Of a DNA stretch of 63,716 bases, positions 1-63,716 are shown one piece after another. Source of the stretch: Candidatus Peregrinibacteria bacterium (lineage in GTDB: Bacteria; Patescibacteriota; Gracilibacteria; UBA1369; LOWO2-01-FULL-3); contig JACQRJ010000027.1 of the NCBI GenBank assembly GCA_016206505.1, forward strand, positions 1-63,716. The letters run 5' to 3'. Within the stretch, counting starts at the first letter, position 1. Each line of letters begins with the position of its first letter. A program made the translations under genes and the position numbers. The notes beneath the pieces were generated by a model. It was not told the origin of the DNA and did not search any database. It worked only from the letters and a program-made list of their open reading frames with translations.

Positions 1-187
1 GCCCATGAATCAGTCAACAATTCGGTAAGAAAATCACTCAATTTTCAAAAATACCTCATTGAAAAACAAGATTCGAGTTATTTTACTTCTAATTCAACAC
101 TCTCAGGGGAGCTTTGTTTTTCGAGGTGCGAATTGAGCCCATCGCTTGGCGAGGGCGAACCTGAGCAGCGAGAAAAATAAGGCTCCC

Positions 188-1960
188 CTACAGTTGAAGC
201 GAAGGCCTGATCTCAAATTCAATATTTGTGGCCAAGCTCGGCACCGTAGGTGACCAGGCCGGCCAGCTCTCGATCTCCACTTTATTGATTTCCGGAAGAT
301 TTTGAATGTAATTTTTGGCTGCTTCTATGTCTTTTCCGGCTATATGATCACGGATTTTCTCAAGCAAACGAACGCCATTTTCTTTTTCCGGATCAATAGA
401 AAACTGCTCTATGCCTTTTATATTGGCCGTAATTTTGATTTTTCCAGTCGAAGTGTTCCAGTCAAAAATTCTATAAGATGTTGATTCTTCATTGATGCGT
501 AAAAGCTCCTTTTGCGGACTTTTTTTCATCATAAGTTCCTGCTTCAAAATTTCCAGCATCCCGACGTGATCGTAATAAACCCCACTCACGGAAACTTCCC
601 CGCCGATTAGAAATTCCTTCATTTCGGCTCCGGCAGATATATTCGGCTCAAAAACACGTACTTCTGCAGTTTTTACAGCGCCTTCTCCTTCCAGCAGCAC
701 AAATGCGGTCTCATCGCCGACAAGAGTCCCTTTCTCTTTTACCGCCACCTTCAATTCATCTGTTGCCGCCTTCAAAAGTTCATCTTTGATTCTTTGCCTT
801 CCGGCTTCAATATCCTCTTCTGTCACAAAAGTAATGAAATCGGTCACTCCACCCTTCATCGGCTCGCTGCTTTCTGCGTAAATCTTCGATCTGCTGTCAT
901 CGCGCAAAGCCGGAAGAAAAAACTTGCTCGGAGAGATATTGCCCCTTTCACCGACAATTCCACCTGTAGCATCAACTATATCGGCCACAACAAATGCTGT
1001 AAGTTTCCCCGGACCGGTACTCGAAGCCTTTGGCACCGTCACCGAACTTGTGATTCTGAAAACCAAACCTTCGGCGGTCTGAAAACGTGTCTGCGCAATC
1101 AGCGGCCATTCGCTCGTTGCGGTATTGATAATTGTGATTTTTCCGCTTGCGTTTGCCCCTCTTTCCGAAAATTTCTTGCCCGTTGCAAAATGGGTTATTT
1201 CTTTTTTAACTGCTGTTGAAATGTTATAACTGGCAATCATATGAGAGGGAGTGGTTGTAAGCTCTGCGCGGTTTTTTTCATAGTCGGCCAATGTAATATT
1301 TACGGATTTTTCCAAAACGCTGGCCGAAGGCGTCAAATAAACGGTAGCTCCCGGCAAGGCGATATAAATAATAGTCAACAAAATCATTAAGCTGCCTACA
1401 ATAAGCCCAATCAGGGCATGTCTGTTCGGTGAAATAATTACAAATTTCGGTTTTTCCGGTTTTTTCTTTTCAGGATCTTTCTTGATTTTCTCTATATCCA
1501 AAGCCGATTTTCTGCCCTTTTTGCTGCCAAGAATCTGGCTGATGGAAAGTTTTTTTTCCTTTAGCCTTGTCGGTGCATCATCTTCTACTGAATTCACGCT
1601 TGCCTTGAGCGGTGTGATTTTCAACTTTTCATCTTCTTCGGTGGAAAAAAGTGCGGGCTTGCCCTCTGAATTTGCCTTGTTATAAACAGGAACGCCGATC
1701 CTTTGTGCGAGATAAATTCCATTTTTGTCATTTGTGACAAGATAGATTTTTTTACCTTCATCTTCAGCTTTTCGCTTCAGAATTTTTAAGTTAACGACGC
1801 TTTGAAACAAAATCGCTCTTTTTGGTACAACGATATAAACATCTTTGGCCATTACCGGTCGGATGCGATCAAAAATTTCACTGATCTCATCATCAATTTC
1901 CGCATAAATAACCTTCTTTTTTGGAATTATCTCCGCTTCTGATTTTTTTTCCGCAGTCAT
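188..1960 (-). CDS. Hypothetical single-pass membrane protein with an N-terminal cytoplasmic domain, one TM and a ~385-aa external domain; co-transcribed with ftsA
   Basis: 590-aa ORF. Its start abuts the ftsA stop (1960/1961). One hydrophobic helix, LIGLIVGSLMILLTIIYIALP. I recognise no family motif. Confidence 0.6.
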   Translation of the reverse strand: MTAEKKSEAEIIPKKKVIYAEIDDEISEIFDRIRPVMAKDVYIVVPKRAILFQSVVNLKILKRKAEDEGKKIYLVTNDKNGIYLAQRIGVPVYNKANSEGKPALFSTEEDEKLKITPLKASVNSVEDDAPTRLKEKKLSISQILGSKKGRKSALDIEKIKKDPEKKKPEKPKFVIISPNRHALIGLIVGSLMILLTIIYIALPGATVYLTPSASVLEKSVNITLADYEKNRAELTTTPSHMIASYNISTAVKKEITHFATGKKFSERGANASGKITIINTATSEWPLIAQTRFQTAEGLVFRITSSVTVPKASSTGPGKLTAFVVADIVDATGGIVGERGNISPSKFFLPALRDDSRSKIYAESSEPMKGGVTDFITFVTEEDIEAGRQRIKDELLKAATDELKVAVKEKGTLVGDETAFVLLEGEGAVKTAEVRVFEPNISAGAEMKEFLIGGEVSVSGVYYDHVGMLEILKQELMMKKSPQKELLRINEESTSYRIFDWNTSTGKIKITANIKGIEQFSIDPEKENGVRLLEKIRDHIAGKDIEAAKNYIQNLPEINKVEIESWPAWSPTVPSLATNIEFEIRPSLQL

Positions 1961-3235
1961 TTAAATCTGCATTAAACGAACTACTTTTTTTAAGACCTTG
2001 GAAAGCAGCTGTTCCTCGGCGATAAAAGTGAGTCCAAGGTTTGCCAGAGCAAGCGGCACAATATCCTGCTGATCCTTTAACAGGCGCGTATTATCGACAA
2101 GATTGCTCACCATTTTCGGATGAATAAAGGAAACCTGCGGTTTTTTGCTGAACGGCAGGGACTTGATCCATTCGCGGGTTTCCAGTGCTTCTTTTATTTC
2201 CGGAAGATTACTGGCCGCTCCCGAAAGCAATATTTTGGAAGGAAAACTGTCCAATCCTTCAAAATCTTCCAGTGTCAAAACAACGCCGGAAAGCCAAACA
2301 TCACTATCAATTTTCATCGCTTCCCGCACAATTCTGTTTGATTGCCTTTCCAGATTGTCATTGCTGTATTCCAGCTTTATTTCTTCCGCTTCCTGAAATG
2401 AAATATTCAATGATTGCGCAAGCCGCTTGGTGAAAGTATGTCCGCCCAAAGTAAACATTTTTGTGCCTTCAACCGTGCCATCTCTGACCACGGCTACGTC
2501 GGTAGTTCCCGCTCCCACATCAATAAAAATCGCACTGAAATTGCCTCCGTCTTCATAGCTCAGACAGCGCGTCAACGCATAAGGTTCCGTCGCAATCGCC
2601 AAAAGTTCGCGATCGATCTCCGCCGCAATCGTCTGCAAAGCCCCATAATGTACGAGTGGCGCAAAAGCGTTAAAAATGCTCAAAGTGACTTCTTTTCCCT
2701 GAAAACCAATCGGATTGTTTACTTTGTATCCGTCGATTCGCACATCCACAATCGCTGCATTTACCAGCTTTACATCTATTTCGCTGTACCCCGTTTCATA
2801 AGCCAGCTGTGCTCTGACCTGATCAAAAGCTCTCCATTGAACTTTATGTACGATATTTTTCAATTCGGATAAATCAATCTTATTACTGGCATCGCGCCTC
2901 ACATAACTCGTTGTGCTTGTTGCTCCTTTCACCAGTTCTCCCGCGATCCCCAAAATCATTTTTTTCGTTGAAACTCCCGCCATATTTTCCGCATCCTTGA
3001 TTGCGCTATGACAATTGGCAATAACCGAAGCAATATCCGTAACCACGCCACTTTGCATATCCCCAAGTTTTTGTTTCTTTTTGCCTATGCCCAAAACCTT
3101 GCCTTTTTCCCCTTCCGCTTCGCAGACCAAAGCTTTAACGCAATCGGTTCCGATATCCAATGCCAGGAAGTACGCATCGGAAGCCCTCTTTTTTAGTCTT
3201 CTAAAAATTCTCATAAGCCGAGCAAGTATAGGCAA
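1961..3235 (-). CDS. ftsA: Cell division protein FtsA (actin-like ATPase)
   Basis: Actin-fold phosphate motifs LALDIGTDCVKALV and IFIDVGAGTTDVAVV. The C-terminal amphipathic helix LLSKVLKKVVRLMQI is typical of the FtsA membrane-targeting sequence. Confidence 0.8.
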   Translation of the reverse strand: MPILARLMRIFRRLKKRASDAYFLALDIGTDCVKALVCEAEGEKGKVLGIGKKKQKLGDMQSGVVTDIASVIANCHSAIKDAENMAGVSTKKMILGIAGELVKGATSTTSYVRRDASNKIDLSELKNIVHKVQWRAFDQVRAQLAYETGYSEIDVKLVNAAIVDVRIDGYKVNNPIGFQGKEVTLSIFNAFAPLVHYGALQTIAAEIDRELLAIATEPYALTRCLSYEDGGNFSAIFIDVGAGTTDVAVVRDGTVEGTKMFTLGGHTFTKRLAQSLNISFQEAEEIKLEYSNDNLERQSNRIVREAMKIDSDVWLSGVVLTLEDFEGLDSFPSKILLSGAASNLPEIKEALETREWIKSLPFSKKPQVSFIHPKMVSNLVDNTRLLKDQQDIVPLALANLGLTFIAEEQLLSKVLKKVVRLMQI

Positions 3236-3434
3236 AGGGACTTATGAAATCAAGTTCAAGGGCATGCAACAAATTAATTCAAACTATTTTCCCTTAACGT
3301 AGTCAATTCTGTGAGAAAAAATCTGCAAATAAATACATAAATAAATAAAGATCAAGCAATTTTCCACGAAAAAGGCTTGAAATAAAGCTGAAAAAGATTT
3401 AGATTTCCGCAAACTTTATAAAAACTACGAAAAT

Positions 3435-5831
3435 ATGAGCACGAAATTCAAAGTTGCAGTGCTGTGCGGCGGCCCTTCGCTTGAAAGAGGCATTTCTTTA
3501 AATTCCGCCCGCTCCGTGATGGATCACCTCCAGTCTGAGCAAATTGAAATCGTCCCGATTTACTTCGATCATTTCAAAAATCCTTATCGCATTTCCAGAT
3601 CGCAGCTTTATTCCAATACTCCTTCCGATTTTGATTTTAAGTTGATGGCCACTTCAAAGCCGCTCAAGAATGCCGCTTTTGAAAAATTGCTAAAAGGAGT
3701 TGATCTGGCTTTTCCTGTAATGCATGGTGCTTTTGGTGAAGATGGGGAGATTCAGGGCATTTTGGAAAAATTTGCCGTCCCATATGTCGGTTCCGAAAAA
3801 GAAGCGTGCAGAATTTGTTTTGATAAATATCGCGCAAACGAATTTATCAGGAAACATGGTTTCCATACGCTGCCTTCCACTGTTTTAAAAATTCACGAAC
3901 CGGACGAATTTTTGCATATTCTCACGAAATTCTTCACCGCTCATAAACTCAAAAGAGCAATAGTAAAGCCTGCAACCGGAGGATCTTCTATCGGAGTTTA
4001 TTCTGTAAATAATGTTGATGAAGCAATCAAGGCGGCCAATAACATCTTCAAAAAGCGCATCGATACCCGTGTTGTTGTTGAACCTTTTGCCGATGGTATC
4101 GAATTTACAGTTATCATTCTCCAAAACCGTTTTGGCCTTCCTGTAGCGCTTTTTCCTACAGAAATAGAAACGGATTATGCGGAAAATCAGATTTTTGATT
4201 TTCGCAAAAAATATCTCGCCACCAGACAAGTCACTTATCATTGTCCTCCGCGCTTTTCAGCGGATATTACCGAAGCTATCCAGATTCAGGCCAAACAGCT
4301 TTTTAAGCTCTTAAACATGCGTGATTTTGCCCGTTTTGATGGCTGGCTCTTCCGGGATGGCAAAAAGGGCTTTAAAATCTGGTTTTCCGATTTCAATCCG
4401 ATCAGCGGCATGGAGCAAAATAGTTTTCTTTTTCTCCAATCGGCGCAAGTAGGATTCAGTCACGGAGATTTGCTGAATTTTATTTTACGCAATGCTGCCG
4501 CCCGCAGCGGTCTGACTTTCCCTGAAAAACCCTTAGACGGTTTTCAGCACTTCCGCAAAAAAGATATCAATGTCCTCTTTGGCGGAAGCACTTCCGAACG
4601 TCAGGTTTCCATAATGAGCGGCACCAATGCCTGGCTGAAACTGCGCAAATCAAAAAAATACCGACCTCATCCGTATCTTCTCGATCTCGATGATAAGACA
4701 GTCTGGCGCTTGCCTTATTCCAAAACGCTGAATCATACTGTCGAGGAAATTTCCGCAAACTGTCACGCTGCAAAAAAGGCCGAAAAAATTCTTGGACCGA
4801 TAAGAAAACTCCTTTTACAGGAAATCGGCGCTTTACCTGGACATTTAAATGAGGAGCTTTTTATTCCCGAAAAAATGACTTTAACCGATTTTTTGAAAAA
4901 TTCCCCCTATGTCTTTATCGGATTGCACGGAGGGATAGGGGAGGATGGCACTTTGCAAAAAATGCTGGAAAAAATGCATAAGCCATTTAATGGCTCAGAT
5001 TCGAAGGCCTCGGCTCTTTGCATGGATAAATATTTGACCATTCAGGCTCTGAAAGATTTGGATGGACAGGGAATCTATGTGCCGCGCCAGTCGCTTGTCA
5101 TCGTTGCTGATCTTTTGAAATTAAAAAACAACGCATTGAAAGATTTTTGGCAAAATTTGATGCTGCATTTGAATTGTAAAAAAATAGTTGTTAAGCCCCG
5201 GGCCGACGGCTGTTCCACCGGCATTATGAAGCTTAATTCTTTCAAAGATTTGGCCATTTATCTCGATATAATTCGCAAAAAATTGCCTCACATTCCAAAA
5301 AATACCTTCAAAGATCAGGCCGGAATCATCGAAATGCCTCATATCCCGCCAAAAGATTTGATTTTTGAACAATTCATCACTACCGACAAAGTTCGCATCA
5401 TAAAAAACAAACTTAAATGGCAGAAAAATTCCGGCTGGATCGAAATTACGATGGGCCTGATCGGCAAAGAAAATCAGATGCAAGCTCTAAATCCGAGTTT
5501 GACCGTAGCTTTGGGCGATGTTTTGAGTGTTGAAGAAAAATTCCAGGGCGGAACAGGCGTAAATATCACGCCGCCGCCACAGCCCTATGTGAAGCAAAAA
5601 GCCATAGATATGGCAAAAAAACGCATGGAAATTGTGGCCAAAAAAGTAGAACTAAAAAACTACGCCCGCGTCGATGCCTTCATGGAAACCCAAACCGGCG
5701 AAATCATCATCATCGAAGTCAATACCACTCCCGCATTGACTCCATCAACCGTCCTTTATCATCAGGCTTTGACAGAGCCTACGCCAATCTATCCGACGGA
5801 ACTTTTGGAACAGATCATTGAAAATTCTTGA
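3435..5831 (+). CDS. ddl: Tandem fusion of two D-alanine--D-alanine ligase (ATP-grasp) units
   Basis: 798 aa. The N half starts KVAVLCGGPSLERGISLNSA and carries HGAFGEDGEIQGILE and KPATGGSSIG. The C half restarts INVLFGGSTSERQVSIMSG and carries HGGIGEDGTLQKMLE, KPRADGCSTG and EVNTTPALTPSTV. Confidence 0.85.
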   Translation: MSTKFKVAVLCGGPSLERGISLNSARSVMDHLQSEQIEIVPIYFDHFKNPYRISRSQLYSNTPSDFDFKLMATSKPLKNAAFEKLLKGVDLAFPVMHGAFGEDGEIQGILEKFAVPYVGSEKEACRICFDKYRANEFIRKHGFHTLPSTVLKIHEPDEFLHILTKFFTAHKLKRAIVKPATGGSSIGVYSVNNVDEAIKAANNIFKKRIDTRVVVEPFADGIEFTVIILQNRFGLPVALFPTEIETDYAENQIFDFRKKYLATRQVTYHCPPRFSADITEAIQIQAKQLFKLLNMRDFARFDGWLFRDGKKGFKIWFSDFNPISGMEQNSFLFLQSAQVGFSHGDLLNFILRNAAARSGLTFPEKPLDGFQHFRKKDINVLFGGSTSERQVSIMSGTNAWLKLRKSKKYRPHPYLLDLDDKTVWRLPYSKTLNHTVEEISANCHAAKKAEKILGPIRKLLLQEIGALPGHLNEELFIPEKMTLTDFLKNSPYVFIGLHGGIGEDGTLQKMLEKMHKPFNGSDSKASALCMDKYLTIQALKDLDGQGIYVPRQSLVIVADLLKLKNNALKDFWQNLMLHLNCKKIVVKPRADGCSTGIMKLNSFKDLAIYLDIIRKKLPHIPKNTFKDQAGIIEMPHIPPKDLIFEQFITTDKVRIIKNKLKWQKNSGWIEITMGLIGKENQMQALNPSLTVALGDVLSVEEKFQGGTGVNITPPPQPYVKQKAIDMAKKRMEIVAKKVELKNYARVDAFMETQTGEIIIIEVNTTPALTPSTVLYHQALTEPTPIYPTELLEQIIENS

Positions 5832-5885
5832 AATTAGTATTATAATCTCATCCCGATTCATCTAAATCCTTAAACAAAATCAATT

Positions 5886-6572
5886 ATGGAAATGCAAAAT
5901 CAAAATCCCTACACCTCGACCTCAAAAGTCGGCATTCAGACAACCTTTTTCGGCAAAGTGATGGCTTTTTTGGCACTTGCGGTTCTGGCATCTGTCGGCG
6001 GAGTTTTTGTCGGCGCGCAATATTTGTTGGAATTCTTTTTCACCAATCCTTACATGATGTATGTGCTTTTCGGGATTGAACTCGTGTTAATTTTCACCTC
6101 CACCAAATGGAGTACAAAAGTCCCTTTAAACCGCTTCCTTTTTGCAGCTTTCGCTTTCATTACCGGCCTGACTATTGCTCCATTAATCGGCATTTTGGCG
6201 CAAACTCCGGGAGGCCTTCTAATTCTCAATAAAGCTCTGATCGCTACAGCACTGATGTTTACCGCCACTGCCCTTGTCGGCTGGACTACAAAATGGAATC
6301 TCTCAGGAATGCGAGGTTTTCTTTTTATGGCGCTTATCGGCATGATAATTGTCGGCATTATCGGCATTTTTGTTCCCTGGAGCAACACTTTTGAACTTGT
6401 ATTTTCCGGTGTCGGCGTCGCATTATTCGGCGGATTTGTTATGTACGATTTTCAGAAAATCAGACAATATCCCGAAGATCGCTATATCGACGCTGCCTTG
6501 GCAATATATTTGGATTTATTCAATCTTTTTCTTTATATTTTGCGCTTTATTTCCGCAAGCAGCCGTGATTAA
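5886..6572 (+). CDS. BAX inhibitor-1/YccA family membrane protein
   Basis: Seven hydrophobic segments. C-terminal signature AALAIYLDLFNLFLYILRF is typical of the TMBIM/YccA family. Confidence 0.8.
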   Translation: MEMQNQNPYTSTSKVGIQTTFFGKVMAFLALAVLASVGGVFVGAQYLLEFFFTNPYMMYVLFGIELVLIFTSTKWSTKVPLNRFLFAAFAFITGLTIAPLIGILAQTPGGLLILNKALIATALMFTATALVGWTTKWNLSGMRGFLFMALIGMIIVGIIGIFVPWSNTFELVFSGVGVALFGGFVMYDFQKIRQYPEDRYIDAALAIYLDLFNLFLYILRFISASSRD

Positions 6573-6575
6573 AAC

Positions 6576-7253
6576 ATGAAAAAAAATACGCAAATTGATC
6601 CGCATTTGCTCAAAGAAGTGCTGAAAAACGATGCAATGCGAGGAGGCAAGGAGCTGCCGCCTGAGCCGTATGAAGCTATACGGCGAAAAGGAAGCTCCGA
6701 AGACGACAAAGCATTGCGCGTTTTTCAGCACTTTCTCAAGTTCAAAATTTCTGAGCTTATCGAAAAGCCTATCGGCACTTCACAAGTGTATTCATTCGAT
6801 TTGCCGGTGCGATTTATCGATTTTGATGTGAAAAAGAAGCTCAAAGGCAAAGTTGAAATCATGCGCATCGAAGATGGCTTCAACGCCTGTGTCACTGATT
6901 TAAAACTCACGGTTGAATTTGCCTGTGTAAAATGTCTCCGAAAATTCAGCAAAAATATAGAAATCCCACATGCCGAACGCCAGTTTTATTTCACTCGTGA
7001 AAAAGCTCTAAATTTCGATCCATTCGACATCTATGTGGTTGATCAAAAACACATGGAAATCGATCTTTCGGAGATGTTCAGGCAGGAAATTATCTTGCAT
7101 TTCCCGGTGGATCAAGTATGCTCATCAAGCTGTAAGGGGCTTTGTGTAGCGTGCGGGATCAATAAAAACCTCAAAAAGTGCAAGTGTAAGATTCTTAAAG
7201 AGACATCACTTGACAACAAGCCGCTGAAAGCATTGAAAGAACTATTAAAGTAA
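6576..7253 (+). CDS. yceD: YceD/DUF177 family protein (large-subunit rRNA accumulation)
   Basis: Cys cluster CSSSCKGLCVACGINKN. Conserved position immediately upstream of rpmF. Confidence 0.8.
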   Translation: MKKNTQIDPHLLKEVLKNDAMRGGKELPPEPYEAIRRKGSSEDDKALRVFQHFLKFKISELIEKPIGTSQVYSFDLPVRFIDFDVKKKLKGKVEIMRIEDGFNACVTDLKLTVEFACVKCLRKFSKNIEIPHAERQFYFTREKALNFDPFDIYVVDQKHMEIDLSEMFRQEIILHFPVDQVCSSSCKGLCVACGINKNLKKCKCKILKETSLDNKPLKALKELLK

Positions 7254-7265
7254 ATTTACAAAAAT

Positions 7266-7505
7266 ATGGCTAAGCATGCAGTCCCAAAAAAGAAAACTTC
7301 AAAAGCGAGAACCAAACGCCGTTACGGCAGTTTTAAGACAAAAACTCTCACAAAATTAACCAATGCGATTCATCTGGTCACTTGTCCGCAGTGCGGCGCA
7401 AAAGCATTGAACCACACAGTTTGCAAACAGTGCGGAAAATATCGCGGCAGACAGGTTTTGAACATGAATAAGAAAGTCTCAAAAATCACCAAGATAAAAG
7501 CCTAG
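7266..7505 (+). CDS. rpmF: 50S ribosomal protein L32
   Basis: MAKHAVPKKKTSKARTKRR followed by the zinc-ribbon CPQCG...CKQCG. Confidence 0.9.
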   Translation: MAKHAVPKKKTSKARTKRRYGSFKTKTLTKLTNAIHLVTCPQCGAKALNHTVCKQCGKYRGRQVLNMNKKVSKITKIKA

Positions 7506-7508
7506 TTT

Positions 7509-7922
7509 ATGGCTAGCTATCGACACCTGGCACGAACCTGCATTATGCAAACTTTGTTTGCTGTTGAGTTTAATAAAAATAATGATCCCAAAATAACTTT
7601 AGAGGAGATTTTGGATGAATTTGCACCGAAACTGAGTGAAACCGATTTTGCTTATGAAACTCTTGAAGGAGTATTAAAGCACCGAAAAGATATTCTTGAA
7701 ATGATCGCCAATTACGCTCCGGAATGGCCTGTTGACAAGATCGCCAGGGTTGATAGGGTGATTTTGGAAATCGGCATATATGAAATCATGTATTCTGATG
7801 ATGTGCCGCCTGTTGTGGCCATAAATGAAGCCGTTGAAATCGCCAAGCATTATGGTGATAAAAACAGTCCGAAATTCATTAACGGCGTTTTAAGCAGCGT
7901 CATGAACAAAATAAAAAACTGA
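7509..7922 (+). CDS. nusB: Transcription antitermination factor NusB
   Basis: 137 aa. AINEAVEIAKHYGDKNSPKFINGVL motif. Confidence 0.85.
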   Translation: MASYRHLARTCIMQTLFAVEFNKNNDPKITLEEILDEFAPKLSETDFAYETLEGVLKHRKDILEMIANYAPEWPVDKIARVDRVILEIGIYEIMYSDDVPPVVAINEAVEIAKHYGDKNSPKFINGVLSSVMNKIKN

Positions 7923-7924
7923 AC

Positions 7925-8620
7925 ATGGAAACAGATTACACAGAATTGGAAAAAATCATCGGTTTGCAGATAAAGGATAGAGAACTGCTGAAGTTGGCAT
8001 TTATTCACAAATCATATTTGAACGAACATAAAGAAGATCGACCCAGGGACAATGAGCGTCTGGAGTTTTTGGGTGATGCGGTTTTGGAATTAATTGCTAC
8101 CAAACATCTCTATACAACCTGCCCGGACAAAACAGAGGGCGAGATGACGGCTTTTCGCTCGGCTCTGGTAAAAGGCAAAAATTTGGCCGGAATTGCGGAT
8201 AAACTGTCTCTTGGAAAATATCTTTTTTTAAGTCACGGCGAAGAAAAATCCGGCGGCCGCAAGAAAAATTATATTCTGGCCAATACCCTGGAAGCCCTCA
8301 TTGGTGCGATCTATCTCGGCAACGGGCATGAGGATGCTGAAAAATTCATTGAAAAATTTATCCTTACCAAGCTCGACGAAATCATTCAAAACGAGTTACA
8401 CATCGATTCTAAATCACGTTTTCAGGAAATTTGTCAGGAGAAGGAAGAGGTGACTCCTCATTATGAAATCATCAGTGAAGAAGGACCGGATCATAACAAG
8501 ATTTTCACTATGGGCGCTTATATTGGCGACCAATTGATTGGAAAGGGAAAGGGCTCCAGTAAGCAGAAAGCCGAAGATATGGCCGCCGAAAACGCTTTAA
8601 AAAACAAAGGATGGATTTGA
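7925..8620 (+). CDS. rnc: Ribonuclease III
   Basis: RNase III signature ERLEFLGDAVLEL. C-terminal dsRBD (KGSSKQKAEDMAAENAL). Confidence 0.9.
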   Translation: METDYTELEKIIGLQIKDRELLKLAFIHKSYLNEHKEDRPRDNERLEFLGDAVLELIATKHLYTTCPDKTEGEMTAFRSALVKGKNLAGIADKLSLGKYLFLSHGEEKSGGRKKNYILANTLEALIGAIYLGNGHEDAEKFIEKFILTKLDEIIQNELHIDSKSRFQEICQEKEEVTPHYEIISEEGPDHNKIFTMGAYIGDQLIGKGKGSSKQKAEDMAAENALKNKGWI

Positions 8621-9042
8621 GTGGATCAAAAAAGGCCATGGATGAGATATCTGCAGGAATCGTGCTTTTCTACGAGAGAAAAGGAGAAAAATTTTATTTG
8701 CTCTTAAAATACCCCGGAAGCCATTTTGATTTCCCAAAAGGACATTTGGAAAAAGGGGAGACAGAGCTTGCTGCAGCAATAAGGGAACTTGAAGAAGAAA
8801 CCGGCATTTCTGGCATAGAAATTCTCAAGCCTTTCAGGGAAGAAATCTATTATACTTATGAGCACAACGGAAAACTTTCCAACAAAATGGTGAGTTTTTT
8901 TCTTGCCAAAACTTCCAAAAAAAGTGTCACTTTGTCCCACGAACATCATGATTTTGTCTGGCTTCCATACGAAAAAGCTCATTCAAAAATAACCTACGAC
9001 AACTCACGCAAAGTCTTGGAAAAAGCACATGAATTTTGCTAG
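8611..9042 (+). CDS. NUDIX hydrolase
   Basis: Nudix box GHLEKGETELAAAIRELEEETGI. Confidence 0.8.
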   Translation: MDLSGSKKAMDEISAGIVLFYERKGEKFYLLLKYPGSHFDFPKGHLEKGETELAAAIRELEEETGISGIEILKPFREEIYYTYEHNGKLSNKMVSFFLAKTSKKSVTLSHEHHDFVWLPYEKAHSKITYDNSRKVLEKAHEFC

Positions 9043-10540
9043 AATCTTTTGCATGAAGATCAGTCTGCAGCAAAGGCTCAAAAGTAAAGATGGCGTTCTT
9101 GTAGTGCCGCTATTTGAGAATCAGCTCAAAGATTTATCGCAAAATTTACCTGCTAAAATTCGGGAATTTATCGGGAAAGTTCACAAAAATAAAGCTTTCA
9201 AAGGCGCAAAAAATGAGATGCTGCTAACGTATTTTGGAGATAAAGGTTTGCCTCCAAGACTGCTTTTATTGGGTCTTGGCAAAAGTCCTGCTTTGAGTGT
9301 GAAATCGATATTAAATTGTGCCGGTATGCTCGGCAAAAAATTGAAAAGTGGAAAAATTGCCGAATTGAATATACTGCTGCCTCAAGAGCTTTATGTCGGC
9401 CTTGAGCATTTTTTGATCGCCCTGATCCAAAGCCAATACGACACAGGTAAATTGAAGAAGATCAATAAAAGCAAACATCCGCATGATTTGCAGAAAGTGA
9501 ATTTCATTATCGACAAGATTTCGAGAGTTTCGGAAAAAGAACTTGAGGCAAAAATAGAGAAAGCGCAGTACATCGGCAGCTCTTTGGAATTTGTAAAAGA
9601 TCTGGTAAACAGGCCCTCAAATTATGTGCATGGAGAATCTATGGCTCAAAATGCTTACAAAATTGCCAAGGAAAATTATTATAAAATTGGCGTTTTTGGA
9701 AATAAAGAATTGAAGAAAATGGGTTTCGGCGGACTTTTGGCTGTCAATCAGGGGGCGCATAATGAAGCCAAATGTATTGTCCTGCAGTATCACGGTGCGC
9801 CCAAGAAAAATGAACCGCCGATTGCTCTGATCGGTAAAGGCATAATTTTCGATACCGGCGGATACAATATGAAAATGAATAAGAAAATGGATGAAATGCA
9901 TCAGGATATGGCCGGTGGAGCGACAGTTTTGGGTATTTTTCGGATTCTGAAGGATCTTGAGATCAAAAAAAATGTGATCGGTATCATTCCGATCGCGGAA
10001 AATCTGGTTTCCGACAAAGCTTATCGGCCATCGGATATCATCACCATGCTTTCCGGGCACACTGTGGAAATTACCAATACCGATGCCGAGGGAAGAATTG
10101 TTTTGGCCGATGCTATTACTTACGCTCTCGAATTCAAACCTCAGGCATTGATAACCATCGCTACTTTGACAGGCGCCGCCGGAATTGCGGTTGGCAATCG
10201 ATATGCCGGTCTGCTTGGCAATGATCCGATATTACGCAATAAAATTAAAAACGCCGGAAAAGAAACTGATGATCGTGGTTGGAGTTTGCCTTTGCCGAAA
10301 GATTATATAGAAAAAATGAAGAGCAAAGTTGCCGATCTGCGCAATTATGATGTAGGCAGCAGCCACTATGCGGGAGCTTCAAAAGGAGCGGCTTTCCTTT
10401 CCTATTTTGTCGGCAAAACTCCATGGTGTCACATCGATATCGGCGGCACGGCTTTTACCGAAGATCCAAAACCGTATCAGACTCACGGCGCCACCGGACA
10501 TGGTTTCTTGATGCTATTGAAGTTTTTAGAACAGACATGA
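9029..10540 (+). CDS. pepA: Leucyl aminopeptidase (M17)
   Basis: M17 signature NTDAEGRIVLADAI and the metal-ligand region GKGIIFDTGGYNMK. The true start may be the internal MKISLQ near 9053. Confidence 0.9.
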   Translation: MNFARIFCMKISLQQRLKSKDGVLVVPLFENQLKDLSQNLPAKIREFIGKVHKNKAFKGAKNEMLLTYFGDKGLPPRLLLLGLGKSPALSVKSILNCAGMLGKKLKSGKIAELNILLPQELYVGLEHFLIALIQSQYDTGKLKKINKSKHPHDLQKVNFIIDKISRVSEKELEAKIEKAQYIGSSLEFVKDLVNRPSNYVHGESMAQNAYKIAKENYYKIGVFGNKELKKMGFGGLLAVNQGAHNEAKCIVLQYHGAPKKNEPPIALIGKGIIFDTGGYNMKMNKKMDEMHQDMAGGATVLGIFRILKDLEIKKNVIGIIPIAENLVSDKAYRPSDIITMLSGHTVEITNTDAEGRIVLADAITYALEFKPQALITIATLTGAAGIAVGNRYAGLLGNDPILRNKIKNAGKETDDRGWSLPLPKDYIEKMKSKVADLRNYDVGSSHYAGASKGAAFLSYFVGKTPWCHIDIGGTAFTEDPKPYQTHGATGHGFLMLLKFLEQT

Positions 10541-10679
10541 GCGAAGCGAATGTCCCTGCCGCTAACTTTATCACCACTACCACGCCGATGGCTTTAGCGA
10601 GCAGTTTTTTTAGAAATTTGCGCTTGACCAGAGCCTCTAAGCTCATTAAGCTCCAAAACCTATCTTTAAATCCAAATTT

Positions 10680-11852
10680 ATGGCAACAGAACAGGCAAAC
10701 CCTCGTGAAGGCATGGAAGAACGATTCCCCGGTCGCAGACAAGGACTTTATACCAGAGAACAGCAGCTCGGATTTATTGTAAGAGATCGTTTGCATGAAG
10801 TAAGGCCTGCCGACTTATGTTATCCTCAGAACAAATTCGCCGAAGATGGAAAAGATGGCAAGACTGTAAACACTACTGGAGCTGCCTTAAGAGCTGATAT
10901 AACCAGATTTTTTGACCGTTTGGAAGGAAAAGTTGATGCCACCAAACTTGAATTAATAAGGCAAAGTTTTGAGACAAGTGTCGCGATATGGGAAGAAGCC
11001 GGACTTTTCTCGGAAGCAAGAACGAAACGCGGTTATCGCAAGCCAAATTTTGAAGAAGACTACAGAGCTCTATTCGGAATGGAAGATACTGACATGATGG
11101 CCGCAGGTAAAGGACTCGATAGAGGTTACGGTCGAGCCGTTTGGGCTCCTGAAGACGTACCTGTGGCATCGAAAGATCCTAAAACTTTGACATATCTGAA
11201 ATTGGCAAAGGGGACTCTTTTGGAAGCATATCATGGCACAGCGGGCGGCAAGGCCCCAAACACTCTATTGGTCGGGCCGAATAAAAAAGTTTTAACCGCA
11301 GATCAGATCGACTTGAGCAAAATTCTCTGGCAATGGGAACGCTATAAAAAGTCGGGCATTGTGTATAACCCAAGAGAACTTGATCCGAGAACACACGGCG
11401 GCCAAACGGAAGAAGAAATGCTTGCCGCATTGCAAGGTACTGAAAAGACAACGGGCGGAGTACTACGCATGGAACGTGATCAGCTCATTATGCCCAAAGA
11501 TGTGGGACAAACTCAAATGAGTGACACAGATTGGCACGCCGCTATAAAAGAAGGAAAACTTCCAAAAGGAGTTAGGGCACAAGACGCTAAGCAAGCCCTT
11601 GCTTACATAATCCATTGTTTGAAAACAGAAGGTTGGATTCCAGATTATTATGATCATGAAACTCCTGCAAATTCAAGAATAGCCTTGGCACCGGAAACAT
11701 ACATTCCGGACGAATCAGATGTCGGCGCGGTTCCTGCGTTCCACTGGCCTACCCGCTATGGGCGGTTCTACGCGGGCGGGTACCGTGCAGATCGTCGGCG
11801 CAGTGACTATGGCGTGCGCGGCGGGGTGAGAAAAAACAATGAGGCTGCTTAG
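10680..11852 (+). CDS. Orphan protein carrying a DGR-like variable region at its C-terminus (candidate DGR target)
   Basis: 390-aa ORF that is Arg-rich, unlike its Lys-rich neighbours. The 3' end is locally GC-rich: 42 of 60 nt are G/C in 11761-11820 by hand count. The last ~25 codons align to a downstream template-like copy. Confidence 0.6.
   Translation: MATEQANPREGMEERFPGRRQGLYTREQQLGFIVRDRLHEVRPADLCYPQNKFAEDGKDGKTVNTTGAALRADITRFFDRLEGKVDATKLELIRQSFETSVAIWEEAGLFSEARTKRGYRKPNFEEDYRALFGMEDTDMMAAGKGLDRGYGRAVWAPEDVPVASKDPKTLTYLKLAKGTLLEAYHGTAGGKAPNTLLVGPNKKVLTADQIDLSKILWQWERYKKSGIVYNPRELDPRTHGGQTEEEMLAALQGTEKTTGGVLRMERDQLIMPKDVGQTQMSDTDWHAAIKEGKLPKGVRAQDAKQALAYIIHCLKTEGWIPDYYDHETPANSRIALAPETYIPDESDVGAVPAFHWPTRYGRFYAGGYRADRRRSDYGVRGGVRKNNEAA
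11757..11830 (+). other. Candidate DGR variable repeat (VR)
   Basis: Ungapped 74-nt alignment to 11949-12022. 21 mismatches, 17 of them where the partner has A. Ends with the A-free block GGCGTGCGCGGCGGG. Confidence 0.6.
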
Positions 11853-11948
11853 TCTTTGGACTTTAGTTCTTCTTTATTTTTTTTCTTTATCTTTTATGCA
11901 AAAAGTTTAATACTAAAACAACGGTGAATAGCAACTCGATGTCTCTTT

Positions 11949-12022
11949 TATAGACAATTCAACGCGGACAGGAACAATGCAGACAATCGGAACACGAACA
12001 GTGGCGTGCGCGGCGGGATGAG
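11949..12022 (+). repeat. Candidate DGR template repeat (TR)
   Basis: The intergenic copy of the VR is rich in AAY codons in the VR frame (YRQFNADRNNADNRNTNSGVRGGM). 25 A residues, 17 of them substituted in the VR. Confidence 0.6.
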
Positions 12023-12025
12023 GAA

Positions 12026-12250
12026 TTATGTGCTTTGTGTTGCCCTGAGCCAGCCACCAAGCATTCTACCGATCTCCGCTAATTTTGTTTGTGTTTGAAA
12101 AATCTTGGTTTCGTTTACCAATCTCAATTCCAGAAATAGGCGCAGTTTTATTGTAGTTATTTCAAGTTGGCTGCTCGCTTTAATTAAATATGAGGCCTTC
12201 AGAGTTTTTGGTGCATTTTTGGCCATGATTAGATCTTCCATGCATGACAT
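12026..12250 (-). pseudogene. avd: Truncated Avd / four-helix-bundle (23S rRNA IVS protein family) gene
   Basis: 74 aa. The C-terminus TKLAEIGRMLGGWLRA resembles the last helix of Avd/four-helix-bundle proteins, which are normally ~115-130 aa. An in-frame stop lies 5 codons upstream of the ATG. The stop codon abuts the TR end. Confidence 0.55.
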
Positions 12251-12424
12251 GATGGAGGTTCCCTAAAGCTAAGTTAATAAAAAAATTTGACTGGCTGATT
12301 TATGAAAAGTTTTTTTGAAATAAAAAAACGATCTAGTCTAGTAACTTTTGTATGTCACAATGCTTGCGAATTTATTAATCATATAGTATGATTATCTATA
12401 TTAATTAAATTAACTAATTTTACT

Positions 12425-12661
12425 ATGATTTACACTTTGTCTATGTTTAACACCGGTCAAATTACTCTGCCTAAATCTTGGAGAGCCAAATATAAAACCA
12501 CCAAGTTTATTGCTGAAGACACGAAAGATGGATTGCTTATTAAGCCATTGGTTAAGGACGAAACGGTCTATTACGAAGACGAAAAAGGCTTTGGTATTTA
12601 TTGTGAAAGTGGATTGGATATAGAAAAATTTAAACAAGCTATCAAGAAAATGGATGGATAA
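12425..12661 (+). CDS. AbrB/MazE/SpoVT-type antitoxin
   Basis: N-terminal swapped-hairpin-like motif GQITLPKSWRAKY. Overlaps the downstream toxin gene by 8 nt. Confidence 0.7.
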   Translation: MIYTLSMFNTGQITLPKSWRAKYKTTKFIAEDTKDGLLIKPLVKDETVYYEDEKGFGIYCESGLDIEKFKQAIKKMDG

Positions 12662-12893
12662 AATTCAAAAAATATTAAACAAATTGACAAAGAAAAAAAG
12701 ACAGCAGATCTTGGAAATTTGGCGAAAAATAATAAATAACGATCTTGCTGATTTAAAGCCAAAAAAGCTCAAAGGATTCGCTAATTATTATCGCATCCGC
12801 TCTGGTAACATGCGTCTTGTTTACAAGATCGAAAACAGCACAAACATCCTAATAAATATCGATTACCGTAAAGATGCTTATAAGAATCTCTGA
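12654..12893 (+). CDS. RelE/ParE family toxin
   Basis: YRIRSGNMRLVYKIENSTNILINIDYRKDAY matches the RelE/StbE core pattern (YRIRVGDYRIIY...HRKDVY). Confidence 0.75.
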   Translation: MDKIQKILNKLTKKKRQQILEIWRKIINNDLADLKPKKLKGFANYYRIRSGNMRLVYKIENSTNILINIDYRKDAYKNL

Positions 12894-12902
12894 CCTGGCA
12901 GT

Positions 12903-13847
12903 CTAAAAAACCTCGCCCGTGGTGCAAACATGAAAAGCAAAATACGAAGCCGTGACGGCTTCTGCCGAACCTGTTATTGCCTGTTTAAATTCAGTATCGC
13001 AACAATCTCCGGCCGCAAAAACTCCTTCGAGATTTGTTTCAGTTCTGCGATTTATAATAATTTCTTTTTTGTCATTCAGCGCCACTCCAAGCTGCCCCGC
13101 AAGTTCGGTTTGGGCATCATGACCAATTGCCAAAAACACACCCTGCATTTCTACCGTCTGCCCTGAAAATTTTCCTTCTCCGGCCTTAAAACGCACACCT
13201 GTAACATTTTTTCCATCGCCCAAAATTTCCTCAATTTCGCTCTTAAATAAAACTTCAATTTTCGCATTTTTCTTCACTCTCTCACCATTTATCGGCTCAG
13301 CTCTAAGCACATCCCTTCTCACCACGATATAAACTTTGCTCGCGTGCTCGCTCAAAAACAAAGCTTCCTTGGCCGCGCTATCGCCTCCGCCCACAATACA
13401 GACAACTTTCTCCTTAAAAAAAGCACCATCGCATAATGCGCAATAAGAAACCCCGCGATTTTCATATTCTTTTTCGCCGGGAGCATTGAGCTTTCTATGC
13501 TTCGATCCCGTAGCAAATAAGAGGCTCTTGCCAACGTATTCGCCTGAAGTGGTCGTTACCTGATATTGTGGAAAACCTTCTTTATCCGGCAGTTTGGCAA
13601 CTTTCACCGCTCTTTCATTTTTAATTTCAGCACCGGCAGCAATAGCGTGATCGTATAGTTGCGTAGCTAGATCCGGGCCTGAAATAGTTTTTATTCCCGG
13701 CCAGTTTTCCACCAGATGCGTCGTGGTGATAAGACCCCCGGGCATTTCCGCCAAAGTAAGAGTTTTAAGACCGAGTCTTGTCCCATACATTGCAGCAGAA
13801 AGCCCGCTACACCCCCCTCCAATAATTATGAAATCATATTCCTGCAT
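12903..13847 (-). CDS. trxB: Thioredoxin-disulfide reductase
   Basis: FAD motif DFIIIGGGCSGLSAA, redox CALCDG, NADPH motif VGGGDSAAKEA. Confidence 0.9.
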   Translation of the reverse strand: MQEYDFIIIGGGCSGLSAAMYGTRLGLKTLTLAEMPGGLITTTHLVENWPGIKTISGPDLATQLYDHAIAAGAEIKNERAVKVAKLPDKEGFPQYQVTTTSGEYVGKSLLFATGSKHRKLNAPGEKEYENRGVSYCALCDGAFFKEKVVCIVGGGDSAAKEALFLSEHASKVYIVVRRDVLRAEPINGERVKKNAKIEVLFKSEIEEILGDGKNVTGVRFKAGEGKFSGQTVEMQGVFLAIGHDAQTELAGQLGVALNDKKEIIINRRTETNLEGVFAAGDCCDTEFKQAITGSAEAVTASYFAFHVCTTGEVF

Positions 13848-13921
13848 AAATTTCTGGTTAAAAATCTCCGAAAATATAGCACAAAGTATTAAGCAAAAAC
13901 ATCTTCAAAACCCTTTGTAAA

Positions 13922-13948
13922 GAAAAAACCCCCCGCCTTGCGGCGGGA
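13922..13948 (-). terminator. Rho-independent terminator of the 1025-aa surface-protein gene
   Basis: On the minus strand: CCCGCC-GCAA-GGCGGG followed by GGTTTTTT. Confidence 0.6.
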
Positions 13949-14007
13949 GGCCTTTTCCCCTCATTCCTATGAAAAATGTCTAATCGTACTAAAAGTAAAG
14001 TGCCTGG

Positions 14008-17000
14008 TTAGAGCAGACCCGCTTTATCCATTCGATAGAGAAGTAATGCAACTTCTCCACGCTCTACCAGCTGGGACGGTTTGAGATACTGTTTTCCATT
14101 GATCCAGTAAGTATCAAATAAGCTGTATTTGTAAGCCCCCATGGCATATTGGTAATACCATTTGGAAACTTTCACATCGGCATAAACATATGAATTGTAA
14201 TCGTCATCAAAGTCATATCCGCCAAATTCTTCAGCCGCTTCAAGAACGAATTTCAATATCTCCGCACGATTAATGTCATCGCTCATACCGGCTTTGTTTC
14301 CTTTGGCATAGCCATCAAGCATGCCATATTCCTTGGCGGTTTTGACATAGGTCATATACCAGGCATTTGGATTTACGTCTTTAAAGCCCATACTTGAGCC
14401 GCCACCGGATATAAGTGCAACATCATAAGCCTCAAGCACAACTTTCAAAACTTCCGCTCGATTTATAGTGTCATGTCTTTTGAAACTTCCATCATTATAC
14501 CCTGCAAAAATTCCCTGATCCTTGGCCCACTGTATCGCTTTGCAAAGCTCACTATCCTCATCCAAAGAACCTAGATCATAGTATCCTCCGCAGGCATCGC
14601 TGTCATATTTCTTCTTTGGAGCGCTCTTCTTAACTTTTCCACCGAGATTTCCGACTACAAATGTTCCAACCTCCGTATCTTTGTTATTGTAAGTGGTTTC
14701 ACTGGTAAGTCTGTAGTTATACGGACCGTCTGACAAAGTATAATACACATCGTCTTCGACATACCATTTTACAGTATGGCATCCTGATTTATAACTTTCC
14801 TCATTGAGAATTGTAGTCACTTTCTGTCCTGTGGAAGCCACACCCTTGTAGATTTCCAAATCCACATCGGCACTTGCGTCCAGGCAGAAAGAAATTTCCA
14901 TCAGATATTCTTTGTTGTCATCATAAATCACGGGTTCGGTATAATCTCTGGTGATATTTGCAGCTTTATTTGAAGACTTATCACGTTTTACGCCGATATT
15001 TACATATTTCACGTCATTCCCGGCTGTGATTTTAAATCTCCAGTTATCATCATAATCGGCCTCATCACCGTCTGATTCTGTGCCATCCCATGTCGCTGAG
15101 TACCATTTGTTGGCAGCCACATCTACATTTTTTGACAGACTCTTCTCGAAAGATGAACCGTTATAGAGATCGACATCAACTTCTTCACTCTTATCCACTT
15201 TGAAAAGCAAACTCACTTTTTCATCATAATCCGGATCGAATTCTTTTTTGGTTGTGTAAGCTTCAATGTCGGCATCAATGCTTTTGCCACCGCCTGAACC
15301 GCTGTATTTGATTGTAATATTCTTACTTACGCTGTCGCCATCGGCTTTTACGGTTATTTTCCAGATACCGGCATCAACATAATCATTGTATTTATCCTTT
15401 CCGTCCCATTCATAGCTGTAGTTGCCTTTGGAATATGAAGAATATGGATCATCGAGAATCTTCACGCTTTTTTCACCTGATTTACTGGCCGTAATCTCAA
15501 GATCATCAACTGATTTTTTCAATTCGAAATCAATGTCCAGATCCTCATTTTCTGGATTCCATTTTGAACTTGGTGAAAGTTTAAAATTCTTGATCTTTGC
15601 TGAACCGTAAGGGTAATTTGGATCATTATCGGTGTCCACGGTCACAGTAACCGTTTCAGTATCGGATTCACCGTTCATGTAAGAATAGAGATAAAAAGTG
15701 TATTTACCGTCATCAACGATATCGCCGTAATCATCACGTCCGTTCCAGGAAATACTGCGGCTTGATTTGCTGCCGTTATAGTAATCGCTATCGTAATTAT
15801 CAAAAGTTATCACTTTGTTTGAGCCTTGCTTGATATAAGCTGTCAAATAAGCGTTTTCCTTCACTTTAAAAGTGAATTTAGCCTTTTCATTGTCTGTAGG
15901 ATCAAAAGTCTTCGGATAAACGCTCAAATCATAAATCGTAGGAACATCGTTATTACCGCAAATGTAATCGCCATACTTGTTATAACAATCATTGTTGTCG
16001 GTAAGAACCTTCACGTTTATGGATTCTGAATCCGTCTTGTTTCCGCCATCCTGAGCATAAACAACAACCTGATAAGTACCGTCATCAACAATATTGCCGC
16101 TATTATTTCGGCCATTCCAGTAAACATATTGTGTGCCTTTGTTCTTCCAGTCGTAGTCATAGTCTGGGAAACTGCGGATCACATTATTGTTTTTCTTTAT
16201 GTAAACCTGAAGATAAGCGCTTACATTTGTGTCAAAACTGATTGTGGTATTTTCACCATCTTCCGGATCAAAAGTTGCCGGACTTACATTTAGATTTTTG
16301 ATTTGCGGAGTAACTGTTGAATCATTATCGACTGTTACAGTTATCCATTCAATATCCGTACTATAATTGTTTGTCGCTTTTACATAAAAATAATAAGTCC
16401 CATCATTTACCGGATAACCATTGTCATCGCCGCCATACCAATAAACAGAATGAGCGGTCCCGCTGTTGCCATAAGTTGTATCGTCATACCAGGTATAATC
16501 ATACGCTGAAAAATTACGTACATTATTGCTATAGGAATCTACGATATAAGCGTCAATATAAGCATCACCGGCTACTGTGAAGGACAATTTTGTCGCTTCA
16601 TTATTCTCTGAATCAATAGATTTTGGCTTTGCGCTAAGGCCTGAAACTACAGGCGCAGTATTTCTGTCGGAACCACGGCCGCTTTTACCTGTAACAGTTA
16701 CTTTTCCGCTATCATTATCAACCACGGAACCTTGTGATTGGACATAAACTTCGATCGCATAGTCGTTTGATGGAACCGCGTAGCCATAATACTTATAACC
16801 ACCATCCCATTTTATGTCGACAACTCCTTCATTAAACCATTCATAGCCATCAGTGATTTTGTAAATCACTCCATCTCCACGACTTGTTGCATATGCATAA
16901 ACATAAGCGCCATCAAACATATCAAAGTTGATGGCCATTTTTTCGCCATTGCTCGGGTTGAAAGTGTTTGGATAAATTTCCAGACCGGAAATCCATGAGC

Positions 17001-17085
17001 CTCCGGCCAGAGCCGCTACCGGCAGAATGGTTGCTGTTAAAAATATACCGATGAACGCACTGACAACTTTATTCCACATATGCAA
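14008..17085 (-). CDS. Secreted surface (S-layer-like) protein with repeated FlgD-Ig-like modules and three C-terminal SLH domains
   Basis: Signal peptide. At least 7 modules of type FNPxxGE..I.F.......WDG.D..G..V.DG.Y. C-terminal SLH-like repeats (AIQWAKDQGIFAGYNDGSFKRHDTINRAEVLKVVLEA; FKDVNPNAWYMTYVKTAKEYGMLDGY; a third degenerate copy). Confidence 0.85.
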   Translation of the reverse strand: MHMWNKVVSAFIGIFLTATILPVAALAGGSWISGLEIYPNTFNPSNGEKMAINFDMFDGAYVYAYATSRGDGVIYKITDGYEWFNEGVVDIKWDGGYKYYGYAVPSNDYAIEVYVQSQGSVVDNDSGKVTVTGKSGRGSDRNTAPVVSGLSAKPKSIDSENNEATKLSFTVAGDAYIDAYIVDSYSNNVRNFSAYDYTWYDDTTYGNSGTAHSVYWYGGDDNGYPVNDGTYYFYVKATNNYSTDIEWITVTVDNDSTVTPQIKNLNVSPATFDPEDGENTTISFDTNVSAYLQVYIKKNNNVIRSFPDYDYDWKNKGTQYVYWNGRNNSGNIVDDGTYQVVVYAQDGGNKTDSESINVKVLTDNNDCYNKYGDYICGNNDVPTIYDLSVYPKTFDPTDNEKAKFTFKVKENAYLTAYIKQGSNKVITFDNYDSDYYNGSKSSRSISWNGRDDYGDIVDDGKYTFYLYSYMNGESDTETVTVTVDTDNDPNYPYGSAKIKNFKLSPSSKWNPENEDLDIDFELKKSVDDLEITASKSGEKSVKILDDPYSSYSKGNYSYEWDGKDKYNDYVDAGIWKITVKADGDSVSKNITIKYSGSGGGKSIDADIEAYTTKKEFDPDYDEKVSLLFKVDKSEEVDVDLYNGSSFEKSLSKNVDVAANKWYSATWDGTESDGDEADYDDNWRFKITAGNDVKYVNIGVKRDKSSNKAANITRDYTEPVIYDDNKEYLMEISFCLDASADVDLEIYKGVASTGQKVTTILNEESYKSGCHTVKWYVEDDVYYTLSDGPYNYRLTSETTYNNKDTEVGTFVVGNLGGKVKKSAPKKKYDSDACGGYYDLGSLDEDSELCKAIQWAKDQGIFAGYNDGSFKRHDTINRAEVLKVVLEAYDVALISGGGSSMGFKDVNPNAWYMTYVKTAKEYGMLDGYAKGNKAGMSDDINRAEILKFVLEAAEEFGGYDFDDDYNSYVYADVKVSKWYYQYAMGAYKYSLFDTYWINGKQYLKPSQLVERGEVALLLYRMDKAGLL

Positions 17086-17137
17086 AGGGTTAAAATCCTA
17101 AAAAGGATATAAGTTGTATATGAGATTCAAAGTTTTG

Positions 17138-18001
17138 TCAAGAGGTCATTTGACTAATCAGAAAAATAGTCGCTTTATCATGCGTAAGTCTTTCTCCATC
17201 GATATCGATTACGGGCTCTAATAAGTCATTTTTCGGACATAAATTTCCCACAGTAAAAGGAGTTCCATACTTTCCATCAAGAAAATAAAAATCATTTCCA
17301 CCCTCTTCCGGCCGGTCTCCCGCCACCAAAATCTCTTTAAAATTTTTGCTGAATTCAATGCCGCGATTTCCCACTAAATATTTGCCAAATTCCTGAATTC
17401 CCCGATTTTTATCACCTATAGCCGGACAAATAATCACTCCTATTCCGGAATTCCCGATATGAAAAAACCGCTCATAATCCGGCAAAATTTCTGCCATAAA
17501 CTCTTTGCAAACCTCATAAATCTGATCGGAACATCGACTGATAGCCTGAAAATCACCGCTTTCATGCTCATTTGTCCTTATCACCACTACAACACGATGC
17601 TTCCGAAAATAAACCCGTCCAAAATCCTTGATTCTATGATCCAAAGCCTGCATCAGCTCTTCACGCCCGATAATCTCATCCGGCCAATTTACTCTATAAA
17701 ATTCCTCAAATTCATCCAGTGAACTGTTAAATTTATAACCAATGGAGCCATTTTCCGCGATCAAAACCAGATTTTCAAAGAAATGCTCCAATTCGGCTTT
17801 CGGTATCTCCTTGATCAAAGTTTCAAGCCCATGATCCTCAAAAGACTCCAATTGTCTGCCTGTACAAAAGGCAATCGGCATTTTTCTGGTCAATTTCACA
17901 AGTGCATCAGCCATCTCCTGACTCGGTTCATAATTTCCGGGCACAGTCACAGTCCCGTCGAAATCAAACATCGCGGCCTTAAATTTGGAAAAATCGCTCA
18001 T
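17138..18001 (-). CDS. HAD-superfamily (IIB-like) phosphatase
   Basis: Motif I FDFDGTV, motif II CTGR, motif IV GDRPEEGGNDFYF. Confidence 0.7.
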   Translation of the reverse strand: MSDFSKFKAAMFDFDGTVTVPGNYEPSQEMADALVKLTRKMPIAFCTGRQLESFEDHGLETLIKEIPKAELEHFFENLVLIAENGSIGYKFNSSLDEFEEFYRVNWPDEIIGREELMQALDHRIKDFGRVYFRKHRVVVVIRTNEHESGDFQAISRCSDQIYEVCKEFMAEILPDYERFFHIGNSGIGVIICPAIGDKNRGIQEFGKYLVGNRGIEFSKNFKEILVAGDRPEEGGNDFYFLDGKYGTPFTVGNLCPKNDLLEPVIDIDGERLTHDKATIFLISQMTS

Positions 18002-18004
18002 GGA

Positions 18005-18412
18005 TTACTTGTGGTCTCTTTTGATTAGCGTCCAATGAAAAATATACAGAGGCAAAGCCACTATAAACATGGAAATCCATTGAACCAGATCACGTTTTAC
18101 ATCGTTTTTATGCTGATTTTCACGCTTCAATTTAGCCTCTTCCTCACATTCTTTGATCTTTTGATCCTTCTCGGCCTGAGTCAGATTTGGCTCCTTATCA
18201 ACATTTTTTTGTGCCTTATCATCCCATTTCATCAACAAAGTATCTTCATTACATTCCCAAAACTCATCCATTTCTTCCCAGCCTTTTACATCAAAAACGT
18301 ATTCGTTCAAAACAAGCTGCACCAGCCCGATAGTGGAAATAAGCATCACGACTATGGAAATTATCGAGACACCATAAAGATAAATTGAACGTATAATTCC
18401 AGGATTTTTCAT
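18005..18412 (-). CDS. Hypothetical two-TM membrane protein
   Basis: 135-aa ORF with terminal hydrophobic helices and a charged central segment. 3-nt gap to the downstream HAD gene. Confidence 0.5.
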   Translation of the reverse strand: MKNPGIIRSIYLYGVSIISIVVMLISTIGLVQLVLNEYVFDVKGWEEMDEFWECNEDTLLMKWDDKAQKNVDKEPNLTQAEKDQKIKECEEEAKLKRENQHKNDVKRDLVQWISMFIVALPLYIFHWTLIKRDHK

Positions 18413-18425
18413 AAAATTAAAGTTA

Positions 18426-20240
18426 TTAAAATAATTTTTTCGCCCGAATTTCTGCGACCTTATTTAACATCTTTTCCTTCTTTTTCTCAAGTTCAGAGCG
18501 CTCTTTTGCCGGCAAATATCTCATCATAATATCGGAAATTTCCGCTGCGGCTTCAACATTTTTTGTATAAGCAGTGAAATGCACATTTTTCTCCGCAAAC
18601 TCAAAATACTGCTCAATCAAAGGCAAAATCATCAGAATCTCTCCACTTTCAAAATGCCGATAATATTCAAGATAATAATTCAAATTGTTCTTTGGATTCA
18701 GGCTTATCGCTTTTCTCAAATTTTCCTCACAGATCTCGTTTTGTTTAGCCTCGCAGACCAATTTGCCCTTCAAAAAATACCCCTCGCTATCAATCGGCGC
18801 TTTTGCCAAATGCCTATCTATAAGCACAATCGCCCGATTGTACGAAACGGCTTTTTCCGCCTGCTCCAGATAATAATTGCGCGGATAAAATGAACGGCTT
18901 AAAAAATCCTTATCAATACTCTCCGACATAAACAAAATACCCGCTTCATAAGCGGCAAAAACCGCTATGATTATGAAAAGCATCATGTTTGAAAAAGTCT
19001 TTTTCACTTTATAAACTTTGAAAGCGACCAAAGACCGCAAAAAAGCCATCAGCGCAAAAAGCAGCATCAGATTTACCCAGAAATTCAGATTATAATCGAT
19101 CAGATTATGTGCAAATGCGCCGGAAATCGCGACTCCCAAAATAAAAACCTCGTCCTTTTTCACTCCGCTCAAAATTTTAAACCGCTTCAAAACAATCACA
19201 AAAATGCTTATCAAAAAGCCAAAAAATGCCGCCAAAGCCACAAGTCCGTTTTCCGCCCCGATTTTCAGAAAAATATTATGTGGATGATCACTGCTGCCCA
19301 AAAGTGTCTTTTGTATGGGATTATATGCCTGTCTGAAGCTAAAAGGACCCCAGCCAAAAAGCGGTTTTTCTTTGATAAGCTGTATTGCCCCCAGCCAAAA
19401 ATCCATTCTTTCCACCTTTGAAGTGACGCTTTCCTCATTTGCAAATCTCAATTTTTCACCGACATCCAGTATTTCCTGCCTTTGCGATTTAATATTATTC
19501 ACGCCAAAAAACATGCCAACAGCTACAATCAAAACCAGAAAAGCGGCTCCCAATTTTTTTAAGCTTACCCTGCGCGCAAAATAAATCGCAAAAATCAGAA
19601 ACTGCCCCAAAAGCACGATCAAAGCGCCGCGCGAAAAAGTCAGCAAAACCGCGCTCAACACAAATCCCAAAAGCAAGGATTCGCGAAAACTCCATTTTTT
19701 GCCGTAAAGCAAAACAAAAACCGGCCACGCCATAATCAAAAAAAGTGCAAAAGCGTTTGGCCACTCGTTTGCATGATAAAAAAGATTCATAAACGGCCCA
19801 AACATCCTCGTTTCCGGCATCAGCAAATACTGCAAATATCCCCAAAAAACGGCGATAACCGTGCCAAAAGCCACGATATGCAAAACCTGTCTCAAAGTTT
19901 CGCCTTTTCGATGCGCAAACAGTAGATACATGGAAAAAGCCGTGAAAAAAGCCAAAACCTCGCTGAATCCCGTATTCCGCATCTGCGAAAATACAAAACT
20001 CATCGCCACGGCTCCCAGAAAAATCAAAACAAACAAAATTTCCCACAAACTTCGCTCTTTTTTCTGCCTAAACTCATAAATCGCCACGCAAACAAAAATC
20101 AAAGCAAATGCCAAAATCATCGGATACTCGGCTCCATAATCGTATTTTTTAAACACCGGATTCAGCAATGACAGTAAAAAAATCGCGCTCAAAAACACCG
20201 TACTGAAATTTTTGGCTGTAAAATCGAGGATTTTTTGCAT
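18426..20240 (-). CDS. O-antigen ligase (Wzy_C)-like polytopic membrane protein with a C-terminal TPR-like tail
   Basis: About 12 TM segments. TFSRGALIVLLGQ loop typical of O-antigen ligase/Wzy_C. Soluble helical C-terminus. Confidence 0.7.
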   Translation of the reverse strand: MQKILDFTAKNFSTVFLSAIFLLSLLNPVFKKYDYGAEYPMILAFALIFVCVAIYEFRQKKERSLWEILFVLIFLGAVAMSFVFSQMRNTGFSEVLAFFTAFSMYLLFAHRKGETLRQVLHIVAFGTVIAVFWGYLQYLLMPETRMFGPFMNLFYHANEWPNAFALFLIMAWPVFVLLYGKKWSFRESLLLGFVLSAVLLTFSRGALIVLLGQFLIFAIYFARRVSLKKLGAAFLVLIVAVGMFFGVNNIKSQRQEILDVGEKLRFANEESVTSKVERMDFWLGAIQLIKEKPLFGWGPFSFRQAYNPIQKTLLGSSDHPHNIFLKIGAENGLVALAAFFGFLISIFVIVLKRFKILSGVKKDEVFILGVAISGAFAHNLIDYNLNFWVNLMLLFALMAFLRSLVAFKVYKVKKTFSNMMLFIIIAVFAAYEAGILFMSESIDKDFLSRSFYPRNYYLEQAEKAVSYNRAIVLIDRHLAKAPIDSEGYFLKGKLVCEAKQNEICEENLRKAISLNPKNNLNYYLEYYRHFESGEILMILPLIEQYFEFAEKNVHFTAYTKNVEAAAEISDIMMRYLPAKERSELEKKKEKMLNKVAEIRAKKLF

Positions 20241-20278
20241 AAATCCGCTTCATTATAATTGCCCGTGCCAAAATCCCT

Positions 20279-20300
20279 AAGCTTTTCCCGGGAAAATCTT
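20279..20300. promoter_or_regulatory. 22-nt near-perfect palindrome AAGCTTTTCCCGGGAAAATCTT (candidate operator)
   Basis: One mismatch from perfect dyad symmetry. The 20-mer TTTTCCCGGGAAAATCTTTG recurs at 55753-55772. It abuts a -35-like TTGCCA. Confidence 0.45.
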
Positions 20301-20328
20301 TGCCAAAAGGCGGAAATTCTGTTAAAAT
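20300..20328 (+). promoter_or_regulatory. Sigma70-like promoter for ORF 20358
   Basis: TTGCCA-N17-TAAAAT with an extended -10 TG (TGtTAAAAT). Confidence 0.45.
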
Positions 20329-20357
20329 ATAGCAAATAGAAATAAAAATATTCCAAT

Positions 20358-21653
20358 ATGTTCAAAGAAAAATACCTTATTTTCCAACGAGGCAATCCAT
20401 CTCCAGAAGCCAGCAAGCCAGTAGACAGAACTGAAGCTGAATTGCGACAAGCAAAAGAAAATGCCGCCAGAAGTCGCCGCGAAATGATGGAAAAAGCATC
20501 ACAGGTCGCCGACAGAGTCATTGAAGACATTTTTGGCCACAACGCCGACATTGTAAAAGATAAGCTTGGTCCGAAATATGACCAGATCATTGACAATCTT
20601 GGTGATCTCAAACCGGGAGAAAAATACCTGAAATCAGTTCTTAAAGCGGATGGAATTCATATTTTTTTTGTGCTTGATGGACGTCAGGTTGATTTTGATC
20701 TCACAACTGCGCTTTTGATGACTGATGAAGAAATTAAGACGCTTTGGCCGCTTGTTACATTAAAAAGAGAAGACATTCCGGCAAGCCGCTCACCCGAAAG
20801 TAAACAGGAAACATTCGAGGCCAGAGCCGATAAATACATCATGGGGCCGATCATGGAAATGTTTCTTCATTTCATGCCCGATTCAATTCCTGATGACTTT
20901 GACATTGTCAGCGCAATATTAAAAACTTCTACGATCAAAGAAATCCGGAAAGCCCTCATTGAAAGTTATAAAAGAGGAAAACCTTACGAAATCACCACAA
21001 CCGATTATGGCTTCAAGTTGGAATCAGAGGATCCTGACCTCAAAACCAAAGAGTACGATCTCGAGCGCTTTTTCACCTATTTCAAACCAACGGATATTGC
21101 AGGGATGGAATCTGGAAAAGATAAAACAGCAGATCTCGATGCACAGTGGGCGGGCAGAACGGCGGAAGATATGAGTATCGATGATCTCGAGCTGCTACTT
21201 TTTGGTGATGAGTCAAAAGGCATTCGTCCACGAACCATCGCTGAAATTGAAAAAATTTATGGACAAATTCCGGACTCTTATGAAGAACCGAAAATGGACG
21301 CGCTAATCACCCGTGCGCAAAAACAGTATTTTCCCGCTGCTTACGGCACGAAAAAAGAGATTAAAAAATGGGAGATTAGGAATAAGAGTGACCAAAGAAC
21401 ACCTGAAGATGCGGAACACATAAGACAACTGGCGCATAAACAATTGGACGACATCGTCAGGCAATGCCCTGAAACAAGAGAATTGGACGCGCTCGTGAAC
21501 AAGTTCTTCGAAAACATGGATGACGAAGAGGCTCAAAAAAATATAAAAAGCGAATTTTTTGGAAAAGTTTTGAAACTCAGTCGCGGCACTATGAAACAGG
21601 CTGCGGCAGCGAAATTTTACGAATATTTCATCGAATTGGCGGTTGGCCCCTAA
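20358..21653 (+). CDS. Hypothetical acidic cytoplasmic protein
   Basis: 431-aa ORF with no recognisable motif and a clean promoter upstream. Confidence 0.55.
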   Translation: MFKEKYLIFQRGNPSPEASKPVDRTEAELRQAKENAARSRREMMEKASQVADRVIEDIFGHNADIVKDKLGPKYDQIIDNLGDLKPGEKYLKSVLKADGIHIFFVLDGRQVDFDLTTALLMTDEEIKTLWPLVTLKREDIPASRSPESKQETFEARADKYIMGPIMEMFLHFMPDSIPDDFDIVSAILKTSTIKEIRKALIESYKRGKPYEITTTDYGFKLESEDPDLKTKEYDLERFFTYFKPTDIAGMESGKDKTADLDAQWAGRTAEDMSIDDLELLLFGDESKGIRPRTIAEIEKIYGQIPDSYEEPKMDALITRAQKQYFPAAYGTKKEIKKWEIRNKSDQRTPEDAEHIRQLAHKQLDDIVRQCPETRELDALVNKFFENMDDEEAQKNIKSEFFGKVLKLSRGTMKQAAAAKFYEYFIELAVGP

Positions 21654-21708
21654 TAGTCGCTGATTGAAATCTGGCCTTTTCCCAAAATGAGCCCTATCAT
21701 GTTTTCAC

Positions 21709-23046
21709 ATGAATAAGGCTATTTTAATCGACGTCATCGATCCAAAAACTTCCAAAGAAGAAGCGCAAAAACGCCTGGAAGAAATCGAAAGTCTGGTAAA
21801 AACATACGGTGGCATCGTGATCGAAAAAGTGATTCAGAAAAGATCTTTACCCGATTATGAAACCTATATCGGCAAAGGCAAAGTGACCGAACTCAAAGAG
21901 CACGCCGAGGCAATGGGTGCCAATTTGATTATCGTCAATAATATCCTGAAACCGCGCCAGATTTTCACGCTTCAGGAAAAATTTGATGAAAAATCGGAAA
22001 AAATTGTCGTCTGGGACCGCGTCGATCTGATTTTGAAAATATTTTCCAAACACGCCACTTCAACCGAAGCCAAATTGCAGATCGAACTGGCCTCCATCCG
22101 TCACATGGGCCCGCGCATTTTTGGCCTGGGAAAAGATTTGATGCAGCAAACCGGAGGCATCGGGCAACGCTCCGGCCAGGGTGAAACCAATATTGAGCTG
22201 ATGAAGCGCCATTTGAAAAAGCAGGAAATCGCCATCCAAAAAAAACTCGATCATTATGACACAATCGGCGAAGGCCATCGCAAAAGCCGACAACGTAAAA
22301 ATCTCAAAACCGTGGCGCTCGTGGGTTATACCAATGCCGGCAAATCGGCGCTACTGAACGCGCTGACAAACAAAGGCGCTTATGTCGCTAACAAGCTCTT
22401 TGCCACGCTGCAAACCCGCATCGGAACGCTCTATATTTCGCCGGAAAATCATCACGAAAACGGCAAATACGTCCACGGCAAAGAAGTTTTGATTTCCGAT
22501 ACCATCGGCTTTATCCGCGATCTACCGCCATCTTTGATTCAGGCTTTTACTTCGACTTTGAAGGAAACCATCGAAGCCAATCTGATTTTGCATGTCATTG
22601 ACATTACCGACAGAGACATCGACAAAAAAATCAAAGTTGTCGAGGAAATCCTCGACCAGCTCGGACTTCACGATAAGCCGAAAATCTATGTTTTCAATAA
22701 AATCGATCTGATCGATCATCAAGCGAAAATTCCCAAAAAACACTGGCACGCGCATGGACATGCTGCTGCGCAAAAGACGGCTGAGGAACATCATTACGAA
22801 AGCCTGACCTTTAATCCCGATCAGCCGATCCCGGGAATGCTCAAAGCCGGCCGCTATACTTCCCACCTCCTCGGCTGGCGCACCAAAGAGCAGCAAGCCA
22901 AAAAACTCGCTCTCTACAAAGGAACTTCCCACGTCAAACCTGCCCGCCTCCTCAAAAAATACGGGGAATTTAACCCCATCTTCATCGCCGCCGAGGAAAA
23001 GCTGAATTTGCAAAAACTCATAGAGGAAATCAGAAAAATTGCCTGA
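21709..23046 (+). CDS. hflX: GTPase HflX
   Basis: HflX N-domain, G1 VALVGYTNAGKSALLNALT, G3 DTIGF, G4 NKID. His-rich insertion near the C-terminus. Confidence 0.9.
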   Translation: MNKAILIDVIDPKTSKEEAQKRLEEIESLVKTYGGIVIEKVIQKRSLPDYETYIGKGKVTELKEHAEAMGANLIIVNNILKPRQIFTLQEKFDEKSEKIVVWDRVDLILKIFSKHATSTEAKLQIELASIRHMGPRIFGLGKDLMQQTGGIGQRSGQGETNIELMKRHLKKQEIAIQKKLDHYDTIGEGHRKSRQRKNLKTVALVGYTNAGKSALLNALTNKGAYVANKLFATLQTRIGTLYISPENHHENGKYVHGKEVLISDTIGFIRDLPPSLIQAFTSTLKETIEANLILHVIDITDRDIDKKIKVVEEILDQLGLHDKPKIYVFNKIDLIDHQAKIPKKHWHAHGHAAAQKTAEEHHYESLTFNPDQPIPGMLKAGRYTSHLLGWRTKEQQAKKLALYKGTSHVKPARLLKKYGEFNPIFIAAEEKLNLQKLIEEIRKIA

Positions 23047-23106
23047 CAAGCCCTTCATAAAACGGCTGTTTTCTGCTATAATTAAAACAAATAAAAACAA
23101 AAATTT

Positions 23107-23319
23107 ATGGACAACATTGAACCAAACGCCCAAACAAACACCCAAACAAACACCCAAACAAACACCGAGCCAAGCACACCGGCTCCATCCCCAACTCCAG
23201 AGCCTCCACATTCCAAATACACCAAAGGCTACGCTTTCAAATGGCTTGTTTTCGGCATCGTTCTCGCCGGCGGACTTTATGTGCTTTTGACATATTTTGT
23301 TCCCAGCTGGCAGGGATAA
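23107..23319 (+). CDS. Small membrane protein with a TNTQ tandem repeat
   Basis: 70 aa. (QTNT)x3, then a Pro-rich segment, then the TM WLVFGIVLAGGLYVLLTYFV. Confidence 0.45.
   Translation: MDNIEPNAQTNTQTNTQTNTEPSTPAPSPTPEPPHSKYTKGYAFKWLVFGIVLAGGLYVLLTYFVPSWQG
23129..23164. repeat. Perfect 12-nt tandem repeat CCCAAACAAACA x3
   Basis: Read directly from the sequence; in frame within ORF 23107-23319. Confidence 0.9.
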
Positions 23320-23335
23320 GGAGTAAAATCCAAAT

Positions 23336-24310
23336 ATGAAAAACAAAAACTCCTTCGGAAAAATCTATTTTTTTGAAACCGAAAAAAGCGAAGAGCGGAT
23401 TGTCAAAAATGCCTTCCCCAAAGCCGAAATCGTCAAAGAACCCTTCACCGTCAAAAACGCTTCGAAATTCAAAGATGCGGAAATTTTTTGCGTCATGATC
23501 GATTCCGTACTCGATGCTGCCAATTTGAAAAAATGTCCAAATCTGAAACTGATCGCCACCCGCACTGTAGGCTATAACCATATCGACCTCAAGTACGCCT
23601 CAAAAAAGGGAATCAAAGTTTGCAATGTTCCGGACTACGGTTCCCACGTAATTGCCGAACATGTTTTTGCACTTCTACTTGCCTCAATTCGCAATGTTCT
23701 TGAAGGCGAAAATCGCACGGCTCATCAAAAATTTTCCTGGAAAGGTTTGAAGGGGATTGCACTGCAGGGTAAAACTCTGGGCGTTATCGGGACAGGCAAA
23801 ATCGGCCTGAATGTTTGTCGCATTGGTTCACTGGGATTTTTGATGAATGTAATTGCTTTCGATGTGCATAGAGATGAGGAAAAAGCCCTCGAAAATCATT
23901 TCAAATATGTCGATTCGCTCGACGAAATTTGGAAAAACTCCAACGTTATAAGTCTGCACGTGCCGCTTTTCCCTGAAACAAAACATCTGATCAATGAGAA
24001 AACAATTAAGAAAATGAAAGATGGCGTTGTTTTGATCAATACTGCCCGCGGCGGACTGATTGATACAAAAGCTCTGATTAAAGCCGTCAAAGCCGGAAAA
24101 TTTTCCGATGTTGCACTCGATGTCCTTGAACACGAAACCAACATCAAAGAGGACAAAGAACTTCTCCAACTTCCCGGGGTCATCATTACGCCTCACATCG
24201 CTTTTTACGCCGATGATTCGATAATCTGCATGTACAAAGAAGCCATCAGATCAATCAACAGCTATTTAAAAAAGGAAACAGTGCTTCTGCATGAGGTGAA
24301 AGGGTGCTGA
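23336..24310 (+). CDS. D-isomer-specific 2-hydroxyacid dehydrogenase (D-lactate dehydrogenase-like)
   Basis: NAD motif GVIGTGKIGLNV. Catalytic-region motifs NTARGGLID, DVLEHE, ITPHIAF. Confidence 0.85.
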   Translation: MKNKNSFGKIYFFETEKSEERIVKNAFPKAEIVKEPFTVKNASKFKDAEIFCVMIDSVLDAANLKKCPNLKLIATRTVGYNHIDLKYASKKGIKVCNVPDYGSHVIAEHVFALLLASIRNVLEGENRTAHQKFSWKGLKGIALQGKTLGVIGTGKIGLNVCRIGSLGFLMNVIAFDVHRDEEKALENHFKYVDSLDEIWKNSNVISLHVPLFPETKHLINEKTIKKMKDGVVLINTARGGLIDTKALIKAVKAGKFSDVALDVLEHETNIKEDKELLQLPGVIITPHIAFYADDSIICMYKEAIRSINSYLKKETVLLHEVKGC

Positions 24311-24329
24311 AAAACAAAACTTCCCCAAA

Positions 24330-25211
24330 TTACCTGAGTCTGCGTCGATATTCCCTTACCTGACCGTTTCTATAATAAACCGTCAATTTTTCCCATTGCT
24401 TATTGACTCTCCTGGAAGAAATTAAATTAACACCTTCGGGAAGTGTTCCGCCTCCACCGGGGCCGTATTCAACTTTTTCATACAATCCGGGAGGCGCATC
24501 CGGCAAATCTCTTAATGCTGGCGGAATAGCAGCTAGAGGTTTGGGCATGGCAGTTGGTGCATTAGCCGGCCTTCTTGAGCCGCGTCTTGTAGTTTTCATA
24601 TTTAAAATGAAACTAACTTTTGCTCCGCTTACCGGGGGATTTTTTAAGTTTTGCATTTTTTGACGCGCTCTCGTATAAGCCAGTACAGCCTGCAAAGCGC
24701 CTGTTTTTCCGAAAACATCACCATATTGACTCAATAATTCTTTGGCCGCACGGTCATATTCACGCGCACTGACATATTTTTTTCCCTTAAATTTTACATG
24801 CAAAAGATAGGGGAGTTTTGAAAATGTTTCCAACACCGGAAAAAGCTGCTTCAAATCAGTGCCAGGGAAATTCAAAATGACAGTTTTCCCTTGACGCAGC
24901 ACAAATAACAATGATGAAGCTCTTAATGAATAAATCGCATACCACCTTCTACTTCTGATAATTTTCGCATTAAACGGTACATCAGTCACCACGCCTTCAA
25001 ATAAATTTTTAGCAGTTGCTAAAGCCGCATTAACTCTCACAACATCACCGCCTCTGACAGGCTTTTTCCCGTGCTGTGGCCCCTCATGCCAGCCGCCCTC
25101 CTGAAGCCTTCTCCGTCTTAGCTGCTCCCATGCAGTTAATCCGCCCTCGTTTGAGGCTTCGCTTTTTTCATGCTCGGATTCGTGACTAGCTGTCCCACCT
25201 TCAAACGGCAT
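24330..25211 (-). CDS. Hypothetical basic, Arg/Pro/Gly-rich protein
   Basis: 293-aa ORF with no family motif and composition atypical for the window. Confidence 0.45.
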   Translation of the reverse strand: MPFEGGTASHESEHEKSEASNEGGLTAWEQLRRRRLQEGGWHEGPQHGKKPVRGGDVVRVNAALATAKNLFEGVVTDVPFNAKIIRSRRWYAIYSLRASSLLFVLRQGKTVILNFPGTDLKQLFPVLETFSKLPYLLHVKFKGKKYVSAREYDRAAKELLSQYGDVFGKTGALQAVLAYTRARQKMQNLKNPPVSGAKVSFILNMKTTRRGSRRPANAPTAMPKPLAAIPPALRDLPDAPPGLYEKVEYGPGGGGTLPEGVNLISSRRVNKQWEKLTVYYRNGQVREYRRRLR

Positions 25212-25268
25212 AATAGAGATATAAATTATCAGATTATTATACCAGAAATGCCGCTTCAGAAAAAGCGG

Positions 25269-25994
25269 TTAAACCGGGAAAACAGCCAGTTTTATTCCCA
25301 CCAAAAATAAAAAGACCGCAATTACTATGCGAAACTTGTCCTGAGGAATTTTATGGATAATTTTGCCCGCAACCTTGGCGGCAACAAGCGAAACCGGAAT
25401 AAATATCAAAAGTCCCCACCAGATTCGCTCACTCATGGCAATCCCGCCAATCCAGACGTATGTAATAATTCGCGTGGAATCAACAAGTAAGCCTATTGCT
25501 GCAGCTGTTGATACATACACCGCCTTCGGCAGATCAAAAACCAGAAGAAATGCACTACGTATTGCGCCACCAATCCCAAAAAGACCGGCAAAAAATCCTG
25601 AAAGTGTGCCGCCAACAAGCGCGGTTTTAGTACCGGCTTTGATTTTCATTTTGGTTTTCACAACGAGCGAAATAGCATATACAGCCAAGAAACCGCCAAG
25701 TATCCGCAACAAAAAAGTTCCATCGACTTTCAGGGATGAAAATGCGCCAAGATAACTCGCAATAAGTCCCGAAATGCCGAAAAGCGCAAATAGTTTGAGA
25801 TTCAGGCCGGATTTGAAAAGCAGTATTCTCCACAGATTGCTGAAAAAATGAATTATTGACACCAGAAAAATCGCCTCCACCGGCGGCATAAACATCACCA
25901 AAACCGGAATCATGATCGTCGATGTCCCAAATCCGGTAACAGTACCGACAGCCGCTGCGAAAAGGGTCAAGAGCGAAATGTAAAAAATATCCAT
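25269..25994 (-). CDS. TauE/SafE family sulfite/anion exporter
   Basis: 241 aa, ~8 TM, internally duplicated. Gly-rich helices (GTVTGFGTSTIMIP; GGTLSGFFAGLFGIGGA). Confidence 0.8.
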   Translation of the reverse strand: MDIFYISLLTLFAAAVGTVTGFGTSTIMIPVLVMFMPPVEAIFLVSIIHFFSNLWRILLFKSGLNLKLFALFGISGLIASYLGAFSSLKVDGTFLLRILGGFLAVYAISLVVKTKMKIKAGTKTALVGGTLSGFFAGLFGIGGAIRSAFLLVFDLPKAVYVSTAAAIGLLVDSTRIITYVWIGGIAMSERIWWGLLIFIPVSLVAAKVAGKIIHKIPQDKFRIVIAVFLFLVGIKLAVFPV

Positions 25995-26003
25995 GCGTGT
26001 ATT

Positions 26004-26882
26004 TTAAAAGCTTTCCGCAATTTTCCAAACACCTTTTTCACGGAAAGCCGGAATATTTTGGCGACGGGCGGCATTGGTCACTGCTGGAGCAGACTTGCCA
26101 TTTTTTTTAATGTATTCCGAAAGTGTAATTATTTTTTCACCTTTCAGATAAGCAATACGTTTATGAAAAGATTCAATAAGCGCAAGATAAAGAGCTTTCT
26201 CCATTGTTTTTGTATTTTCACTGTCATTATAATCACGAAAGGCTTTGTAATATTCCTGTTTTTCCCTGTCTCTTATTATCACCATTGGAAATCCCAGACT
26301 CTGAAGCTGAAAACAAATCAGTACGCGCCCGATTCTTCCGTTTCCATCGCAAAATGGATGAATTGTTTCAAAATCCAGATGGAATTTGGCAATTTTCTCC
26401 AGAAAATAAGATGAAACGTCGCTTGTATATTTTGAAATAGCCTCTTCAATCATTAATTCAACATGTTCCGGAGCGGGAGCTATATGAGTTCCAACACGGA
26501 CATATTCACCTTTGCCTCTGAATCGACCGGCAATTTTATCATCGATCACATTGATGAGCATTTGATGCAGAAGTAAAACAAGCTCTTTATCGAGTTCGTT
26601 TGCCTTGGATTTATTGCGGATATAATCAATAACCCGTGCAAGATTTTTTGCCTCGTAGACTTCGCGTAGGGAAAGATCCCTGGCGACCTCCATATCCAAA
26701 AGAATTTTTTCCGTCTCTTTAAGAGTAAGAGTCGAGTTTTCAATGGCGTTTGAATTGTAAACATTTTCCGGCACTTCCGCCTCGTCGATAATAGCCAAAA
26801 GTGAATCCTTGTCCTTGCTCAAGGCATCAAATTCAGTCTTTAACTGCTGTATTTTCTCCCTGATTTGCTTTGGTATTGGCAT
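26004..26882 (-). CDS. Fic family protein (class II, N-terminal inhibitory motif)
   Basis: Fic motif HPFCDGNGRIGR. Upstream inhibitory-helix motif SNAIEN ([S/T]xxxE[G/N]). Confidence 0.9.
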   Translation of the reverse strand: MPIPKQIREKIQQLKTEFDALSKDKDSLLAIIDEAEVPENVYNSNAIENSTLTLKETEKILLDMEVARDLSLREVYEAKNLARVIDYIRNKSKANELDKELVLLLHQMLINVIDDKIAGRFRGKGEYVRVGTHIAPAPEHVELMIEEAISKYTSDVSSYFLEKIAKFHLDFETIHPFCDGNGRIGRVLICFQLQSLGFPMVIIRDREKQEYYKAFRDYNDSENTKTMEKALYLALIESFHKRIAYLKGEKIITLSEYIKKNGKSAPAVTNAARRQNIPAFREKGVWKIAESF

Positions 26883-26980
26883 AAACTTAGTGAATTGATG
26901 CTTGGATTATATCAAATTCACGGAAAATAGTCAAATCTTAGTGAATCGAGGGTGCAAAATGGGCATCATTCACGTATTTT

Positions 26981-27320
26981 TGGTGGGCCTGCCTGGACTT
27001 GAACCAGGGACCAATCGGTTATGCATCTCACAACCGGTTTCCCGGCCTCTTTCGAGTTTGTAAGCGGGACTATCCCTTGAGTCCCATTGACTGGAACTCT
27101 CTGCCGTCTAGTCTCTACACCTTCCCGCTCATTGAGGGGGCTTGGCTCGGGATTGCCATAATCACATTGTGATTTTAGGTTTCCCCGAATTTGACAGATT
27201 CTACCCCGCATACGCGGGGCAGCCCGTTGATATTGACGCATATCGTGCTAGAAACAATCCACAGCACGAGTTAGCGTCGTATCTTTAAGCCGACTGCTCT
27301 AACCACTGAGCTACAGGCCC
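26981..27320 (-). tRNA. tRNA(CAU), most similar to tRNA-Ile2/elongator Met type, interrupted in the anticodon loop
   Basis: Exon 1 is GGGCCTGTAGCTCAGTGGTTAGAGCAGTCGGCT. Exon 2 is CATAACCGATTGGTCCCTGGTTCAAGTCCAGGCAGGCCCACCA. Joined, they give a canonical 76-nt cloverleaf with the loop CU-CAU-AA. It resembles my recollection of E. coli ileX. Confidence 0.85.
27024..27287 (-). ncRNA. Group I intron (IC3-like, no ORF) in the tRNA anticodon loop
   Basis: Minus-strand core elements GUCAAAUUCGGGGAAACCUAA, GGCAAUCCCGAGCCAAGCC and GGAAGGUGUAGAGACUAGACGGCA match the conserved P4-P6 and P7/P3/P8 cores of the Azoarcus and Anabaena tRNA introns. It ends GAGAUG (omega-G). The IGS-like GGGCUG can pair with exon CGGCU(U). 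Confidence 0.8.
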
Positions 27321-27372
27321 ATTTTTCAAAGAACTGCACCGTCACATAGCGTGACTGCAACGGATTCTAATA

Positions 27373-27398
27373 CAAAAAAACTCCTTTTCCAAGGAGTT
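27373..27398 (-). terminator. Rho-independent terminator of rpsT
   Basis: Minus strand: ACTCCTT-GGAA-AAGGAGT followed by TTTTTTT. Confidence 0.6.
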
Positions 27399-27431
27399 AA
27401 ATTTTACATTTTTTACGCCGCTTTGCTATAT

Positions 27432-27716
27432 TTATGCCACTTTCTCACCCTTCCCGCCCATAGCACTCAACGCCAAAGCCAATCTGCTCTTTTTCCGGGC
27501 CGCATTATTTCTATGAATAATATTCTTTTTGCAGGCCGTATCAATAGTGGAATAAACTTGAGGCAGAAGTTTTGTCGCTTCCTCTAGCTTTCCGTCTTTT
27601 ATAAACGTCAATTCTTTCTTGATCATTGTTTTCAATTTACTGCGCACGGACAGATTGCGGCTTTTCTTCACCGCGCTCTGCTTCATTCTCTTTTTTGCTG
27701 ACTTGATTACTGGCAT
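27432..27716 (-). CDS. rpsT: 30S ribosomal protein S20
   Basis: MPVIKSAKKRMKQSAVKKSRNLSVRSKLKT is a typical S20 N-terminus. Confidence 0.9.
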   Translation of the reverse strand: MPVIKSAKKRMKQSAVKKSRNLSVRSKLKTMIKKELTFIKDGKLEEATKLLPQVYSTIDTACKKNIIHRNNAARKKSRLALALSAMGGKGEKVA

Positions 27717-27784
27717 TTTTTAAAACTTAGGATAATATGCTTGCCGATTCTATTGTAGAGGCACTTTAAAGTCAACAAATAAAT

Positions 27785-28471
27785 ATGCAAAAACAGATCA
27801 TTTTAGCTTCATCAAGCCCTCGTCGCAAAGAATTGCTCGAGCAGATAGGCCTCAAATTCATCATCCACCCCTCGGAATTTGAGGAAAAACTTCAGCTCGA
27901 CGATAAGGAGAAAACACCCAAAGAATTGGCCATATACAATGCACTCGGCAAAGCTCAAAAAATCGCCCGTCACTACAAAAATGCTTTGATTATCGGCGTA
28001 GATACTATTGTCGCATTTCAAAATCACATCATCGGAAAGCCAAAAGACCGCGAAGATGCCGCCAGAATCCTAAGACTTCTCAGCAATACGACTCACCAGG
28101 TTATTACCGGCATCAGTATTTTCGATTCCGATAGAAACCGTGCTCTAAATGGCGTAGAAATTACCGATGTCACTATGGATCGCCTCGAAGAAAAAGACAT
28201 CATGCGTTACATCGCTTCTGGAGAAGGTGAGGACAAAGCCGCCGGCTACGCTATCCAGGGCATGGGCTCGCTCTTCGTCAAAAAAATCGATGGTGATTAT
28301 TTCAATGTCGTCGGCCTGCCGATTCATCATTTATATAAGCTTCTGTATAAGCAGTGGTCCGGTTATAAATTTTATGAAAAAAATTTCAATAATCTAATTA
28401 ATCCTGTACTTTCCAGAAACTGCTTTCCCATTCCCGAAATAGATGAAAAAGCTTTGGCTACACCCAAATAA
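27785..28471 (+). CDS. maf: Maf-like nucleoside triphosphate pyrophosphatase
   Basis: ILASSSPRRKELLEQIGL, GVDTIV, AGGYAIQG motifs. A ~35-aa C-terminal extension overlaps the convergent gene by 100 nt. Confidence 0.85.
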   Translation: MQKQIILASSSPRRKELLEQIGLKFIIHPSEFEEKLQLDDKEKTPKELAIYNALGKAQKIARHYKNALIIGVDTIVAFQNHIIGKPKDREDAARILRLLSNTTHQVITGISIFDSDRNRALNGVEITDVTMDRLEEKDIMRYIASGEGEDKAAGYAIQGMGSLFVKKIDGDYFNVVGLPIHHLYKLLYKQWSGYKFYEKNFNNLINPVLSRNCFPIPEIDEKALATPK

Positions 28472-29211
28472 TCCAAATGTCCTCCTTTAAAAAGAATTTC
28501 TCTGTCTTCCAAAGGCACCGATTCATCATCAATAATTCTATGCAGATGTCCATGCAATCTTTCCCTGTTTGATTTCAGACTCAATTCAACCAGCCTATCA
28601 GCAGCATGCCGCAAATCTCTCTCCTGCGAACGCCGATAATCCGCTTTTACCGCCTCTATCTGTTCTCTCTCTTCGGGATCGGGAGAAGGTTCATCCCTGG
28701 TTGGGCCAGACTCGAAACCCTCCCGATATTGCCGACCACAATGCCACATAAAGGCTGACCTTCCTAAGCAATAGCGATTATCCGCCTTTAAAAATAAGTC
28801 CGCCGCCGCACTTGCTGCATTGCCGCTCACATACGCGTCGACAATTCCACCGTTTGATTTTACAAAATTCAAAAGTCTTGAATATGGTGCAAACTTCAAA
28901 GAAAATCCTCCGAAACTATTCAACAAAATTGATAGTCTCAAACGCCCTTCCAAAATGACTTTGGCGACCTCTGGCCCGACAACTTGAACCAGATCGGTTT
29001 CGGCTTCCCGTCTTCTTCTCTCCGCATAATCAAAAAAACATGTCGGCACATCCCCGAGAGGAATATGTTTCACGGCAGAACCACATTCGACAAAATCACC
29101 ACTGCCATCCCCATCTTTCCCCTCTTTGTACACATAGATTCTCCCATCCTCCTCCTCATGCATGTCACCAACGTTTAAAATCAAATTTCCTTCCATCAAA
29201 TTTCCTTCCAT
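28372..29211 (-). CDS. ClpP/SDH-like serine protease family protein (tentative)
   Basis: LLNSFGGFS, SGNAASAAADLFL and FMWH resemble the ClpP-fold oxyanion, Ser and His regions. Arg-rich composition. 15-nt duplication at the start codon. Confidence 0.45.
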   Translation of the reverse strand: MEGNLMEGNLILNVGDMHEEEDGRIYVYKEGKDGDGSGDFVECGSAVKHIPLGDVPTCFFDYAERRRREAETDLVQVVGPEVAKVILEGRLRLSILLNSFGGFSLKFAPYSRLLNFVKSNGGIVDAYVSGNAASAAADLFLKADNRYCLGRSAFMWHCGRQYREGFESGPTRDEPSPDPEEREQIEAVKADYRRSQERDLRHAADRLVELSLKSNRERLHGHLHRIIDDESVPLEDREILFKGGHLDYLGVAKAFSSISGMGKQFLESTGLIRLLKFFS

Positions 29212-29337
29212 ATGAATTAACTTAAATGTGCCTCATGATACATCACTTCGGTGAGATGTCAATGTGCGGCCATTGACAAAACGCAGAATGTGTGATATGG
29301 TAATCGGCTTTTAATCCCTAGTTTAACCAATATTCTT

Positions 29338-31335
29338 ATGCATACGACATTCAGTTTGACACTTGTTGCTGTGCTGTTTTCTCTCTTATTGCCGATTTCT
29401 ACAGCAAGCGCCTCAAATTATGCTGAAATCACTTCGCATAATATCTATGCGGATTCCAGAGGCAATTTTGACATCCAATATTGCCTGAATACTGAAGCTT
29501 ACGTCACCGTGGGCATTTATCGTGCAACAGGCACAAATACTTCGGATAACGTGTCAATTTTGGATAATTATGCGTACAAAAATTCTGGTTGTTATACTTC
29601 AACTTGGAATAGAGGAAATATGTCCCTAAATCAGCTTTTTTACGGCATTACTACAGTAGCTACAGGATCAAATGCCGGTTCGGACTATGTTTCCAACTGG
29701 CTGCCTGTAGATACAAGTTCCGGCAACAATTCTAACAATAACGACAGCAATAACGATTCAACCGGCAACTACGGCAAATCAAAAAATCTGAAATTTCTTG
29801 ATTTCGAAGTGGAAAATCGCACTTTCAACCCTGAAGACGGCCAAAAAGGTCGCATAACATTTGTCACAACCGCAGACTCCTATGTCACTTTTGAGATCTA
29901 CGACAAAGACGATGAGGAAGAAGTCATCAAAACTGTTGTGGATAACGAATTTTATAGCGCAGGGCAGTATACGGTGAAATGGGATGGCGGCAATTATTAC
30001 AACAATACGGTTAGCGCCGGCGAATACAAATTTCGCCTAAAAGCCAAATATGGCGACCAAAATGTAACTGAAACAGGCTATTTTACGGTTCAGAAAGGTA
30101 TCTATACCGATTCAACAGAGGATCCTCGCCTGAAAAACACTTATGCGACCAAGGAAAGCTTTGATCCAGGCCGCAACGAAACAACAAGCATCGTTTTCAC
30201 CCTCACTTCCGAGGCTGATGTCACCATCACTATTCAGGACAAACATGGTGACAATATTGCGACAATCTATGACAAAAATAACCGTTCAAAAGGCACTTAT
30301 GCAGCTGAGTGGAACGGATCTGAAGTGATGGAACGTGAAGGTGTTTATACGTACAAAATCGTCGCAAAAAATTCTTCGGGCCAGGATACCCAAACAGGCA
30401 CCATCGAAATTGCCGATGATTTTAAAGATCAGAAAAAGCCAAACATCACCAAGGACAAAGTTGATGAAATCCCTTTCAAGCCGAAATTCAACGATTTGCA
30501 TTTCTCTTTCAGCCTTGATCGTGATGCCGATGTCACAATCGAAATCCGCGACGGCGGAAATGTGATTGCCACCACTATCAGAGAAAAAAGTGTAAATGAA
30601 GGGCACGAAAGCCTTGGATGGGATGGCCGTGATGATAATGGCAATTATATAGCCAATGGCGTTTACCAGTACAAAATCATTGCCGAAAACTACAGCGGCA
30701 AAGATGTGGAAATCGGAAATTTCTCTGTAGAGGAGACTTCCGGCGCAAAACGCTTATACGACAATTGCGGCTCATTTGATGACGTGGATTCAAATTACAA
30801 ATATTGCGATGCTATTGCCTGGGCGCAAAGCGAAGGAATATTTGGCGGATACAACGATGGCACTTTCCGTCCAAACAATGCGATTAATCGCGTTGAAGCG
30901 CTTAAAGTCATCCTTGAAGCTATGGATGTAAATCTTCTCGATGCCTATGGGCAGCACCTGGGGTTTTACGATACCAATCCAAACACCTGGTACGCGCCAT
31001 ATTTAAAAACCGCTACCAGCCTGGGAATTGTAAATGGTTATAAAGACGGTACTTTTCGCCCGAATATAACCATCTCCCGCATCGAAGCATTGAAGATGAT
31101 CCTTGAAACCGGACGTGTGAAACACAACATCATTATCCCAACAAACGTTTACGGTCAGCCATATTATGACACGCCAAACACCGGTGCCAGCAAGTGGTAT
31201 CTGTCTTATGTGTACTTCGCAAAAGAATTCAATCTCAGTGATAATGAATTTTATTTCTACCCTCAATCAAACATGACACGTGGTGAAATGGCCGACATGC
31301 TCTATCGCTACCACATGAATGTAACTCAATATTGA
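29338..31335 (+). CDS. Secreted surface protein with FlgD-Ig-like repeats and three C-terminal SLH domains (paralogue of 14008-17085)
   Basis: Signal peptide ending TASA. Modules FNPEDGQKGRITF...WDGGNY, FDPGRNETTSIVF...WNGSE and others. SLH-like AIAWAQSEGIFGGYNDGTFRPNNAINRVEALKVILEA, repeated. Confidence 0.85.
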   Translation: MHTTFSLTLVAVLFSLLLPISTASASNYAEITSHNIYADSRGNFDIQYCLNTEAYVTVGIYRATGTNTSDNVSILDNYAYKNSGCYTSTWNRGNMSLNQLFYGITTVATGSNAGSDYVSNWLPVDTSSGNNSNNNDSNNDSTGNYGKSKNLKFLDFEVENRTFNPEDGQKGRITFVTTADSYVTFEIYDKDDEEEVIKTVVDNEFYSAGQYTVKWDGGNYYNNTVSAGEYKFRLKAKYGDQNVTETGYFTVQKGIYTDSTEDPRLKNTYATKESFDPGRNETTSIVFTLTSEADVTITIQDKHGDNIATIYDKNNRSKGTYAAEWNGSEVMEREGVYTYKIVAKNSSGQDTQTGTIEIADDFKDQKKPNITKDKVDEIPFKPKFNDLHFSFSLDRDADVTIEIRDGGNVIATTIREKSVNEGHESLGWDGRDDNGNYIANGVYQYKIIAENYSGKDVEIGNFSVEETSGAKRLYDNCGSFDDVDSNYKYCDAIAWAQSEGIFGGYNDGTFRPNNAINRVEALKVILEAMDVNLLDAYGQHLGFYDTNPNTWYAPYLKTATSLGIVNGYKDGTFRPNITISRIEALKMILETGRVKHNIIIPTNVYGQPYYDTPNTGASKWYLSYVYFAKEFNLSDNEFYFYPQSNMTRGEMADMLYRYHMNVTQY

Positions 31336-31337
31336 CA

Positions 31338-31362
31338 GAAAAAAGTGCTTTTGCACTTTTTT
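31338..31362 (+). terminator. Rho-independent terminator (first of two)
   Basis: AAAAGTGC-TTTT-GCACTTTTTT. Confidence 0.5.
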
Positions 31363-31392
31363 CCTTCCGAAAACAAATTTAAGTATGGTTCA

Positions 31393-31425
31393 GAAGCCCC
31401 CACCGTCGTGGGGGCTTCTTCTTTT
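31393..31425 (+). terminator. Rho-independent terminator (second, stronger)
   Basis: GAAGCCCCCA-CCGTCG-TGGGGGCTTC followed by TTCTTTT. Confidence 0.7.
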
Positions 31426-31535
31426 AAGAAAGTATCACCGGTGACGCTTTTGTTTTTTAAAACTCTTGTGAAATTTCGCTGCGTCTTATACGATAAAAAA
31501 GTTCCTAAAAAATCTTTTTTTTAACCCTCAAAAAT

Positions 31536-31868
31536 ATGTTCAAAGCTTTAAAATCACTTATTGCAGGTTTGGCAGCCGGCACTGCACTTGGCATTCTTTT
31601 TTCACCAAAAAAAGGCGAAGAAATTCGCAAAAATATCAAAAACGAAGTCAAGAGTGGCGGCAGCGGATTATCAACAGTCAAGGACACTCTTGTCTCCATG
31701 GGCAAAGACATCGGAGACACTTGCAAAGATTGCTATGAAGATGTGAAAAAAACCGAAGAATTCAAACAGGGAAAAGAGGGATTGAAAAAAGCGTACAAAA
31801 AACATGTGCCCGCAAAAACCCGTGATAAAGTTCAGAAAATCATCAAAAGAATAAAGAAGAACAAATAA
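31536..31868 (+). CDS. YtxH-like protein
   Basis: N-terminal LIAGLAAGTALGILFSPKKGEEIRKNIK is typical of the YtxH domain; charged helical remainder. Confidence 0.7.
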   Translation: MFKALKSLIAGLAAGTALGILFSPKKGEEIRKNIKNEVKSGGSGLSTVKDTLVSMGKDIGDTCKDCYEDVKKTEEFKQGKEGLKKAYKKHVPAKTRDKVQKIIKRIKKNK

Positions 31869-31880
31869 AGCCATCAGGAA

Positions 31881-32885
31881 ATGCTGAAAAACGATAAATC
31901 ACGCGAAATTGCCAAGTCGCTTAAGCATCCCAAAAAGTCCGATCTCGCCCTTCTAGGACCCAAAAATACTTTTTCCGATCTCGCCGCCGCCGACATCAAA
32001 ATGCCAAAATACTACGCCAGGGACATCGAAGAAGTTTTTTCAGTTGTGGAGCAGGGGAGAGTCAACAAGGGGCTTGTACCGATTGAAAATAAATTGCAGG
32101 GCTCGGTGCGCGAAACTATGGATGCGCTTTTTACAAGCAAAGTGCATATTACAAATGAAATTCGTCTGCCGATTCATCACTGTTTAATTACGCATAAGCA
32201 CACAAAAAAGGAAGATATACGAAAAGTTATTTCGCATTATCAGGCGCTGGGCCAGTGCAAAAAATATCTCAGGAGAAATTTTCCTAAAGCCGAAATCCAA
32301 ACAACGACATCAACTGCCGCCGCTATTGAAAAATTAAATTCGGCAAATAATCATATTGCCGTCATCGCTCCGGAAATCGCTGCAACGAGCGGTGAAAGTG
32401 CGCAAAATAACCATCTGAAAATCTTCGCCAAAAACATCGAAGACTCAAAGGACAACGAAACTATTTTTGTTGTTATTGAGAAAGGGGAGCTGGATTTTGC
32501 CGACACAATGACTCAATCGAAAAGTCAAATATTTTCCTGGGAAAAATATCCCCGGGGACACTTTCTCACAGATATTATGGCTTCCCAAAGTGCGTCTTCC
32601 AAAACCGCTGCACTGCCGCAAAGTACTACCGCTGTCATTCCCAAAACCTCCATCGCCTTTTATTTCTCCCATGACAAATCGGGCTCCCTTTTCACGATTT
32701 TCAAGATTTTCAAGGATGCCAAAATCAACATGACAAAAGTCGAATCCCGTCCAACCCAAGTCAAATTCGGCCAGTACATTTTCTACCTGGACTTTGAAGG
32801 CCATATTTCAGAGCCCAAAATTCAAAAAGCCTTAAGTCAGATCGCAACAAGCGTCGCAAAACTCAAAATCCTCGGCAGCTATTAG
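31881..32885 (+). CDS. pheA: Prephenate dehydratase with a C-terminal ACT domain
   Basis: LALLGPKNTFSDLAA start of the PDT domain. ACT region with the TKVESRPT motif. About 50 aa of low-complexity linker between the domains. Confidence 0.8.
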   Translation: MLKNDKSREIAKSLKHPKKSDLALLGPKNTFSDLAAADIKMPKYYARDIEEVFSVVEQGRVNKGLVPIENKLQGSVRETMDALFTSKVHITNEIRLPIHHCLITHKHTKKEDIRKVISHYQALGQCKKYLRRNFPKAEIQTTTSTAAAIEKLNSANNHIAVIAPEIAATSGESAQNNHLKIFAKNIEDSKDNETIFVVIEKGELDFADTMTQSKSQIFSWEKYPRGHFLTDIMASQSASSKTAALPQSTTAVIPKTSIAFYFSHDKSGSLFTIFKIFKDAKINMTKVESRPTQVKFGQYIFYLDFEGHISEPKIQKALSQIATSVAKLKILGSY

Positions 32886-33433
32886 TAAAGAGTTTTTTGA
32901 CACACATCCTTCATTTTTTCCGCTAATAAATCAAATCTGTCATAGCCGGTAACTAGGTTGAAGTGACCGGCACCTTTCACAAAAATCAGATCGGTATTCA
33001 AATTTCGCACCAACTCATCGCCTTTCTCAAGGCCGAAATAGGGATCATTATCAGAATGAAAAACGTAAAATGCGGGACAATTGGCTCTGATTTTTCCCCA
33101 GTCAAAAGGCCGACAAAAGCTCGCAACCGTGGGATCAACGGGATTATCCACAAAACCGGCAACAAAAAAAGCCGCCCTTACAGGCGTCTTCTCAAGAATA
33201 TTAAGCAGAAAAGGCGCTCCAAGACTGTGACCAACAACTATCGAATCTGGCGTTACAAATTCTTTGTATTCCTCAAAAACATCCATCCATCCTCCAAGCG
33301 TTTGATTTTCCGGCGTCGGAAATTTCGGCGCAAAAACTTTGTGCCCCAATTTCTCCATCTCCGTTTTGAGCCATGGAAACCAATTGCCATCGGGAGTGTT
33401 TTCTTTGCCGTGGACTATGAGGATATTTGGCAT
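32882..33433 (-). CDS. YdeN/RBBP9-type alpha/beta serine hydrolase
   Basis: ILIVHGKENTPDGNWFPWLK and the nucleophile elbow VGHSLGAP; ~180 aa, the typical size. Confidence 0.7.
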   Translation of the reverse strand: MPNILIVHGKENTPDGNWFPWLKTEMEKLGHKVFAPKFPTPENQTLGGWMDVFEEYKEFVTPDSIVVGHSLGAPFLLNILEKTPVRAAFFVAGFVDNPVDPTVASFCRPFDWGKIRANCPAFYVFHSDNDPYFGLEKGDELVRNLNTDLIFVKGAGHFNLVTGYDRFDLLAEKMKDVCQKTLY

Positions 33434-33507
33434 GATAGTGGAATTTTACCTTTTTATTCTAGCAAACCGGCAACTTTTCAAATCCTTCAGGCTCGCTTCT
33501 GACGCAT

Positions 33508-33738
33508 TTACGCATGTTTTCTTAGTTTTTCGTATTCTTCAATCGATAACTGAACGTCGCTTAAAATTTTCCTAAGCAGTCCCTTACTCAGCTCTCGATT
33601 GTGGATTGGTACCACAGTTGTTCTTCCGTCTCTATGTTTGAAAAAAACATGTGAACCCTGAGCATCTCTCTCGGAAAATCCAAGAAGCATCAACATTTTT
33701 ATCAGTTTTTTTGGCTTGATGGGTATGAGTTTAGGCAT
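33508..33738 (-). CDS. hicA: HicA toxin
   Basis: LGFSERDAQGSHVFFKHRDGRTTVVPIHNRELSKGLLRKIL matches the HicA pattern. Overlaps hicB by 8 nt. Confidence 0.8.
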   Translation of the reverse strand: MPKLIPIKPKKLIKMLMLLGFSERDAQGSHVFFKHRDGRTTVVPIHNRELSKGLLRKILSDVQLSIEEYEKLRKHA

Positions 33739-34006
33739 TGGAAAGCTCTAGATTTTGAATGCCAATGAATTTTGTTTTCAAAATTTCTTTCTTGTTCACA
33801 TTGCGAAGGCATAGCTCTAAAACTTCGGAAAGATTTTTTAGCATCAAAGCCTGTGTTTTTCCTTCTGCGTGGCAGCTTGGTACGGCCGGAATCGAGCCGA
33901 TGAACATGCCATCCTCATCCTGTTCTATGTAAACTGTAAATTTTGACGGTTTTATGATAAGAATTTTAAACAGCCACATTTTATCAATGAATGAGAAATA
34001 AGGCAA
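33731..34006 (-). CDS. hicB: HicB-like antitoxin (UPF0150)
   Basis: FTVYIEQDEDGMFIGSIPAVPSCHAEGKTQALMLKNLSEVLELCL matches the HicB N-domain. The start may be an internal Met. Confidence 0.7.
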   Translation of the reverse strand: MPYFSFIDKMWLFKILIIKPSKFTVYIEQDEDGMFIGSIPAVPSCHAEGKTQALMLKNLSEVLELCLRNVNKKEILKTKFIGIQNLELSNA

Positions 34007-34070
34007 ACTGGCTATCCTTAGGCAATTTTCCCATAGATGAGGACTGTTTTTGATGTAATAGCTTTTACGT

Positions 34071-34322
34071 CTATTTGTAAATCAGCTTCAAAATAAACAA
34101 GCTTATCGTTATCAGCAATTCAATGCTTGCAAAAATAAACAACGGAACGATGTTATTCAATATCGCGTAAGATATCCAGAGTGCCAGCCCAATCATCAAA
34201 ATCAAAGTATAGGCAATCGAAATATCCTTTGTAGATTTGGTTCTGAATGACTTAATTACTTGAGGCAGTAGGGATGTCGTCACGAGTGCGCCACCCAAGA
34301 AACCAAGTATTTCCACTGTCAT
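34071..34322 (-). CDS. SemiSWEET (PQ-loop) transporter
   Basis: 83 aa, 3 TM, PQ motif LLPQVIKSFRTKSTKDIS. Confidence 0.75.
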   Translation of the reverse strand: MTVEILGFLGGALVTTSLLPQVIKSFRTKSTKDISIAYTLILMIGLALWISYAILNNIVPLFIFASIELLITISLFILKLIYK

Positions 34323-34354
34323 AATTTTTACATATTAAAATATATCCGAACTCT

Positions 34355-35722
34355 TCACCCTCTAAGTCCCTCCATCATCTTCACCCTCTTCTCGATCAAC
34401 TCCGCAGTTCCGATGTCGTGACGGTGAAAAACCGGCCCGGAAATACTGCAAGCCCCTTCCTCGGCGATTTTTTCCGCCTCGGAAATACTGTCCGCAATTC
34501 CAACGCAATTAACCGCCCGCGAACCGCACAAATATAAGCCATCTTCGCGTTGATCCACAGAGGCATAATAAATTCTAAAAGCATTCACTGGAATGCTTTT
34601 ATCCCCGGGGACACTTTTAGAATCCGCACCGGCACCCTCCCCGCCGCCCACCAAAATCTTTTCCCCCTTCACCGGATCATCCGGATAACCGTTTGGCACG
34701 AGATATTTGCAAACCGTCGCTTTGCGCTCAAACTCAAGCGGCAAATCGGCCAAAGTCCCATTGATAATCGCCTCGCAAACATCTACGAAATCCGTCTTCA
34801 GCAAAGGCAAAACATTCATCACTTCAGGATCGCCGAAACGCGCATTATATTCAATCAACTTCACACCATCTTTTGTCGCCATAAAACCGCCATACATCAC
34901 GCCTTTGAACTCAGTGCCTGTTTCCTCAAAAAGAGCCTTCGCAACATTTCGCGTAATCTCCGCCGCCTCAAGAACATCTGAAGATCTCAAAAACGGCAAA
35001 GAATGATCTGCATCGCTATACGAGCCCATCCCTCCCGTGTTTCCACCTTTGTCGCCATCAAAAGCTCTTTTGTGATCCTGCACCGCCGGCATTTCACAGG
35101 TAAAATTTCCATCGCAAAAACTCATCAACGAAAACTCTTGACCGATCAGTTTTTCCTCCACAACAACTCGTCCATCCTCCCTCAAACATTCAAGCGCAAA
35201 TTCCAATCCCTCTGCCTTTCCATTGAGATGATCTCCTGAAACTTTCACACCTTTTCCGCCCTTAAGTCCGTCCGCTTTCACCACAAAATCATCTCCCAAT
35301 TCCTCAAAAAATTCTTTCAATCCTTCTTCACTGTCAAAAGAACGAAAGCGGGCATTTCCGGCAATCCCATATTTCGAAAGCAATTCCCTTGTAAAACCCT
35401 TCGACGATTCCAGCCGCCCCACGGTAGCAAGTGGCGAAGCGCTTTTGAAACCAGCCTCAAGCAAACCATCAACAACCCCCGCCGCAATCGGCGCTTCCGG
35501 CCCAACCACGGCAAAATCAACGCCGCATTTGCGCGCAAATTCAACAATCGCCGCAACATCACAAACATCAGCTATCAAATAATCCTTTGCCAAAGCACTC
35601 AAACCCGGATTTTTCGCTCCCCCCACAACAAAAATCTCAACCTCATGCCGACTTCGCATAAAAGTCTCAGCAATAACATGTTCCCGCGCACCACTACCAA
35701 TTATCAGGACTTTTTTAGCCAT
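34355..35722 (-). CDS. purD: Phosphoribosylamine--glycine ligase
   Basis: KVLIIGSGAREHVIAE N-terminus; ATP-grasp core; IEYNARFGDPE. Confidence 0.9.
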   Translation of the reverse strand: MAKKVLIIGSGAREHVIAETFMRSRHEVEIFVVGGAKNPGLSALAKDYLIADVCDVAAIVEFARKCGVDFAVVGPEAPIAAGVVDGLLEAGFKSASPLATVGRLESSKGFTRELLSKYGIAGNARFRSFDSEEGLKEFFEELGDDFVVKADGLKGGKGVKVSGDHLNGKAEGLEFALECLREDGRVVVEEKLIGQEFSLMSFCDGNFTCEMPAVQDHKRAFDGDKGGNTGGMGSYSDADHSLPFLRSSDVLEAAEITRNVAKALFEETGTEFKGVMYGGFMATKDGVKLIEYNARFGDPEVMNVLPLLKTDFVDVCEAIINGTLADLPLEFERKATVCKYLVPNGYPDDPVKGEKILVGGGEGAGADSKSVPGDKSIPVNAFRIYYASVDQREDGLYLCGSRAVNCVGIADSISEAEKIAEEGACSISGPVFHRHDIGTAELIEKRVKMMEGLRG

Positions 35723-35730
35723 ACAAAAAT

Positions 35731-37260
35731 TCAGATTAAGTCCAATTGCGCACCGCCTCCACCGTTTTCCTCGTCAAACGGATCACCAAAACCATCACAA
35801 CCGCCGCAATCCCGCTCCTGTTTTCTCATATCCGACTGCCTCTTTATCACCTGAGGCGTCACATCGCCCGTCTTGTAAACACCGTCAAAACAGGACATAT
35901 CAAAATCTTTGATCTTTGGATTTCCCTCACTGCAGGAATCAGCCATATCTTTTATATCCCCGTAAAAAAGCCGATCACATCCCAGCATCTTGCCAATCTC
36001 TTCAACCGATTTTCCCACAGCGATCAGTTCATCGGTAGTCGGAATATCGATACCATAAAAGTTCGGATAACATATCGGCGGCGCATAAGAAGCAAAATAA
36101 ATTTTCGCAGCACCGGCGGCTTTCACCATTTCAATGATTTTTTTCGACGTATTTCCCCGCACAATACTGTCATCCACAAGCAAAATTTTCTTTCCTTTGA
36201 TCAAAAGTGGAATGGTATTCAGCTTATATTTGATAGATTTTTTGCGAACTTTTTGGCCCGGCATAATAAAAGTGCGCCCGATATAACGATTTTTAATCAG
36301 CCCCTCGCTGTAGGGGACACCAAAAACCTCCGCCATCGCCAGAGCCGCTGTACGACTGCTATCCGGCACCGGCATCACCACATCGATATCAAGCTTTAAT
36401 TTTTTAATTTTCTTCGCCAGCTTGCTGCCCATACGCTCGCGAGCCTTGTGAACGGAAATCCCATTAATCACAGTGTCCGGCCTGGCAAAGTAGACATATT
36501 CAAAAACGCACGGAGTTTCTTTTCTTTTTTTAATGACTTTTCTATGAACTTTTCGCATTTTTTCATCGATGAAAATCGCTTCACCGGCTCCCACATCGGA
36601 AATAAATTCAAATCCAAGAATATCCAGAGTCACCGATTCGGAAGCAAAAATATATTCCGTATCCAGCCCGTTTAAACGCTTACCAAAAACAAGAGGGCGG
36701 ATACCGTTTGGATCGCGAAAAGCCACCATCCCCTGACGCGCGATATAGGCTACAACGCTGTACGCTCCTCTTGATCTCGCAAATACACTTTCGACTGCTT
36801 TAAAAATATGCTCCGGCTTCAAACCGTCCTGATCCTGCCTGGTCAAAGCTTTGCTGAACAAATTCAACAAAACTTCACCATCACTGTCGGAATTAACCAT
36901 CCGGTGATCTTTTTCGAAAAGTTCTTTTTTAAGTTCCGCCGAATTGAACAAATTACCGTTATGAGCCAGCGTCACACCAAAAGGGGCAGGCCCGAGATAG
37001 GGCTGAATTTCTTCAATTGCACCAGTTCCAATCGTCGCATATCTTGTATGACCTACGGCCGCATAACCGGTCAAAAGTCGCATGTGCCTATTGTGAAACA
37101 CGTCTCTCACCAAACCGAAATCCTTGCGCCAATGAAATTTTGCACCATCAAAAGTATAAATTCCGGCCGCATCCTGACCGCGATGCTGCAAAGTAATCAG
37201 TGCATCGTAGGTTTCCTGGGCGACAGGCTGATGTCCGTAAATTCCAACTAGGCCACACAT
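35731..37260 (-). CDS. purF: Amidophosphoribosyltransferase
   Basis: MCGLVGIYG Ntn start; LAHNGNL; PRTase motif LVDDSIVRGNTS. Confidence 0.9.
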   Translation of the reverse strand: MCGLVGIYGHQPVAQETYDALITLQHRGQDAAGIYTFDGAKFHWRKDFGLVRDVFHNRHMRLLTGYAAVGHTRYATIGTGAIEEIQPYLGPAPFGVTLAHNGNLFNSAELKKELFEKDHRMVNSDSDGEVLLNLFSKALTRQDQDGLKPEHIFKAVESVFARSRGAYSVVAYIARQGMVAFRDPNGIRPLVFGKRLNGLDTEYIFASESVTLDILGFEFISDVGAGEAIFIDEKMRKVHRKVIKKRKETPCVFEYVYFARPDTVINGISVHKARERMGSKLAKKIKKLKLDIDVVMPVPDSSRTAALAMAEVFGVPYSEGLIKNRYIGRTFIMPGQKVRKKSIKYKLNTIPLLIKGKKILLVDDSIVRGNTSKKIIEMVKAAGAAKIYFASYAPPICYPNFYGIDIPTTDELIAVGKSVEEIGKMLGCDRLFYGDIKDMADSCSEGNPKIKDFDMSCFDGVYKTGDVTPQVIKRQSDMRKQERDCGGCDGFGDPFDEENGGGGAQLDLI

Positions 37261-37265
37261 AGGCT

Positions 37266-38135
37266 TTAGGTTAGGTTATTAAGTCTTTTTGCTGATTTTA
37301 CGGTATTTTCCATCAAACAGGCCACGGTCATCGGCCCAACACCTCCGGGAACCGGAGTTATCATACCAGCTTTTTTACTGACATTTTCAAAATCACAATC
37401 ACCGACCAGTTTTTCTTTTCCATCCGCACCTTTTATGCGATTTACACCGATATCGATGACCACTGCGCCTTCCTTTACCATTTCCGCAGTAATCAAATTT
37501 GCCTTGCCGACAGCCACGCATAGGATGTCCGCTCGTTTTGTATGCGAAGCCAGATCCTTTGTATGTACATGACAAACGGTTACAGTCGCATCACGATTCA
37601 GTAGCATCGTTGCCAAAGGTTTTCCCACGATATTGCTATGTCCGACAACAACAACTTCCTGTCCTTTTATCGGTACTTTGTAATATTCAAGTAACTGAAT
37701 AACCCCCATCGGCGTGCAGGGGGTCAGGTGTTCAAATTCGGTGCTCAAAAACATTTTGCCCAGGTTGTAAGCCGTAAAACCGTCTACATCTTTTTTCGGC
37801 TCAATCGCTTTCAACACTTCCGGCGCATAGACATTTTTGGGCAATGGCAATTGCACCAGAATTCCGTGAATATCGGGATCTTCATTTAGCGAATGGACTT
37901 TTGAAGCCAACTGTTCTGTTGTTACTTCTTCATCATAATCAAATTGTTCCCACTCGATTCCTGTATCGCTGCAGGCCTTTTGTTTTTGACGGATATAGGA
38001 TAGCGAAGCCGGATTTTGCCCTACAAGAATTACGGCAAGTTTTGGATGAATATGTTTGTTAATAAGCCCGCTAACTTGATCTTTTAATTTAAGCAGGATT
38101 TCTTTTGAGACCTTGCGGCCTTCGATCAGATTCAT
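37266..38135 (-). CDS. folD: Bifunctional methylenetetrahydrofolate dehydrogenase/cyclohydrolase
   Basis: PASLSYIRQKQKA, HGILVQLPLP, VVVGHSNIVGKP, PVPGGVGPMT. Confidence 0.9.
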   Translation of the reverse strand: MNLIEGRKVSKEILLKLKDQVSGLINKHIHPKLAVILVGQNPASLSYIRQKQKACSDTGIEWEQFDYDEEVTTEQLASKVHSLNEDPDIHGILVQLPLPKNVYAPEVLKAIEPKKDVDGFTAYNLGKMFLSTEFEHLTPCTPMGVIQLLEYYKVPIKGQEVVVVGHSNIVGKPLATMLLNRDATVTVCHVHTKDLASHTKRADILCVAVGKANLITAEMVKEGAVVIDIGVNRIKGADGKEKLVGDCDFENVSKKAGMITPVPGGVGPMTVACLMENTVKSAKRLNNLT

Positions 38136-38192
38136 AATTTGAAAGGAAAGAAAAGCAAATCAAATATAACTTATGCGCTTCCGGCCGGTCAA

Positions 38193-38298
38193 GAAGTAGC
38201 GAGCAGACACGAGCGCAAGCGAGTGTCCATAGCCGAAGCGGTTCGCGAATTTAGCGAACCCGAAGGCTTTAGGAGAACCTTTCAAGAAATTTGCAAAC
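38193..38298 (-). repeat. Intergenic structured repeat, copy 1 (divergent/partial)
   Basis: Shares AGCCGAAGCG, the hairpin GGTTCGC-GAATTTA-GCGAACC and GGAGAAC..TTTCAAG with copies 2 and 3. Its right end overlaps the tmk stop. Confidence 0.75.
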
Positions 38299-38872
38299 TC
38301 TCTTTCACCACCTCCCAAAGCCGATCGGTCGTGATATCCCAATTTTTATCCACCAAAACTTTTTTCCAACAGTACTTCTCACCCAAATTCGCAAAAATTT
38401 CACGGCATTTTTCTGTTAATGCTTCATTTTTCTCATGCACATGCAGATTTTCAATCGCCGCAACATCGCGCACGCCTTCCATCAAAATTGCCAAACCTTC
38501 TTTGATAAGTTTTCCGTTTATACATTCCAGAAAATCCTCTTCAAGACCTTTTGCCATTCCCCAGGCGACCCCCGTGCCGATATAATCCTCGGCCACAACA
38601 TTTACACCATCCTCCAGCATCGAAATAAGTTTAGGCTGAAACTGATAACGATTCATCACAAACCACATTTGCAATTCATCCTCTGATATTTTTTGCTCAC
38701 CGCTGCGCAAAACATCGTTCAGCAAGGGGCCTGTCGGAGCAAGATCATAAATCGGATATTTGATATATTCCGCCTTCAAGCCATAACCTCGCAATTTTTC
38801 CACAAGCCTTTTGGCCTGTGTGGTTTTGCCAATATTGTTTATCCCGTAAAGTGTGATGAATTTTCCCCGCAT
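38282..38872 (-). CDS. tmk: Thymidylate kinase-like nucleotide kinase
   Basis: P-loop FITLYGINNIGKTTQAKRL resembles dTMP kinase GxDGxGKTTQ. 196 aa. Confidence 0.6.
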   Translation of the reverse strand: MRGKFITLYGINNIGKTTQAKRLVEKLRGYGLKAEYIKYPIYDLAPTGPLLNDVLRSGEQKISEDELQMWFVMNRYQFQPKLISMLEDGVNVVAEDYIGTGVAWGMAKGLEEDFLECINGKLIKEGLAILMEGVRDVAAIENLHVHEKNEALTEKCREIFANLGEKYCWKKVLVDKNWDITTDRLWEVVKESLQIS

Positions 38873-39108
38873 TAAGTTGTTGTAAAAATTTTAACAACAG
38901 AAAACCAACTGTTTAAAATCGCTTTCATTATAACATTTTCAATATTCAACGTATCGTTTCCTGCTTGATTTTTAGCAATATTTCTGTATCATACAAGTAA
39001 AGCCAAGCGGATCGTAACTACGGTTCCTCTCGGGTCGCACAGAAGCCTTTCCTGGACGGAAGGCTTTTCTGTAATACGATTAAATAACCTGGTGGAGATA
39101 GTTTTAAA

Positions 39109-39182
39109 GGGGCCGTAGTTTAATGGTAAAACGCTTGGCCGCGGCCCGAGAGATGCCGGTTCAAATCCGGTCGGCTCCACCA
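39109..39182 (+). tRNA. Atypical tRNA: anticodon loop CCGCGGC (GCG, C33) with an Ala-type acceptor stem (G3:U70, A73)
   Basis: GGGGCCG-TA-GTTT-AATGGTA-AAAC-G-CTTGG-CCGCGGC-CCGAG-AGAT-GCCGG-TTCAAAT-CCGGT-CGGCTCC-A-CCA folds as a canonical 74-nt cloverleaf. Confidence 0.7.
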
Positions 39183-39184
39183 GG

Positions 39185-39321
39185 CAAAGTAGCGAAATTT
39201 GCGCTCCAAAGCCGAAGTGGCACGCGAATTTAGCGTGACCGTAGGCGAAGGAGAACTTTCAAGCAAAATGCAAACGTACGTGCAGCATCTTGCGTAGAAA
39301 GTTCAGCAAATTCCTATTGAA
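39185..39321 (-). repeat. Intergenic structured repeat, copy 2
   Basis: 137 nt, ungapped. 123/137 identical to copy 3 by hand alignment. Starts 3 nt after the tRNA CCA end. Its right end overlaps the dut stop codon. Confidence 0.9.
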
Positions 39322-39784
39322 CAAAATTATATCCACCCGTACTCCCAAACCCTCCGCGGCTCTCTACAGAGATTTCTTCAACTTCCTGCCACTGAAACTT
39401 ATCAATTTTTACAAAAACTCCCTGAGCGATCTTTTCGCCGCGCAAAATTTTCACAGTATCCGAAGTGAAATTATAAACCAAAACTTTTATCTCATCATTC
39501 GGCCCGCAATAATCATGATCGATAATCCCAAAACCATGTGGTGGACTGATGCCTTTCTTTATTGGTGTACTGCTGCGACTTGCGATCACAAGCATGTAAC
39601 CTTTTGGCACTTCTACGATCAAATTTGCAGCAACCAAGCCGATTTTTGCCGGCAAAACCTCGGTGTCTTCGCGCGCGATAATGTCAAAACCAACCGAACC
39701 GTCGGTTTCATAGACCGGCAAAGGCAAGGATTTATCGATTCTTTTTATCTTAACTTCCATCACAAAGTAAGATAAATTACTCAA
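39314..39784 (-). CDS. dut: dUTP diphosphatase
   Basis: GSVGFDI, SRSS, GIIDHDY and C-terminal RGGFGSTG dUTPase motifs. Confidence 0.85.
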   Translation of the reverse strand: MSNLSYFVMEVKIKRIDKSLPLPVYETDGSVGFDIIAREDTEVLPAKIGLVAANLIVEVPKGYMLVIASRSSTPIKKGISPPHGFGIIDHDYCGPNDEIKVLVYNFTSDTVKILRGEKIAQGVFVKIDKFQWQEVEEISVESRGGFGSTGGYNFVQ

Positions 39785-39787
39785 GCC

Positions 39788-40852
39788 TTGAAAAACAATA
39801 TGAATTTCAGAAATCTCAATGTTCTCGTTCTAAATTGGCTTCTTATCCTCGCCGCTCCGGTTGATGCCGCCCCTAAAGCCAAGATTGATTTTGCCGTCGG
39901 TGGCCAAGCTGTGATTGAGGGAGTAATGATGCGCTCTCCCAGATCTTTGACTATCGCCGTTCGCAAGCCTGATAAAAAAATTAAAGTCAAAAAGGATCAC
40001 CATTTAACAATTTGTCAGAAATATCCAAAATTAAACATTCCCATTGTTAGGGGAGTGATCAATCTTTTTGAAATGATGATAATTGGGACCAAAGCCATCA
40101 ACTGGTCGGCAAATGAGAGTATCAGAGATGAGGAGGAACATAGTGACGACTCATCTCCAAAAATAAATAAGCAACACGCTCTGGAAAAACATGAAGAGGA
40201 ATCAAAATCTAAATTAAGCAAGTTCTACGAACTCCTCATGTTTTCCCTCTCCCTCGCCCTCGCCATCGGCTTCAGCCTTTTCCTTTTCAAATTTGTACCG
40301 CTCGGCATCACCTCATTGATCGACAAAAATTTTTCAACGGTTCATGAGAATTTCCTATTTTTCAATTTCATTGACGGCACACTAAAAGCCACGATTTTCC
40401 TCACTTACATCTGGCTTCTTTCTCTTATCCCCAGTTTTCGCCGCGTTTTTGAATACCACGGCGCCGAGCACAAATCCATTTTCACCTATGAAAATAAGCT
40501 CGATTTAAAAGTTGAAAATGCAAAAAAACAAACCCGCTTCCATCCCCGTTGCGGCACCAGTTTCATCATCATCGTTTTCATCATCAGCATTTTTGCTTAC
40601 ACACTTTTGCCAAAGCAGGATACTTTCATTGAAAATTTCCTTCTGCGCGTTACTTTTTTGCCGCTTGTAGCCGGCCTTTCTTATGAAGCCCTCAAGATTA
40701 GTGCAAAGTATTCCACAAGCGCTTTTGTAAAACCTCTTATCGCTCCCGGCCTGGCCTTCCAGCGTCTCACTACAAAAGAGCCGAAAGACGGTCAGCTCGA
40801 AGTCGGCCTCGAATCACTCAAGGCCGCATTGGAGATGGAAAAGCAAATATAA
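39788..40852 (+). CDS. DUF1385 (YqhQ-like) membrane protein
   Basis: VGGQAVIEGVMMRSP and EYHGAEHK motifs typical of DUF1385. Acidic insert near residue 110-150. Confidence 0.8.
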   Translation: MKNNMNFRNLNVLVLNWLLILAAPVDAAPKAKIDFAVGGQAVIEGVMMRSPRSLTIAVRKPDKKIKVKKDHHLTICQKYPKLNIPIVRGVINLFEMMIIGTKAINWSANESIRDEEEHSDDSSPKINKQHALEKHEEESKSKLSKFYELLMFSLSLALAIGFSLFLFKFVPLGITSLIDKNFSTVHENFLFFNFIDGTLKATIFLTYIWLLSLIPSFRRVFEYHGAEHKSIFTYENKLDLKVENAKKQTRFHPRCGTSFIIIVFIISIFAYTLLPKQDTFIENFLLRVTFLPLVAGLSYEALKISAKYSTSAFVKPLIAPGLAFQRLTTKEPKDGQLEVGLESLKAALEMEKQI

Positions 40853-40956
40853 TTTTGATAAAACCCGTATTCAAATAATGTGTCTTTTTGCCGAAAAAAA
40901 CTTGACTCTTTTATCAAAAAGTAAGAAAAATTACTGCAAATTTAATCAATTGAATT

Positions 40957-41199
40957 ATGTCTGAATCTAATAAACAAGATAGCGCAGGAGATGATTTAAC
41001 AGCAATGTCGGGACCAACGAGACCAAAAGGTGTCCTCCATCTGGACACCTTCCGGGAAGCTGAACATGCAGCTCAGCACCCATGGTCTCCATCTACAATT
41101 AGGCTTGAAGACCCAGAAACAAGGGCTATACGTGCACAATTGTCTCAAGCAACAAGAGCAGCTACGAATGCAGATAAAAATACAGATGAAGAGGCGTAA
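40957..41199 (+). CDS. Small hypothetical protein
   Basis: 80-aa ORF followed by a strong terminator. No similarity recognised. Confidence 0.3.
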   Translation: MSESNKQDSAGDDLTAMSGPTRPKGVLHLDTFREAEHAAQHPWSPSTIRLEDPETRAIRAQLSQATRAATNADKNTDEEA

Positions 41200-41212
41200 A
41201 TTTCAGCTCAAT

Positions 41213-41240
41213 AAAAAAGTGTCCCCGGGGACACTTTTTT
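41213..41240. terminator. Bidirectional rho-independent terminator
   Basis: AAAAAA-GTGTCCCC/GGGGACAC-TTTTTT perfect palindrome between the convergent ORF 40957 and rplA. Confidence 0.7.
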
Positions 41241-41292
41241 ACATTTTTAAATCAAAACCTCAGGCTCAAATTTCTCATTTCTCACACCTCCT

Positions 41293-41994
41293 TTACCTAC
41301 TCGCATTAACCGCATCATTTACTTCTACAGCAACTGAAGGTCCCATAGTGGTTGTAACTGTTACACTGTTCATGTAAGTACCTTTCTGTGAAGATGGTTT
41401 AACTTCCATAACGGCTTTCACAATCGCCTTCAAATTTTCCTTCAACTTATCCGTACCGAAAGATACTTTGCCAAAAAGTACATGCAAATTTCCATCTTTA
41501 TCTACGCGAAGCTCCACCTTGCCTTTTTTCAACTCCACAATCATTCTCTCAAAATCCGGCCCGACAGTTCCGGCCTTTGGATTTGGCATCAATCTCTTTT
41601 GCCCCAGTACTTTTGCAACTTTTCCCAATTCCTTCATCTGATCCGGTGTCGCAATCGCCACGTCAAAATCGGTCCACCCTTTTTCAATTTTCTTAATCAA
41701 ATCATCTGTTCCGGCGGTAGTAGCGCCGGCGGCTTTTGCAGCCTTGGCCTGACTTTCATCCACAAAAGCCACAACCCTCACATCTTTACCCGTACCATGC
41801 GGCAAAGAAACCGTGGTTCTGATATTTTGATCGGCCTGTTTTGTATCGATTCCAAGATTAAAATGAACTTCGCAACCACTATCAAATTTTGTGATTGCTG
41901 TTTTTGGCAGAAGCTCCAATGCTTCTTGAAATTTGTAAAGCGGCTTATCAATTAATTTGATAACTGCCAAGTATTTCTTTCCACGTTTAGCCAT
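41293..41994 (-). CDS. rplA: 50S ribosomal protein L1
   Basis: MAKRGKKYL start, GTGKDVRVVAF, ATPDQM motifs. Confidence 0.9.
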   Translation of the reverse strand: MAKRGKKYLAVIKLIDKPLYKFQEALELLPKTAITKFDSGCEVHFNLGIDTKQADQNIRTTVSLPHGTGKDVRVVAFVDESQAKAAKAAGATTAGTDDLIKKIEKGWTDFDVAIATPDQMKELGKVAKVLGQKRLMPNPKAGTVGPDFERMIVELKKGKVELRVDKDGNLHVLFGKVSFGTDKLKENLKAIVKAVMEVKPSSQKGTYMNSVTVTTTMGPSVAVEVNDAVNASR

Positions 41995-42053
41995 ATAAAT
42001 GTTGTTAGTGGTGCAAACCCCCGTAAGGAACGGGGTCCCACGAAATAAATAAA

Positions 42054-42479
42054 TTAACCTTCAAATTTCACTCCCATACTGCGTGCTGTTCCGGCAATAA
42101 TTTTCACCGCCTGATCCATTTCATTTGCATTGATATCCTCCCATTTGCGCTTGGCTATGTCCTCAGCTTGTTTTCTGGTCAAAACTCCAACTTTATCTTT
42201 ATGCGGAGCCGCTGATCCCTTTTCCAGCTTCAATGCTTCCTTGATCAGCACTGCCGCTGGCGGACTTTTAAGGATAAAAGTAAAACTTCTGTCGTCAAAA
42301 ATGGTAATTATTACAGGCACTGTAGTACTTCCCATTTCCTTGGTCTGGTTGTTAAATTGCATACAAAAATCCTGCATATTTACACCATGAGGGCCCAGAG
42401 CCGTACCCACGGGAGGCGCCGGATTGGCCTTTCCTGCGGGAAGCTGCAGTTTGACCATAGCTTTTATTTCTTTAGCCAT
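42054..42479 (-). CDS. rplK: 50S ribosomal protein L11
   Basis: [34 protein letters not shown]. Confidence 0.9.
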
Positions 42480-42572
42480 AAAATTTGTTTAATTTTGCTA
42501 AAATTCGTTCTTAACCGAGTGCGTAATAACGAAATTCTAGGTATTTTTTGCGAAAAGTCAAACCAATTCAAA

Positions 42573-43370
42573 TCAAAACTCATAATCCAGCAAAGTTATC
42601 AGATTTCTGATCTGTGCGTGATATTCTTTTGGATAAGAAAATGCGTAAATCATATTGCTGATTTTCACCGTCAAAAATGCCACGCCGGAGCGCTTGGCAT
42701 CATTCATAAAAAAAGATCCCTGTCCAAACTCATTAGTTTCATTTATCTCTGTATCAAGTCCTTCCGAAGCTCTTACTTTCAAAACTTCGTAAACCTCGGT
42801 GATCGAACTAGCCGGTCCGACCTGTAAAACATAAATTTTAGCTAATAAAATTTCAGCGCTTTTCACGAGTGTCTTTGTCACATTCAAATCATACAAATCA
42901 TCCACATAAACGGTTTTAAAGACAAAACCGTTATGGGGCTCATTTGAAAGAATTGCATTTGCAAAGCCAGAGCTCTTGATCTGATCATCACGGATATAAA
43001 CATTTGTTGCCCAATTGGCATAATTTTCACTTTCAAAATCGGAGGAATCTTCCGCATTGGTATTGCTATCCAGAGTCGTACTGGCAGAAACTTCCAGGCT
43101 GGAAGCATCCGAACTCTCTCTAGATATGCCATCCCCTTCATCAATCTGCGCAGAGTCAACAGGATCGGTTGCAACAGAAGAACCCAGCACATTTGTCTCC
43201 ATACTTTTGCTCAAATCCAGACTCTCCGGCAATGGCACTTCCGTACCATCGGATAAAACTTCTTCCGAAGCACCTTCTTCAACGGGAAAATAATCATTCA
43301 TGGCAATTTCCGCCATCACAACTATCACTATAATGGTCAGAAGAACCGTAAAAACTGTAAATTTTCGCAT
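42573..43370 (-). CDS. Hypothetical N-terminally anchored protein inserted between nusG and rplK
   Basis: 265 aa. TM FTVFTVLLTIIVIVVMAEIAM, an acidic Ser/Asp-rich linker and a C-terminal globular part. No family recognised. Confidence 0.55.
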   Translation of the reverse strand: MRKFTVFTVLLTIIVIVVMAEIAMNDYFPVEEGASEEVLSDGTEVPLPESLDLSKSMETNVLGSSVATDPVDSAQIDEGDGISRESSDASSLEVSASTTLDSNTNAEDSSDFESENYANWATNVYIRDDQIKSSGFANAILSNEPHNGFVFKTVYVDDLYDLNVTKTLVKSAEILLAKIYVLQVGPASSITEVYEVLKVRASEGLDTEINETNEFGQGSFFMNDAKRSGVAFLTVKISNMIYAFSYPKEYHAQIRNLITLLDYEF

Positions 43371-43419
43371 CTAAACTTGGAATATTGGAATAAGGGAATA
43401 TCCAAATCAAAGCTTATGA

Positions 43420-43556
43420 CAAAGTAGCGAGATTTGCAATCCGAAGCCGAAGCGTCACGCGAATTTAGCGTGACCGGAGGCGAAGGAGAACTTTCAAACA
43501 AAATGCCAACGAAGGTGCAGCATTTTGTGTAGAAAGTTCAGCAAATCCCTATTGAA
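43420..43556 (-). repeat. Intergenic structured repeat, copy 3
   Basis: 137 nt. Hairpins GTCACGC-GAATTTA-GCGTGAC and ACAAAATGC-N13-GCATTTTGT. Ends 13 nt from the nusG stop. Confidence 0.9.
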
Positions 43557-43568
43557 AAACATCAAAAT

Positions 43569-44114
43569 TTACTTTTTTTTGATCTGCGTAAAATCCAGTT
43601 CAACCGGAGTCTCTCGTCCGAAGATTGTAATAAGAACCTTAACTTTACCCTTTTCTTCATCAATATTGCTGATAACTCCTTCATAATTGGCAAAAGGCCC
43701 TTCCAAAACCACCACATGATCGTTGTCAGTAAAGTCGATTTTGAATTTAGGCTCAGCCTGACCCATATGTTTTTTAATCACTTTCCACTCTTCCGGAGAG
43801 ACAGGCACGGGAATAGTTCCAGAGCCTACAAACCCCGTAACATTTGGAGTATTTCTCACCACATACCAACTGTCATCGGTCACGACCATATCAACAAGAA
43901 CATAGCCTGGAAAAATGCGCTTTTCTTGAGTAATCGGCTCACCCTTCTTGATGACGATTTCAGTTTCCTTTGGTACAACAACATCAAAAATCAAATCCTG
44001 CATGCCCAACGACTCGATACGTTGAAGCAAAGCCTCACGCACCGCATCTTCATAACCTGAATAAGTGTGAACCACATACCAATGGCGACCTGTATCTTTC
44101 GCTTGTCGTGACAT
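43569..44114 (-). CDS. nusG: Transcription termination/antitermination factor NusG
   Basis: WYVVHTYSGYEDAV (NGN) and C-terminal KOW (GPFANYEGVISNID...KVKVLITIFGRETPVEL). Confidence 0.9.
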   Translation of the reverse strand: MSRQAKDTGRHWYVVHTYSGYEDAVREALLQRIESLGMQDLIFDVVVPKETEIVIKKGEPITQEKRIFPGYVLVDMVVTDDSWYVVRNTPNVTGFVGSGTIPVPVSPEEWKVIKKHMGQAEPKFKIDFTDNDHVVVLEGPFANYEGVISNIDEEKGKVKVLITIFGRETPVELDFTQIKKK

Positions 44115-44117
44115 AAC

Positions 44118-44318
44118 TTAAAATTTCAAATTGACTAAATAACTATAAAGCTGACCAAATAAATAATCGACCGCACCCAAAACAACGGCCGCAACAAGGC
44201 AGAAAATAAGTACAATAATGCTGATTTTTACAGCTTGTTGTTTGGTCGGCCATGTAACCCTGGTCAACTCCTCAAAACTTGCTCTTAAATAATTTGATAC
44301 CGCGTTTACTGCTTTCAT
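44118..44318 (-). CDS. secE: Preprotein translocase subunit SecE
   Basis: 66 aa. ELTRVTWPTKQQ followed by one TM. Conserved position upstream of nusG. Confidence 0.8.
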   Translation of the reverse strand: MKAVNAVSNYLRASFEELTRVTWPTKQQAVKISIIVLIFCLVAAVVLGAVDYLFGQLYSYLVNLKF

Positions 44319-44409
44319 ATGTTTATGTTCTCATTTTTAAAAAGCCTCTCGGCTCGAAAATGAATATAGCATCGATAGTCGCGAAAGCGCAAGGAAAAAT
44401 CAGCCGGCA

Positions 44410-44438
44410 TTGCTAAAAAAGCCAAAAAATGCTAAAAT
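44410..44438 (+). promoter_or_regulatory. Sigma70-like promoter of the pilin-like/PKD operon
   Basis: TTGCTA-N17-TAAAAT with an extended -10 TG (TGcTAAAAT). It overlaps the upstream ATG at 44429, which favours the 44459 start. Confidence 0.45.
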
Positions 44439-44458
44439 ATCAGGAAACAAAAATACAA

Positions 44459-45394
44459 ATGAAAACTCTCTTTCAATTCACGCTCGTCATGGGTTTAATG
44501 GCTCTTGCCCTGCATTTGCCTGCATTTGCCGCCAATCTTCCCATCACAAGAGACGTATATGAGGCCTCAAATATTCCGCGTCCGCCGGACAAGGAAGGCA
44601 AAGAAATTGTTAAGGATCTGGTTTTTGGCGGTTTAAGATATGTAAAAGTGATCGCAGCTGTTCTCGGCATCCTCATGATTACAGTCATGGGCTTCAAACT
44701 GGTAATAAATAATGGAAACGAAGAGGATGTCACAACTTCCAAGAGGGGACTGATCTTTGCAATAGTTGCTTTCGTAATTATCAGCATGTCTCAGGACATA
44801 GCCAAAATCTTCGACATGGAAAAGAAAAGCATTTTGGATAGCCCGCAGGAAATTCTCAACCGCGTACACCTTTTTGATAAGCAGGTCGAAATTTTCATGA
44901 CCTTCACGAAATACGCGATTGGCGCTTATGCCACTTTGATGGTAATTCGCTCAGCCATAAGTTTGATTACAGGCGGAGGCAACGAAGAAGAGACTACAAA
45001 GCATAAAAAAGGCATTATGTTCAGCGCTGCGGGACTGCTTTTGATTTATGTCGGAGAAGTTTTTGTGCAAAAAGTTTTCTACAAAGTGGACAAAAATGTC
45101 TATTCCGGCATCAATGGAAATCATCCCGGAGTGGATGCAAAGGAAGGTGTTGAACAAATCTCCGGAATCATCAATTTGATCATTTCCTTCATTGCTCCGA
45201 TTGCTGTTTTAATGCTGATTGGCGCTGCGATTATGTATGCAACCGCCCGCGGCGAAGACGAACAGATGCAAAAAGCCAAAAGACTTATTACAGCGATTGT
45301 TATCGGAATTGTAATCATTTACGGAGCTTTTGCTTTTGTGAATACTATTATTTTAAGCCGATTGACTGAAATCGGTGTAATTGCCGAATCATGA
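44459..45394 (+). CDS. Secreted/membrane protein made of three VirB2/TrbC-like hairpin (TM-loop-TM) modules
   Basis: Signal peptide MKTLFQFTLVMGLMALALHLPAFA. Three modules, each with a G(G/N)GNEE(D/E) or RGEDE loop between two hydrophobic helices (e.g. VIAAVLGILMITVMGFKLVINNGNEEDVTTSKRGLIFAIVAFVIISM). The ORF track starts at 44429. Confidence 0.7.
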   Translation: MKTLFQFTLVMGLMALALHLPAFAANLPITRDVYEASNIPRPPDKEGKEIVKDLVFGGLRYVKVIAAVLGILMITVMGFKLVINNGNEEDVTTSKRGLIFAIVAFVIISMSQDIAKIFDMEKKSILDSPQEILNRVHLFDKQVEIFMTFTKYAIGAYATLMVIRSAISLITGGGNEEETTKHKKGIMFSAAGLLLIYVGEVFVQKVFYKVDKNVYSGINGNHPGVDAKEGVEQISGIINLIISFIAPIAVLMLIGAAIMYATARGEDEQMQKAKRLITAIVIGIVIIYGAFAFVNTIILSRLTEIGVIAES

Positions 45395-46434
45395 GAAAAT
45401 TGATTAAATCATTCATTTTTGCCGTATTACTTTTGAATCTTGGATTGACACTCAATCTTGTAGCTACAACGGCATCTGTTTTTGCAGAAGAGCCGCAAGA
45501 AAAAAATGACAAAACTTCCCAGGGTTTCAATCCCCTCGATACGATTATTGAAATCGGCGACCCTACAGGATTGCCCAATTTCTATACAAAAGGCGACAAA
45601 CATGTCGATGCCCCAAATGACTTTACCGAGCCGGGCGTAGGAACAGCTACCAGCCCGATCCTTTATGCGATTGATCTTTTCCGCTATCTGGTTAGCGGCG
45701 TTGCTTTAATTATGATATTTATTGCCGCTGTCAAACTGATTTCCACCGCGAACGAAGAGGAAGCTGAAAAAATGAGAAAAAATCTTATCTTTGGAGTGAT
45801 TGGACTTTTGATAATTCAACTTGCTGATGTTGCGGTGAAAAAAATGTTTTTCGGAGAATCGGGCGAAGCCTTTGAAAGTGAAGCGGTAGCCGAGGATTTT
45901 GCGCGGGAAAGTGTCGATCAGATTCGTGGAATCATAGGCTTTGTAGAAGCTTTTGTCGGTATTGTCGCTGTTCTTGTACTTGTGATCCGCGGCTTTACCT
46001 TGATTGTCGGCAGCGGCGAGGAGGAGGATATTACCAAAGCCAGAAGGCATGTCACTTATGCTATAGCCGGCCTTGCAGTTATCGCCATTTCCGAAGTTGT
46101 GGTGCGCGGTGTTATTTTTCCCGCCGCCGGAGAAGAATTGCCCGATGTCAATAAAGGAAAATTCATTCTTATAGAACTTGTGAATTTTATCACCGGCTTT
46201 ATCGCCATAATCTGCTTCGCTATTCTTTTTTATGGCGGCTACAAATACGTTGTTTCCGCCGGCAATGAAGAGGAAAACGAAAAGCTGAAAAAACTTTTGA
46301 CCGGCACTTTGATCGCTTTGGCTTTGACTCTCGGTGCCTTCGCTCTGGTGAATACTTTGGTGAAATTCGATCCCAAAGAAGTAACGCCTGCGGAAGAAAC
46401 CAAGCCGAAATCGCCGGAAATTATTGAACAGTAA
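45391..46434 (+). CDS. Second protein with three VirB2/TrbC-like hairpin modules
   Basis: ATGA start/stop overlap with the upstream gene. Modules carry STANEEEAEK, GSGEEEDITK and SAGNEEENEK loops flanked by hydrophobic helices. Pro/Glu-rich tail. Confidence 0.7.
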   Translation: MRKLIKSFIFAVLLLNLGLTLNLVATTASVFAEEPQEKNDKTSQGFNPLDTIIEIGDPTGLPNFYTKGDKHVDAPNDFTEPGVGTATSPILYAIDLFRYLVSGVALIMIFIAAVKLISTANEEEAEKMRKNLIFGVIGLLIIQLADVAVKKMFFGESGEAFESEAVAEDFARESVDQIRGIIGFVEAFVGIVAVLVLVIRGFTLIVGSGEEEDITKARRHVTYAIAGLAVIAISEVVVRGVIFPAAGEELPDVNKGKFILIELVNFITGFIAIICFAILFYGGYKYVVSAGNEEENEKLKKLLTGTLIALALTLGAFALVNTLVKFDPKEVTPAEETKPKSPEIIEQ

Positions 46435-46477
46435 CATTTGCTAACAAATTCTTTCAAATCTATAATCGAAAAGAAAA

Positions 46478-49400
46478 ATGCCCCTCATGAAAAAACTCAT
46501 CTCATTCCTCCTGGTAAGCCTGATAGCTGCTTTTGCATTAAGTTTTGCAAGCATAAGTGTTGCAAATGCAGGCGCGCTTGATGAGCTTAAGAAACTTATT
46601 ACTTCTGGAGATCAGGACGGAACCGATTTTACGGAATTCAAGCCGGGAGAAGATCTCACTTTGACTGCAGATGGCTTGAACGAATCGCTGACAACTGAGG
46701 ACAATCTTAAGTCTTATGTTATCCGTGTGGTAAATTTTGCTTTGGGCTTTTTGGGACTTATAGCTATAATAATTGTAATTTATGGCGGCATACTTTATGT
46801 CACTGCGGGAGGAGAAGAAGAGAAGACTCAAACAGGTAAAAAAGCGATTACTTACGCTGTTATCGGTATCATTATCATTCTGGGCTCATTTGCTTTTGTA
46901 AATACGATTATCAAAGGCGCCAGTGGCGGCAAAGAAAATGGCAGATTTGTTTCCGGCAGCGCTATCGGTAATAGTTTCAATGCATCGGCCGTACAGGTAA
47001 GAAATATCGCCCGCGAAATTTATACCGGATTTATATTGCTTTCAGAATCCGCGGAGGAATTAAAAGGAATTTTAAGTGATCTGGATAAACCTCAATTTTC
47101 ATACAAAAAAACTCTTGTGGATCGCAATAATATGCTTAGCTTTCTTGCCAGCGCCGAGGCGAAGTTGCGCAATATTCAGGCAAGATTGATCAAGTTTTCC
47201 ACCGCCTACACACGCATAAACGAACTTCTGCGTTACATAGATTTGGCCAAAAGTCAGGTTCAGGCGGCCAATGACTTTCAGCTAGCCAAAATTAACGGTG
47301 GAAATTTGAATGTTGAAACATGTGAAATATCCAGACCGGATAGCACGGGAGCATCTACAGGATTTGGAGCAACAGGTGGCACTACTGGCGGAATTGGAAG
47401 CGCGACAAGTAGTAATACAGACCAGAAGGCGGAATATTGCGCAGGATACAGTGAATATCCAGTCGATCTTGTGCCTATCTGGAATGGAATTAGCGAAAAT
47501 CTCCTCGATGATGAGACAAATCCTTTGAGCATTAAATATGTTTTTGATCCCTTGAAAAAAGATTATTTGCGCAAGCTTTTAAGCTTTTTCTCCGAGTTAC
47601 AGGATATCAGGGATACTTTAACAGGCTTGAAAGCCGCAGAGGCGGGAGACATCGGCAAGGTCTATGACCAGATGAAAGCCACTTTTGGTTTCACGGATGA
47701 TGATATAAAAAAGACCACTGATGGAGGGTTTCCCGATAATGCCTATAATGCAGGATTTATCGGAGCACTTTATAATTGGGAACTTTACAATACCGCAACC
47801 GGAGACGACAAAGGAGCGGTTACCGAGCAAATGGGTGTCATGCTGCTTTCCGCCCTGGAAAAACAGTTTGAATTTGCCGACCTTTTAACCAAATTAAAGT
47901 CCGTTGAAGCACATTTAAGGGCCAATGTGATAAATGGTAATGCGCCGCTTGTCGTTACTTTTGACATTATAGACAGTCTTGATCCCGCCGGCGGCACCAT
48001 CGTTCCAAGCAATATCAAATGGAATTTAAGCGGCGCCCAAACCTTTGAAGGTGAAAATCTTCAGGACGAAAGCCTGCAAAAGGTTGCCATTACAGCCGAT
48101 ACCGTCGTATGCGACGAAGGTACATATACCGACAAGCCCGACCTTTATGGCACGGTTTTCCGACAATGTACTTTCAAACGTCCGGGCACTTATGTCGCCA
48201 CAGTGACTATCGGTTCCAACGATCCGACAAAATTCATTTCCGGACAAAGCAGCTTGATAATCAAAGTAAATCCGCCAACCAACAAAATAGATCTCAATGT
48301 AAAACCGCAAAGCGCTCAACAAGGCGTCAATGTCATCTCTTATTACACCAACGGCTTACTGAAAAACGATCAGGATCTCGTGCCAATGACTTTGAAAGAA
48401 GCCAAATCTGTCATTTTTGACGCAAGCGGCACCACTCCAAAAATTACCAATTTCACCTGGGATTTTGGCGATGGCACAAAGATAGATACCGATGCCTCCG
48501 GCAAACAAACTCATGAATACAAAGTGGAAGGAAAATATCGCGTTCAGCTTGAAGTCATCAATGAACTTGGCGAACTCGATCGCAAAATTTTCACAGTTGA
48601 AGTGCGCAATATCGCAGCCAGAATTCAGGTTTCACCGACAGAGAATATCCTTATAGATCAGGCGGTTTTGATCGATGGCCGACTTTCCTCGGCATCTTCC
48701 GGCAAAATCAAACTCTACGAATGGAAATTAACCAAAATTTCCGGCCAGGGAGCGCCAAAAGATGTCGATCTGACTTTAAACAAAAACAAAAGTTCTTTCA
48801 GCCACAAGTTTGCCGAGCCCGGCAAATATCAAATCGATCTCACTATCACCAGTGATCTGGAAACCGTTTCCGCTCAACCATATTTTGTCACTGTCGCCAG
48901 CAAACCTCCTGTCGCCATTTTTGATCACAAAACTCCAGAGCCACATCAGCCCGGAACTGTTCATTTCAACGGTTCAAAAAGCTTTGATCCGGATGGCGAG
49001 GAAGAAAATCTGCTCTTCAATTGGACCATCGAGCCCGACAGCAACAATGGCAAAAACTGGCTTTATATAGTAGACAATAGAAGCTCTTTACAAAAAGCGC
49101 CGAAAGTGAAATTTCTTAAGAGCCAGGAATATGAAGTTACTTTGAAAGTCACCGATAAAAACACTCTTGCCGCAGATCTCAAAGAAGAATCCGGCGAAAT
49201 TACCAAAAAAATCGAGATCAAAAACGTCCTGGATATCGCCTGGGATGAAAATCAAAATGTCACTGCCGTACTCGATAAAGATGGCAAAGCCACAATTAAT
49301 TTCAAATTTGAAAGTACCAATGGCAAAGCCTATGAAATCAATTTTGGTGACGGCGAAAAAAGTTCCGGCGATATCAAAATTTCCGCCGTTGTGCCGCATA

Positions 49401-51490
49401 CTTATACCGAAGGCGGCAAATTTACCGCCGAAGTAAGAGTTTACGACGCAGATGACAATGACAATTCCGTCAAACGCACGATTTTCATCGGTGGCAGCAA
49501 TTCACCGATTGCCAAAGCTGAAATTCTTGTCAATGGAGTGCAGATTCCAGATACTTCGGAAATAATCGATGTTTACAAAAAAGATGTCCTGACTTTTGAT
49601 GCCAGCGCTTCAAAAAACATCGACGGTTCCGGCAGAAATTTAAAATACAGTTGGGATTTTGGCGACACCGAGTTGAGTTCAAACAAAACCGCAACTCATT
49701 CATATAAGGAATTGAGTCCAAAAGATCCAGGATATTTCACAGCCAGTTTAAAAGTTTTTGATAAAGATGAACCAAATAAAATCAGCGAGGATAAATTGAA
49801 AATTCGTGTAAATGCCAGCGCCCCGACTTTTTCTTCTTTGCAGGCCGTACCGGAGACCAGAGATGGTAAATTGATTACACCCGTTACAGTAAACCTCAAG
49901 GCCTTCAATCCCGAGGATAAAGACGGCCAAATCACCCAATACAAATGGTGGTATTTCGATGTCGATGATCCCGATGAACAGCTTGGTGTTCAGGTGACAC
50001 AAGTACCGTCAGCCAGGTTGATAATCGGAACAAGCGGCAAGGAAGGCCTTGAGCGCGAATACGGCTTTGGCCTCGAAGTTACCGACTCGGATAATTTGAA
50101 AACTTCTTCCGAAGATATTTTCGATAAAAACAATGTCCCGAAAGTAAAAGTAAAAAACGGCCCCAATGACTTGCCGATTGCCAAATTCAGTGTAAATACC
50201 ACGAAAGTTTTCACCGGCGATGAAGTCACTTTCACAAGCAGTTCCAAGGATCCCGATGGCAAAATTACCGCTTATATCTGGGATCTGGAAGGGGATGGAT
50301 TTTTCAATAACATGCCGATTGATAAATCTGTTGTCGAGTATGTATATAAGGAACAGAAAAAAGATGGTTATGAAGTCCGCTTAAAAGTTCGCGATGACAA
50401 GGGTGGAGAAGCCGTTTCCGAGCCTGTAAAGATTTATGTGCAGACTTTGGCAAAAGCTCCAACCGCCGCTTTCAAATTTCAGGTCATCGAAGGTTCCGGC
50501 GGCAAAAAAGTGAAATTCACCAATAATTCAACAGCCGACAAAGATGCCGGCGCCGAAATCATCGCTTTCAAATGGGATTTTGACACCGCCTCACAATTTG
50601 ATAATGCCGATTCAGACGGTGACGGTAAAAAAGATAACGATAGCGATTCTACAGCCAAAGAACCCGAACGTCTTTATATCGATGCCGGAGAATATGTTGT
50701 GAAATTAACAGTCACCGACAATCAGGGCTCCACAGATGAGACAACGCAGAAGTTGGTAATTCCACTCGCCAATGCCCCTACAGCCGCCTTTACTTACAAA
50801 ATAGTGGCCGGCAAAATTATTTTCACGGACAATTCCACCGCTGACACGGCGAAAGGAGCTAAAATTGAAAAATACACCTGGGACTTCGATACCGATTCAC
50901 AGCTCGATAATGCCGATTCAGACGGCGACGGCAAAAAAGATAATGACAAAGATTCTACCGAAAAAGAGCCTACATTTACTTATCCAATCGAAGGAGAATA
51001 TAAAGTGAAACTTATGGTTACCGATAACTACGGCAACACTGATGATGTTGTAAATAAAGTAAATACCAAGACCGGACCAAACTTGAGCGATCCGGGAAAC
51101 TTTGGCGATAATCCCGATGACCCGATAGACGGTTTTGGTCTGAAAGACCCCAATAAAAAAAGTCCATCACAATCCCTGGTTGCCGTCATGAGCAGCAATC
51201 CAAAACCGGACAAAGATGGAATACTTTACCTCACAGGCGACAAAGGCACGGTTACTTTTGATTTCACCGGCTCAATCGGACAGATCGCCGATTACACTTT
51301 TGATAAAAATATCTATTTCGATACCGACAAAAATGGTATAAATCATGACGACCAGGATTTTAAAACACCATTGCCTGGTACCTGGACAACGAATTTCGAA
51401 AAAGCCTGGGGCAAGATCGTCGTCAAGCTCACAATCAAGGACATCTACGGCAATGAAAATTCTGTCAGCCAGGAAATAAAATTTAAATAA
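46478..51490 (+). CDS. Giant surface protein: signal peptide, one pilin-like hairpin module, a helical region, then ~10 or more PKD/Ig-like domains
   Basis: 1670 aa. Module LGLIAIIIVIYGGILYVTAGGEEEKTQTGKKAITYAVIGIIIILGSFAFVNT. Repeated PKD signatures (WDFGDGT...H.Y...G.Y.V.L.V.D). Two domains carry DSDGDGKKDND Ca-binding-like inserts. Confidence 0.8.
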   Translation: MPLMKKLISFLLVSLIAAFALSFASISVANAGALDELKKLITSGDQDGTDFTEFKPGEDLTLTADGLNESLTTEDNLKSYVIRVVNFALGFLGLIAIIIVIYGGILYVTAGGEEEKTQTGKKAITYAVIGIIIILGSFAFVNTIIKGASGGKENGRFVSGSAIGNSFNASAVQVRNIAREIYTGFILLSESAEELKGILSDLDKPQFSYKKTLVDRNNMLSFLASAEAKLRNIQARLIKFSTAYTRINELLRYIDLAKSQVQAANDFQLAKINGGNLNVETCEISRPDSTGASTGFGATGGTTGGIGSATSSNTDQKAEYCAGYSEYPVDLVPIWNGISENLLDDETNPLSIKYVFDPLKKDYLRKLLSFFSELQDIRDTLTGLKAAEAGDIGKVYDQMKATFGFTDDDIKKTTDGGFPDNAYNAGFIGALYNWELYNTATGDDKGAVTEQMGVMLLSALEKQFEFADLLTKLKSVEAHLRANVINGNAPLVVTFDIIDSLDPAGGTIVPSNIKWNLSGAQTFEGENLQDESLQKVAITADTVVCDEGTYTDKPDLYGTVFRQCTFKRPGTYVATVTIGSNDPTKFISGQSSLIIKVNPPTNKIDLNVKPQSAQQGVNVISYYTNGLLKNDQDLVPMTLKEAKSVIFDASGTTPKITNFTWDFGDGTKIDTDASGKQTHEYKVEGKYRVQLEVINELGELDRKIFTVEVRNIAARIQVSPTENILIDQAVLIDGRLSSASSGKIKLYEWKLTKISGQGAPKDVDLTLNKNKSSFSHKFAEPGKYQIDLTITSDLETVSAQPYFVTVASKPPVAIFDHKTPEPHQPGTVHFNGSKSFDPDGEEENLLFNWTIEPDSNNGKNWLYIVDNRSSLQKAPKVKFLKSQEYEVTLKVTDKNTLAADLKEESGEITKKIEIKNVLDIAWDENQNVTAVLDKDGKATINFKFESTNGKAYEINFGDGEKSSGDIKISAVVPHTYTEGGKFTAEVRVYDADDNDNSVKRTIFIGGSNSPIAKAEILVNGVQIPDTSEIIDVYKKDVLTFDASASKNIDGSGRNLKYSWDFGDTELSSNKTATHSYKELSPKDPGYFTASLKVFDKDEPNKISEDKLKIRVNASAPTFSSLQAVPETRDGKLITPVTVNLKAFNPEDKDGQITQYKWWYFDVDDPDEQLGVQVTQVPSARLIIGTSGKEGLEREYGFGLEVTDSDNLKTSSEDIFDKNNVPKVKVKNGPNDLPIAKFSVNTTKVFTGDEVTFTSSSKDPDGKITAYIWDLEGDGFFNNMPIDKSVVEYVYKEQKKDGYEVRLKVRDDKGGEAVSEPVKIYVQTLAKAPTAAFKFQVIEGSGGKKVKFTNNSTADKDAGAEIIAFKWDFDTASQFDNADSDGDGKKDNDSDSTAKEPERLYIDAGEYVVKLTVTDNQGSTDETTQKLVIPLANAPTAAFTYKIVAGKIIFTDNSTADTAKGAKIEKYTWDFDTDSQLDNADSDGDGKKDNDKDSTEKEPTFTYPIEGEYKVKLMVTDNYGNTDDVVNKVNTKTGPNLSDPGNFGDNPDDPIDGFGLKDPNKKSPSQSLVAVMSSNPKPDKDGILYLTGDKGTVTFDFTGSIGQIADYTFDKNIYFDTDKNGINHDDQDFKTPLPGTWTTNFEKAWGKIVVKLTIKDIYGNENSVSQEIKFK

Positions 51491-51495
51491 AAACC

Positions 51496-53862
51496 ATGGA
51501 TGAGAAAACTACCAAAGATGTGAAAGCGGAAGATTTTGGCATGGGCGATGACGCACAAGCGCAAGGCCAACCCCAAGCTCCAAAAATCAATAATTACGCC
51601 AGAGATATCAAGCCCTCCGCACAAACTTCGACAGAAAAACCTCAAGTCGATCCCAAGGACAATCCGCCACCGGTCACTTCTAACACTCAGCCCGCTCAAT
51701 CATCGCAGTCAACAGCCTCAGCAACCCCCACCAACAGCTCACCCTCACCCTCAACTTCAGCTACAACAAGCTCACCCCAAGCCACCGGCAAAACCATCGG
51801 CCAGGTAAAAAGCGGCAAAACTTTGCCGCCGCCCATGGATCCCGCCAAAAAGAAAAAAGTCGTACTCGGCTGCCTCGGGGGCTTCGGTTCAATCATGTTG
51901 ATCTTCTTAGGGATAGCATTTTTATTCATCTCCCAGTCTGACGAAACCACTACAAATCCGATCGCCAAGCTCCTAAATCTCAATCAGGCCAGCTTCATCA
52001 ACGGCTTAATCACGTTCATCCATCTCATTTTCATACTTGTTTCACTTACGGTTTTCGTCTTTACCATGGTTGGCGTTTTCAAAGCCAGCATGGCCAAAAA
52101 AGATGACAAGGATGCAAAACGCGCGGGCTTAAAAATGAGCATGATTTCCGGCATCATTCTTGTAATAGTATTCTTTGTTTGGGCTTTTGTTTATTTTTAC
52201 CTCGACGGCAAAAGGATCAACGTACAAACTGCGGATATAGCGCCGATTATCACCGAGCCTGAAGATACGCTAAATCTTACCGCTCCGGTCGATATTCGTT
52301 TCGATGCCAGCAATGTTCCCGTCGATCAGCGCAAATTTCAGATCATTTCCTACGACTGGAATTTTGGTGACAAATCTACTGGAACAAGTCAAATAGTTTC
52401 CCATACCTTTGAGGAAAAAGGCCGCTATGACGTTGTTTTGAAAGTTACAAAAATCGACAAAAAAACCGGTGAAGAAACGGTCGATAGCTACACTGTCATT
52501 GTCAGCATTCAAAATGAAGCACTTTCCGCCATCATCGAAGCCGATCCGCAATCCGGTCCAGCGCCGCTGAAAGTAAAACTCGACGGCGGAAAATCAGAAG
52601 ATCCGGATGGCACAATCAAAACCTACGAATGGGATCTTGATGAAGATGGCGAATTTGATGACGGCACAGGCAAAACCGTTGAAAAGGAATTCACCAAAAT
52701 CGGCAAATATAAAGTCTCTTTGCGAGTTGTTTCCAGCACCGAAGAATTTGATATAGCCGAAAAAGAAATCATCGTGGAACAGGCCAAACTTCCAGAAGCG
52801 AAAATCGAAATTACCGATAATCCCACAGCATTTACGACCGGCGTTGAATATATTTTCAAATCCGCATCCACTTCGCCAAACGGCTCGATAGAAAAATACG
52901 AATGGGATTTTGGCGATGGCAGCAAACCTGAAGCCACCAAAACCGTCTCCCACACATTTACCAAAGAAGGTACTTTTGATGTTACATTGAAAGTCATTGA
53001 TGAAAAGGAAGAAGAAGCACAGACACTGATGTCTATCACAGTTGGCTCACCACAAGGCACGCCTAAGGCAAAAATTGAGACTGATCCCGTTTATACCGCA
53101 GGCACAATAAATCTCGAAGGCGAAGTGCCTTTTATTGTTGCCTTCGACGCTTCCGGCTCTACGGATAGCGATAATAATATCGTGGATTATGCCTGGGACT
53201 TTGATGATGATGCAAAAAATGATAAATTTAGCGCAAAAACCACATATACTTTCACTCTTGAAGGCACTTATACAGTGAGGCTGTCGGTTACCGATGCCGA
53301 TGAAAATGTTGGAACTGCAAGTGTGATAATTAAAGTGAAAGCCCAGGGAATAAAAGCCAATCTGCAGGCCGATAAAATCGAAGGCAGCATACCTTTGACC
53401 GTAAAATTTGATGCTTCCGGTTCGAGTTATCAAAATGGGCAGATTACGAGTTATCAATGGGACTTCGGCGATGGCGGCAAGCCAAAAGTAGGCAGTGCCA
53501 AAATCAGCCATAAATATACGGAAATCGGAACATACACCGCGGCGGTTACGGCAATAGGCGGAGATAACAGTCGCTCAACCGCTCAAATAATTATCACTGT
53601 GCGCGAGATTCCTTTGACTGCCTGTTTTGTTTCCGTTTTTGAAGAAGGCAAAGCGCCGCTCAAGACGACTTTTGATCCAGGCTGCAGCACCGGCACGGCG
53701 GTGAAATATTTTTGGGATTTTGGAGACGGACAAAACTCAACCGAAGTAAATCCTACACACGTCTACGAAAGCGCCGGCGACTACACTGCGACTTTGGAAA
53801 TAGCGGATGCTGACAATACGGTCTCTTCCGCCAGCCTGAAAATCACTGTAACCGCAGAATGA
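51496..53862 (+). CDS. Membrane protein with a low-complexity N-terminus, 3 TM and six PKD domains
   Basis: 788 aa. S/T/P/Q-rich first ~110 aa. Three hydrophobic helices. Six WDFGDG/WDLDEDG-type PKD repeats. Confidence 0.8.
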   Translation: MDEKTTKDVKAEDFGMGDDAQAQGQPQAPKINNYARDIKPSAQTSTEKPQVDPKDNPPPVTSNTQPAQSSQSTASATPTNSSPSPSTSATTSSPQATGKTIGQVKSGKTLPPPMDPAKKKKVVLGCLGGFGSIMLIFLGIAFLFISQSDETTTNPIAKLLNLNQASFINGLITFIHLIFILVSLTVFVFTMVGVFKASMAKKDDKDAKRAGLKMSMISGIILVIVFFVWAFVYFYLDGKRINVQTADIAPIITEPEDTLNLTAPVDIRFDASNVPVDQRKFQIISYDWNFGDKSTGTSQIVSHTFEEKGRYDVVLKVTKIDKKTGEETVDSYTVIVSIQNEALSAIIEADPQSGPAPLKVKLDGGKSEDPDGTIKTYEWDLDEDGEFDDGTGKTVEKEFTKIGKYKVSLRVVSSTEEFDIAEKEIIVEQAKLPEAKIEITDNPTAFTTGVEYIFKSASTSPNGSIEKYEWDFGDGSKPEATKTVSHTFTKEGTFDVTLKVIDEKEEEAQTLMSITVGSPQGTPKAKIETDPVYTAGTINLEGEVPFIVAFDASGSTDSDNNIVDYAWDFDDDAKNDKFSAKTTYTFTLEGTYTVRLSVTDADENVGTASVIIKVKAQGIKANLQADKIEGSIPLTVKFDASGSSYQNGQITSYQWDFGDGGKPKVGSAKISHKYTEIGTYTAAVTAIGGDNSRSTAQIIITVREIPLTACFVSVFEEGKAPLKTTFDPGCSTGTAVKYFWDFGDGQNSTEVNPTHVYESAGDYTATLEIADADNTVSSASLKITVTAE

Positions 53863-53863
53863 C

Positions 53864-53965
53864 ATGTCTAAAAAAAATCAGAAAACTTTCATTTCTATCG
53901 TTGCCGCTCTTGTTATCCTCGGCCTTCTGATGAGCATTGTTTTGCCTTTTGTCGGCGGGTACTAG
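53864..53965 (+). CDS. 33-aa single-TM peptide (not in the ORF track)
   Basis: ATG 1 nt after the upstream TGA. MSKKNQKTFISIVAALVILGLLMSIVLPFVGGY has a basic N-terminus plus one TM. Confidence 0.35.
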   Translation: MSKKNQKTFISIVAALVILGLLMSIVLPFVGGY

Positions 53966-54079
53966 ATCGTGCACGCGCCCTACAGTTTTCTTGCCCGCTC
54001 TCTACGAATGTTGCAATGCTTCGCGCTGAAGACCACTCCTCGAGTAGGGCAACAAAGTCTGCAATATGCAGTTCCGGGC

Positions 54080-55456
54080 TCAGCCCTTCGCAATTCTATT
54101 CCTGATCTCCAGATATCGCAGATCTTCTCTTCCCAAATTCGCCGTCTCTCTGATGGTCAAATTTTGCTCATCAATCAGCCCGTTATGCATGAATGCGTGG
54201 TGCTCTTTGCAAAGCGGAATAATATTTGCATGCGAGCGGCTTTTTGCCCATCTCTCGATATGATGCAGCACTTTGTATGGTTTGTTGCAGTTCGCATAAG
54301 CACAGCGATTGTTTGTTTTAGCGAGGGCGGCGGTACGGATAGATTTTTTGATGTAGGTGCGGCGGGAGACATGGCCGCCTTGCCCATCTGTTTTGCGTGG
54401 GAGGGGCGCGTCCAATGGCTTTGCGCATTCAATTGGCGAATTTTCGTACCCGGAATTTGAAAAATAAAGAATTTCCAGTTCGGAGATTTGTATAGGGTTG
54501 ATCTCTTCGTCTGCGCTATCGCTTTCAGAAGCAATGTCGTAATTTTCTCTTAATGCGGGCATTGCACTTGAAATTTTCCCCACGCCTACGGCGGGCGCAG
54601 CGGGAAAATCTTGGACAATTTTCAGATTTTGTTGCTTTGTATACGCAGGGATTTTCGCATCTGCACGACTGCCGTCCGATTGCTTTTTCTCTGCAAATTT
54701 CAGTTCAATCATTTCGCATAATATTCTTCTCAAAACTTCTTTGTTCGAAAGTTTTTCACCGTATTTCCGCTTTAGTTTCAAAAACAAATATTGCATTTCA
54801 TTGTCCAGATCAATGCTGATTTTTTGGACCGCGCGGCATTTTCGCAAATTTTCTATCTCGCCATCCTGCACCCCGCAGCCGGAGCCATGATCTGCCACAA
54901 TCCGCATTTGCTGACCGTCTTCCACATTTCGCCCACTATGCAAATTTTGCTTTTCCCTCAATTCCCGCGCATATTCCAGTACGGCATCCTTGTTCGCGCC
55001 CTGCACGAAATCGGCCAGCATTTTTTCGTTTTCAGATGTTGCGACAGTGGCTACCAAAGCCACTTTATGGATCCCCTCGATACCGATTGCAGCCTTCAAA
55101 TTCGGCTTATCCTCAACCTTTTTCGCCACCTGCATAGTTTTGTGCACAACCGCTTCACTTAGCCCACCCAAAATCTTCGCATAATGTGCCAGGCTCTGAA
55201 ATCCCTCTTTTTCCCAGATGTGCAAACGATCAATTTCCGGCAGCATGGTCAGAAGCTCATAGCCAAGTTTTCGACGATCTTTTCCGAGACGGACAAATTT
55301 TTTGTGCAGGGATTTTTCGGGCGACAATGGCTTTGATTTCTGAAGAGGACTGAGTCCAGTTCCTCCAGTGCGATCATTCAAGGACATTTTTTCCGGATTT
55401 TCCATAGAATTTGAAGTTAAGAAGTATTGAAAAATATGGCAAAAATCGTCCATCAA
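54080..55456 (-). CDS. HNH endonuclease with a DUF222-like N-terminal domain
   Basis: C-terminal HNH/zinc motif CAYANCNKPYKVLHHIERW...IPLCKEHHAFMHNG. N-terminal region with the WEKEGFQSLAHYA pattern. The start may be the internal MENPEK. Confidence 0.8.
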   Translation of the reverse strand: MMDDFCHIFQYFLTSNSMENPEKMSLNDRTGGTGLSPLQKSKPLSPEKSLHKKFVRLGKDRRKLGYELLTMLPEIDRLHIWEKEGFQSLAHYAKILGGLSEAVVHKTMQVAKKVEDKPNLKAAIGIEGIHKVALVATVATSENEKMLADFVQGANKDAVLEYARELREKQNLHSGRNVEDGQQMRIVADHGSGCGVQDGEIENLRKCRAVQKISIDLDNEMQYLFLKLKRKYGEKLSNKEVLRRILCEMIELKFAEKKQSDGSRADAKIPAYTKQQNLKIVQDFPAAPAVGVGKISSAMPALRENYDIASESDSADEEINPIQISELEILYFSNSGYENSPIECAKPLDAPLPRKTDGQGGHVSRRTYIKKSIRTAALAKTNNRCAYANCNKPYKVLHHIERWAKSRSHANIIPLCKEHHAFMHNGLIDEQNLTIRETANLGREDLRYLEIRNRIAKG

Positions 55457-55748
55457 AACAAGGCGAAAATGGCTCCCAAATGCTATTTTAACATATTTTC
55501 ACTCAAATTGTTTCAATCGAAAATCTTTAGCAGAAAAAATCGCCAAAATTCCATCAAAAACCGCTCGGTGGAGGCACCTCCACACGACCACCATCAAAAT
55601 TTTCCATTCCTCCGCAAACTCGCACAAAATCAAAAATTCGCCACCGCAATTTTCCGCATCAAAAGCCGTCAAGCCGATTTTTTCCGCTTCCGCCCACCAC
55701 GATGAAAGTTTTCAATCTACAACCGCAGCGTCCCAACAGCCGCCCAAC

Positions 55749-55770
55749 AAGATTTTCCCGGGAAAATCTT
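55749..55770. promoter_or_regulatory. Perfect 22-nt palindrome AAGATTTTCCCGGGAAAATCTT (candidate operator)
   Basis: Perfect dyad, followed directly by TTGACT. Same 20-mer as at 20283-20302. Confidence 0.45.
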
Positions 55771-55937
55771 TGACTTTTTAATCGTTATATTTTAAAGCGC
55801 ACTTCCTGCCAGGATAGGCATGTGCATTCAAAAGCTGTTATCCAAAAAATTCCCATCAAAATTAGGCTACTAAAATACCCCTCCGCACCAATCGCATGTG
55901 CCGCTCAAAAATCCCCATAATTCACCAAAACATACTA

Positions 55938-55966
55938 TTGCGCGTCATGCAATAAAGTGTTATAAT
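55938..55966 (+). promoter_or_regulatory. Sigma70-like promoter of the 1259-aa surface-protein gene
   Basis: TTGCGC-N17-TATAAT with an extended -10 TG (TGtTATAAT), 25 nt upstream of the ATG. Confidence 0.5.
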
Positions 55967-55990
55967 ATACAGAATTAAACAAAAACAAAA

Positions 55991-58900
55991 ATGGCATTTT
56001 TCCAGGTTGATGAAGAGCAAAAGCTAAAGAAAGCCCTGAACTCCGGCATAAAAAAAGGTAATCTGAAAATTATCGGTGCCGTACTCGGTGTGCTTGTTTT
56101 GGTCATTGTTTTTACAATGGTCGACTTTGGAAATTTATTCAAAGGGCAGTTGGAACTTGCTTCTTGCGGGCAGCCCACGGATGCAACTTATTTCACCTGT
56201 GTCGCTGAAAAGGCAAAAGCGGGAAATTGTGACGATATCAGTGATGCGGCCGGTGGCACAATGGTTAGCATAGAACTTTTCAAATCGACAGTGGCCGCAG
56301 AACAGATCAGCAAGCTGAATCAGCTTACCGATACGCTTGTCATAGAGTATCAAAATAAGTCCTGTGACACAGGTTTTCTGGCAAATTATTCACGAGAAGA
56401 GCTTTTAAATTATAAAAACTACTGCTATCCCGGAAGTTTCTTCGCCTATAAACAGAGAAATGCAGTCGGCAACATCATGAATGCCTGTGTACCTCTTCCG
56501 GACGGCCCTTTCATGGAGATGCTGACAAAGAAATACACTAAGGCTGATGAAAAAAAGCAGTGGGAAGATTTTTACACTGCAACGTTTGAAGCGATTTACA
56601 AACAGTCAAACATCAATTTAAACGACCGCACCTTTCTAACTGAACTGAAAACCGACGCCAATTACAAAACCCTCGCCTACACTAAAACGATCATCGAAAA
56701 CATCATCATCGAAAAATTCACCTGCAAAGAAGGTCCGGCTTATGTGCCCGATCCTGCAAATGCAGGGAAATGTACGCTAAGCTGCGACAATGCTCGTTCC
56801 GAGATCAGCAAGGCGGCCACTTCGTATTATATCGCTTTGCAACAGGGCAAACCCGCAACCGAGAAAGCGCAATACTTAAAAACCGTTGCAGACCTTGTAA
56901 AACAGGCTCAGGCTAAAGGTTGCTATGCAACTAAACTTGAAGAAGTGCAAAAACTCTGCAGTTCATTTGATCTTTATCAATACGAACTTGGTTTGAGCGC
57001 TGAAGAAAATACACTTTTGCCGAGCATCACTACCGATCTGAAATGTTGCAGCGGCCCGGGGCAGAGTCTCGAGACCGGCGTGTGTGCGTATAAAGATCTC
57101 AAATTCCAGGAAGATCTCGTAAGCTCACTTGCACTTTACAAGTATGCCCTCGAAAAAAACGCCACCGATACCGAAAAAACAAAATCTGCAACTCACCTAA
57201 AAGCGACTCTCGACGCCTATAAGGCACAATTTGAGGCTTTGGGATTGTCGAAATTTACCAATGCCTACATGGAGGGAAAGGCGGTTGCAGGCACCTGTGC
57301 GGACGAATTGGCGATTTTAAATTCCAACAAAATGTCCACAGACGCAACCGGCAAAGCTTTGACGGACTCCCTCACGGATTCTTCAAAACTTTTACAATGT
57401 TGCCCGCAGCCAGGCTATTACAAACTCGTTTCCGATCCTACGAACGGCGAAAAACCGGTCTACAGCTGCGCCGTCCCCACCGAAGAATTCAAGGATTTTC
57501 AATTGGGGCAGAAGCAGTGTTACGAAAGCGATGAATTATCAGGGGAAATCGGAAAAATATTTGAAATATCCACAATGCAGATTGTACTGGCTGCCAAGGA
57601 GCAAATATCCCCACCGCAAACGCTTTCTTGCAGTGACCCGGCTTATAAATATCTCCCGGCCTGTAATTCCGGAGGAACCTTATCATGTAAAGAAAATCCT
57701 CAAAAAGATAATGAGATATCCAGTACAAATTTTTATTGTGAAAATCGTGTTTTTGAGGAGAGCGAGAAACCGCAAAAATCTACGTGCGCACTTGATCCAT
57801 ATAACGTTGCTTGTGAATTTGCCATGGAATTCTACATTGATAATGAGGGCGTTGAGCCCACAGAGCAGTATTATAAAGATGTTAAAACTGCCTGCACCGA
57901 ATTGGATGAAAATGGATTGACAAAAGAGTGGTGTCAAGTTGTTTGCAGTGATTATCCCAATTATTACGGTTGTGTTTATAAAAAAGAACCGCAAACAACT
58001 CTGGACTGCAAAAATCCGGCCATCAAAACTTTCTTTGAAAAAGAATGTGAAGCGGCGAAGCCAAGCGTAGTAGACTGTTCCGAAAACAAAGACATTCCTG
58101 AATGTACTCAGGCTGCCGAAGGATCCGCTGAAACAACTCTGGAATATAAAGTCATCAAGCCTCTCTACGATGACCTCAAAGCCAAAAACGATGCGGCAAT
58201 ATCAACTTTCCTGCAGTCCGTAAAAGCTCTCGACGAAACTACAAAAAACAGCTGCAAATTAACCGAACTAAGCGCAAATAAGCCAATCTGCGGCGCACTT
58301 CGCGATACATTGACTGCTGCAGCATACAAACCATCCGACTACATCGACAGCATCAAAAACAACCTCAACACTCTCGCAAACGAAACTCTCCGCTGCTGCT
58401 ATTACGAAAATGAGGGCAATACCGATCTCGAAATAAATTTCGCTACAAGCGATGCCCAAACCGGCTTCACCTGTTCAAGCAAATCGGTGAAGGCCCCAAC
58501 AATAAAATCTCAATACACCGACAAAACCACATTCAATCCGACAGCACTCGAAAAACTGAAAATCACTTATACCGTCGATCAGGGCGCTACGGTCACTATT
58601 TCAATCAACGACATCACCGGCACTGAAGTTTACAAATTCGATGATGTAAACGTCGCGGCACAGGCAGTCACCTCTCATTTCTGGGACGGAAAAGCCAATG
58701 CCGGCACAAACGCAGGAAAAATAGTGAACAACGGCACATACAGCTACAGCCTAAAGGCCAAAAATTCCGCCCCCGGAAGCTCGGCGGTTGGCGGCAACTT
58801 CACCGTCACCGGAACCACGGTTCAGCCTCCCCAAGTCATCCCACAGCCCGATGTCAAATGTACCGATAATCAGCTCGCAGACAATTCAACAAAAATCTGT

Positions 58901-59770
58901 ATCAGCGGCGAATGGGTACTTTGTACCGAAGGCGGCATATATGACGGCCAGAAGAGTGTCGACAAAAAGCTCACCTGTGCCGGAGGCAAATGGATTGATC
59001 TTTCAAATCCGCCACCGCCACCCCCTCCCAAAAATGAATCTAAGGACCCTCCTTGCGTCGAAAACAACACCATGATGGAAGGAAAACGCCTCTGTAAAGG
59101 CGGGGAGTGGATAACCTGCGTACCAAATCTCGAAGGAAAAAAGAGCTCTGACGGACAAAAAGAATGTAAAAACGGCATTTGGGGCAAAGCCGGAGTGACT
59201 CCTCCTGGCACAACTCCTCCGGGAGCAACTCCGCCGGGCGGCGACCAAAGTTCCGGCAATATCAAAATCACCAAACATTCCGTTTTCCCCGTCGGCTTCA
59301 ACCCTCTTATCAATGAATCCAAAATCGCCTACACGATCTCCGCCAAAGCCGAAGTGGAAATCCGCATCCTCACCCAATCCGGCGTCACAATTACTACACT
59401 TGTGGACAATAAAGTCCTCGACCAAGGCGAATATTTCGTCTATTGGGACGGTACAAATAATGCAAGCGGCAACGGCAAAGTCGTTGATCCCGCAACTTAT
59501 CAATACAAAATCACCGCCAAAGATCCAAACAACGGCACTGTCAAGGATGTGAAGACCGGAAATGTAAACGTTGTTTACGTGAAATCCGCCGACTTTGAAA
59601 ACGGTAGCAGCAGTTCTGTGACCGTTCCACCGGTAAACAATCAGGCTCAGGCCACTGTTGCCATGCAAAATGCCACGGGCGGCAAAACCGCAGGCACAGG
59701 TCCCGGAATTCTGATTTATGCTTTATTCCCACTTGCCGGCTACTTTATTTCCCGCTACAAAAAGAAATAA
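55991..59770 (+). CDS. Large Cys-rich surface protein with two FlgD-Ig-like domains, Pro-rich linkers and a C-terminal sorting-like anchor
   Basis: 1259 aa. N-terminal TM/signal anchor. Recurrent CC motifs (LKCCSGPG, LQCCPQPG, LRCCYYEN). Duplicated ~50-aa Cys module (C..G.W..C). PPPPPPP and (TPPG)x3 linkers. Terminal GPGILIYALFPLAGYFISRYKKK. Confidence 0.8.
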   Translation: MAFFQVDEEQKLKKALNSGIKKGNLKIIGAVLGVLVLVIVFTMVDFGNLFKGQLELASCGQPTDATYFTCVAEKAKAGNCDDISDAAGGTMVSIELFKSTVAAEQISKLNQLTDTLVIEYQNKSCDTGFLANYSREELLNYKNYCYPGSFFAYKQRNAVGNIMNACVPLPDGPFMEMLTKKYTKADEKKQWEDFYTATFEAIYKQSNINLNDRTFLTELKTDANYKTLAYTKTIIENIIIEKFTCKEGPAYVPDPANAGKCTLSCDNARSEISKAATSYYIALQQGKPATEKAQYLKTVADLVKQAQAKGCYATKLEEVQKLCSSFDLYQYELGLSAEENTLLPSITTDLKCCSGPGQSLETGVCAYKDLKFQEDLVSSLALYKYALEKNATDTEKTKSATHLKATLDAYKAQFEALGLSKFTNAYMEGKAVAGTCADELAILNSNKMSTDATGKALTDSLTDSSKLLQCCPQPGYYKLVSDPTNGEKPVYSCAVPTEEFKDFQLGQKQCYESDELSGEIGKIFEISTMQIVLAAKEQISPPQTLSCSDPAYKYLPACNSGGTLSCKENPQKDNEISSTNFYCENRVFEESEKPQKSTCALDPYNVACEFAMEFYIDNEGVEPTEQYYKDVKTACTELDENGLTKEWCQVVCSDYPNYYGCVYKKEPQTTLDCKNPAIKTFFEKECEAAKPSVVDCSENKDIPECTQAAEGSAETTLEYKVIKPLYDDLKAKNDAAISTFLQSVKALDETTKNSCKLTELSANKPICGALRDTLTAAAYKPSDYIDSIKNNLNTLANETLRCCYYENEGNTDLEINFATSDAQTGFTCSSKSVKAPTIKSQYTDKTTFNPTALEKLKITYTVDQGATVTISINDITGTEVYKFDDVNVAAQAVTSHFWDGKANAGTNAGKIVNNGTYSYSLKAKNSAPGSSAVGGNFTVTGTTVQPPQVIPQPDVKCTDNQLADNSTKICISGEWVLCTEGGIYDGQKSVDKKLTCAGGKWIDLSNPPPPPPPKNESKDPPCVENNTMMEGKRLCKGGEWITCVPNLEGKKSSDGQKECKNGIWGKAGVTPPGTTPPGATPPGGDQSSGNIKITKHSVFPVGFNPLINESKIAYTISAKAEVEIRILTQSGVTITTLVDNKVLDQGEYFVYWDGTNNASGNGKVVDPATYQYKITAKDPNNGTVKDVKTGNVNVVYVKSADFENGSSSSVTVPPVNNQAQATVAMQNATGGKTAGTGPGILIYALFPLAGYFISRYKKK

Positions 59771-59771
59771 T

Positions 59772-60302
59772 ATGGATATTAAAGATCAGCCATTACAGGC
59801 AAATGCACCGGCATCACCTCAACCACCCGTTGCACCTTCTCAGTCAGATATCGCGGCAGAATCTGTCCAAGCCGCACCGGTTCAATCAATCCCGTCGTCC
59901 GCCACCCGGTCCGATTCTGCACAGACTGCATCAATTCTATCTACTCCAGCATCCATCCCCACCGAAGAGCATCAAACCGCGAAAAGGTCTCACAAAAGCC
60001 TGATAATCGGAATAATTTTAGCCGCCATAGTAGTCGTTTCCGGCTTAAGCGTTTTCATCGGCTTCAACAATTCCAGTCAATATCAGGGATTCTTAAAAAA
60101 AATCGAGGCTGAAACTGAAAAATTACAGGCACAAGATGCGCAAAAAGCTGCCTCCGAAAGTCCACAATCCACAGAAAGTATCCCCGGGGATACTTTTGAA
60201 AACCCCGCATCCGCCCTGCCTCCAATGCCGGCCGAAACCTCACCGCAAGCCCCTGCGCCCGCCGATGAAGCCCCCGCGCCCGACGAAGGCCTGACAAGGT
60301 AG
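59772..60302 (+). CDS. Pro/Ala/Ser-rich single-TM protein
   Basis: The ATG at 59772 lies 1 nt after the upstream stop; the ORF-track start at 59718 would overlap. TM LIIGIILAAIVVVSGLSVFIGF. Confidence 0.5.
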   Translation: MDIKDQPLQANAPASPQPPVAPSQSDIAAESVQAAPVQSIPSSATRSDSAQTASILSTPASIPTEEHQTAKRSHKSLIIGIILAAIVVVSGLSVFIGFNNSSQYQGFLKKIEAETEKLQAQDAQKAASESPQSTESIPGDTFENPASALPPMPAETSPQAPAPADEAPAPDEGLTR

Positions 60303-60313
60303 TTTGCCCCAAT

Positions 60314-60619
60314 TTGACAAGTTCCAACAAAAGGTCTACCTTGATAATCGGGCAAGGAGAAATATTTGATGTTAGCGATTTTAACCTTAAGACTATGCCG
60401 GTTTTTACGACTTTAATGATCATAGTGCTTATAGCTTCACTGATGATGACCGCATTTACCATCTCGCGCCTTTTTGCTTATAATAGTAAATATAATTTGC
60501 CGGAATCCTCATATACCAAACTTTTCCATTTTATTACCAAGGAGCACGTAGCCATTGCCTACGTGCTTTTTATTTTGGCCCACCTTAGCTTTACGATTTG
60601 GTTTTTAATCACTTTGTAA
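60314..60619 (+). CDS. Small hypothetical membrane protein
   Basis: ORF with a TTG start. Two hydrophobic helices. The real start is possibly the internal MPVFTT. Confidence 0.3.
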   Translation: MTSSNKRSTLIIGQGEIFDVSDFNLKTMPVFTTLMIIVLIASLMMTAFTISRLFAYNSKYNLPESSYTKLFHFITKEHVAIAYVLFILAHLSFTIWFLITL

Positions 60620-61251
60620 TGAACATGGAACACCCAATTACCGGATTCAAAGATCAGTTCTTCAAGGGTCAGCAGCAGGACGAGAAATTCGTGTGTTTTT
60701 TCCGCCATCATTGGTTCGATCTCATGCGCGAATTTATCTATTTCGCCATTTTTGTTGCTTTCATTATAACAAGCCTGAATTACATCAGCGAAATCCAGGA
60801 ATTCCTGCGCGGCAATCGTGAAATGAAATTCCTTTTCTTGGCAATTTTCCTCGGCGTCACATTTTATTTGCATCGTTTTTTTATCAATTTACTGGATTAT
60901 TTCACAAATATCGGCATCATCACTGATCGAAGAATCATCGATCATGAGAAAACACTTTTTTTCATCGATAATCTGGATTCGATCGAACTTTCCCAGATTC
61001 AGAATATTGAAAAAATCGAAGATGGCCTGCTGCCAAACTTACTGAAATACGGAGATATAAAAATCTTTCTCAACGCTTCCGCTACCGTCAAGACCTTCCA
61101 TCGCGTACCCAACGCCAAATTTCACTTCCGCTGTATAAATAGGGAACGCGAAATCCGCCAGCATTCACTTATGCGCGGCCATGGCGATTTGTTTCAGCAA
61201 AATCAGCCAGAGTTGGTGATACCTCAAACCGAAACCACCCCAAGCGCATAA
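60619..61251 (+). CDS. Membrane protein with a bacterial PH (YdbS/YdbT-like) domain
   Basis: ATG at 60619; the ORF track starts at a TTG at 60598. Two TM, then GIITDRRIIDHEKTLFF...LSQIQNI...GDIKIF, which resembles the bPH_2 topology. Confidence 0.55.
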   Translation: MNMEHPITGFKDQFFKGQQQDEKFVCFFRHHWFDLMREFIYFAIFVAFIITSLNYISEIQEFLRGNREMKFLFLAIFLGVTFYLHRFFINLLDYFTNIGIITDRRIIDHEKTLFFIDNLDSIELSQIQNIEKIEDGLLPNLLKYGDIKIFLNASATVKTFHRVPNAKFHFRCINREREIRQHSLMRGHGDLFQQNQPELVIPQTETTPSA

Positions 61252-62135
61252 AGAATCAGTAAGATAATCGGGATATGTAGCATGTAGATTAAGAGCGCAT
61301 GTTTGCCGAGAAACAGAAAACTGCAAATCAAAAATCTCCAAACTGCAGACAAGCAGTTGTAGTGAGTAATTTTTTCAAATCTCGCAGGGAAACATTTACT
61401 AAAAATTGTCAAACTTTTTCCCGCCGTGCCCGCCGTAAGCGTGGGGAAAATTTTGCGGAAAATTTCCAGCAAATTTCGCTCAAATCCTCCATAGCAAACA
61501 TTCCCCAGAAAAATCCCGAAAAGCGACACCGAAATCCATGGAAAAATCGGGAAATAGTCAAATGTATTAATTCCGATAAAATCAAAACCGAAAGGATAAA
61601 GCAGGGGATTTGAAACGGCAATGTCCTTAATCAAAAACGCCACTAGAAGTGCCAAAAATCCTAGAAACAAATTCAGCCATTTGCGCCCTGCCAAAAACAT
61701 CAGCAAAAAAACGCTCAAAGCGATGAAATGCAAAATACCGAATTTCACATAAGCATCTGGAGCGGCAAGATATGTGAACAAAGTTACAATCATTGCCATC
61801 GCAAAAACCAAAAAAGCCCTTTTTAGCTGTCTCTTATAAAACCTCCTCACCCCATCATCGAATCCTTCCATGCTTTCTGATCCAAACCTCTCCACCTTTT
61901 GCCACGATAATGCCATCGAAACTCCCACCAGCCCCAAAAATATAAATTGCACACTTCTCGCCAGCACAAGCCAAAGTCCCCCATACATTTCATTCGCGAC
62001 AACATCAAAATAGTCCAGAATAAAAAACAAATGAAAAACTATCATCCCCAAAACAGCCATGCCCCGAAGCACATCGATTTCTATAAATCTTTTCGAGAAC
62101 TCTTTCACCGGTTTTTTTGCGGACAACTCGCTCAT
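61224..62135 (-). CDS. DUF1624 (heparan-alpha-glucosaminide N-acetyltransferase-like) membrane acyltransferase
   Basis: KRFIEIDVLRGMAVLGMIVFH N-terminal signature; ~9 TM. Confidence 0.75.
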   Translation of the reverse strand: MSELSAKKPVKEFSKRFIEIDVLRGMAVLGMIVFHLFFILDYFDVVANEMYGGLWLVLARSVQFIFLGLVGVSMALSWQKVERFGSESMEGFDDGVRRFYKRQLKRAFLVFAMAMIVTLFTYLAAPDAYVKFGILHFIALSVFLLMFLAGRKWLNLFLGFLALLVAFLIKDIAVSNPLLYPFGFDFIGINTFDYFPIFPWISVSLFGIFLGNVCYGGFERNLLEIFRKIFPTLTAGTAGKSLTIFSKCFPARFEKITHYNCLSAVWRFLICSFLFLGKHALLIYMLHIPIILLILYALGVVSV

Positions 62136-62171
62136 GTGCTACATTATAACAAATTTCCTAACCCTCATTTT

Positions 62172-62453
62172 ATGTACGCATTAAACATAATGTCCGGTGT
62201 CGGAGGCATCTGGATGGGCTGGCATATTCATATGCTTTTTGGCCTGTCTTTGACAGTCGGCCTGATTTTGTTCGTTATCTGGGCTTACAAGGCTCTGAAG
62301 CCGGCCCAACTGGCACAGTGGGCACTTTGGCTGGTCATCGTCGGCCTGGTCGGCGCACTTTTGACCTCTACATGGGGCGGCAAAGCCTGGACAAACATGA
62401 TGGGCAATTGGCGCAATCTGGAGTCTGTAACCGATTCGTCATCAGCAGAATAA
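62172..62453 (+). CDS. Small hypothetical membrane protein
   Basis: The internal ATG at 62172 avoids antisense overlap with the DUF1624 gene. Three hydrophobic helices. Terminator downstream. Confidence 0.4.
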   Translation: MYALNIMSGVGGIWMGWHIHMLFGLSLTVGLILFVIWAYKALKPAQLAQWALWLVIVGLVGALLTSTWGGKAWTNMMGNWRNLESVTDSSSAE

Positions 62454-62477
62454 CAATCTGAAAAACGCAAAAAATTT

Positions 62478-62510
62478 AAAAGAGCTCCGAAATCAGGAGC
62501 TCTTTTTTTC
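62478..62510. terminator. Bidirectional rho-independent terminator
   Basis: AAAAGAGCTCC-GAAATCA-GGAGCTCTTTTTTT between convergent genes. Confidence 0.7.
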
Positions 62511-62527
62511 AACTCAAACACATCGCT

Positions 62528-63487
62528 TCATCCTCTGTAAATCAGATACGCAATATAAAACACATAAAATAAAATCATCATCGCTCCCTGCCACCTCTCT
62601 AGCAAGTGCCTCCTGCCGACAAACATTGCGATAAATAAAATCAAAGTTGCACCGATCGATACAAGAACATCCACATTCGTAGCTGGATTAAAAGGCAATT
62701 GCAGCATTGTTCCGGTTAAGCCGAGAATCCAGAAAACATTAAAAATATTTGATCCTACTATGTTACCTATGGCGATATCGGACTGCTTGTGCATCGCCGC
62801 AACGATAGATGTAGCCATTTCGGGCAGGGAAGTGCCGACTGCGACAATGGTCAGGCCGATGAGAGCTTCCGAAAGACCGGCCATTTCCGCCAGAACAATC
62901 GCGTTATCCACCAGAATTTTTCCGCCGAAAAAAAGCATCAAAATACCCAAAACGCTGTATCCGATGGATGCCGGATATGAATACATTTTGATTTTTTCCT
63001 CTTTTTGGCCATTTTGCTCCTTTGCCAGGCCAAAAATATAAAACATGAAAATTATAAAAATCGCAATCAGCGAAAAGCCGTCGGTTCTGGTGATTGAATT
63101 AAAACCGCTGCCGTCAAACAATGTGTCATTTCCCATTGTGTAGACCAAAATCGCAGCCAGCAAAGCAAAAGGAATTTCCCTCCATACCGTATTTCTTTGA
63201 ACGGTAAGAGGCACGATCACGGAGGCAACACCCAAAACCAGCAAAATATTTGCGATATTTGAGCCGATCACATTGCCTATCGCGATATCCGCCGAGCCTT
63301 TAATCGCAGAAAACACATTTACAATCAGCTCCGGCGCCGAAGTACCGAAAGCCACAACAGTCAGCCCGACCACAAGAGGAGAAACCCCCATTTTTCTGGC
63401 CAAAGAAGCCGCTCCGCTCACCAGCGCTTTTGCACCGAAAATCAAAACAGCTAGACCGACAAGGATAAGAATAATTGCTAAAGCCAT
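62528..63487 (-). CDS. Ca2+/Na+ (CaCA family, YrbG-like) antiporter
   Basis: Duplicated alpha-repeat motifs GTSAPE...GNVIGSNIANILLVLG and GTSLPE...GNIVGSNIFNVFWILG. Confidence 0.9.
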   Translation of the reverse strand: MALAIILILVGLAVLIFGAKALVSGAASLARKMGVSPLVVGLTVVAFGTSAPELIVNVFSAIKGSADIAIGNVIGSNIANILLVLGVASVIVPLTVQRNTVWREIPFALLAAILVYTMGNDTLFDGSGFNSITRTDGFSLIAIFIIFMFYIFGLAKEQNGQKEEKIKMYSYPASIGYSVLGILMLFFGGKILVDNAIVLAEMAGLSEALIGLTIVAVGTSLPEMATSIVAAMHKQSDIAIGNIVGSNIFNVFWILGLTGTMLQLPFNPATNVDVLVSIGATLILFIAMFVGRRHLLERWQGAMMILFYVFYIAYLIYRG

Positions 63488-63509
63488 AGGAATTTTTTGT
63501 TACTAATTT

Positions 63510-63583
63510 TGGCTGGGGCGCAGGGATTCGAACCCCGGATGCTGGGACCAAAACCCAGTGCCTTACCGCTTGGCGACGCCCCA
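63510..63583 (-). tRNA. tRNA-Gln(UUG)
   Basis: TGGGGCGTCGCCAAGCGGTAAGGCACTGGGTTTTGGTCCCAGCATCCGGGGTTCGAATCCCTGCGCCCCAGCCA. Anticodon loop UU-UUG-GU. Close to the E. coli tRNA-Gln architecture. Confidence 0.9.
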
Positions 63584-63716
63584 ATTTTTAACGTAAGCCA
63601 ATCTATCAATCAGGAGTGGGGAAGTCAAGTACGCGCTCTTGCCTCAGCCCCCGACTATAAGCTAAAATAGGATAAATGAGCGACGAAAATCTTCAACAAC
63701 CAGATCCTGCTGCAGC

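Follow-up and report, generated by a model that had tools for sequence, protein, structure and literature searches.

Diversity-generating retroelements (DGRs) of architecture B3, TR-(avd)-RT, are defined by Wu et al. 2018 (PMC5758913) as a template repeat (TR), then a reverse-strand avd, and then a gene for a reverse transcriptase (RT). The locus described here comes from an uncultured, ultra-small CPR bacterium, Candidatus Peregrinibacteria bacterium, whose contig JACQRJ010000027.1 (63,716 nt, in the following the window) was analysed at full length. It resembles architecture B3 in order and strands: a target gene with a variable repeat (VR) at its 3' end and a TR in the orientation of that gene, then an inverted avd that directly adjoins the TR, then an RT. 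The remnants in the window follow this order (TR plus strand, avd minus strand, RT tail plus strand), as do the complete cassettes of the related loci L001, L007, L061 and L043. With the B3 DGRs of CPR organisms (PMC5758913; the CPR/DPANN survey is ref. 23 of that paper) it shares adenine-specific mismatches, an AAY-rich template, a CPR host and a single target adjacent to the cassette. In contrast to that set, only 12 codons of the RT are left in the window copy, avd has lost its first ~40 codons, the leader is gone together with ~47 nt at the start of the TR, and the target has neither a Pfam or NCBIfam match nor a significant Foldseek neighbour.

The BPP-1 system (mtd-avd-TR-brt) is built from the same components, namely a C-terminal VR, a TR, the four-helix-bundle protein Avd and an RT. 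In both systems a GC-rich block at the 3' ends of VR and TR is followed by a difference between the two repeats (GGGGTGAG vs GGGATGAG). The avd of BPP-1 lies on the same strand and upstream of the TR, whereas in this lineage it is inverted and abuts the TR 3' end; the structured spacer RNA of BPP-1 lies 3' of the TR, the conserved structured RNA of this lineage 5' of it. Unlike BPP-1, the window copy is non-functional, and a C-type lectin fold of its target is not supported by a significant Foldseek match. The remote DGR targets of Treponema denticola and Legionella likewise carry a VR with an IMH-like block and no functional RT beside it. No fragments of TR, avd or RT adjoin those targets, whereas fragments of all three stand beside the target in the window, which shows that a once-complete local cassette decayed in place.

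The locus is a DGR of a known kind, and in itself an ordinary decayed member. We consider it probable that it represents a degraded DGR of the TR-(avd)-RT type, whose intact target gene keeps a fixed, formerly hypervariable C-terminal tip. The features are listed in Table 1.

Table 1. Features of the degraded DGR locus and its downstream neighbours, with positions in the window.
Feature	Position	Strand	Basis
DGR target gene, 390 aa, intact	10680-11852	+	listed ORF; homologue alignment
VR, full extent	11724-11833	+	set by ~113-nt TR of intact relatives
Conserved spacer after target stop and first ~20 nt of DGR RNA leader	11853-11945	+	MAFFT, blastn
Template repeat remnant, 3' two-thirds	11949-12025	+	alignment to VR and to relatives' TRs
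avd remnant, residues ~38-114 of 114-aa Avd	12026-12262	-	HMM matches, tblastn
RT gene 3'-end remnant, last 12 codons (KKFDWLIYEKFF) and stop	12280-12318	+	tblastn, alignment to relatives
Toxin-antitoxin pair and promoter region	12346-12893	+	weak Pfam and NCBIfam matches
MazE/AbrB-like antitoxin	12425-12661	+	weak Pfam/NCBIfam matches
ParE/RelE-like toxin	12654-12893	+	weak Pfam/NCBIfam matches

The VR/TR pair

The VR fills the last ~35 codons of the target gene. Its positions 11757-11830 align with TR positions 11949-12022 over 74 nt without gaps, with 53 identities and 21 mismatches. The template carries A at 17 of the 21 mismatches, the whole 74-nt TR copy containing 25 A residues (P = 1.6e-7; hypergeometric, for 17 or more of the 21 mismatches falling on the 25 A positions among the 74). 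An initial annotation, made from the sequence by hand alignment, had given the same counts and had read an adenine-specific bias from them; the counts are reproduced and the enrichment at adenines is borne out by the P value. The codon pattern and the common A-free block that it reported are also recovered: opposite the six AAY codons of the surviving TR, the VR has TAC, TAC, CGT, CGT, CGC and GAC. The pair was found independently by a repeat search (family D7, 77 nt, 71%), and the 53 identities observed lie far above what 30 shuffles of the local 2 kb gave, where no 74-nt window had more than 41.

VR and TR end at the 3' side in an identical 15-nt A-free GC block, GGCGTGCGCGGCGGG, which is IMH-like and has a putative role in homing. 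The next base after the block is G in the VR but A in the TR, a difference kept in all relatives, and the 3' end of the TR remnant is the IMH*-like GGCGGGATGAGG. A GC-rich hairpin was looked for downstream of the VR and was not found.

The earlier claim of a template repeat downstream of the VR holds, yet this repeat is not complete, as its 5' third and the upstream leader are also lost. A local template survives only for VR positions 11757-11830. The TR of L001 matches window positions 11724-11747 at 96%, and the codons HWPTR in the 5' part of the VR (11742-11756) are diversified relative to the family TR (NWNMN), without a local TR counterpart. The region of the TR remnant (11955-12244) aligns with L001 11547-11836 at 81% (blastn). 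In two of the four non-adenine mismatches it is the TR of the window that departs from the TRs of L001, L007 and L061 (ACG vs ACT, AGT vs AAT), and a third (GAC vs GAT) agrees with the TRs of L061 and L043. On sequence comparison, up to three of the four can therefore be read as later drift on the TR side, which would mean that no homing has taken place since.

Relatives with intact cassettes

Intact cassettes adjoin homologous targets in L001, L007, L061, L043 and L064. In these relatives, which derive from Gracilibacteria/Peregrinibacteria-type metagenomes, the target with its VR is followed by a leader of ~235 nt, a TR of ~113 nt, a minus-strand avd and the RT. The best PDB match of their RT is 8ub7_A (deposited as 'Reverse transcriptase'; E = 1e-36), which we take to be the Bordetella phage DGR RT (bRT). 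Variants that differ in the VR only also exist among the relatives (P0019 vs P0039, with no differences in the body and 17 in the tail). Scanning genome contigs with the IMH-block pattern returned 52 loci, which do not include the contig of the window and among which only L043 (a Patescibacteria MAG) is a related cassette, and scanning metagenomes with the leader pattern returned only known contigs (L065, identical to L001, and L066, which is the L007 contig).

We note some further properties of the relatives. A conserved structured RNA leader precedes the TR on its 5' side. The RT contains a (CA)n tract, which is one repeat unit out of frame in three of the four lineages that bear it; in a fifth lineage, L043, the RT frame is broken at a G9 tract. 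The (CA)n tract and the structured leader are worth a separate study and are more interesting than the window locus.

Remnants of avd and RT

The listed 74-aa ORF on the minus strand (12026-12250) begins at an internal Met, and the first ~40 codons of avd are deleted. The ORF matches NCBIfam NF033474 DivGenRetAVD (E = 4e-10, profile positions 40-104 of 104) and Pfam bAvd PF22296 (E = 4e-7, profile positions 42-105 of 107), both with scores below the curated cut-off, and shares 85% identity with the L001 Avd over residues 41-114 of the latter. In a tblastn search with full-length Avds, window positions 12259-12029 correspond to query residues 38-114. The Avd of relatives has 114 aa, and a complete four-helix-bundle Avd (about 110-130 aa) is absent from the window locus; no frameshifted Avd N-terminus was found in any frame upstream of the 74-aa ORF, and the avd fragment is without stop codons. 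The ORF had been proposed as a truncated Avd from the look of its last helix, an assignment with which both HMM libraries agree. The truncation is real, but the missing part amounts to ~35% (40 of 114 residues) and not to half of the protein. The inverted orientation of avd, which had been taken as a sign of decay, is instead the native layout of the lineage (architecture B3, PMC5758913).

No RVT_1 match was obtained among the 40 larger ORFs scanned in the window, nor any RT-sized match in a six-frame tblastn search of the window with eight DGR RTs. An alternative genetic code hiding an RT was considered and rejected: under table 11 reading frames stay open for as much as 1670 aa, and the tblastn search does not depend on the calling of ORFs. 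The RTs of three intact relatives match the window only at 12268-12315, with query residues 312-331 of ~330. The match has the expected strand and immediately follows the avd remnant; it aligns in translation and nucleotide sequence to the RT 3' ends of L001, L007, L061 and L064. Single matches are weak (E = 0.1-3 against the whole window), but the remnant is credible because position, strand, query coordinates and a coincident stop codon agree. An RT gene therefore once stood at this locus. The earlier statement that the RT is missing is correct in that the window has no RT ORF, but it overlooked the 12-codon remnant of the RT 3' end.

Two deletions

A MAFFT alignment of the region with L001, L007, L061 and L043 locates both deletions; by blastn, window 11624-11941 matches L001 10954-11271 at 79%. 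The leader starts with CGGTGAATAGCAACTCGATG (11922-11941), where homology to the relatives ends, marking the left edge of the first deletion. This deletion, whose junction lies at about 11946-11948, cost the locus the ~235-nt structured leader as well as ~47 nt at the 5' end of the TR. The second deletion, of about 1.05 kb, extends from avd codon ~40 to RT codon ~315 and has its right edge at the RT remnant. Leader and full TR are present in the distant outgroup L043, hence the state of the window is derived. The remnants are about 80-85% identical to relatives; because of this and of the stop-free avd fragment, the deletions may be recent. Rfam matches in the window were limited to two tRNAs and a group I intron, and the leader/TR region of L001 had none. 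A promoter and terminator scan of 11700-12950 gave nothing above shuffled expectation.

The toxin-antitoxin (TA) pair downstream has 78.5% nucleotide identity to a pair upstream of the target gene in L007 (5375-5919). It was considered as the agent of the deletion on account of this homologous pair. The pair is better read as a normal downstream neighbour, since the RT stop precedes it and since in L001 and L007 the RT is likewise followed by TA pairs, though by different ones. It is not a DGR component.

Target protein

The initial annotation had described the target protein as lacking a recognisable family and as compositionally foreign. The former agrees with our searches, as the protein has no match in Pfam or NCBIfam. 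The latter does not hold: the family is conserved and CPR-specific, the named sources of its 31 homologues all being Gracilibacteria, Peregrinibacteria or Patescibacteria, and a foreign origin is not needed. Adenine replacement in the VR probably explains why the 3' end is rich in GC and Arg, given that the VR holds 9 A against 25 in the TR over the 74-nt alignment and that all homologues come from CPR-type organisms.

The family alignment consists of a conserved body and a hypervariable C-terminal stretch of ~30 residues, and this variability is family-wide. The entropy is 2.62 bits in columns facing a TR codon that has A as its first or second base, compared with 0.74 bits elsewhere (P = 3e-6). 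The AF2 model of the full target has a pLDDT of 88.4 and a pTM of 0.84, and the predicted model of the C-terminal 250 aa a pLDDT of 92.5. Foldseek searches with both models against PDB and BFVD gave no significant neighbour, with no PDB match below E = 0.3. A C-type-lectin/FGE-like fold, as looked for on the earlier suggestion, appears only among weak local matches (TaqVP 5vf4, Mtd 1yu1/1yu2, TvpA 2y3c and FGEs; 40-58 columns, E 1.5-10). The target represents a conserved CPR-specific family with a confident but unmatched predicted fold.

A probable DGR fossil and its alternatives

Judging from the relatives, the ancestral locus would have transcribed a leader-TR RNA downstream of the target gene. 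An RT-Avd complex would have converted this RNA into cDNA, with misincorporation opposite template adenines, and the cDNA would have taken the place of the final ~110 nt of the target gene, with the GC-rich 3' block common to both repeats as its guide. The present VR is the product of such homing events, differing from the TR at adenines in AAY codons. In later damage, one deletion took the structured leader and the beginning of the TR, and another the beginning of avd together with the RT gene up to its last codons.

That no retroelement was ever involved, and that the downstream copy is a decayed paralogue tail or chance repeat with a coincidental adenine pattern, has practically no probability left. 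The copy is indeed short (74 nt), intergenic and carries four non-adenine mismatches. However, the adenine bias and the distance from the shuffled controls speak against coincidence, the copy is orthologous to bona fide TRs between the conserved leader and avd in five related cassettes, it is flanked by the avd and RT remnants, and variability throughout the family tracks the adenine codons of the TR. The paralogue tail, named at the outset as a reading that would undo the DGR assignment, is thus refuted by the orthology to TRs, the P value of the bias, the RT remnant and the column entropy. It is also highly improbable that the deletions are assembly artefacts, for example a collapse of the VR/TR repeats, and that the real genome has an intact cassette. 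VR and TR are repeats that can confuse short-read assemblers, and the contig is metagenome-derived, but two Logan assemblies, independent of each other and from different runs, reproduce its structure without a single differing base (3214 and 1817 nt, 100%). Moreover, with an identity of only 72%, VR and TR differ too much to be collapsed, and neither deletion junction lies between homologous positions of VR and TR.

The identity of the locus as a DGR, proposed at first as either a fossil or a system served in trans, is hence supported by the adenine-specific mismatches, the Avd HMM matches and the intact cassettes of relatives with their DGR-type RT. A dead local cassette whose target is diversified in trans by a second intact DGR (RT, Avd and full-length TR), homing via the GC-rich 3' block, is an unlikely alternative that nevertheless deserves consideration. 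Remote DGR targets are documented, and avd, TR and brt are functional when supplied in trans (PMC5758913). The window VR keeps the IMH-like block, the target gene is intact, and of the two paralogous targets in a related genome (M0P48_02670, M0P48_04685) just one adjoins a cassette. The cassette-less paralogue of that relative, P0006, differs from the TR of its genome at 15 non-adenine positions, however, and looks decayed rather than served. Within the 63.7-kb window there is no second TR, VR, RT or Avd, and a collection of 5.8 billion proteins, which includes the Logan assemblies of both runs carrying the locus, holds no other Avd that exceeds 90% identity with the remnant. Of the closest RT homologues, none could be linked to the runs that carry the locus: P0048 and P0147 stem from different runs, and P0081 is listed without a Logan run. 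A metagenome scan with the window-specific TR/avd junction pattern gave no match. The window and the Logan assemblies SRR12113422 and SRR12113385 do not differ at all in the VR and its flanks (100% identity), although all three are consensus sequences and silent on minority variants, and the 90% identity cluster of the VR consists of a single sequence, without variants.

Slightly less probable again is a working split DGR, in which an RT-Avd encoded elsewhere in this small CPR genome diversifies the target; its template would be a full-length TR at a remote site, or else what survives locally, the short TR with the antisense-avd sequence 3' of it. If this were true, the retained ~300 nt would represent the minimal cis RNA needed by the inverted-avd lineage. 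Between the two possibilities originally left side by side, the evidence favours the fossil, on the basis of the two mapped deletions, the remnant of the RT 3' end, the non-adenine drift of the TR and the identical VR in three assemblies. With the RT and parts of TR and avd lost in two deletions, the once hypervariable tip of the target is most likely frozen after the loss of its diversifier: no RT, no complete Avd and no complete template can be encoded from the remnants, and the tip would accordingly now be fixed.

Implications

DGR surveys such as Wu et al. 2018 (PMC5758913) begin with a search for RTs, followed by a screen for TR-VR repeats. RT-less remnants are thus presumably under-counted, a conclusion that we draw from the survey method and that is not stated in PMC5758913. 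The locus matters little in itself. It provides a fully mapped case of DGR death, with two deletions, remnants of TR, avd and RT, and a retained target gene, and indicates that a hypervariable protein tip can become fixed and yet be kept once its diversifier is lost.

The repeat pair and its adenine bias

In a scripted comparison over 10500-12600, the VR at 11757-11830 aligned with 11949-12022 over 74 nt without gaps, giving 53 identities and 21 mismatches; the downstream copy carries an A at 17 of the 21 mismatched positions and has 25 A residues in total. These counts are exactly those of the initial annotation, whose six AAY codons and A-free block GGCGTGCGCGGCGGG common to both copies were likewise recovered, and the same pair was picked up independently by a repeat finder (family D7). 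The adenine enrichment holds under a statistical test: the chance of at least 17 of 21 mismatches falling on adenines is 1.6e-7, and shuffling of the local 2 kb yielded a maximum of 41 of 74 identities. In two related loci, the segment matching the surviving TR shows VR/TR mismatches at adenines in 18 of 18 cases (L007) and in 13 of 14 (L001).

Cassette layout in intact relatives

The neighbourhoods of the target homologues P0004 (L001), P0007 (L007/L008) and P0003 (L061), of the RT homologue P0048 (L064), and locus L043 from a Patescibacteria MAG have one layout in common (see table). The frame-corrected RT of these relatives has its best PDB match in 8ub7_A (E = 1e-36), with group II intron and retron RTs far behind; this entry, deposited simply as 'Reverse transcriptase' (328 aa), is probably the RT of the Bordetella phage DGR. 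The order TR-(avd)-RT of the relatives is the same as that of the published architecture B3 (PMC5758913). The inverted avd, which had been read as a sign of decay, occurs in both and is therefore native.

The housekeeping genes flanking the cassette vary from relative to relative, so that the cassette occupies different genomic contexts. Toxin-antitoxin pairs (SocA/Panacea and MNT/HEPN) directly follow the RT in L001 and L007, and the MazE/AbrB-like and ParE/RelE-like pair of the window has 78.5% identity to a pair upstream of the target in L007.

Features of the cassette in the intact relatives and in the window, and coordinates of further observations
Feature	Locus	Position	Strand	Size or remark
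Target gene with VR	intact layout	first	+	
Conserved spacer	intact layout	after target		
Leader, GC-rich	intact layout	between spacer and TR		~235 nt
TR	intact layout	after leader		~113 nt
avd	intact layout	stop abuts TR 3' end	-	114 aa
RT	intact layout	last	+	~327 aa
Target 3' end, spacer, first ~20 nt of leader	window	11624-11941		79% to relatives
Deletion 1	window	after 11941		rest of leader and first ~47 nt of TR skipped
3' two-thirds of TR and of avd	window	11955-12245/56		81-84% to relatives
End of avd homology	window	about 12262		Avd residue ~38-40
RT-tail matches	window	12268-12315	+	
MazE/AbrB-like and ParE/RelE-like pair	window	after RT remnant		weak matches
tRNA(CAU) gene	window	26990-27320	-	
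Group I intron	window	27043-27274		RF00028, 55.6 bits
Direct repeat	window	39185-39327; 43420-43562		143 nt, 89% identity
Third copy of repeat core	window	38226-38267		42 nt
(CA)n tract	L001	12297-12328		
(CA)n tract	L065	950-981		
(CA)n tract	L007, L008	8266-8291		
(CA)n tract	L066		-	same tract as L007
(CA)n tract	L061	2560-2621		
(CA)n tract	L064	1142-1161		
Leader	L001	11252-11500		
Leader	L007	7222-7470		
Leader	L061	1514-1740		
Leader	L043	about 5320-5550	reverse	
Partial leader copy	L062	92-145		
P0006 target	L005/L006	6001-7215		
Insertion in avd	L043	about 1600-1850		reverse-complement coordinates

Remnants and deletions in the window

The deletion map was drawn from pairwise blastn and a five-way MAFFT alignment. 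Because the distant L043 keeps the leader and the full TR, the short state of the window is derived. The minus-strand ORF 12026-12250 (74 aa), proposed earlier as an Avd remnant, proved to match both Pfam bAvd (E = 4e-7, profile positions 42-105 of 107) and NCBIfam DivGenRetAVD (E = 4e-10, positions 40-104 of 104), and an N-terminal Avd piece is absent from the other frames upstream of it.

As had been noted, the window holds no RT gene: the Pfam scan of 40 window ORFs gave no match to RVT_1, and tblastn with eight DGR RTs against the whole window gave nothing RT-sized. Three of the eight match a short plus-strand segment (see table) through their last 11-15 residues (query 312-331 of ~330). 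Within it, 12280-12318 translates to KKFDWLIYEKFF followed by a stop, and the RT C-termini of intact relatives read KKFTWLILEKFID and KYFDWIVLEKLNF, each likewise before a stop; nucleotide alignments of the window with the relatives' RT 3' ends finish at the same stop region. Individually the matches are weak against the whole window (E = 0.1-3), the E-values scaled to the ~160-nt gap where the tail is expected being about 1e-3 to 1e-4. The end of avd homology and this RT remnant thus mark the edges of a single loss of ~1.05 kb (deletion 2), from avd codon ~40 to RT codon ~315. Both deletions are real, since two Logan assemblies of other runs are 100% identical to the window over 3214 and 1817 nt.

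The 40-ORF scan returned the housekeeping genes of a CPR-type organism; the genes scanned include ftsA, ddl, RNase III, nusB, an M17 peptidase, purine synthesis, L1, T4SS pilins and SLH surface proteins. An alternative genetic code concealing a gene was ruled out, as translation table 11 leaves ORFs as long as 1670 aa open.

Target family and predicted structure

The 390-aa target matches no family in Pfam or NCBIfam. It has 30 homologues besides itself, the named ones all from Gracilibacteria, Peregrinibacteria or Patescibacteria. In the family alignment the body is well conserved, and the C-terminal ~30 residues mix a fixed scaffold (VPAF.W....F.A....AD.....GVRGGVRKN) with hypervariable positions: entropy is 2.62 bits in columns facing TR codons whose first or second base is A, and 0.74 bits in the other VR columns (P = 3e-6). 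Within 90% identity clusters, P0019 and P0039 differ at 0 body and 17 tail positions, P0016 and P0033 at 4 and 16; such pairs, differing only at the tip, show that the family is actively diversified elsewhere. The window target's own 90% cluster consists of one sequence.

AlphaFold2 models with the family alignment were rated confident for both the full target (pLDDT 88.4, pTM 0.84) and its C-terminal 250 aa (pLDDT 92.5, pTM 0.92). Foldseek of these models against PDB and BFVD gave no significant neighbour. Among the weak matches, the three DGR variable proteins of solved structure (TaqVP 5vf4, Mtd 1yu1/1yu2, TvpA 2y3c) recur, together with FGEs and with FGE-like domains from EgtB, OvoA and PvdO. 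As these matches are local (40-58 columns, E between 1.5 and 10), the target might present its VR in a lectin-like manner. Inspected by eye, the target N-terminus shows no sign of a signal peptide or of a membrane segment.

Further observations on the relatives

In the intact relatives, a loop of the RT before motif 3 is encoded with a (CA)n tract. In three lineages (n = 16, 13 and 31) it is out of frame, each time exactly one CA unit from a full-length ORF; in a fourth (n = 10) it is in frame and the RT has 333 aa. At this site, RTs that are more distant and in frame show only THT or THTHT, and in L043, a fifth relative, the RT is interrupted at a G9 tract in another part of the gene. The tract could reflect slipped-strand ON/OFF switching of the DGR RT, or repeated decay; a full-text literature search found no description of such a tract in a DGR RT.

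All intact relatives have the conserved leader, deleted in the window, directly 5' of the TR, and antisense avd as the sequence 3' of it. RNAalifold on four leader sequences predicted 87 pairs, 8 with compensatory changes, such as a helix GTTTTGTGG/CTACAAAAT against GTTTCACGG/CTGTGAAAC and a hairpin CCCGC/GCGGG against TCTC/GAGA; the leader has no match in Rfam. This lineage may therefore have the structured part of its DGR RNA on the 5' side of the template, a position differing from that in BPP-1. In locus L062 the first ~50 nt of the leader (CGGTGAATAG...GCTACCGTTCAC) occur once more, upstream of the target gene, and run on into different sequence; this copy may have been left by a preceding cassette or by a rearrangement.

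Two paralogous targets occur in the genome with locus tags M0P48_: P0007 lies beside a complete cassette, and P0006 has no TR, avd or RT nearby. Compared with the TR of its own genome, the P0006 tip differs at 25 adenine and 15 non-adenine positions, so that P0006 resembles a further target of the family that was orphaned or has decayed. In L043, ~250 nt of unrelated sequence splits the avd frame and separates the LEL motif from the C-terminal helix.

Other features of the window

A group I intron, matched in Rfam, interrupts the anticodon loop of a tRNA gene whose anticodon is CAU (Met, fMet or Ile2 type); the exons of this gene are visible as GGGCCTGTAGCTCAGTGGTTAGAGCAGTCGGCT and CATAACCGATTGGTCCCTGGTTCAAGTCCAGGCAGGCCCACCA, and the split gene was not called by ARAGORN. 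The two copies of the direct repeat, 4.2 kb apart, flank a DUF1385 and ribosomal protein L1 region, the first beginning 3 nt past tRNA-Arg(GCG); the repeat core (TCC.AAGCCGAAG...CGCGAATTTAGCG...) occurs a third time.

State of the variable repeat

At 11757/11949, VR and TR both read TAT against AAC in the TRs of L001, L007 and L061; the present VR therefore had the lineage-specific local TR as its donor. The 5' part of the VR (CAC TGG CCT ACC CGC against AAC TGG AAT ATG/ACG AAC in the family TR) differs mostly at adenines and now has no local template, so that diversification is older than deletion 1. Two of the four non-adenine mismatches lie at sites that set the window TR apart from its counterparts in L001, L007 and L061 (ACG against ACT, AGT against AAT); at a third the window TR reads GAC against GAT in the VR, and here the TRs of L061 and L043 agree with it. 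Most simply, the window TR drifted after the last homing event; an active DGR would have copied such changes into the VR.

The local cassette is almost certainly dead. A collection of 5.8 billion proteins contains no Avd above 90% identity to the remnant, so a closely related second cassette is not seen, and the VR is identical across three assemblies. Together with the drift of the TR, these observations favour a frozen VR, short of proof. Diversification of the VR has most likely ceased altogether; its service in trans, itself unlikely, takes most of the remaining probability.

The finding is real, and the initial reading as a decayed or fossil DGR cassette was essentially right. Remnants of TR, avd and RT lie beside an intact target, and together they form a fossil DGR, in a CPR genome, that follows a known architecture and adds a decayed example to a known type.

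Follow-up and report, generated by a model that had tools for sequence, protein, structure and literature searches.

On the minus strand of the window (the whole stretch of DNA that was analysed, 63,716 nt), a tRNA(CAU) gene is split into a 5′-exon of 33 nt, an intron of 264 nt, and a 3′-exon of 43 nt. The 5′-exon (GGGCCUGUAGCUCAGUGGUUAGAGCAGUCGGCU, 27288–27320, minus strand, as are all exon and intron elements described below) comprises positions 1–33 of the tRNA, ends in C32 U33, and is the same as the 5′ half of an intron-less allele found in a relative (L162). The 3′-exon (CAUAACCGAUUGGUCCCUGGUUCAAGUCCAGGCAGGCCCACCA, 26981–27023) covers positions 34–76 including the encoded CCA, and begins with the anticodon C34 A35 U36 as part of the sequence CAUAA. 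The intron (27024–27287) contains no ORF, starts with UAAAGA and ends with GAGAUG, the last base being the ω-G at 27024. Its assignment to the group I introns, as an IC3-like member, was based on the Rfam family RF00028, on covariation, and on its absence from the syntenic genes of two relatives (L162 and L164). The arrangement of two tRNA halves with 264 nt between them is exactly the one described in the earlier note on this DNA.

The split gene has rpsT (27716–27432, minus strand) on one side and a Fic-family gene on the other, and maf lies beyond rpsT. The rpsT-tRNA-maf order recurs in six other loci (L082, L087, L095, L096, L104, and L151), the Maf proteins of which are 57–71% identical. 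A terminator-like hairpin after rpsT (27398–27379, minus strand) overlaps a weak promoter-like site, TTGGAA-17-TAGAAT (27392–27364, minus strand), which was recognized by its consensus matches about 37 nt upstream of the tRNA; the leader with this site is also kept 5′ of the intron-less allele in L162. The named homologues of the HflX protein belong to Candidatus Peregrinibacteria, Gracilibacteria, and the "Patescibacteria group", and the same exon and intron start were found in a Candidatus Peribacteria MAG (L065), which confirmed the CPR context. Immediately downstream of the tRNA gene comes the Fic/DOC-family gene (26004–26882, minus strand, Pfam E = 2e-19), for which a strong promoter-like site of its own was found (26934–26906, 11/12 match). 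As L162 shows no nucleotide match in the interval from its TauE-like gene to the tRNA, this Fic gene looks like an insertion beside the tRNA gene.

When the two exons are joined, they form a canonical 76-nt cloverleaf with the anticodon CAU, called tRNA(cat) by ARAGORN, the loop of which reads CU-CAU-AA. The survey of relatives for intron-less alleles, which the earlier note had proposed, yielded two. In L162, the closest relative found (HflX 87% identical, flanks of about 80% nucleotide identity), the syntenic gene 3′ of rpsT (L162:14635–14710, minus strand) lacks the intron and is identical to the joined exons at 76/76 positions, and the homology between the window and L162 detected by BLAST breaks exactly at 27288. 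In L164, a more distant relative, the site is also empty and the allele is identical at 73/76 positions, with a compensatory G31A/C39U change. When the junction was moved by a single base to either side, the L162 allele was no longer reproduced, and among the eight anticodon-loop positions, CU/CAUAA is the sole fit to a U at −1 combined with a G at the intron end. Because the intron-less allele equals the joined exons at every position, the insertion site at the DNA level is fixed between U33 and C34, and the splice site after U33 with an ω-G that had been proposed from the window itself is supported.

The split gene was missed by ARAGORN in default mode. In intron mode, the program found the correct intron size of 264 nt and miscalled the gene as tRNA-Leu(taa), i(37,264), that is, with a wrong isotype and with the intron placed wrongly at 37/38, while it called several relatives Ser(aga). 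These Leu(taa) and Ser(aga) calls were rejected on the U−1/ω-G rule and the intron-less allele. The gene is thus invisible to default tRNA finders and mislabelled in intron mode, so that a CPR genome of this kind would seem to be without its AUA-decoding tRNA.

The group I core and the P1 extension

In the covariance-model search, the insert was scored as group I: the match to Rfam Intron_gpI (27274–27043, minus strand) spanned the full model (1–253) with 55.6 bits and E = 2.1e-11, about 6 bits over the gathering threshold of 50. Rfam's own placement of P1 on a hairpin within the intron (P1c, see below) was rejected because this hairpin contains no exon. An explicit P1–P9 model, the folding suggested in the earlier note, was made, in which every pair is standard in the window, and it was evaluated on two alignments, A3 comprising 21 diverse relatives (core P2–P9) and A2 comprising 24 sequences (P1 and its extension). 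In A3, the core including the P3/P7 pseudoknot was paired in 93.1% of the cells, with changes on both sides at 41/55 pairs; the covariation score was 0.488, compared with 0.176 in shuffled alignments (reached in 0/500) and 0.05–0.09 in slid controls. In A2, 89.1% of the cells were paired and the score was 0.434 versus 0.130 (0/500). The Rfam score, the covariation, and the intron-less allele agree on an ORF-less group I intron in a tRNA(CAU) gene, as had been claimed from the sequence of the window.

The 5′ strand of P1 consists of the exon bases C29 G30 G31 C32 U33 and the intron base U+1 (27287–27292), with the U33·G wobble marking the 5′ splice site. The internal guide sequence (IGS) GGGCUG (intron 63–68, 27220–27225) lies directly 5′ of P2. 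The pairs C32–G, U33·G, and U+1·G were invariant in 24/24 sequences of A2, while exon position 31 and IGS base 4 formed AU in 18, GC in 5, and UA in one sequence and were never unpaired. The pairing of the exon CGGCU and the next U with a guide adjoining P2, another proposal of the earlier note, is therefore supported by the covariation of P1 in 24 sequences. The P2 hairpin, CCCCGC-GUAU-GCGGGG (27204–27219), varies in length among the relatives, and its outer helix is paired in 77% of the cells; its loop in the window, GUAU, is not a GNRA tetraloop.

The region 27119–27198, defined by covariation, contains the 5′ strand of P3 (27198–27193), J3/4 AAA, and the P4–P6 domain with P6/P6a, in which a P5 receptor, CCUAAA...UAUGG, occupies 27179–27174 and 27160–27156. 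P3 and P4 were 100% paired in A3, with compensatory changes in 6/6 P3 pairs. The P7–P3–P8 region (27068–27113) consists of the 5′ strand of P7 (GACUA, 27113–27109), J7/3, the 3′ strand of P3 (GGCAGA, 27105–27100), the P8 hairpin (27099–27079), J8/7, and the 3′ strand of P7 (UAGUC, 27072–27068); here 99% of the P7 cells were paired and 7/8 P8 pairs covaried. P3 and P7 make up the pseudoknot that holds the guanosine-binding helix. P9 (27027–27064), drawn from covariation, is formed by CUUAC/GUGAG around P9a (CUC-GAAA-GAG) and P9b (CCGG-GAAA-CCGG), P9 being 97% and P9b 100% paired, with compensatory changes in 4/4 P9b pairs. The intron ended in G|CATAA in 52/52 distinct relatives, which were partly selected on that pattern. 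P10 has at most one or two pairs, C34–G63 and one more in some relatives.

All strings quoted in the earlier note, namely GUCAAAUUCGGGGAAACCUAA, GGCAAUCCCGAGCCAAGCC, and GGAAGGUGUAGAGACUAGACGGCA as well as the guide and the P2 hairpin, were found in the intron, and the Azoarcus strings with which they had been compared were those of the Aol6.Ile2.5Ug seed of Williams (2020). The intron of the window is without P5abc, and has the J3/4 AAA, the P7 strands AGACUA/UAGUC, and a P9 with a GAAA loop, which are IC3 traits. From the core strings and the architecture, both of which correspond to those of the tRNA introns of Azoarcus and cyanobacteria, the subgroup appears to be IC3-like; according to Williams (2020, bioRxiv 10.1101/2020.01.27.920355), such seeds are marked as IC3 in a group I intron database. 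The core was about 64–75% identical to Williams's seeds, with no class standing out as the closest.

A large insertion in the P1 loop, anticipated in the earlier note, is present, with 62 nt separating the 5′ splice site and the IGS instead of the approximately 75 nt given there. This P1 extension (intron 2–62, 27226–27286), modelled from the minimum free energy (MFE) fold and covariation, consists of P1a (GAUA/UAUC), P1b (GACGC/GCGUC), an internal loop, and the P1c hairpin (UCGUGCU-13 nt-AGCACGA). P1 and the extension folded as modelled into a rod continuing P1 (MFE −28.5 kcal/mol, z = −4.62), and P1b and P1c covaried in A2. The asymmetric internal loop between P1b and P1c, GCUAAC...UAUGC in the window, resembles the 11-nt receptor; it occurs as an exact CCUAAG...UAUGG in L133 and as CCUAAA...CAUGG in a freshwater family of introns, and its closing pairs covary (CC/GG, GC/GC, UC/GA). 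The motif lies about one helical turn past the 5′ splice site, and most members carry two GAAA loops, in P9a and P9b. We tentatively propose, as a possibility that we hold to be considerably less probable than its negation, that the P1 extension may function as a peripheral element of the ribozyme rather than being a mere scar, and may carry a GAAA-tetraloop receptor of the 11-nt type on which the GAAA loop of P9a or P9b would dock to give a P1–P9 clamp. Such a clamp, if true, could offset the very weak P10 and the competition of P1 with the anticodon stem. Three same-site introns without the motif (L047, L066, and L068) have a single GAAA loop each. An exclusive association between the motif and the P9a GAAA loop was not found, as a noisy hairpin parser detected GAAA in P9a of 2/21 Leu.3Ug introns without a P1 extension, and L065 and L131, which have the P1 motif and lack the P9a GAAA loop, also speak against it; the sequences in this comparison are phylogenetically related. 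No description of a P1-extension receptor in bacterial tRNA introns was found in the open-access literature.

Related introns and the homing-endonuclease gene

The CT|...G|CATAA geometry was found in more than 50 distinct sequences from metagenomes and phage contigs, several of the latter among them, and the exon of the window is common to 11 loci. Some relatives have introns of about 600 nt, in which the additional approximately 370 nt lie in the P1c loop and contain an antisense ORF of 112–129 aa. All three of the copies scanned matched HNH-endonuclease PHROGs (E down to 2.9e-22), while profile searches of the relatives' ORF against Pfam, NCBIfam, and PDB gave no significant family. The HNH gene is intact in the P1c loop of L086, L104, and L131, frameshifted in L082, and truncated in L142, where stop codons precede the remnant ...NELQKCVLVCHNCHSEIHHPQHELASYL*. 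L142 and the window are identical in the leader, the 5′-exon, and the intron up to nt 31. The window keeps the tail of the HNH gene, ...PQHELASYL* (the last approximately 10 codons), together with its 3′ flank, and its intron has no ORF with any family match.

As regards the two marks of a mobile intron, an endonuclease ORF in a peripheral loop is absent from the window, while a presence/absence polymorphism at the homologous site was found: the intron is absent in the syntenic L162 and L164 and present in the window, L087, L096, L104, and others. Because of the truncated gene in L142, one close relative, and the shared codon tail, loss of the HNH gene is favoured over its gain, and the ORF-less state is best read as the deletion of the endonuclease gene with the RNA helix left intact. 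The intron thus appears, judging from these sequences, to be a decaying mobile element whose homing-endonuclease gene has been lost. Within one CPR lineage, the locus and its relatives together present all stages of the homing cycle at the same site: the empty site, the intact HNH gene, the frameshifted gene, the truncated gene, and the ORF-less intron.

In L104 and L131, the antisense HNH frame extends across the P1 extension and past the 5′ splice site, its end (...SLSRLL*) being in the D-arm; the HNH stop codon thus lies inside the tRNA 5′-exon, and the HNH gene and the exon overlap on opposite strands. The introns of L082 and L086 are near-identical and differ by one A in an A-run, and the resulting frameshift in L082 separates the N-terminal part of the HNH ORF, with the CxxC zinc finger, from the remainder; it represents either early endonuclease decay or an assembly error.

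Same-site introns of 248–254 nt occur in a very abundant freshwater-metagenome family (about 55 loci among L072–L160, e.g. L075, L077, and L113), which has the tRNA(CAU) anticodon stem GAGGA, a P5 without the 11-nt receptor, and the P1 extension motif mentioned above. L077 carries two copies 2 kb apart, and L146 two different split tRNA(CAU) genes. In L092 (MDTG01031237.1), the guide GGGUUG fits the exon of the freshwater family (GAGGACU) better than its own (GCACACU), with which P1 has only four pairs, suggesting that the intron has recently moved to a different tRNA(CAU) gene. The 63 IMG/VR contigs with the P7 core GTAGAGACTAGACGGCA (L001–L063) gave split calls of 24 Leu.3Ug and 14 CAU.5Ug, and also Lys, Tyr, and others. 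L063 was the only CAU.2Ug among them in the initial mapping, and seven contigs called Ser(aga) (L011, L013, L026, L028, L041, L049, and L057) turned out on inspection to be CAU.2Ug. L063 (IMGVR_UViG_3300029288_005873, 441,904 bp, filed as viral) has a same-site tRNA(CAU) intron of 265 nt, the guide of which, GGGACU, covaries with the exon GGUCU; this contig could belong to a huge phage, or it could be a small bacterial genome that was filed wrongly.

Identity of the tRNA and splicing of the intron

Over the full 76/76 nt, the ligated tRNA was 87–88% identical to E. coli genes that are annotated as tRNA-Ile (anticodon CAT), with 66/76 positions shared with ileX, compared with 56/76 and 54/76 for what we take to be the sequences of the elongator tRNA-Met (metT) and the initiator tRNA-fMet, respectively. 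The D-loop AGUGGUUA, the variable loop UGGUC, and the T-loop UUCAAGU are as in ileX. The tRNA has A73, C4–G69, and C5–G68, the latter two of which we assume to be TilS determinants, and there is no C1×A72 mismatch; the paired G1–C72 and the CGG/CCG anticodon stem, which is not GGG/CCC, exclude an initiator tRNA. Owing to the ileX-type similarity and to these features, we read the tRNA as most like tRNA-Ile2(CAU), the lysidine-dependent decoder of AUA. The CAU anticodon alone would equally fit an elongator tRNA-Met(CAU), which is also the label given by ARAGORN and would move the intron to the Met.2Ug class of Williams (2020), but all of the best full-length E. coli matches are tRNA-Ile(CAT), and the closeness to ileX rather than to our presumed metT, the three ileX-like loops, and the C4–G69 and C5–G68 pairs make this identity unlikely.

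With the Ile2 reading of the tRNA, we consider it very probable that the locus is a chromosomal tRNA-Ile2(CAU)-type gene of a CPR (Peregrinibacteria/Gracilibacteria-like) bacterium, split between U33 and C34 by an IC3-like group I intron whose endonuclease has decayed. If the group I paradigm is projected onto the structure, the wobble, the ω-G, the site, the polymorphism, and the decay series obtained in silico, the exon bases C29–U33 and the intron base U+1 would pair with the guide GGGCUG to form P1, opening three pairs of the anticodon stem and placing U33·G as a wobble at the cleavage site. An exogenous guanosine bound at P7 would then attack after U33, after which ω-G264 would replace it at P7 and the 5′-exon would attack after G264. 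Ligation of the exons would produce the 76-nt tRNA with the loop CU-CAU-AA, the anticodon stem would re-form, and C34 would presumably be lysidinylated. The competition between P1 and the anticodon stem predicted by this model counts against our preferred explanation, as do the small margin of the Rfam score, the non-GNRA L2, and the short P10, and the alignment of the exons probably relies on contacts other than P10.

Alternatively, the intron might be a decayed relic that has lost splicing, leaving a tRNA pseudogene whose function is supplied by another gene. The loss of the endonuclease gene, the non-GNRA L2, the weak P10, and the Rfam score near the threshold would agree with such a relic, and the window contains only two other tRNA genes, a second copy elsewhere being possible. 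On the other hand, the core helices are all intact in the window, and the catalytic junctions correspond to invariant columns of the relatives. The exons are fully identical to the functional-looking allele of L162 despite the approximately 20% divergence of the flanks, which implies purifying selection on them, and the split gene has been kept at the locus across a lineage in which even Maf is only 57–71% identical; we therefore regard a relic as very improbable. The last reading follows the intron-mode output of ARAGORN and takes the gene for a tRNA-Leu(UAA), whose 264-nt intron would occupy the canonical 37/38 position and be excised by a protein endonuclease. It can practically be dismissed, as such an intron would end in U instead of G, the class I body with its variable loop of 5 nt is not Leu-like, the insert is group I by the covariance model and covariation, and the intron-less allele, with its CUCAUAA, refutes it.

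Comparison with known tRNA introns

In the earlier note, the insertion site was taken to differ from the known ones, and the known fMet introns were placed 3′ of the anticodon. Neither view stands, since Williams (2020), who described 5292 group-I-split bacterial tRNA genes in 21 classes, four of them classical (Leu.3Ug, Arg.5Ug, fMet.2Ug, and Ile2.5Ug), defined "position 2" as CU/CAUAA, that is, after U33; this is the site of the classical cyanobacterial fMet.2Ug, and the seed alignment also includes Met.2Ug and Ile2.2Ug. In this nomenclature, the gene of the window would be Ile2.2Ug. The statement that tRNA introns of CPR bacteria are poorly described was likewise overstated: 0.49 split tRNA genes per genome were reported for metagenomic assemblies of unnamed phyla (Williams, 2020), and for complete CPR genomes, the presence of group I introns in tRNAs was noted by Lui et al. 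(2021, PMC8172020). Thus, both the kind of intron and its insertion site are already catalogued, and the case leaves the knowledge of group I introns and their tRNA insertion sites unchanged; a possible new detail is the receptor-like motif in the P1 extension.

The Azoarcus pre-tRNA-Ile(CAU) intron (Ile2.5Ug) shares with the window what is probably the same type of host tRNA, near-identical J3/4-P4, P6, and P7 strings, and a P5 receptor of the CCUAAG...UAUGG type. It differs in being inserted after U36 instead of U33, in its 3-bp P1 made of anticodon bases, and in its minimal P9 with one GAAA loop, and it has neither a P1 extension nor an endonuclease. The seeds Gba28.Ile2.2Ug and Sba135.Met.2Ug agree with the window in its probable isotype (Ile2) and/or the anticodon, in position 2, and in U−1 and ω-G, whereas the P1 of both is short and has neither the extension nor the receptor-like motif. 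The core of Gba28 is different (J3/4 UAUA, P4 UCGGU, about 64% identity), so that this intron probably represents a separate lineage that occupies the same position.

The cyanobacterial tRNA-fMet(CAU) introns (fMet.2Ug) have the same anticodon, the same site after U33, U−1, and ω-G as the window, as well as an IC3-type core and a P1 that uses C32, U33, and anticodon-stem bases. The P1 loop of the Tpc1.fMet.2Ug seed, the core of which is approximately 67% identical to that of the window, likewise contains a long hairpin insertion. Some of the cyanobacterial members encode a homing endonuclease (PMC1995217), such as the 655-nt intron of Synechocystis PCC 6803, which encodes I-Ssp6803I. The two systems differ in the host tRNA, which is an initiator in cyanobacteria and Ile2-like with G1–C72 in the window, in the start of the intron, which is CA, mimicking the 3′-exon, in the fMet.2Ug seeds and UAAAGA in the window, and in the endonuclease, which is of the PD-(D/E)XK type in the cyanobacterial introns and an antisense HNH protein in the relatives of the window.

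Follow-up and report, generated by a model that had tools for sequence, protein, structure and literature searches.

A candidate REP/MITE-like mobile module: a multi-copy structured repeat of about 140 nt at gene and tRNA gene ends in groundwater Peregrinibacteria

The closest described counterparts of the element reported here are REP/BIME, ERIC and Neisseria Correia sequences and the Rickettsia palindromic elements, which, like it, are 100-150 nt long, non-coding and multi-copy, form an imperfect dyad with pairing ends, lie at gene ends, are co-transcribed, and are present in some relatives and absent from others. Repeats of the REP/BIME/MITE type can likewise supply promoter parts or transcript-end structures, and the Rickettsia palindromic elements likewise reach into coding ends. 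A classical MITE has terminal inverted repeats recognised by a transposase, a flanking target-site duplication, and multi-copy presence/absence polymorphism, and a REP with its RAYT is a 20-40-nt simple palindrome after a conserved GTAG or GTGG, with a cognate Y1 (RAYT) transposase. Integron attC sites are bounded by two core sites, R'' (RYYYAAC) and R' (GTTRRRY), and are accompanied by cassette genes and an integrase; they (e.g., the 123-126-bp repeats of Vibrio cholerae) resemble our element in size, co-orientation, position 3' of genes, conservation of structure over sequence, and a closing stem with extrahelical bases below a branched distal part. Finally, the tRNA-linked repeats of E. coli (RtT, RF00391) are also structured, lie directly behind tRNA genes, sometimes in tandem, and can likewise be interpreted as small RNAs cut out of the tRNA transcript, but they end in a copy of the tRNA 3' end (PMC8144298).

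The element occurs in a 63,716-nt stretch of a Candidatus Peregrinibacteria genome (GCA_016206505.1, JACQRJ010000027.1:1-63716), referred to below as the window. A preliminary description, made from the sequence alone, had proposed three co-oriented copies, and indeed the loop-and-flank pattern is present at exactly three sites in the window vs. none expected by chance, which are also the only matches within the 63.7 kb of a covariance model (R1). Copies 2 and 3 proved, on recount, to be identical at 123 of 137 positions without indels (39185-39321 vs. 43420-43556), and a repeat finder pairs 39185-39327 with 43420-43562 at 89%. The full-length copy 3 (43421-43559, + strand; 171 bits with R1), located between the nusG stop and the start of a 265-aa ORF, begins with AAGTAGCGAG and ends with CCCTATTGAA; its limits were placed where metagenome depth rises (43421) and falls (43556-43560), although, with a looser CAAAAT(T) tail, the copy may reach about 43568. 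Copy 2 (39185-39330, + strand; 165.9 bits), also full length, lies between the 3' end (CCA followed by GGC) of a tRNA-Arg(GCG) gene and dut. This tRNA gene (39109-39182, + strand; called by ARAGORN, 62.7 bits with the Rfam tRNA model) ends only 2-3 nt upstream, in agreement with the earlier observation. Copy 1 (38193-38300, + strand; 37.7 bits) is a 3'-truncated variant, in which AAGTAGCGAG is followed by a different hairpin with a GCAA loop, by arm 1 and by the 5' half of arm 2 (see below), while the remaining 3' half of this arm is missing, as is the 3' strand of the closing stem. The proposed association with the stops of minus-strand genes also held: the tmk stop (38282-38284) falls within copy 1 together with the last ~7 tmk codons, the dut stop (39314-39316) is the CTA in CCTATTGAA of copy 2, whose 3' end encodes the final four dut codons and the stop (NFVQ*), and the nusG stop (43569-43571) lies 12 nt beyond CCCTATTGAA of copy 3. 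The repeat itself is non-coding, as previously stated, with stops in all six frames of copies 2 and 3.

The element was originally described as two hairpins; both exist, but they belong, as its arms, to a larger three-way junction, the closing stem of which, P1, is formed from the two ends of the unit. Copy 3 folds on the + strand at -55.4 kcal/mol (z = -8.5), with the 5' strand of P1 (AGUAGCGAGAUUUGC, 43423-43437; C28 and A30 bulged) pairing with its 3' strand (GCAAAUCCCUAUU, 43541-43553), as both the fold and the alignment indicate. Arm 1 (43441-43487, + strand) runs in the folds as UCC-GAA-GCC-GAAGC, hairpin 1 (GUCACGC GAAUUUA GCGUGAC) and CGGA-GGC-GAA-GGA, and thus holds two near-symmetric, purine-rich internal loops, whose flanking helices are invariant in six of six sequences. 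The stem of hairpin 1 covaries: the change from GTCACGC/GCGTGAC in copy 3 to GGTTCGC/GCGAACC in copy 1 had been read correctly, and metagenome variants replace U-A with G-C at 55/73, C-G with U-A at 56/72, and G-C with A-U at 52/75. Arm 2 (43488-43539, + strand) consists in the fold of an outer stem, GAACUUUC/GAAAGUUC, and an inner stem, ACAAAAUGC/GCAUUUUGU; the reported switch of the closing A:T pair to G:C in hairpin 2 is correct as well, with one additional A.C mismatch there in copy 2. In P1, a G-C pair becomes A-U in copy 2. Further differences come from L002A, a unit of a second Peregrinibacteria MAG, in which GAUUUGC/GCAAAUC of P1 has become GACUUAC/GUAAGUC and both stems of arm 2 are swapped for the complementary GAAAAAGC/GCUUUUUC and GAAAUUU/AAAUUUC; that is, P1 and arm 2 differ in sequence yet stay complementary, with fully compensated stems. 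In an alignment (A3) of three full-length and three partial sequences, the copy-1 row of which was force-fitted in P1, 96.6% of the cells are paired and 16 base pairs are changed on both sides, a level reached by none of 500 shuffles, with slid controls giving 0-3. Hence the folds, the alignment and L002A together bear out a structured repeat family with compensatory stem substitutions.

The unit termini, (A/T)(A/T)AAGTAGCGAG at the 5' end and CCCTATTGAA at the 3' end, are also found in L002B, the interior of which is different. These ends pair as AGTAGCGAGATTTGC/GCAAATCCCTATT at about 12 of 15 positions, and the outer part of the pairing (AGTAG/CTATT) is conserved while the inner part covaries between species, a pattern more in keeping with a hairpin under selection than with a fixed repeat for protein binding.

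Comparison with related genomes shows the insertional nature of the element. All three sites are empty at the syntenic loci L009, L011 and L010, and site 1 is also empty in L017. Site 2 exists as the full ~140-nt unit (the window), a 57-nt variant (L017), an 18-nt remnant (L019), or nothing at all (L009 and L011, CCAGGC-CCTAYAT..ATATCC). Site 3 is occupied in L019, L020 and L021, of which L019 and L020 carry orthologues of copy 3, and empty in L009, L022, L010, L024 and L025, with a common ancestral spacer in L009 and L024. Since these syntenic relatives are without it, the element is, on this evidence, an insertion rather than a fixed part of the operons or a conserved feature of tmk, dut and nusG. 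The insertion also rewrote the terminal codons of two genes: Tmk ends in KESLQIS* in the window vs. SKVVPGDT* in L009, and the Dut tail of the window differs from those of L009 and L011, where the site is empty. Sites 2 and 3, for which empty alleles allowed a comparison, show no visible target-site duplication. At site 2, CCAGGC and ATATCC flank the element in the occupied allele and CCTATATAGT in the empty one, and at site 3 about 50 nt have been replaced by the insert. Because target DNA at sites 1 and 3 was replaced and not merely added to, several events may be superimposed there. A search for precise excision alleles in four metagenomes found none.

In the four groundwater metagenomes the summed depth over the element is 10-60 times that of its flanks (e.g., 60-355 vs. 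about 6 in metagenome X1, where 29 contig pieces were placed); these sums take in other organisms of the samples, and the per-genome copy number is thereby only roughly bounded. Contigs break within the element, and copies 2 and 3 contain the ends of contigs of the organism itself. At least five different tRNA gene ends occur in the flanks, where tRNA 3' ends (..GGTTCGATTCCTTCAGGGCGCACCA-TT-AAGTAGCGAG), a tRNA 5' end, a convergent tRNA and head-to-tail tandem junctions (CCCTATTGAAAA joined to GTAGCGAG) are seen. Relative to tRNA genes the element is found in both orientations. After protein genes, its complement always lies 3' of the stop (tmk, dut, nusG, the YgjP-like gene of L002, and several metagenome flanks).

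How does this element relate to the systems described above? No Rfam 15 family scored at or near its gathering threshold, and RtT gave no match to the short stretch searched even at E values up to 10, where only generic hairpin/miRNA noise appeared. The multi-copy state and presence/absence polymorphism of a MITE are evident (depth excess, contig breaks, and empty, remnant and full alleles), but occupied and empty sites 2 and 3 differ by no target-site duplication, and the terminal repeat, besides being short, is imperfect and covaries in part. As in REP/BIME, a GTAG stands at the 5' end (AAGTAGCGAG), but the unit is a ~140-nt branched three-way junction and not a short, single REP hairpin. 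It further differs from REP/MITE-type repeats in strongly adjoining tRNA gene ends, in its head-to-tail tandems, and in its host, a CPR bacterium. The termini AAGTAGCGAG and CCCTATTGAA, or their complements, contain no RYYYAAC or GTTRRRY core, no integrase or attI is located nearby, and the neighbours (tmk, dut, nusG, rplK) are core genes in conserved synteny rather than cassettes, all of which speaks against attC. Unlike RtT, the element has no tRNA-derived segment, the best local match to tRNA-Arg in either orientation being 6-7 nt (the shuffled level), and the same termini occur behind different tRNAs and protein genes. In diversity-generating retroelements, template and variable repeats differ only at template adenines, but at the 14 positions where copies 2 and 3 differ, each of the four bases is involved. 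An intrinsic terminator is a GC-rich hairpin followed directly by a U-tract; a terminator scan returned none at the copies, the tails of which are CUACUUUG in the minus sense and UUGAACAAAAU in the plus sense.

Among the roles suggested in the preliminary description, a miniature mobile element that targets gene ends fits best, given the empty orthologous sites, decayed remnants, multi-copy depth and tandems. We favor, at a probability of roughly 0.55, the hypothesis of a REP/MITE-like mobile structured module, that is, a lineage-restricted, multi-copy, non-coding family of ~140 nt that has sometimes been co-opted by the host. Alternatively, it is possible, though we consider it unlikely, that the copies are small structured RNA genes cut from tRNA or mRNA precursors, as in RtT, with the fold and the arm-1 loops binding a protein or RNA, and that they spread solely by occasional duplication. 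The GAA/GAA-type purine-rich internal loops with their invariant flanking helices and covarying stems would suit such genes, as would the several copies standing 0-3 nt off mature tRNA ends, in tandem and in tRNA orientation, and orthologous copies are conserved to the same degree as ribosomal protein genes at their first and second codon positions. However, upstream of copies 1 and 3 there is no + strand gene or promoter but the shared 5' region of the neighbouring minus-strand gene, relatives tolerate decay to 57 nt and 18 nt at site 2, both orientations relative to tRNA genes occur, and neither an Rfam family (RtT included) nor a tRNA-end copy inside the element supports an RtT-like origin.

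Slightly less probable still is a cis-acting role of the minus-strand RNA as a 3'-UTR module (a terminator, 3' exonuclease block or processing site), which would account for the existence of the family and, through its usefulness, for its spread by recombination. Behind protein genes the complement does always follow the stop codon, the site-3 element occupies the place where L009 has a hairpin directly adjoining the nusG stop, and two stem-top changes in L019 are G.U-compatible on the minus strand only. Yet a U-tract after the structure is missing from both strands and the scan for terminators was empty, although the genome does use canonical hairpin-plus-U terminators (e.g., at 41205-41232), close relatives do without the element at these genes, and some copies adjoin tRNA genes in the opposite sense. 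The argument originally made for the minus strand, a C(UUCG)G tetraloop, fails because GCTTCGGC on that strand is the complement of GCCGAAGC, an internal-loop segment of arm 1, and forms no hairpin loop in any fold obtained. Overall the wobble evidence is balanced, with ~4 A.C cells (G.U on the minus strand) against the conserved G.U of P1 and two other plus-strand G.U cells; the former G.U and that of L020 favor the plus strand. A SINE-like non-autonomous retroelement, in which reverse transcription of the minus-sense RNA would begin at a nick with the RNA 3' end (..CUCGCUACUU), and incomplete copying would cause 5' truncation, seems improbable. Copy 1, the L019 remnant and the L017 short form all retain the AAGTAGCGAG end (the minus-sense 3' end), and an AAAG microhomology with the target exists at the site-3 junction; but these are three cases only, a deletion between the direct repeats GCGA(G/T)A can turn an L017-like form into the L019 remnant, metagenome depth peaks at the opposite end (43526-43550), and the element has no A-rich or templated tail.

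Under the favored hypothesis of a mobile module, the elements would be moving now or would have done so until recently, folding as ssDNA or RNA into the three-way junction, with P1 formed from both ends, arm 1 contributing conserved sequence and purine-rich internal loops, and arm 2 keeping its pairing while its sequence varies. A mobility enzyme encoded elsewhere would recognise the termini and the fold, and units would be inserted or copied, in some cases as head-to-tail tandems, into spacers of a few nucleotides at gene and tRNA gene ends, swapping out a few dozen target bases, including terminal codons or a stop-adjacent hairpin. Subsequently, a unit would either decay through internal deletion or be retained. 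After protein genes, its complement would be transcribed as a 3'-UTR or intercistronic segment, and a putative RNA role of that segment is possible as a secondary, co-opted function.

The nusG-distal copy is a candidate for such retention. Its orthologues are 93-95% identical across three lineages, in which rplK and rplA share 80-85% overall (54-61% at third and 93-97% at first and second codon positions), and identity rises stepwise at the element border; hence this copy looks to be kept near-invariant by selection. The near-invariance of P1 and arm 2 among the orthologues exceeds what structural selection alone would give, and would also be compatible with a functional RNA gene or with recent inter-lineage exchange. 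In addition, the element contributes to a putative hybrid promoter of the ORF265-rplK-rplA unit (43411-43439, - strand), with a -35-like TTGCAA inside the element (43434-43439), N17, and TAAGCT in the flank (43411-43416). The element-free L009, L022 and L024 have TTGAAA-N17-TAAGCT at the same place, from which we infer that the insertion replaced the ancestral -35; a consensus promoter scan did not call the hybrid promoter at 43411-43439. That the insert at nusG replaced both a hairpin and a -35 and then became near-invariant points to its co-option as a transcript-end/promoter module, in a family that is apparently undescribed and confined to a small group of groundwater Peregrinibacteria (CPR).

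The ~140-nt non-coding repeat of this contig apparently represents an undescribed family of mobile structured repeats; a literature search found no paper describing such an element family. The three copies claimed in the preliminary description were recovered with a pattern of the hairpin-1 loop (GAATTTA) and its flank, which has exactly three matches in the window, each on the plus strand, vs. zero expected: copy 1 at the tmk end (38193-38300; site 1), copy 2 between tRNA-Arg and dut (39185-39330; site 2), and copy 3 between nusG and ORF265 (43421-43559; site 3). A repeat finder paired 39185-39327 with 43420-43562 at 89%, and recounting copies 2 and 3 gave the same 123 of 137 identical positions without indels as originally reported. 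The placement at the ends of minus-strand genes also holds, with the tmk stop inside copy 1, the dut stop being the CTA in CCTATTGAA of copy 2, and the nusG stop 12 nt past copy 3; the 3' end of tRNA-Arg(GCG) lies 2-3 nt ahead of copy 2 (3 nt in the preliminary description). Stops occur in every one of the six frames of copies 2 and 3, as expected for the non-coding sequence proposed; a fragment of a coding gene was rejected on this basis, and a search for spurious ORFs called within the element returned no candidates. Rfam gave no match at gathering or relaxed thresholds, including when the short stretch was submitted alone.

Syntenic contigs of relatives (L-numbers below), reached through Dut and ORF265 homologues, show the same three sites with and without the element. 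Site 2 is empty in L009 and L011, where tRNA-CCA-GGC is directly followed by CCTAYAT (containing the dut stop), carries an 18-nt remnant (AAAAGTAGCAAGATTTGC) in L019 and a 57-nt short form in L017, and holds the full unit in the window, with every version beginning at the same base; the Dut tail changes from GGYTM or TI to GGYNFVQ (each followed by the stop) with the element. Site 1 is empty in L009, L011, L017 and L010, and the window's Tmk tail, KESLQIS, up to its stop is encoded by the insert. At site 3 the element is present in L019 and L020/L021 (the contigs of the latter two break within it) and absent from L009, L022, L010, L024 and L025; since L009 and L024 have a common ancestral spacer, absence is the ancestral state at this site. 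Comparing occupied with empty alleles, at the two sites that allowed it, revealed no target-site duplication, and target DNA was replaced at sites 1 and 3. No precise excision alleles were found in four groundwater metagenomes, the only joints being those of other organisms.

Several other features of these gene ends were observed. Among Dut homologues P0001-P0045, the residues past ...GSTGGY vary greatly in length and sequence among Peregrinibacteria (e.g., N, TS, TM, GQN, NPAEGGA and NPASGGIINKQL, among others), consistent with the stop-proximal spacer having often undergone indels or insertions. The tRNA-Arg leader (window 38960-39108, plus strand; same region in L009, L011, L017 and L019) begins at a promoter-like TTGATT-16-TATCAT, contains a terminator-like hairpin, and holds inverted pieces of the tRNA (GCCAAGCG..ACTACGG..TCTCGGGTCGCA, plus CCTGGTGGAG). 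These pieces covary with the tRNA anticodon stem (CTTGG/CCGAG in the window vs. ATCAG/CTGAT in L009), and because both change together between lineages, the leader-tRNA complementarity is maintained. Ordinary terminators of the genome (41205-41232, 34600-34620 and 60179-60199) share a recurring hairpin, GTGTCCCCGGGGACAC, between A- and T-runs, and are therefore able to act in both directions; the L009 tmk end carries a related sequence, GTCCCCAGGGAC, where the window has copy 1.

The two hairpins originally described are arms of one three-way junction in the fold of copy 3. Its closing stem, P1, is formed by the two ends, with AGUAGCGAGAUUUGC pairing with GCAAAUCCCUAUU and two bases bulged, and CCCTATTGAA is one end of the element. 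Arm 1 reads UCC-GAA-GCC-GAAGC-[GUCACGC GAAUUUA GCGUGAC]-CGGA-GGC-GAA-GGA, and arm 2 is an interrupted helix of 17 bp. The fold energy of copy 3 is -55.4 kcal/mol on the plus strand (z = -8.5) and -49.8 kcal/mol on the minus strand. In copy 1, arm 2 is missing its 3' half and P1 its 3' strand, and a different small hairpin follows AAGTAGCGAG.

Compensatory stem changes, as noted previously, were also seen in an alignment of six sequences fitted to R1, a covariance model of the element: 96.6% of cells are paired and both partners change in 16 pairs, with three of the sequences being partial and copy 1 force-fitted in P1. None of 500 shuffles reached the observed value, and slid controls gave 0-3. 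The 14 differences between copies 2 and 3 comprise eight unpaired positions, four that make up two compensated pairs, and two single-sided changes, and further compensated pairs occur in metagenome variants, at 55/73, 56/72, 52/75, 98/128 and 102/124 (last three digits of window coordinates). Scanning genome contigs yielded one true relative, a full copy on the Peregrinibacteria MAG contig WJKE01000031.1 (L002), plus three GC-rich chance matches. Arm 1 and the termini of the L002 copy are ~86% identical to copy 3, whereas its inner P1 and both arm-2 stems differ in sequence yet stay complementary. It is directly followed, at ~4490-4612 of L002 (minus strand), by another unit that shares its termini (AAGTAGCGAG ... 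CTACTATTAGAGG) but has a GC-rich interior of unrelated sequence, pointing to a modular family whose members have their ends in common. A scan of metagenome contigs with a loop-only pattern returned only chance matches in GC-rich coding repeats; its demand for GAATTTA was too strict, since some metagenome variants replace hairpin 1 entirely. Two viral-contig scans found no homologue, and a look-up of the L002 neighbour gene matched the L002 contig alone.

Mapping Logan contigs from the four metagenomes onto copy 3 showed that, in X1 (one of the four), summed depth rises from ~6 on the flank to 60-355 across 43421-43559, in 29 contig pieces, and the organism's own contigs end within copies 2 and 3. 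Because other organisms add to the depth sums, copy number is bounded only roughly, at ten to a few tens. The loose ends of metagenome contigs include three different tRNA 3' ends, each followed by TT and AAGTAGCGAG, one tRNA 5' end abutting the AAGTAGCGAG terminus in inverse orientation, an element remnant adjoining a convergent tRNA, and tandem junctions of CCCTATTGAAAA with GTAGCGAG. The first 200 nt of the window begin with ACCTCATTGAAAAAC, similar to the element's 3' terminus, and have a long GGGGAGC...GCTCCCC hairpin at ~105-190; the contig may start inside another repeat.

The copy at site 3 is strongly conserved. Its orthologues are 93-95% identical (4-6 differences per 85-118 nt), while rplK and rplA of the same lineages are 80-85% identical (third positions 54-61%, first and second 93-97%), and identity rises stepwise at the element border. 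These lineages branch as an unresolved star to which L010 is external. Of the eight variable sites, seven lie within hairpin 1 or immediately 3' to it, and P1 and arm 2 are nearly invariant. Simple concerted evolution is unlikely because the orthologues resemble one another more closely than the paralogous copies 2 and 3 do (89%). Upstream of the ORF265 homologue, lineages without the element carry TTGAAA-N17-TAAGCT; this -35 was removed by the insert, which supplies TTGCAA, also 17 nt away. A consensus promoter scan did not call TTGCAA-N17-TAAGCT, and use of this putative hybrid promoter may explain part of the conservation. The host appears to have co-opted at least one copy. In the element-free L009 (6726-6752) and L022 (9842-9868; mRNA sense), the nusG stop is directly adjoined by a 9-bp hairpin, GAGAATTGC/GCAATTCTC; the mRNA strand has no U-tract there, and a U-run, from KKK codons, is on the opposite strand. 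ORF265 (42573-43370, minus strand), which separates nusG from rplK, is no orphan, with 138 homologues; the nusG-ORF-rplK order is kept across Peregrinibacteria and some Gracilibacteria, and the protein, which has no Pfam domain, is fast-evolving (71-72% identity where Dut has 90%).

The proposal that the minus-strand RNA is the functional form was not sustained: G.U vs. A.C counts are balanced, and the supposed C(UUCG)G tetraloop is the complement of the internal-loop segment GCCGAAGC, not a hairpin loop. G.U pairs on the minus strand would occur in two cells in L019, in one in L002A (the first unit on L002), and with the common C at 43524, while the plus strand is favoured by a conserved P1 G.U, by 43458 C>T and by C75>T (L020); that is, the strand evidence is a tie. 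The transcribed sense is always the complement behind protein genes and the plus sense behind several tRNAs, and the plus strand is the lagging strand over the entire window (GC skew; one locus cluster). No RNA-seq run was found to contain the element.

Several known classes were considered. The element behaves similarly to REP/ERIC/Correia-type elements, although it is not the short hairpin that defines REPs. Classical MITEs are defined by the target-site duplication that it does not have, RtT elements by a tRNA-end copy, and terminators by a U-tract, both absent here; an echo of the tRNA end was rejected accordingly. We also rejected a DGR repeat, on the differences between copies 2 and 3, a self-cleaving ribozyme, for which no Rfam class matches, and an attC site, as there are no core sites. 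The CAAATCAAA..CTTATG that copies 1 and 3 share on their upstream side belongs to the flank, occurring at empty sites too, and is not a promoter of the element's own. How the element spreads, which of its strands is active and what it does are inferred here rather than demonstrated. A broader model, to which we assign a probability of roughly 15%, is that a wider, undescribed CPR class of gene-end-hugging structured modules includes this element as one of its families; the element would fold by itself as single-stranded RNA or lagging-strand-template DNA; an unknown, perhaps host-encoded, enzyme would read the conserved termini and arm-1 loops and set the element exactly at tRNA-gene/ORF boundaries, after which selection would keep it as a functional RNA or DNA part.

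The genomes of CPR bacteria are small and densely packed, and, to our knowledge, few repeat families have been reported from them. For complete Peribacteria genomes, the repeats mentioned are limited to a single direct repeat and short ones near the origin (PMC4736985). Assemblies of these organisms break at the element, which also alters predicted C-termini (here of Dut and Tmk), and the R1 covariance model provides a ready means for its census. The case exemplifies the turnover of regulatory sequence in CPR genomes, in which a mobile, strongly folded module can rewrite gene ends and swap promoter and terminator parts, and then pass under purifying selection. Should the family prove to be a functional RNA, or to target tRNA boundaries by a novel way of inserting, it would represent a new class for both fields.

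What the first reader, a model, noticed from the sequence alone, without database searches (positions are those of the whole stretch)
39109..39182. tRNA with Ala-identity acceptor stem (G3:U70, A73) but anticodon loop CCGCGGC (GCG anticodon, C33 instead of U33)
- **Fold:** the 74-nt sequence folds into a normal cloverleaf, with U8, G18G19, a TTCAAAT T-loop and an encoded CCA.
- **Acceptor stem:** GGGGCCG/CGGCUCC-A-CCA has the GGGGC...GCUCCACCA pattern and the G3:U70 wobble, which is the main AlaRS identity element.
- **Anticodon arm:** CUUGG-CCGCGGC-CCGAG places GCG (reading Arg CGC/CGU) at positions 34-36. It puts C at the almost universally conserved U33, and U rather than the Arg determinant A at position 20.
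- **Context:** bacteria normally decode CGY with ACG (inosine), not GCG.
- **Possible explanations:** a mis-sense or recoding tRNA, a non-ribosomal aminoacyl donor (Fem-type cell-wall or lipid aminoacylation tRNAs are known to deviate from translational consensus), or simply an unusual tRNA-Arg.
Basis: partly seen in the sequence, partly recalled or inferred. Interest (0 to 1): 0.6.

Follow-up and report, generated by a model that had tools for sequence, protein, structure and literature searches.

The report
Alanine-type tRNA mimic with dedicated antisense RNA
The odd "tRNA-Arg" is one copy of a previously undescribed two-gene RNA module of Peribacteria-type ultra-small bacteria: a tRNA look-alike that keeps the alanine charging marks, plus a neighbouring small RNA whose sequence is antisense to, and co-evolves with, that look-alike.

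Summary
A 74-nt cloverleaf lies at 39109-39182 (+) with G3:U70, A73, encoded CCA, U20 and the loop CCGCGGC. Contigs from two groundwater runs match it exactly.

It is not a lone odd tRNA-Arg.
- **tRNA-like family.** It belongs to a family that probably derives from tRNA-Ala(GGC). G1-C72, G2-C71, G3.U70, G4-C69, A73 and CCA are kept in 26 of 28 copies. The anticodon arm is hypervariable and usually carries a 9-nt loop.
- **Partner small RNA.** Each copy has an sRNA gene of about 78 nt nearby (here 38998-39075), with its own promoter and terminator hairpin. About 50 nt of the sRNA are antisense to nt 1-33 and 34-46 of its own tRNA-like RNA, with the two blocks in swapped order.
- **Co-evolution.** Cognate pairs beat non-cognate pairs in 0 of 20000 permutations, in the first 12 pairs and in 17 pairs found later with an sRNA-only model. 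The hybrids hold 256 Watson-Crick pairs, 22 G.U pairs and 1 unpaired base.
- **Trans action.** The partner can lie downstream, upstream, far away or on the opposite strand.
- **Distribution.** About 22 of 151 genomes of the order have strong hits. None of 147 other sampled genomes of the phylum do.
- **Insertion here.** The module splits the otherwise adjacent dut-tmk pair.

Function is inferred: an sRNA that unfolds or silences an alanine-accepting tRNA mimic. The scan had already noted the leader/CCA inverted repeat on this same DNA.

The parts
38965..38992 (+). Promoter-like site P1 for the small RNA (TTGATT, 16 nt, TATCAT)
   Evidence: Consensus scan. -35/-10-like blocks stand at the same place in the homologues aligned. 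Inferred, not shown to be active.
38998..39075 (+). Antisense small RNA gene: sensor of about 42 nt plus terminator hairpin
   Evidence: Covariance model R1 (built from the sRNA region only) scores 59.5 bits here. RNAalifold gives an A1:A2 stem, hairpin P, a single-stranded anti-loop stretch, then the terminator hairpin.
39002..39009 (+). Block A1 (GCCAAGCG), antisense to tRNA-like nt 25-32
   Evidence: 8 bp, -16.1 kcal/mol. Complementary in all 12 first pairs and in the 17 later pairs.
39013..39027 (+). Hairpin P loop, 3' strand and linker, antisense to tRNA-like nt 1-12 (to nt 17 with a 2-nt internal loop; 5' acceptor strand, U8 A9, D stem)
   Evidence: 15 bp with a 2-nt internal loop, -19.8 kcal/mol. 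Present in 28 of 28 pairs and co-varies at positions 5, 6 and 11.
39027..39038 (+). Block A2 (CUCUCGGGUCGC), antisense to tRNA-like nt 34-45 (anticodon, G37, 3' strand of the anticodon stem)
   Evidence: 12 bp including one G.U, -26.7 kcal/mol. The part that pairs with the loop is single-stranded in the sRNA's own fold, so it could act as a toehold.
39040..39072 (+). Terminator-like hairpin with U-run, the conserved 3' module of the small RNA
   Evidence: Terminator scan gives 39047-39063 plus the U tract. 12 conserved pairs with compensatory changes.
39072..39077 (+). -10-like hexamer (TAATAC), candidate promoter P2 of the tRNA-like gene
   Evidence: A TAnnnT hexamer lies 20-29 nt before G1 in most of the 28 copies (own copy at -24; the TAATAC named here does not fit TAnnnT), including the copy on the opposite strand. 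Inferred.
39087..39097 (+). Block B (ACCUGGUGGAG) in the 5' leader of the tRNA-like RNA, complementary to the 3' acceptor strand, A73, CCA and trailer
   Evidence: -18.1 kcal/mol. Leader-trailer pairing occurs in all 28 copies and co-varies with the trailer (0 of 20000 permutations).
39109..39182 (+). Alanine-identity tRNA-like RNA (annotated tRNA-Arg GCG)
   Evidence: Family model R2 scores 84.8 bits here, against at most about 66 bits for ordinary tRNAs.
39183..39185 (+). Trailer bases (GGC) that pair with block B
38873..39313 (.). Insert between tmk (38282-38872, -) and dut (39314-39784, -), holding the module and a 137-nt repeat
   Evidence: dut and tmk lie about 10-70 nt apart in 13 of 13 relatives of the family, and 444 nt apart here.

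Best explanation
The gene is the tRNA-like half of a two-RNA module. The tRNA-like RNA probably derives from a tRNA-Ala(GGC). It keeps a full L-shape (D/T elbow), the alanine identity set and CCA, so it is probably processed like a tRNA and charged by AlaRS. Its anticodon arm is not used for decoding. The partner is a small RNA of about 78 nt, made from its own promoter and ended by its own terminator hairpin. The first ~50 nt of the sRNA are antisense to nt 1-33 and nt 34-46 of the cognate tRNA-like RNA, with the two blocks in swapped order. I infer that the single-stranded anti-loop stretch first pairs with the anticodon loop. The two flanking blocks then invade the anticodon stem (a four-way branch migration), the D arm and the 5' acceptor strand. 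That would unfold the tRNA mimic and block or destroy it. A separate leader-trailer helix (block B) sequesters the CCA end in the precursor. Shown: the family, the complementarity, its co-evolution and the ability to work in trans. Inferred: alanylation, the order of pairing steps, and the biological role. The role could be silencing of a potentially harmful alanine-accepting tRNA mimic, in the manner of an RNA antitoxin, or simple regulation.
For: - A paralogue in the same genome (C53:33141-33216) shows the same upstream complement, changed in step with its different 'anticodon'.
- In 12 pairs, A1 gives 8-12 bp and A2 gives 11-16 bp. The cognate sRNA is the best in every row. The summed energy is -485.9 kcal/mol against -289 +/- 25 for permuted partners, with 0 of 20000 permutations as good.
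- The hybrids hold 256 Watson-Crick pairs, 22 G.U pairs and only 1 internal unpaired base. This points to selection on RNA pairing, not a decaying DNA repeat.
- A model built from the sRNA alone (R1) found further copies. 17 new pairs show the same cognate match: -36.0 against -22.2 +/- 5.4 kcal/mol, 0 of 20000.
- These include copies with the tRNA-like gene upstream (G064, G156), 137-705 nt away (G195, G196, L044, G056) or on the opposite strand (G058). In G045 and G043 the coordinates from the two genome searches place it on the opposite strand as well.
- A third block, antisense to nt 1-15/18, is present in 28 of 28 pairs.
- Predicted dimer ensemble energy is -74.1 kcal/mol, against -57.2 for the two RNAs apart.
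- G1-C72, G2-C71, G3.U70, G4-C69, A73 and CCA are kept in 26 of 28 copies, while pairs 5-7 change by compensation and the anticodon arm is hypervariable.
- AlaRS is present in the genome.
- A canonical tRNA-Arg(GCG) already exists in the genome.
- No gene neighbour is conserved across the loci. The module is an insert in the dut-tmk junction.
Against: - There are no expression, processing or charging data.
- This copy, unlike most, has a regular 5-bp stem and a 7-nt loop with G37. Decoding of CGY as Ala cannot be excluded for it on structure alone.
- In most loci the sRNA lies directly upstream on the same strand, so a read-through precursor with pairing in cis is also possible.
- Several genomes carry the sRNA without a tRNA-like gene. 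For the second sRNA of G111 and G109, no other target was found in those genomes. The tRNA-like RNA may therefore not be the only, or even the main, partner.
- Whether the tRNA-like RNA is harmful is pure inference.
Confidence: 0.7

Rival explanations
1. A working translational tRNA. It would either be a mis-sense tRNA that inserts Ala at CGC/CGU, or an odd tRNA-Arg. The upstream sequence would be only a structured 5' leader that controls maturation.
For: It has an intact cloverleaf and elbow, a 7-nt loop, G37 next to G36, and encoded CCA. Natural mistranslating tRNAs with non-U33 are known (PMC11415595, read).
Against: C33 and U20 are present. A canonical tRNA-Arg(GCG) exists at C21. Homologues carry different 'anticodons', mostly in 9-nt loops. 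The loop co-varies with the sRNA, not with a codon. Partners on the opposite strand or upstream show that the 'leader' is a separate RNA.
Confidence: 0.1
2. A T-box-like device. The upstream RNA would sense the tRNA-like RNA through codon-anticodon and UGGN-NCCA pairing, and set read-through of its terminator.
For: The complement of the anticodon sits just before a terminator hairpin. Block B contains UGGU, which pairs with ACCA.
Against: No T-box or any other Rfam family matches the leader, even at E up to 10. The pairing spans about 35-40 nt, not 3-4 nt. Block B lies after the terminator U-run and pairs with the genomic trailer, so it belongs to the precursor. No conserved antiterminator was found.
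Confidence: 0.07
3. An aminoacyl donor for a non-ribosomal reaction (cell-wall cross-bridges or lipid aminoacylation). The small RNA would be its regulator.
For: The alanine identity is conserved without a conserved anticodon. This fits any use that needs only the acceptor end.
Against: No FemAB (PF02388) or MprF C-domain (PF09924) gene is present in the 84%-complete genome. No conserved neighbouring enzyme gene appears in 10 loci.
Confidence: 0.08
4. A decaying relic: a tRNA pseudogene with a leftover rearranged duplicate beside it, and no function.
For: The distribution is sporadic and a few copies are degenerate (G083, G018, G056, G109a).
Against: G.U pairs outnumber other mismatches 22 to 1 in the hybrids. 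The identity set is strictly kept in 26 of 28 copies. Compensatory change is seen across at least 5 families of the order.
Confidence: 0.03

Closest known systems
tRNA-Ala(GGC), for example the canonical one of relative G194 (L112:1501-1574)
   Same: It has the same acceptor identity set (G1-G4, G3:U70, A73, CCA) and the same short D arm type and T arm. It scores 69 bits with the family model R2. The aligned loop of the family (Y-U-G-N-C-A-C) resembles its loop AUGGCAU.
   Different: Most family members have two extra loop bases (a 9-nt loop) and irregular stems. The middle 'anticodon' base is A, U, C or G, and this copy reads GCG with C33. All have a cognate antisense sRNA, which the canonical tRNA-Ala lacks (no R1 match within 1.5 kb).
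tRNA-like domain of tmRNA (SsrA)
   Same: It is an alanine-accepting tRNA mimic with G3:U70, a T arm and CCA, and it does not decode through an anticodon.
   Different: The RNA here has a full D arm and anticodon arm, and no tag reading frame or pseudoknots. RF00023 scores 30 bits against a cut-off of 47. 28 of 31 genomes searched (G000 and 30 relatives), including module carrier G030, have SmpB, so the module does not replace tmRNA.
Antisense RNA control pairs: CopA/CopT and hok/sok type I systems, and RNA-RNA (type VIII) toxin-antitoxin pairs (comparison from my own knowledge)
   Same: A small RNA with a terminator hairpin is dedicated to one neighbouring RNA. There is a likely loop or toehold first contact followed by a four-way junction. 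Specificity is cognate, several orthogonal copies can occur per genome, the distribution is sporadic, and orphan antisense genes exist.
   Different: The two RNAs are usually encoded on the same strand at separate sites, so complementarity is kept by co-evolution and not by overlap. The antisense blocks are swapped in order. The target is a tRNA mimic, not an mRNA. Toxicity is untested.
T-box riboswitch
   Same: It is an RNA that pairs with a tRNA anticodon and, through UGGN, with the NCCA end.
   Different: There is no Rfam match. The pairing here covers nearly two thirds of the tRNA body and would unfold it. The partner is a private tRNA-like RNA, not a cellular tRNA. No downstream protein gene is controlled.
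Pseudo-tRNA 'tRNAOther' of Bacillus cereus (PMC3399842, abstract seen)
   Same: It is a tRNA-shaped RNA that is thought not to act in translation.
   Different: It has a different sequence and lineage, and no partner antisense sRNA has been reported for it.

Membership tests
tRNA (Rfam RF00005) | Cloverleaf scoring above the gathering threshold | tested here: met
   62.7 bits against a cut-off of 29.
Bacterial tRNA-Arg | A20 in the D loop, C35, and U/G36 as ArgRS determinants (established knowledge) | tested here: not met
   U20 is present. C35 and G36 are present. The genome's canonical tRNA-Arg(GCG) at C21 has the GGAUAGAGC D loop with A20.
Decoding elongator tRNA | 7-nt anticodon loop with U33 and a purine at position 37 | tested here: not met
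   This copy has a 7-nt loop with G37 but C33. Most family members have a 5-bp stem with a 9-nt loop.
AlaRS substrates (tRNA-Ala identity) | G3:U70 wobble, A73, G2:C71 and G4:C69 | tested here: met
   All four are present here and in 26 of 28 family members.
AlaRS substrates (tRNA-Ala identity) | Actual charging with alanine | not testable with these tools
   The AlaRS gene is present at G000:C5:31206-32555. There is no biochemical evidence.
tmRNA | RF00023 score above the cut-off, a tag reading frame and pseudoknots | tested here: not met
   30 bits against a cut-off of 47. ARAGORN finds no tmRNA.
T-box leader (RF00230) | Stem I with specifier loop, and the T-box antiterminator sequence | tested here: not met
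   No match at E up to 10 over 38940-39340.
RNA-RNA toxin-antitoxin pair | One RNA is toxic when made alone and is neutralised by the other | not testable with these tools
   Only indirect hallmarks are seen: tight linkage, cognate specificity, several copies per genome, orphan sRNAs, and insertion into a housekeeping operon.
Fem/MprF-type tRNA-dependent transfer | A tRNA-dependent aminoacyl transferase gene in the genome | tested here: not met
   PF02388 and PF09924 were not found in G000, which is 84% complete.

The most novel reading that the evidence does not exclude
An RNA-only addiction or conflict module. The harmful partner would be an alanine-charged tRNA mimic with an expanded anticodon loop, which could miscode or shift the reading frame on the ribosome, or could tie up AlaRS or EF-Tu. 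The protective partner would be a co-evolving small RNA, antisense in swapped blocks, that unfolds the mimic by toehold-started four-way branch migration. Orphan sRNAs would then act as anti-addiction genes.
Probability: 0.25. Interest if true: 0.92.

Novelty: categorically new. Interest (0 to 1): 0.82.

Why it matters
If it holds, this is a new class of bacterial RNA system: a private tRNA mimic with its own co-evolving antisense RNA, found in bacteria that cannot be cultured.

It bears on three questions:
- how cells tolerate or exploit tRNAs whose charging identity and anticodon disagree;
- whether RNA-only toxin-antitoxin-like modules exist beyond the few known cases;
- how two RNAs encoded at separate sites keep about 35-40 base pairs of complementarity through evolution.

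The module is small (about 230 bp) and fully defined by sequence. It could therefore be tested directly in a laboratory host. Its natural orthogonal pairs could also serve as parts for RNA engineering.

For annotation, it shows that calls of 'tRNA-Arg/Asp/Thr/Ser/Val' at these loci in Peribacteria genomes are misleading.

Tried and rejected
- **tmRNA substitute.** Rejected. RF00023 scores below its cut-off, and SmpB is present in 28 of 31 genomes searched (G000 and 30 relatives), including a module carrier. The lack of SmpB in G000 probably reflects its 84% completeness.
- **Known RNA family for the leader.** None was found in Rfam 15, even at E up to 10.
- **Conserved protein neighbours.** None was found.
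- **Fem/MprF genes.** Not found.
- **TadA.** The only deaminase-family match lies inside a 377-aa frame and was not resolved.
- **Expression.** No RNA holder was listed among public runs.
- **Viral contigs.** A tRNA-like pattern found nothing.
- **Metagenome pattern scan.** It added only one new copy, because the pattern was strict.
- **Targets for orphan sRNAs.** The second, orphan sRNA of G111 and G109 has no other G.U-tolerant 14-nt target in those genomes.
- **First model.** My first model, a cis leader that locks its own tRNA, was downgraded once partners upstream, far away and on the opposite strand were seen.
- **'Leaderless' copy L044.** It turned out to have its sRNA 141 nt upstream.
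- **Literature.** Searches found no description of such a pair.
- **Nested fold predictions.** Predictions for the full locus disagree between copies, because the real pairing scheme crosses and cannot be drawn as nested pairs.

Full report
**1. The observation**

ARAGORN finds a 74-nt tRNA at 39109-39182 (+) and calls it Arg (GCG). Rfam's tRNA model scores it at 62.7 bits.

Assembled contigs of two groundwater runs cover the gene without a single difference. The runs come from one study, and one may be the source sample. So the loop is not an obvious assembly error.

The genome is a 1.15-Mb bin of 68 contigs, 84% complete. Record titles of homologous loci name Candidatus Peribacteria or Peregrinibacteria, in line with earlier notes of this scan.

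A whole-genome tRNA inventory shows a normal tRNA-Arg with anticodon GCG, U33 and A20 on contig C21. CGY decoding therefore does not depend on the gene in question.

**2. A paralogue and a conserved upstream region**

The inventory also shows a paralogue at C53:33141-33216. It has the same acceptor stem, D arm and T arm, but a different anticodon arm, and ARAGORN calls it Asp.

The roughly 110 nt upstream are also homologous. The upstream region holds stretches complementary to the anticodon arm, and these stretches differ between the two copies in step with the arm. Here GGGU-CGC faces GCG-G-CCC. In C53, GGGU-GAC faces GUC-A-CCC.

Pattern scans found more copies:
- 6 of 205 genomes of the order;
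- further Peribacteria/Peregrinibacteria and unnamed bins among 185,579 species genomes;
- one metagenome contig.

**3. The complementarity is real and co-evolves**

In 12 aligned copies, block A1 pairs with the 5' half of the anticodon arm (8-12 bp). Block A2 pairs with the loop and the 3' half (11-16 bp). The cognate upstream region is the best partner in every row. The summed energy is -485.9 kcal/mol, against -289 +/- 25 for shuffled partners, and 0 of 20000 permutations reach it.

The 278 hybrid pairs are 256 Watson-Crick pairs and 22 G.U pairs, with a single internal unpaired base. Neutral decay of a DNA repeat would give A.C mismatches as often as G.U pairs. The pairing is therefore selected at the RNA level.

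**4. The upstream region is a separate small RNA**

Folded alone, the upstream region forms an A1:A2 stem, a small hairpin P, a single-stranded stretch that is the complement of the anticodon loop, and a conserved hairpin followed by a U-run. This is the layout of a small RNA with a seed and a terminator.

A covariance model of this part only (R1) found it in many more genomes of the order. 40 of 151 genomes have a hit at E up to 0.01, and about 22 have a hit at E up to 1e-6. Several genomes have multiple copies.

A model of the tRNA-like RNA (R2) separates family members from ordinary tRNAs. Full-length family members score about 70-100 bits (three degenerate copies score 54-65) and ordinary tRNAs at most about 66.

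Around the new sRNA hits, the cognate tRNA-like gene takes several positions:
- directly downstream, in most cases;
- 137-705 nt downstream, with another terminator in between (G195, G196, L044, G056);
- upstream of the sRNA (G064, G156);
- on the opposite strand (G058, checked in sequence; by coordinates also G045 and G043).

These 17 pairs played no part in building R1, yet they show the same cognate match: -36.0 against -22.2 +/- 5.4 kcal/mol, with 0 of 20000 permutations as good. The pairing must therefore be able to work between two separate transcripts.

**5. Extent of the antisense relation**

A third block exists. The loop and 3' strand of hairpin P, plus the linker, are antisense to nt 1-15/18 of the tRNA-like RNA in 28 of 28 pairs. 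It co-varies at positions 5, 6 and 11.

The sensor part of the sRNA (about 50 nt) is thus the reverse complement of nt 1-33, with the D-loop part replaced by four bases that close hairpin P, followed by the reverse complement of nt 34-46. It is an antisense copy of the 5' two thirds of the partner, with the two blocks swapped at the anticodon loop.

The arrangement crosses, so nested folding programs cannot draw it. It is topologically feasible as a four-way junction. The free anti-loop stretch can pair with the anticodon loop first, and the two stems can then exchange strands. For this locus the predicted dimer ensemble energy is -74.1 kcal/mol, against -57.2 for the separate RNAs.

Only the T arm and the 3' acceptor strand stay uncovered. 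In the precursor, the CCA end and trailer pair with block B of the tRNA-like RNA's own 5' leader. This holds in all 28 copies and co-varies with the trailer.

A -10-like hexamer sits a few bases (about 2-13) before block B in most copies, including the inverted one. This suggests the tRNA-like gene has its own promoter.

**6. What the tRNA-like RNA is**

G1-C72, G2-C71, G3.U70, G4-C69, A73 and CCA are kept in 26 of 28 copies. Pairs 5-7 change by compensation, and the anticodon arm is hypervariable. A wobble pair that is never 'repaired' to G-C or A-U points to selection for the wobble itself. By established knowledge, G3:U70 is the main AlaRS determinant. AlaRS is encoded in the genome.

Most copies are 76 nt, with a 5-bp anticodon stem and a 9-nt loop. 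The aligned core is Y-U-G-N-C-A-C, with all four bases seen at N. The copy in this window is 74 nt with a 7-nt loop.

The nearest ordinary tRNA found is a canonical tRNA-Ala(GGC) of a relative, which has the same short D arm. The family therefore probably descends from a tRNA-Ala(GGC).

Within G000, the nearest sequence is the C53 paralogue. Among normal tRNAs, tRNA-Ala shares the most acceptor positions, and tRNA-Arg is not close.

**7. Genomic behaviour**

Neighbouring genes differ at every locus. In 13 of 13 relatives of the family, dut is followed directly by tmk. In G000 the two genes are 444 nt apart, and the gap holds the module on the opposite strand plus a 137-nt repeat. The module was therefore inserted here.

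Some genomes hold three or more pairs, each with its own specificity (G195 and G045). Some sRNA genes have no tRNA-like partner:
- no tRNA-like gene lies within 1.5 kb of the sRNA in G066, G150, G047, G019 and G108, and no family-level R2 match is listed for these genomes;
- the second sRNA of G111 and G109 has no other target in those genomes.

Outside the order, none of 147 sampled genomes of the phylum has a match at E up to 1e-6.

**8. Interpretation**

The best-supported reading is a two-RNA module: an alanine-identity tRNA mimic, and a dedicated antisense small RNA that can unfold it.

What the mimic does once charged is not known. Tight linkage, cognate specificity, several orthogonal copies per genome, orphan antisense genes, patchy distribution and insertion into an operon are the hallmarks of toxin-antitoxin-like or conflict modules. 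I give that reading about one chance in four. A plain regulatory pair is equally possible.

A role as a translational mis-sense tRNA cannot be excluded for this particular copy, but the family pattern argues against it.

No T-box, tmRNA, Fem or MprF link was supported. I found no description of such a pair in Rfam 15 or in the paper library.

Noticed in passing
window 39185-39321, 43420-43562 and 38226-38298; also G000 contigs C34, C5, C17, C39, C42, C21, C56, C13, C51, C2, C10: A structured repeat of about 137 nt, with a long hairpin at 39251-39306, has at least 12 copies in the genome. Most lie directly 3' of tRNA genes (Trp, Arg-CCU, Arg-UCG, Arg-GCG, Lys, Ser, Met, Val). One follows the tRNA-like gene studied here. 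The contig depths also show it is multi-copy.
   Followed up: partly
window 27043-27274 (-): A group I intron matches at 55.6 bits, above Rfam's threshold. The host gene was not examined.
   Followed up: no
G000:C38:18790-18863 (+) and G000:C26:34-106 (-): Two paralogous, poorly folding 'tRNA-Arg' calls have a tmRNA-like 3' end (GGGUUCGAUUCCCGGCA.CUCCACC). They include the best sub-threshold RF00023 match in the genome (38.5 bits for C38; C26 scores 22.3). At C38, a 17-nt piece of the sequence is repeated after a terminator. They may be fragments or att-site duplicates of ssrA. No SmpB or full tmRNA was found in this 84%-complete bin.
   Followed up: partly
G000:C21:17359-17435: The canonical CGY-reading tRNA-Arg has anticodon GCG, not ACG. 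The only 'ACG' call is the aberrant C38 sequence. This suggests the lineage does not use inosine-34 tRNA-Arg. TadA was not resolved.
   Followed up: partly
L077 (G111:C3, sRNA at 1274-1352 and 1501-1581) and L075 (G109:C10, sRNA at 181-259 and 402-480): These loci show a tandem layout: sRNA, then tRNA-like gene, then a second sRNA with a different specificity. No target for the second sRNA exists in the same genome.
   Followed up: partly
L111 (G058:C4: sRNA 1408-1482 +, tRNA-like 1501-1578 -); also G045:C4 and G043:C53: The tRNA-like gene with its leader and trailer is inverted relative to the sRNA, so the two genes converge on the sRNA terminator, which is bidirectional in form. The inverted layout recurs in several genera of one family.
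   Followed up: partly
G000:C5:31206-32555: The AlaRS match lies in an open frame of only 652 aa and covers Pfam tRNA-synt_2c positions 2-436 of 552. The enzyme may therefore be shorter than the usual bacterial AlaRS.
   Followed up: no
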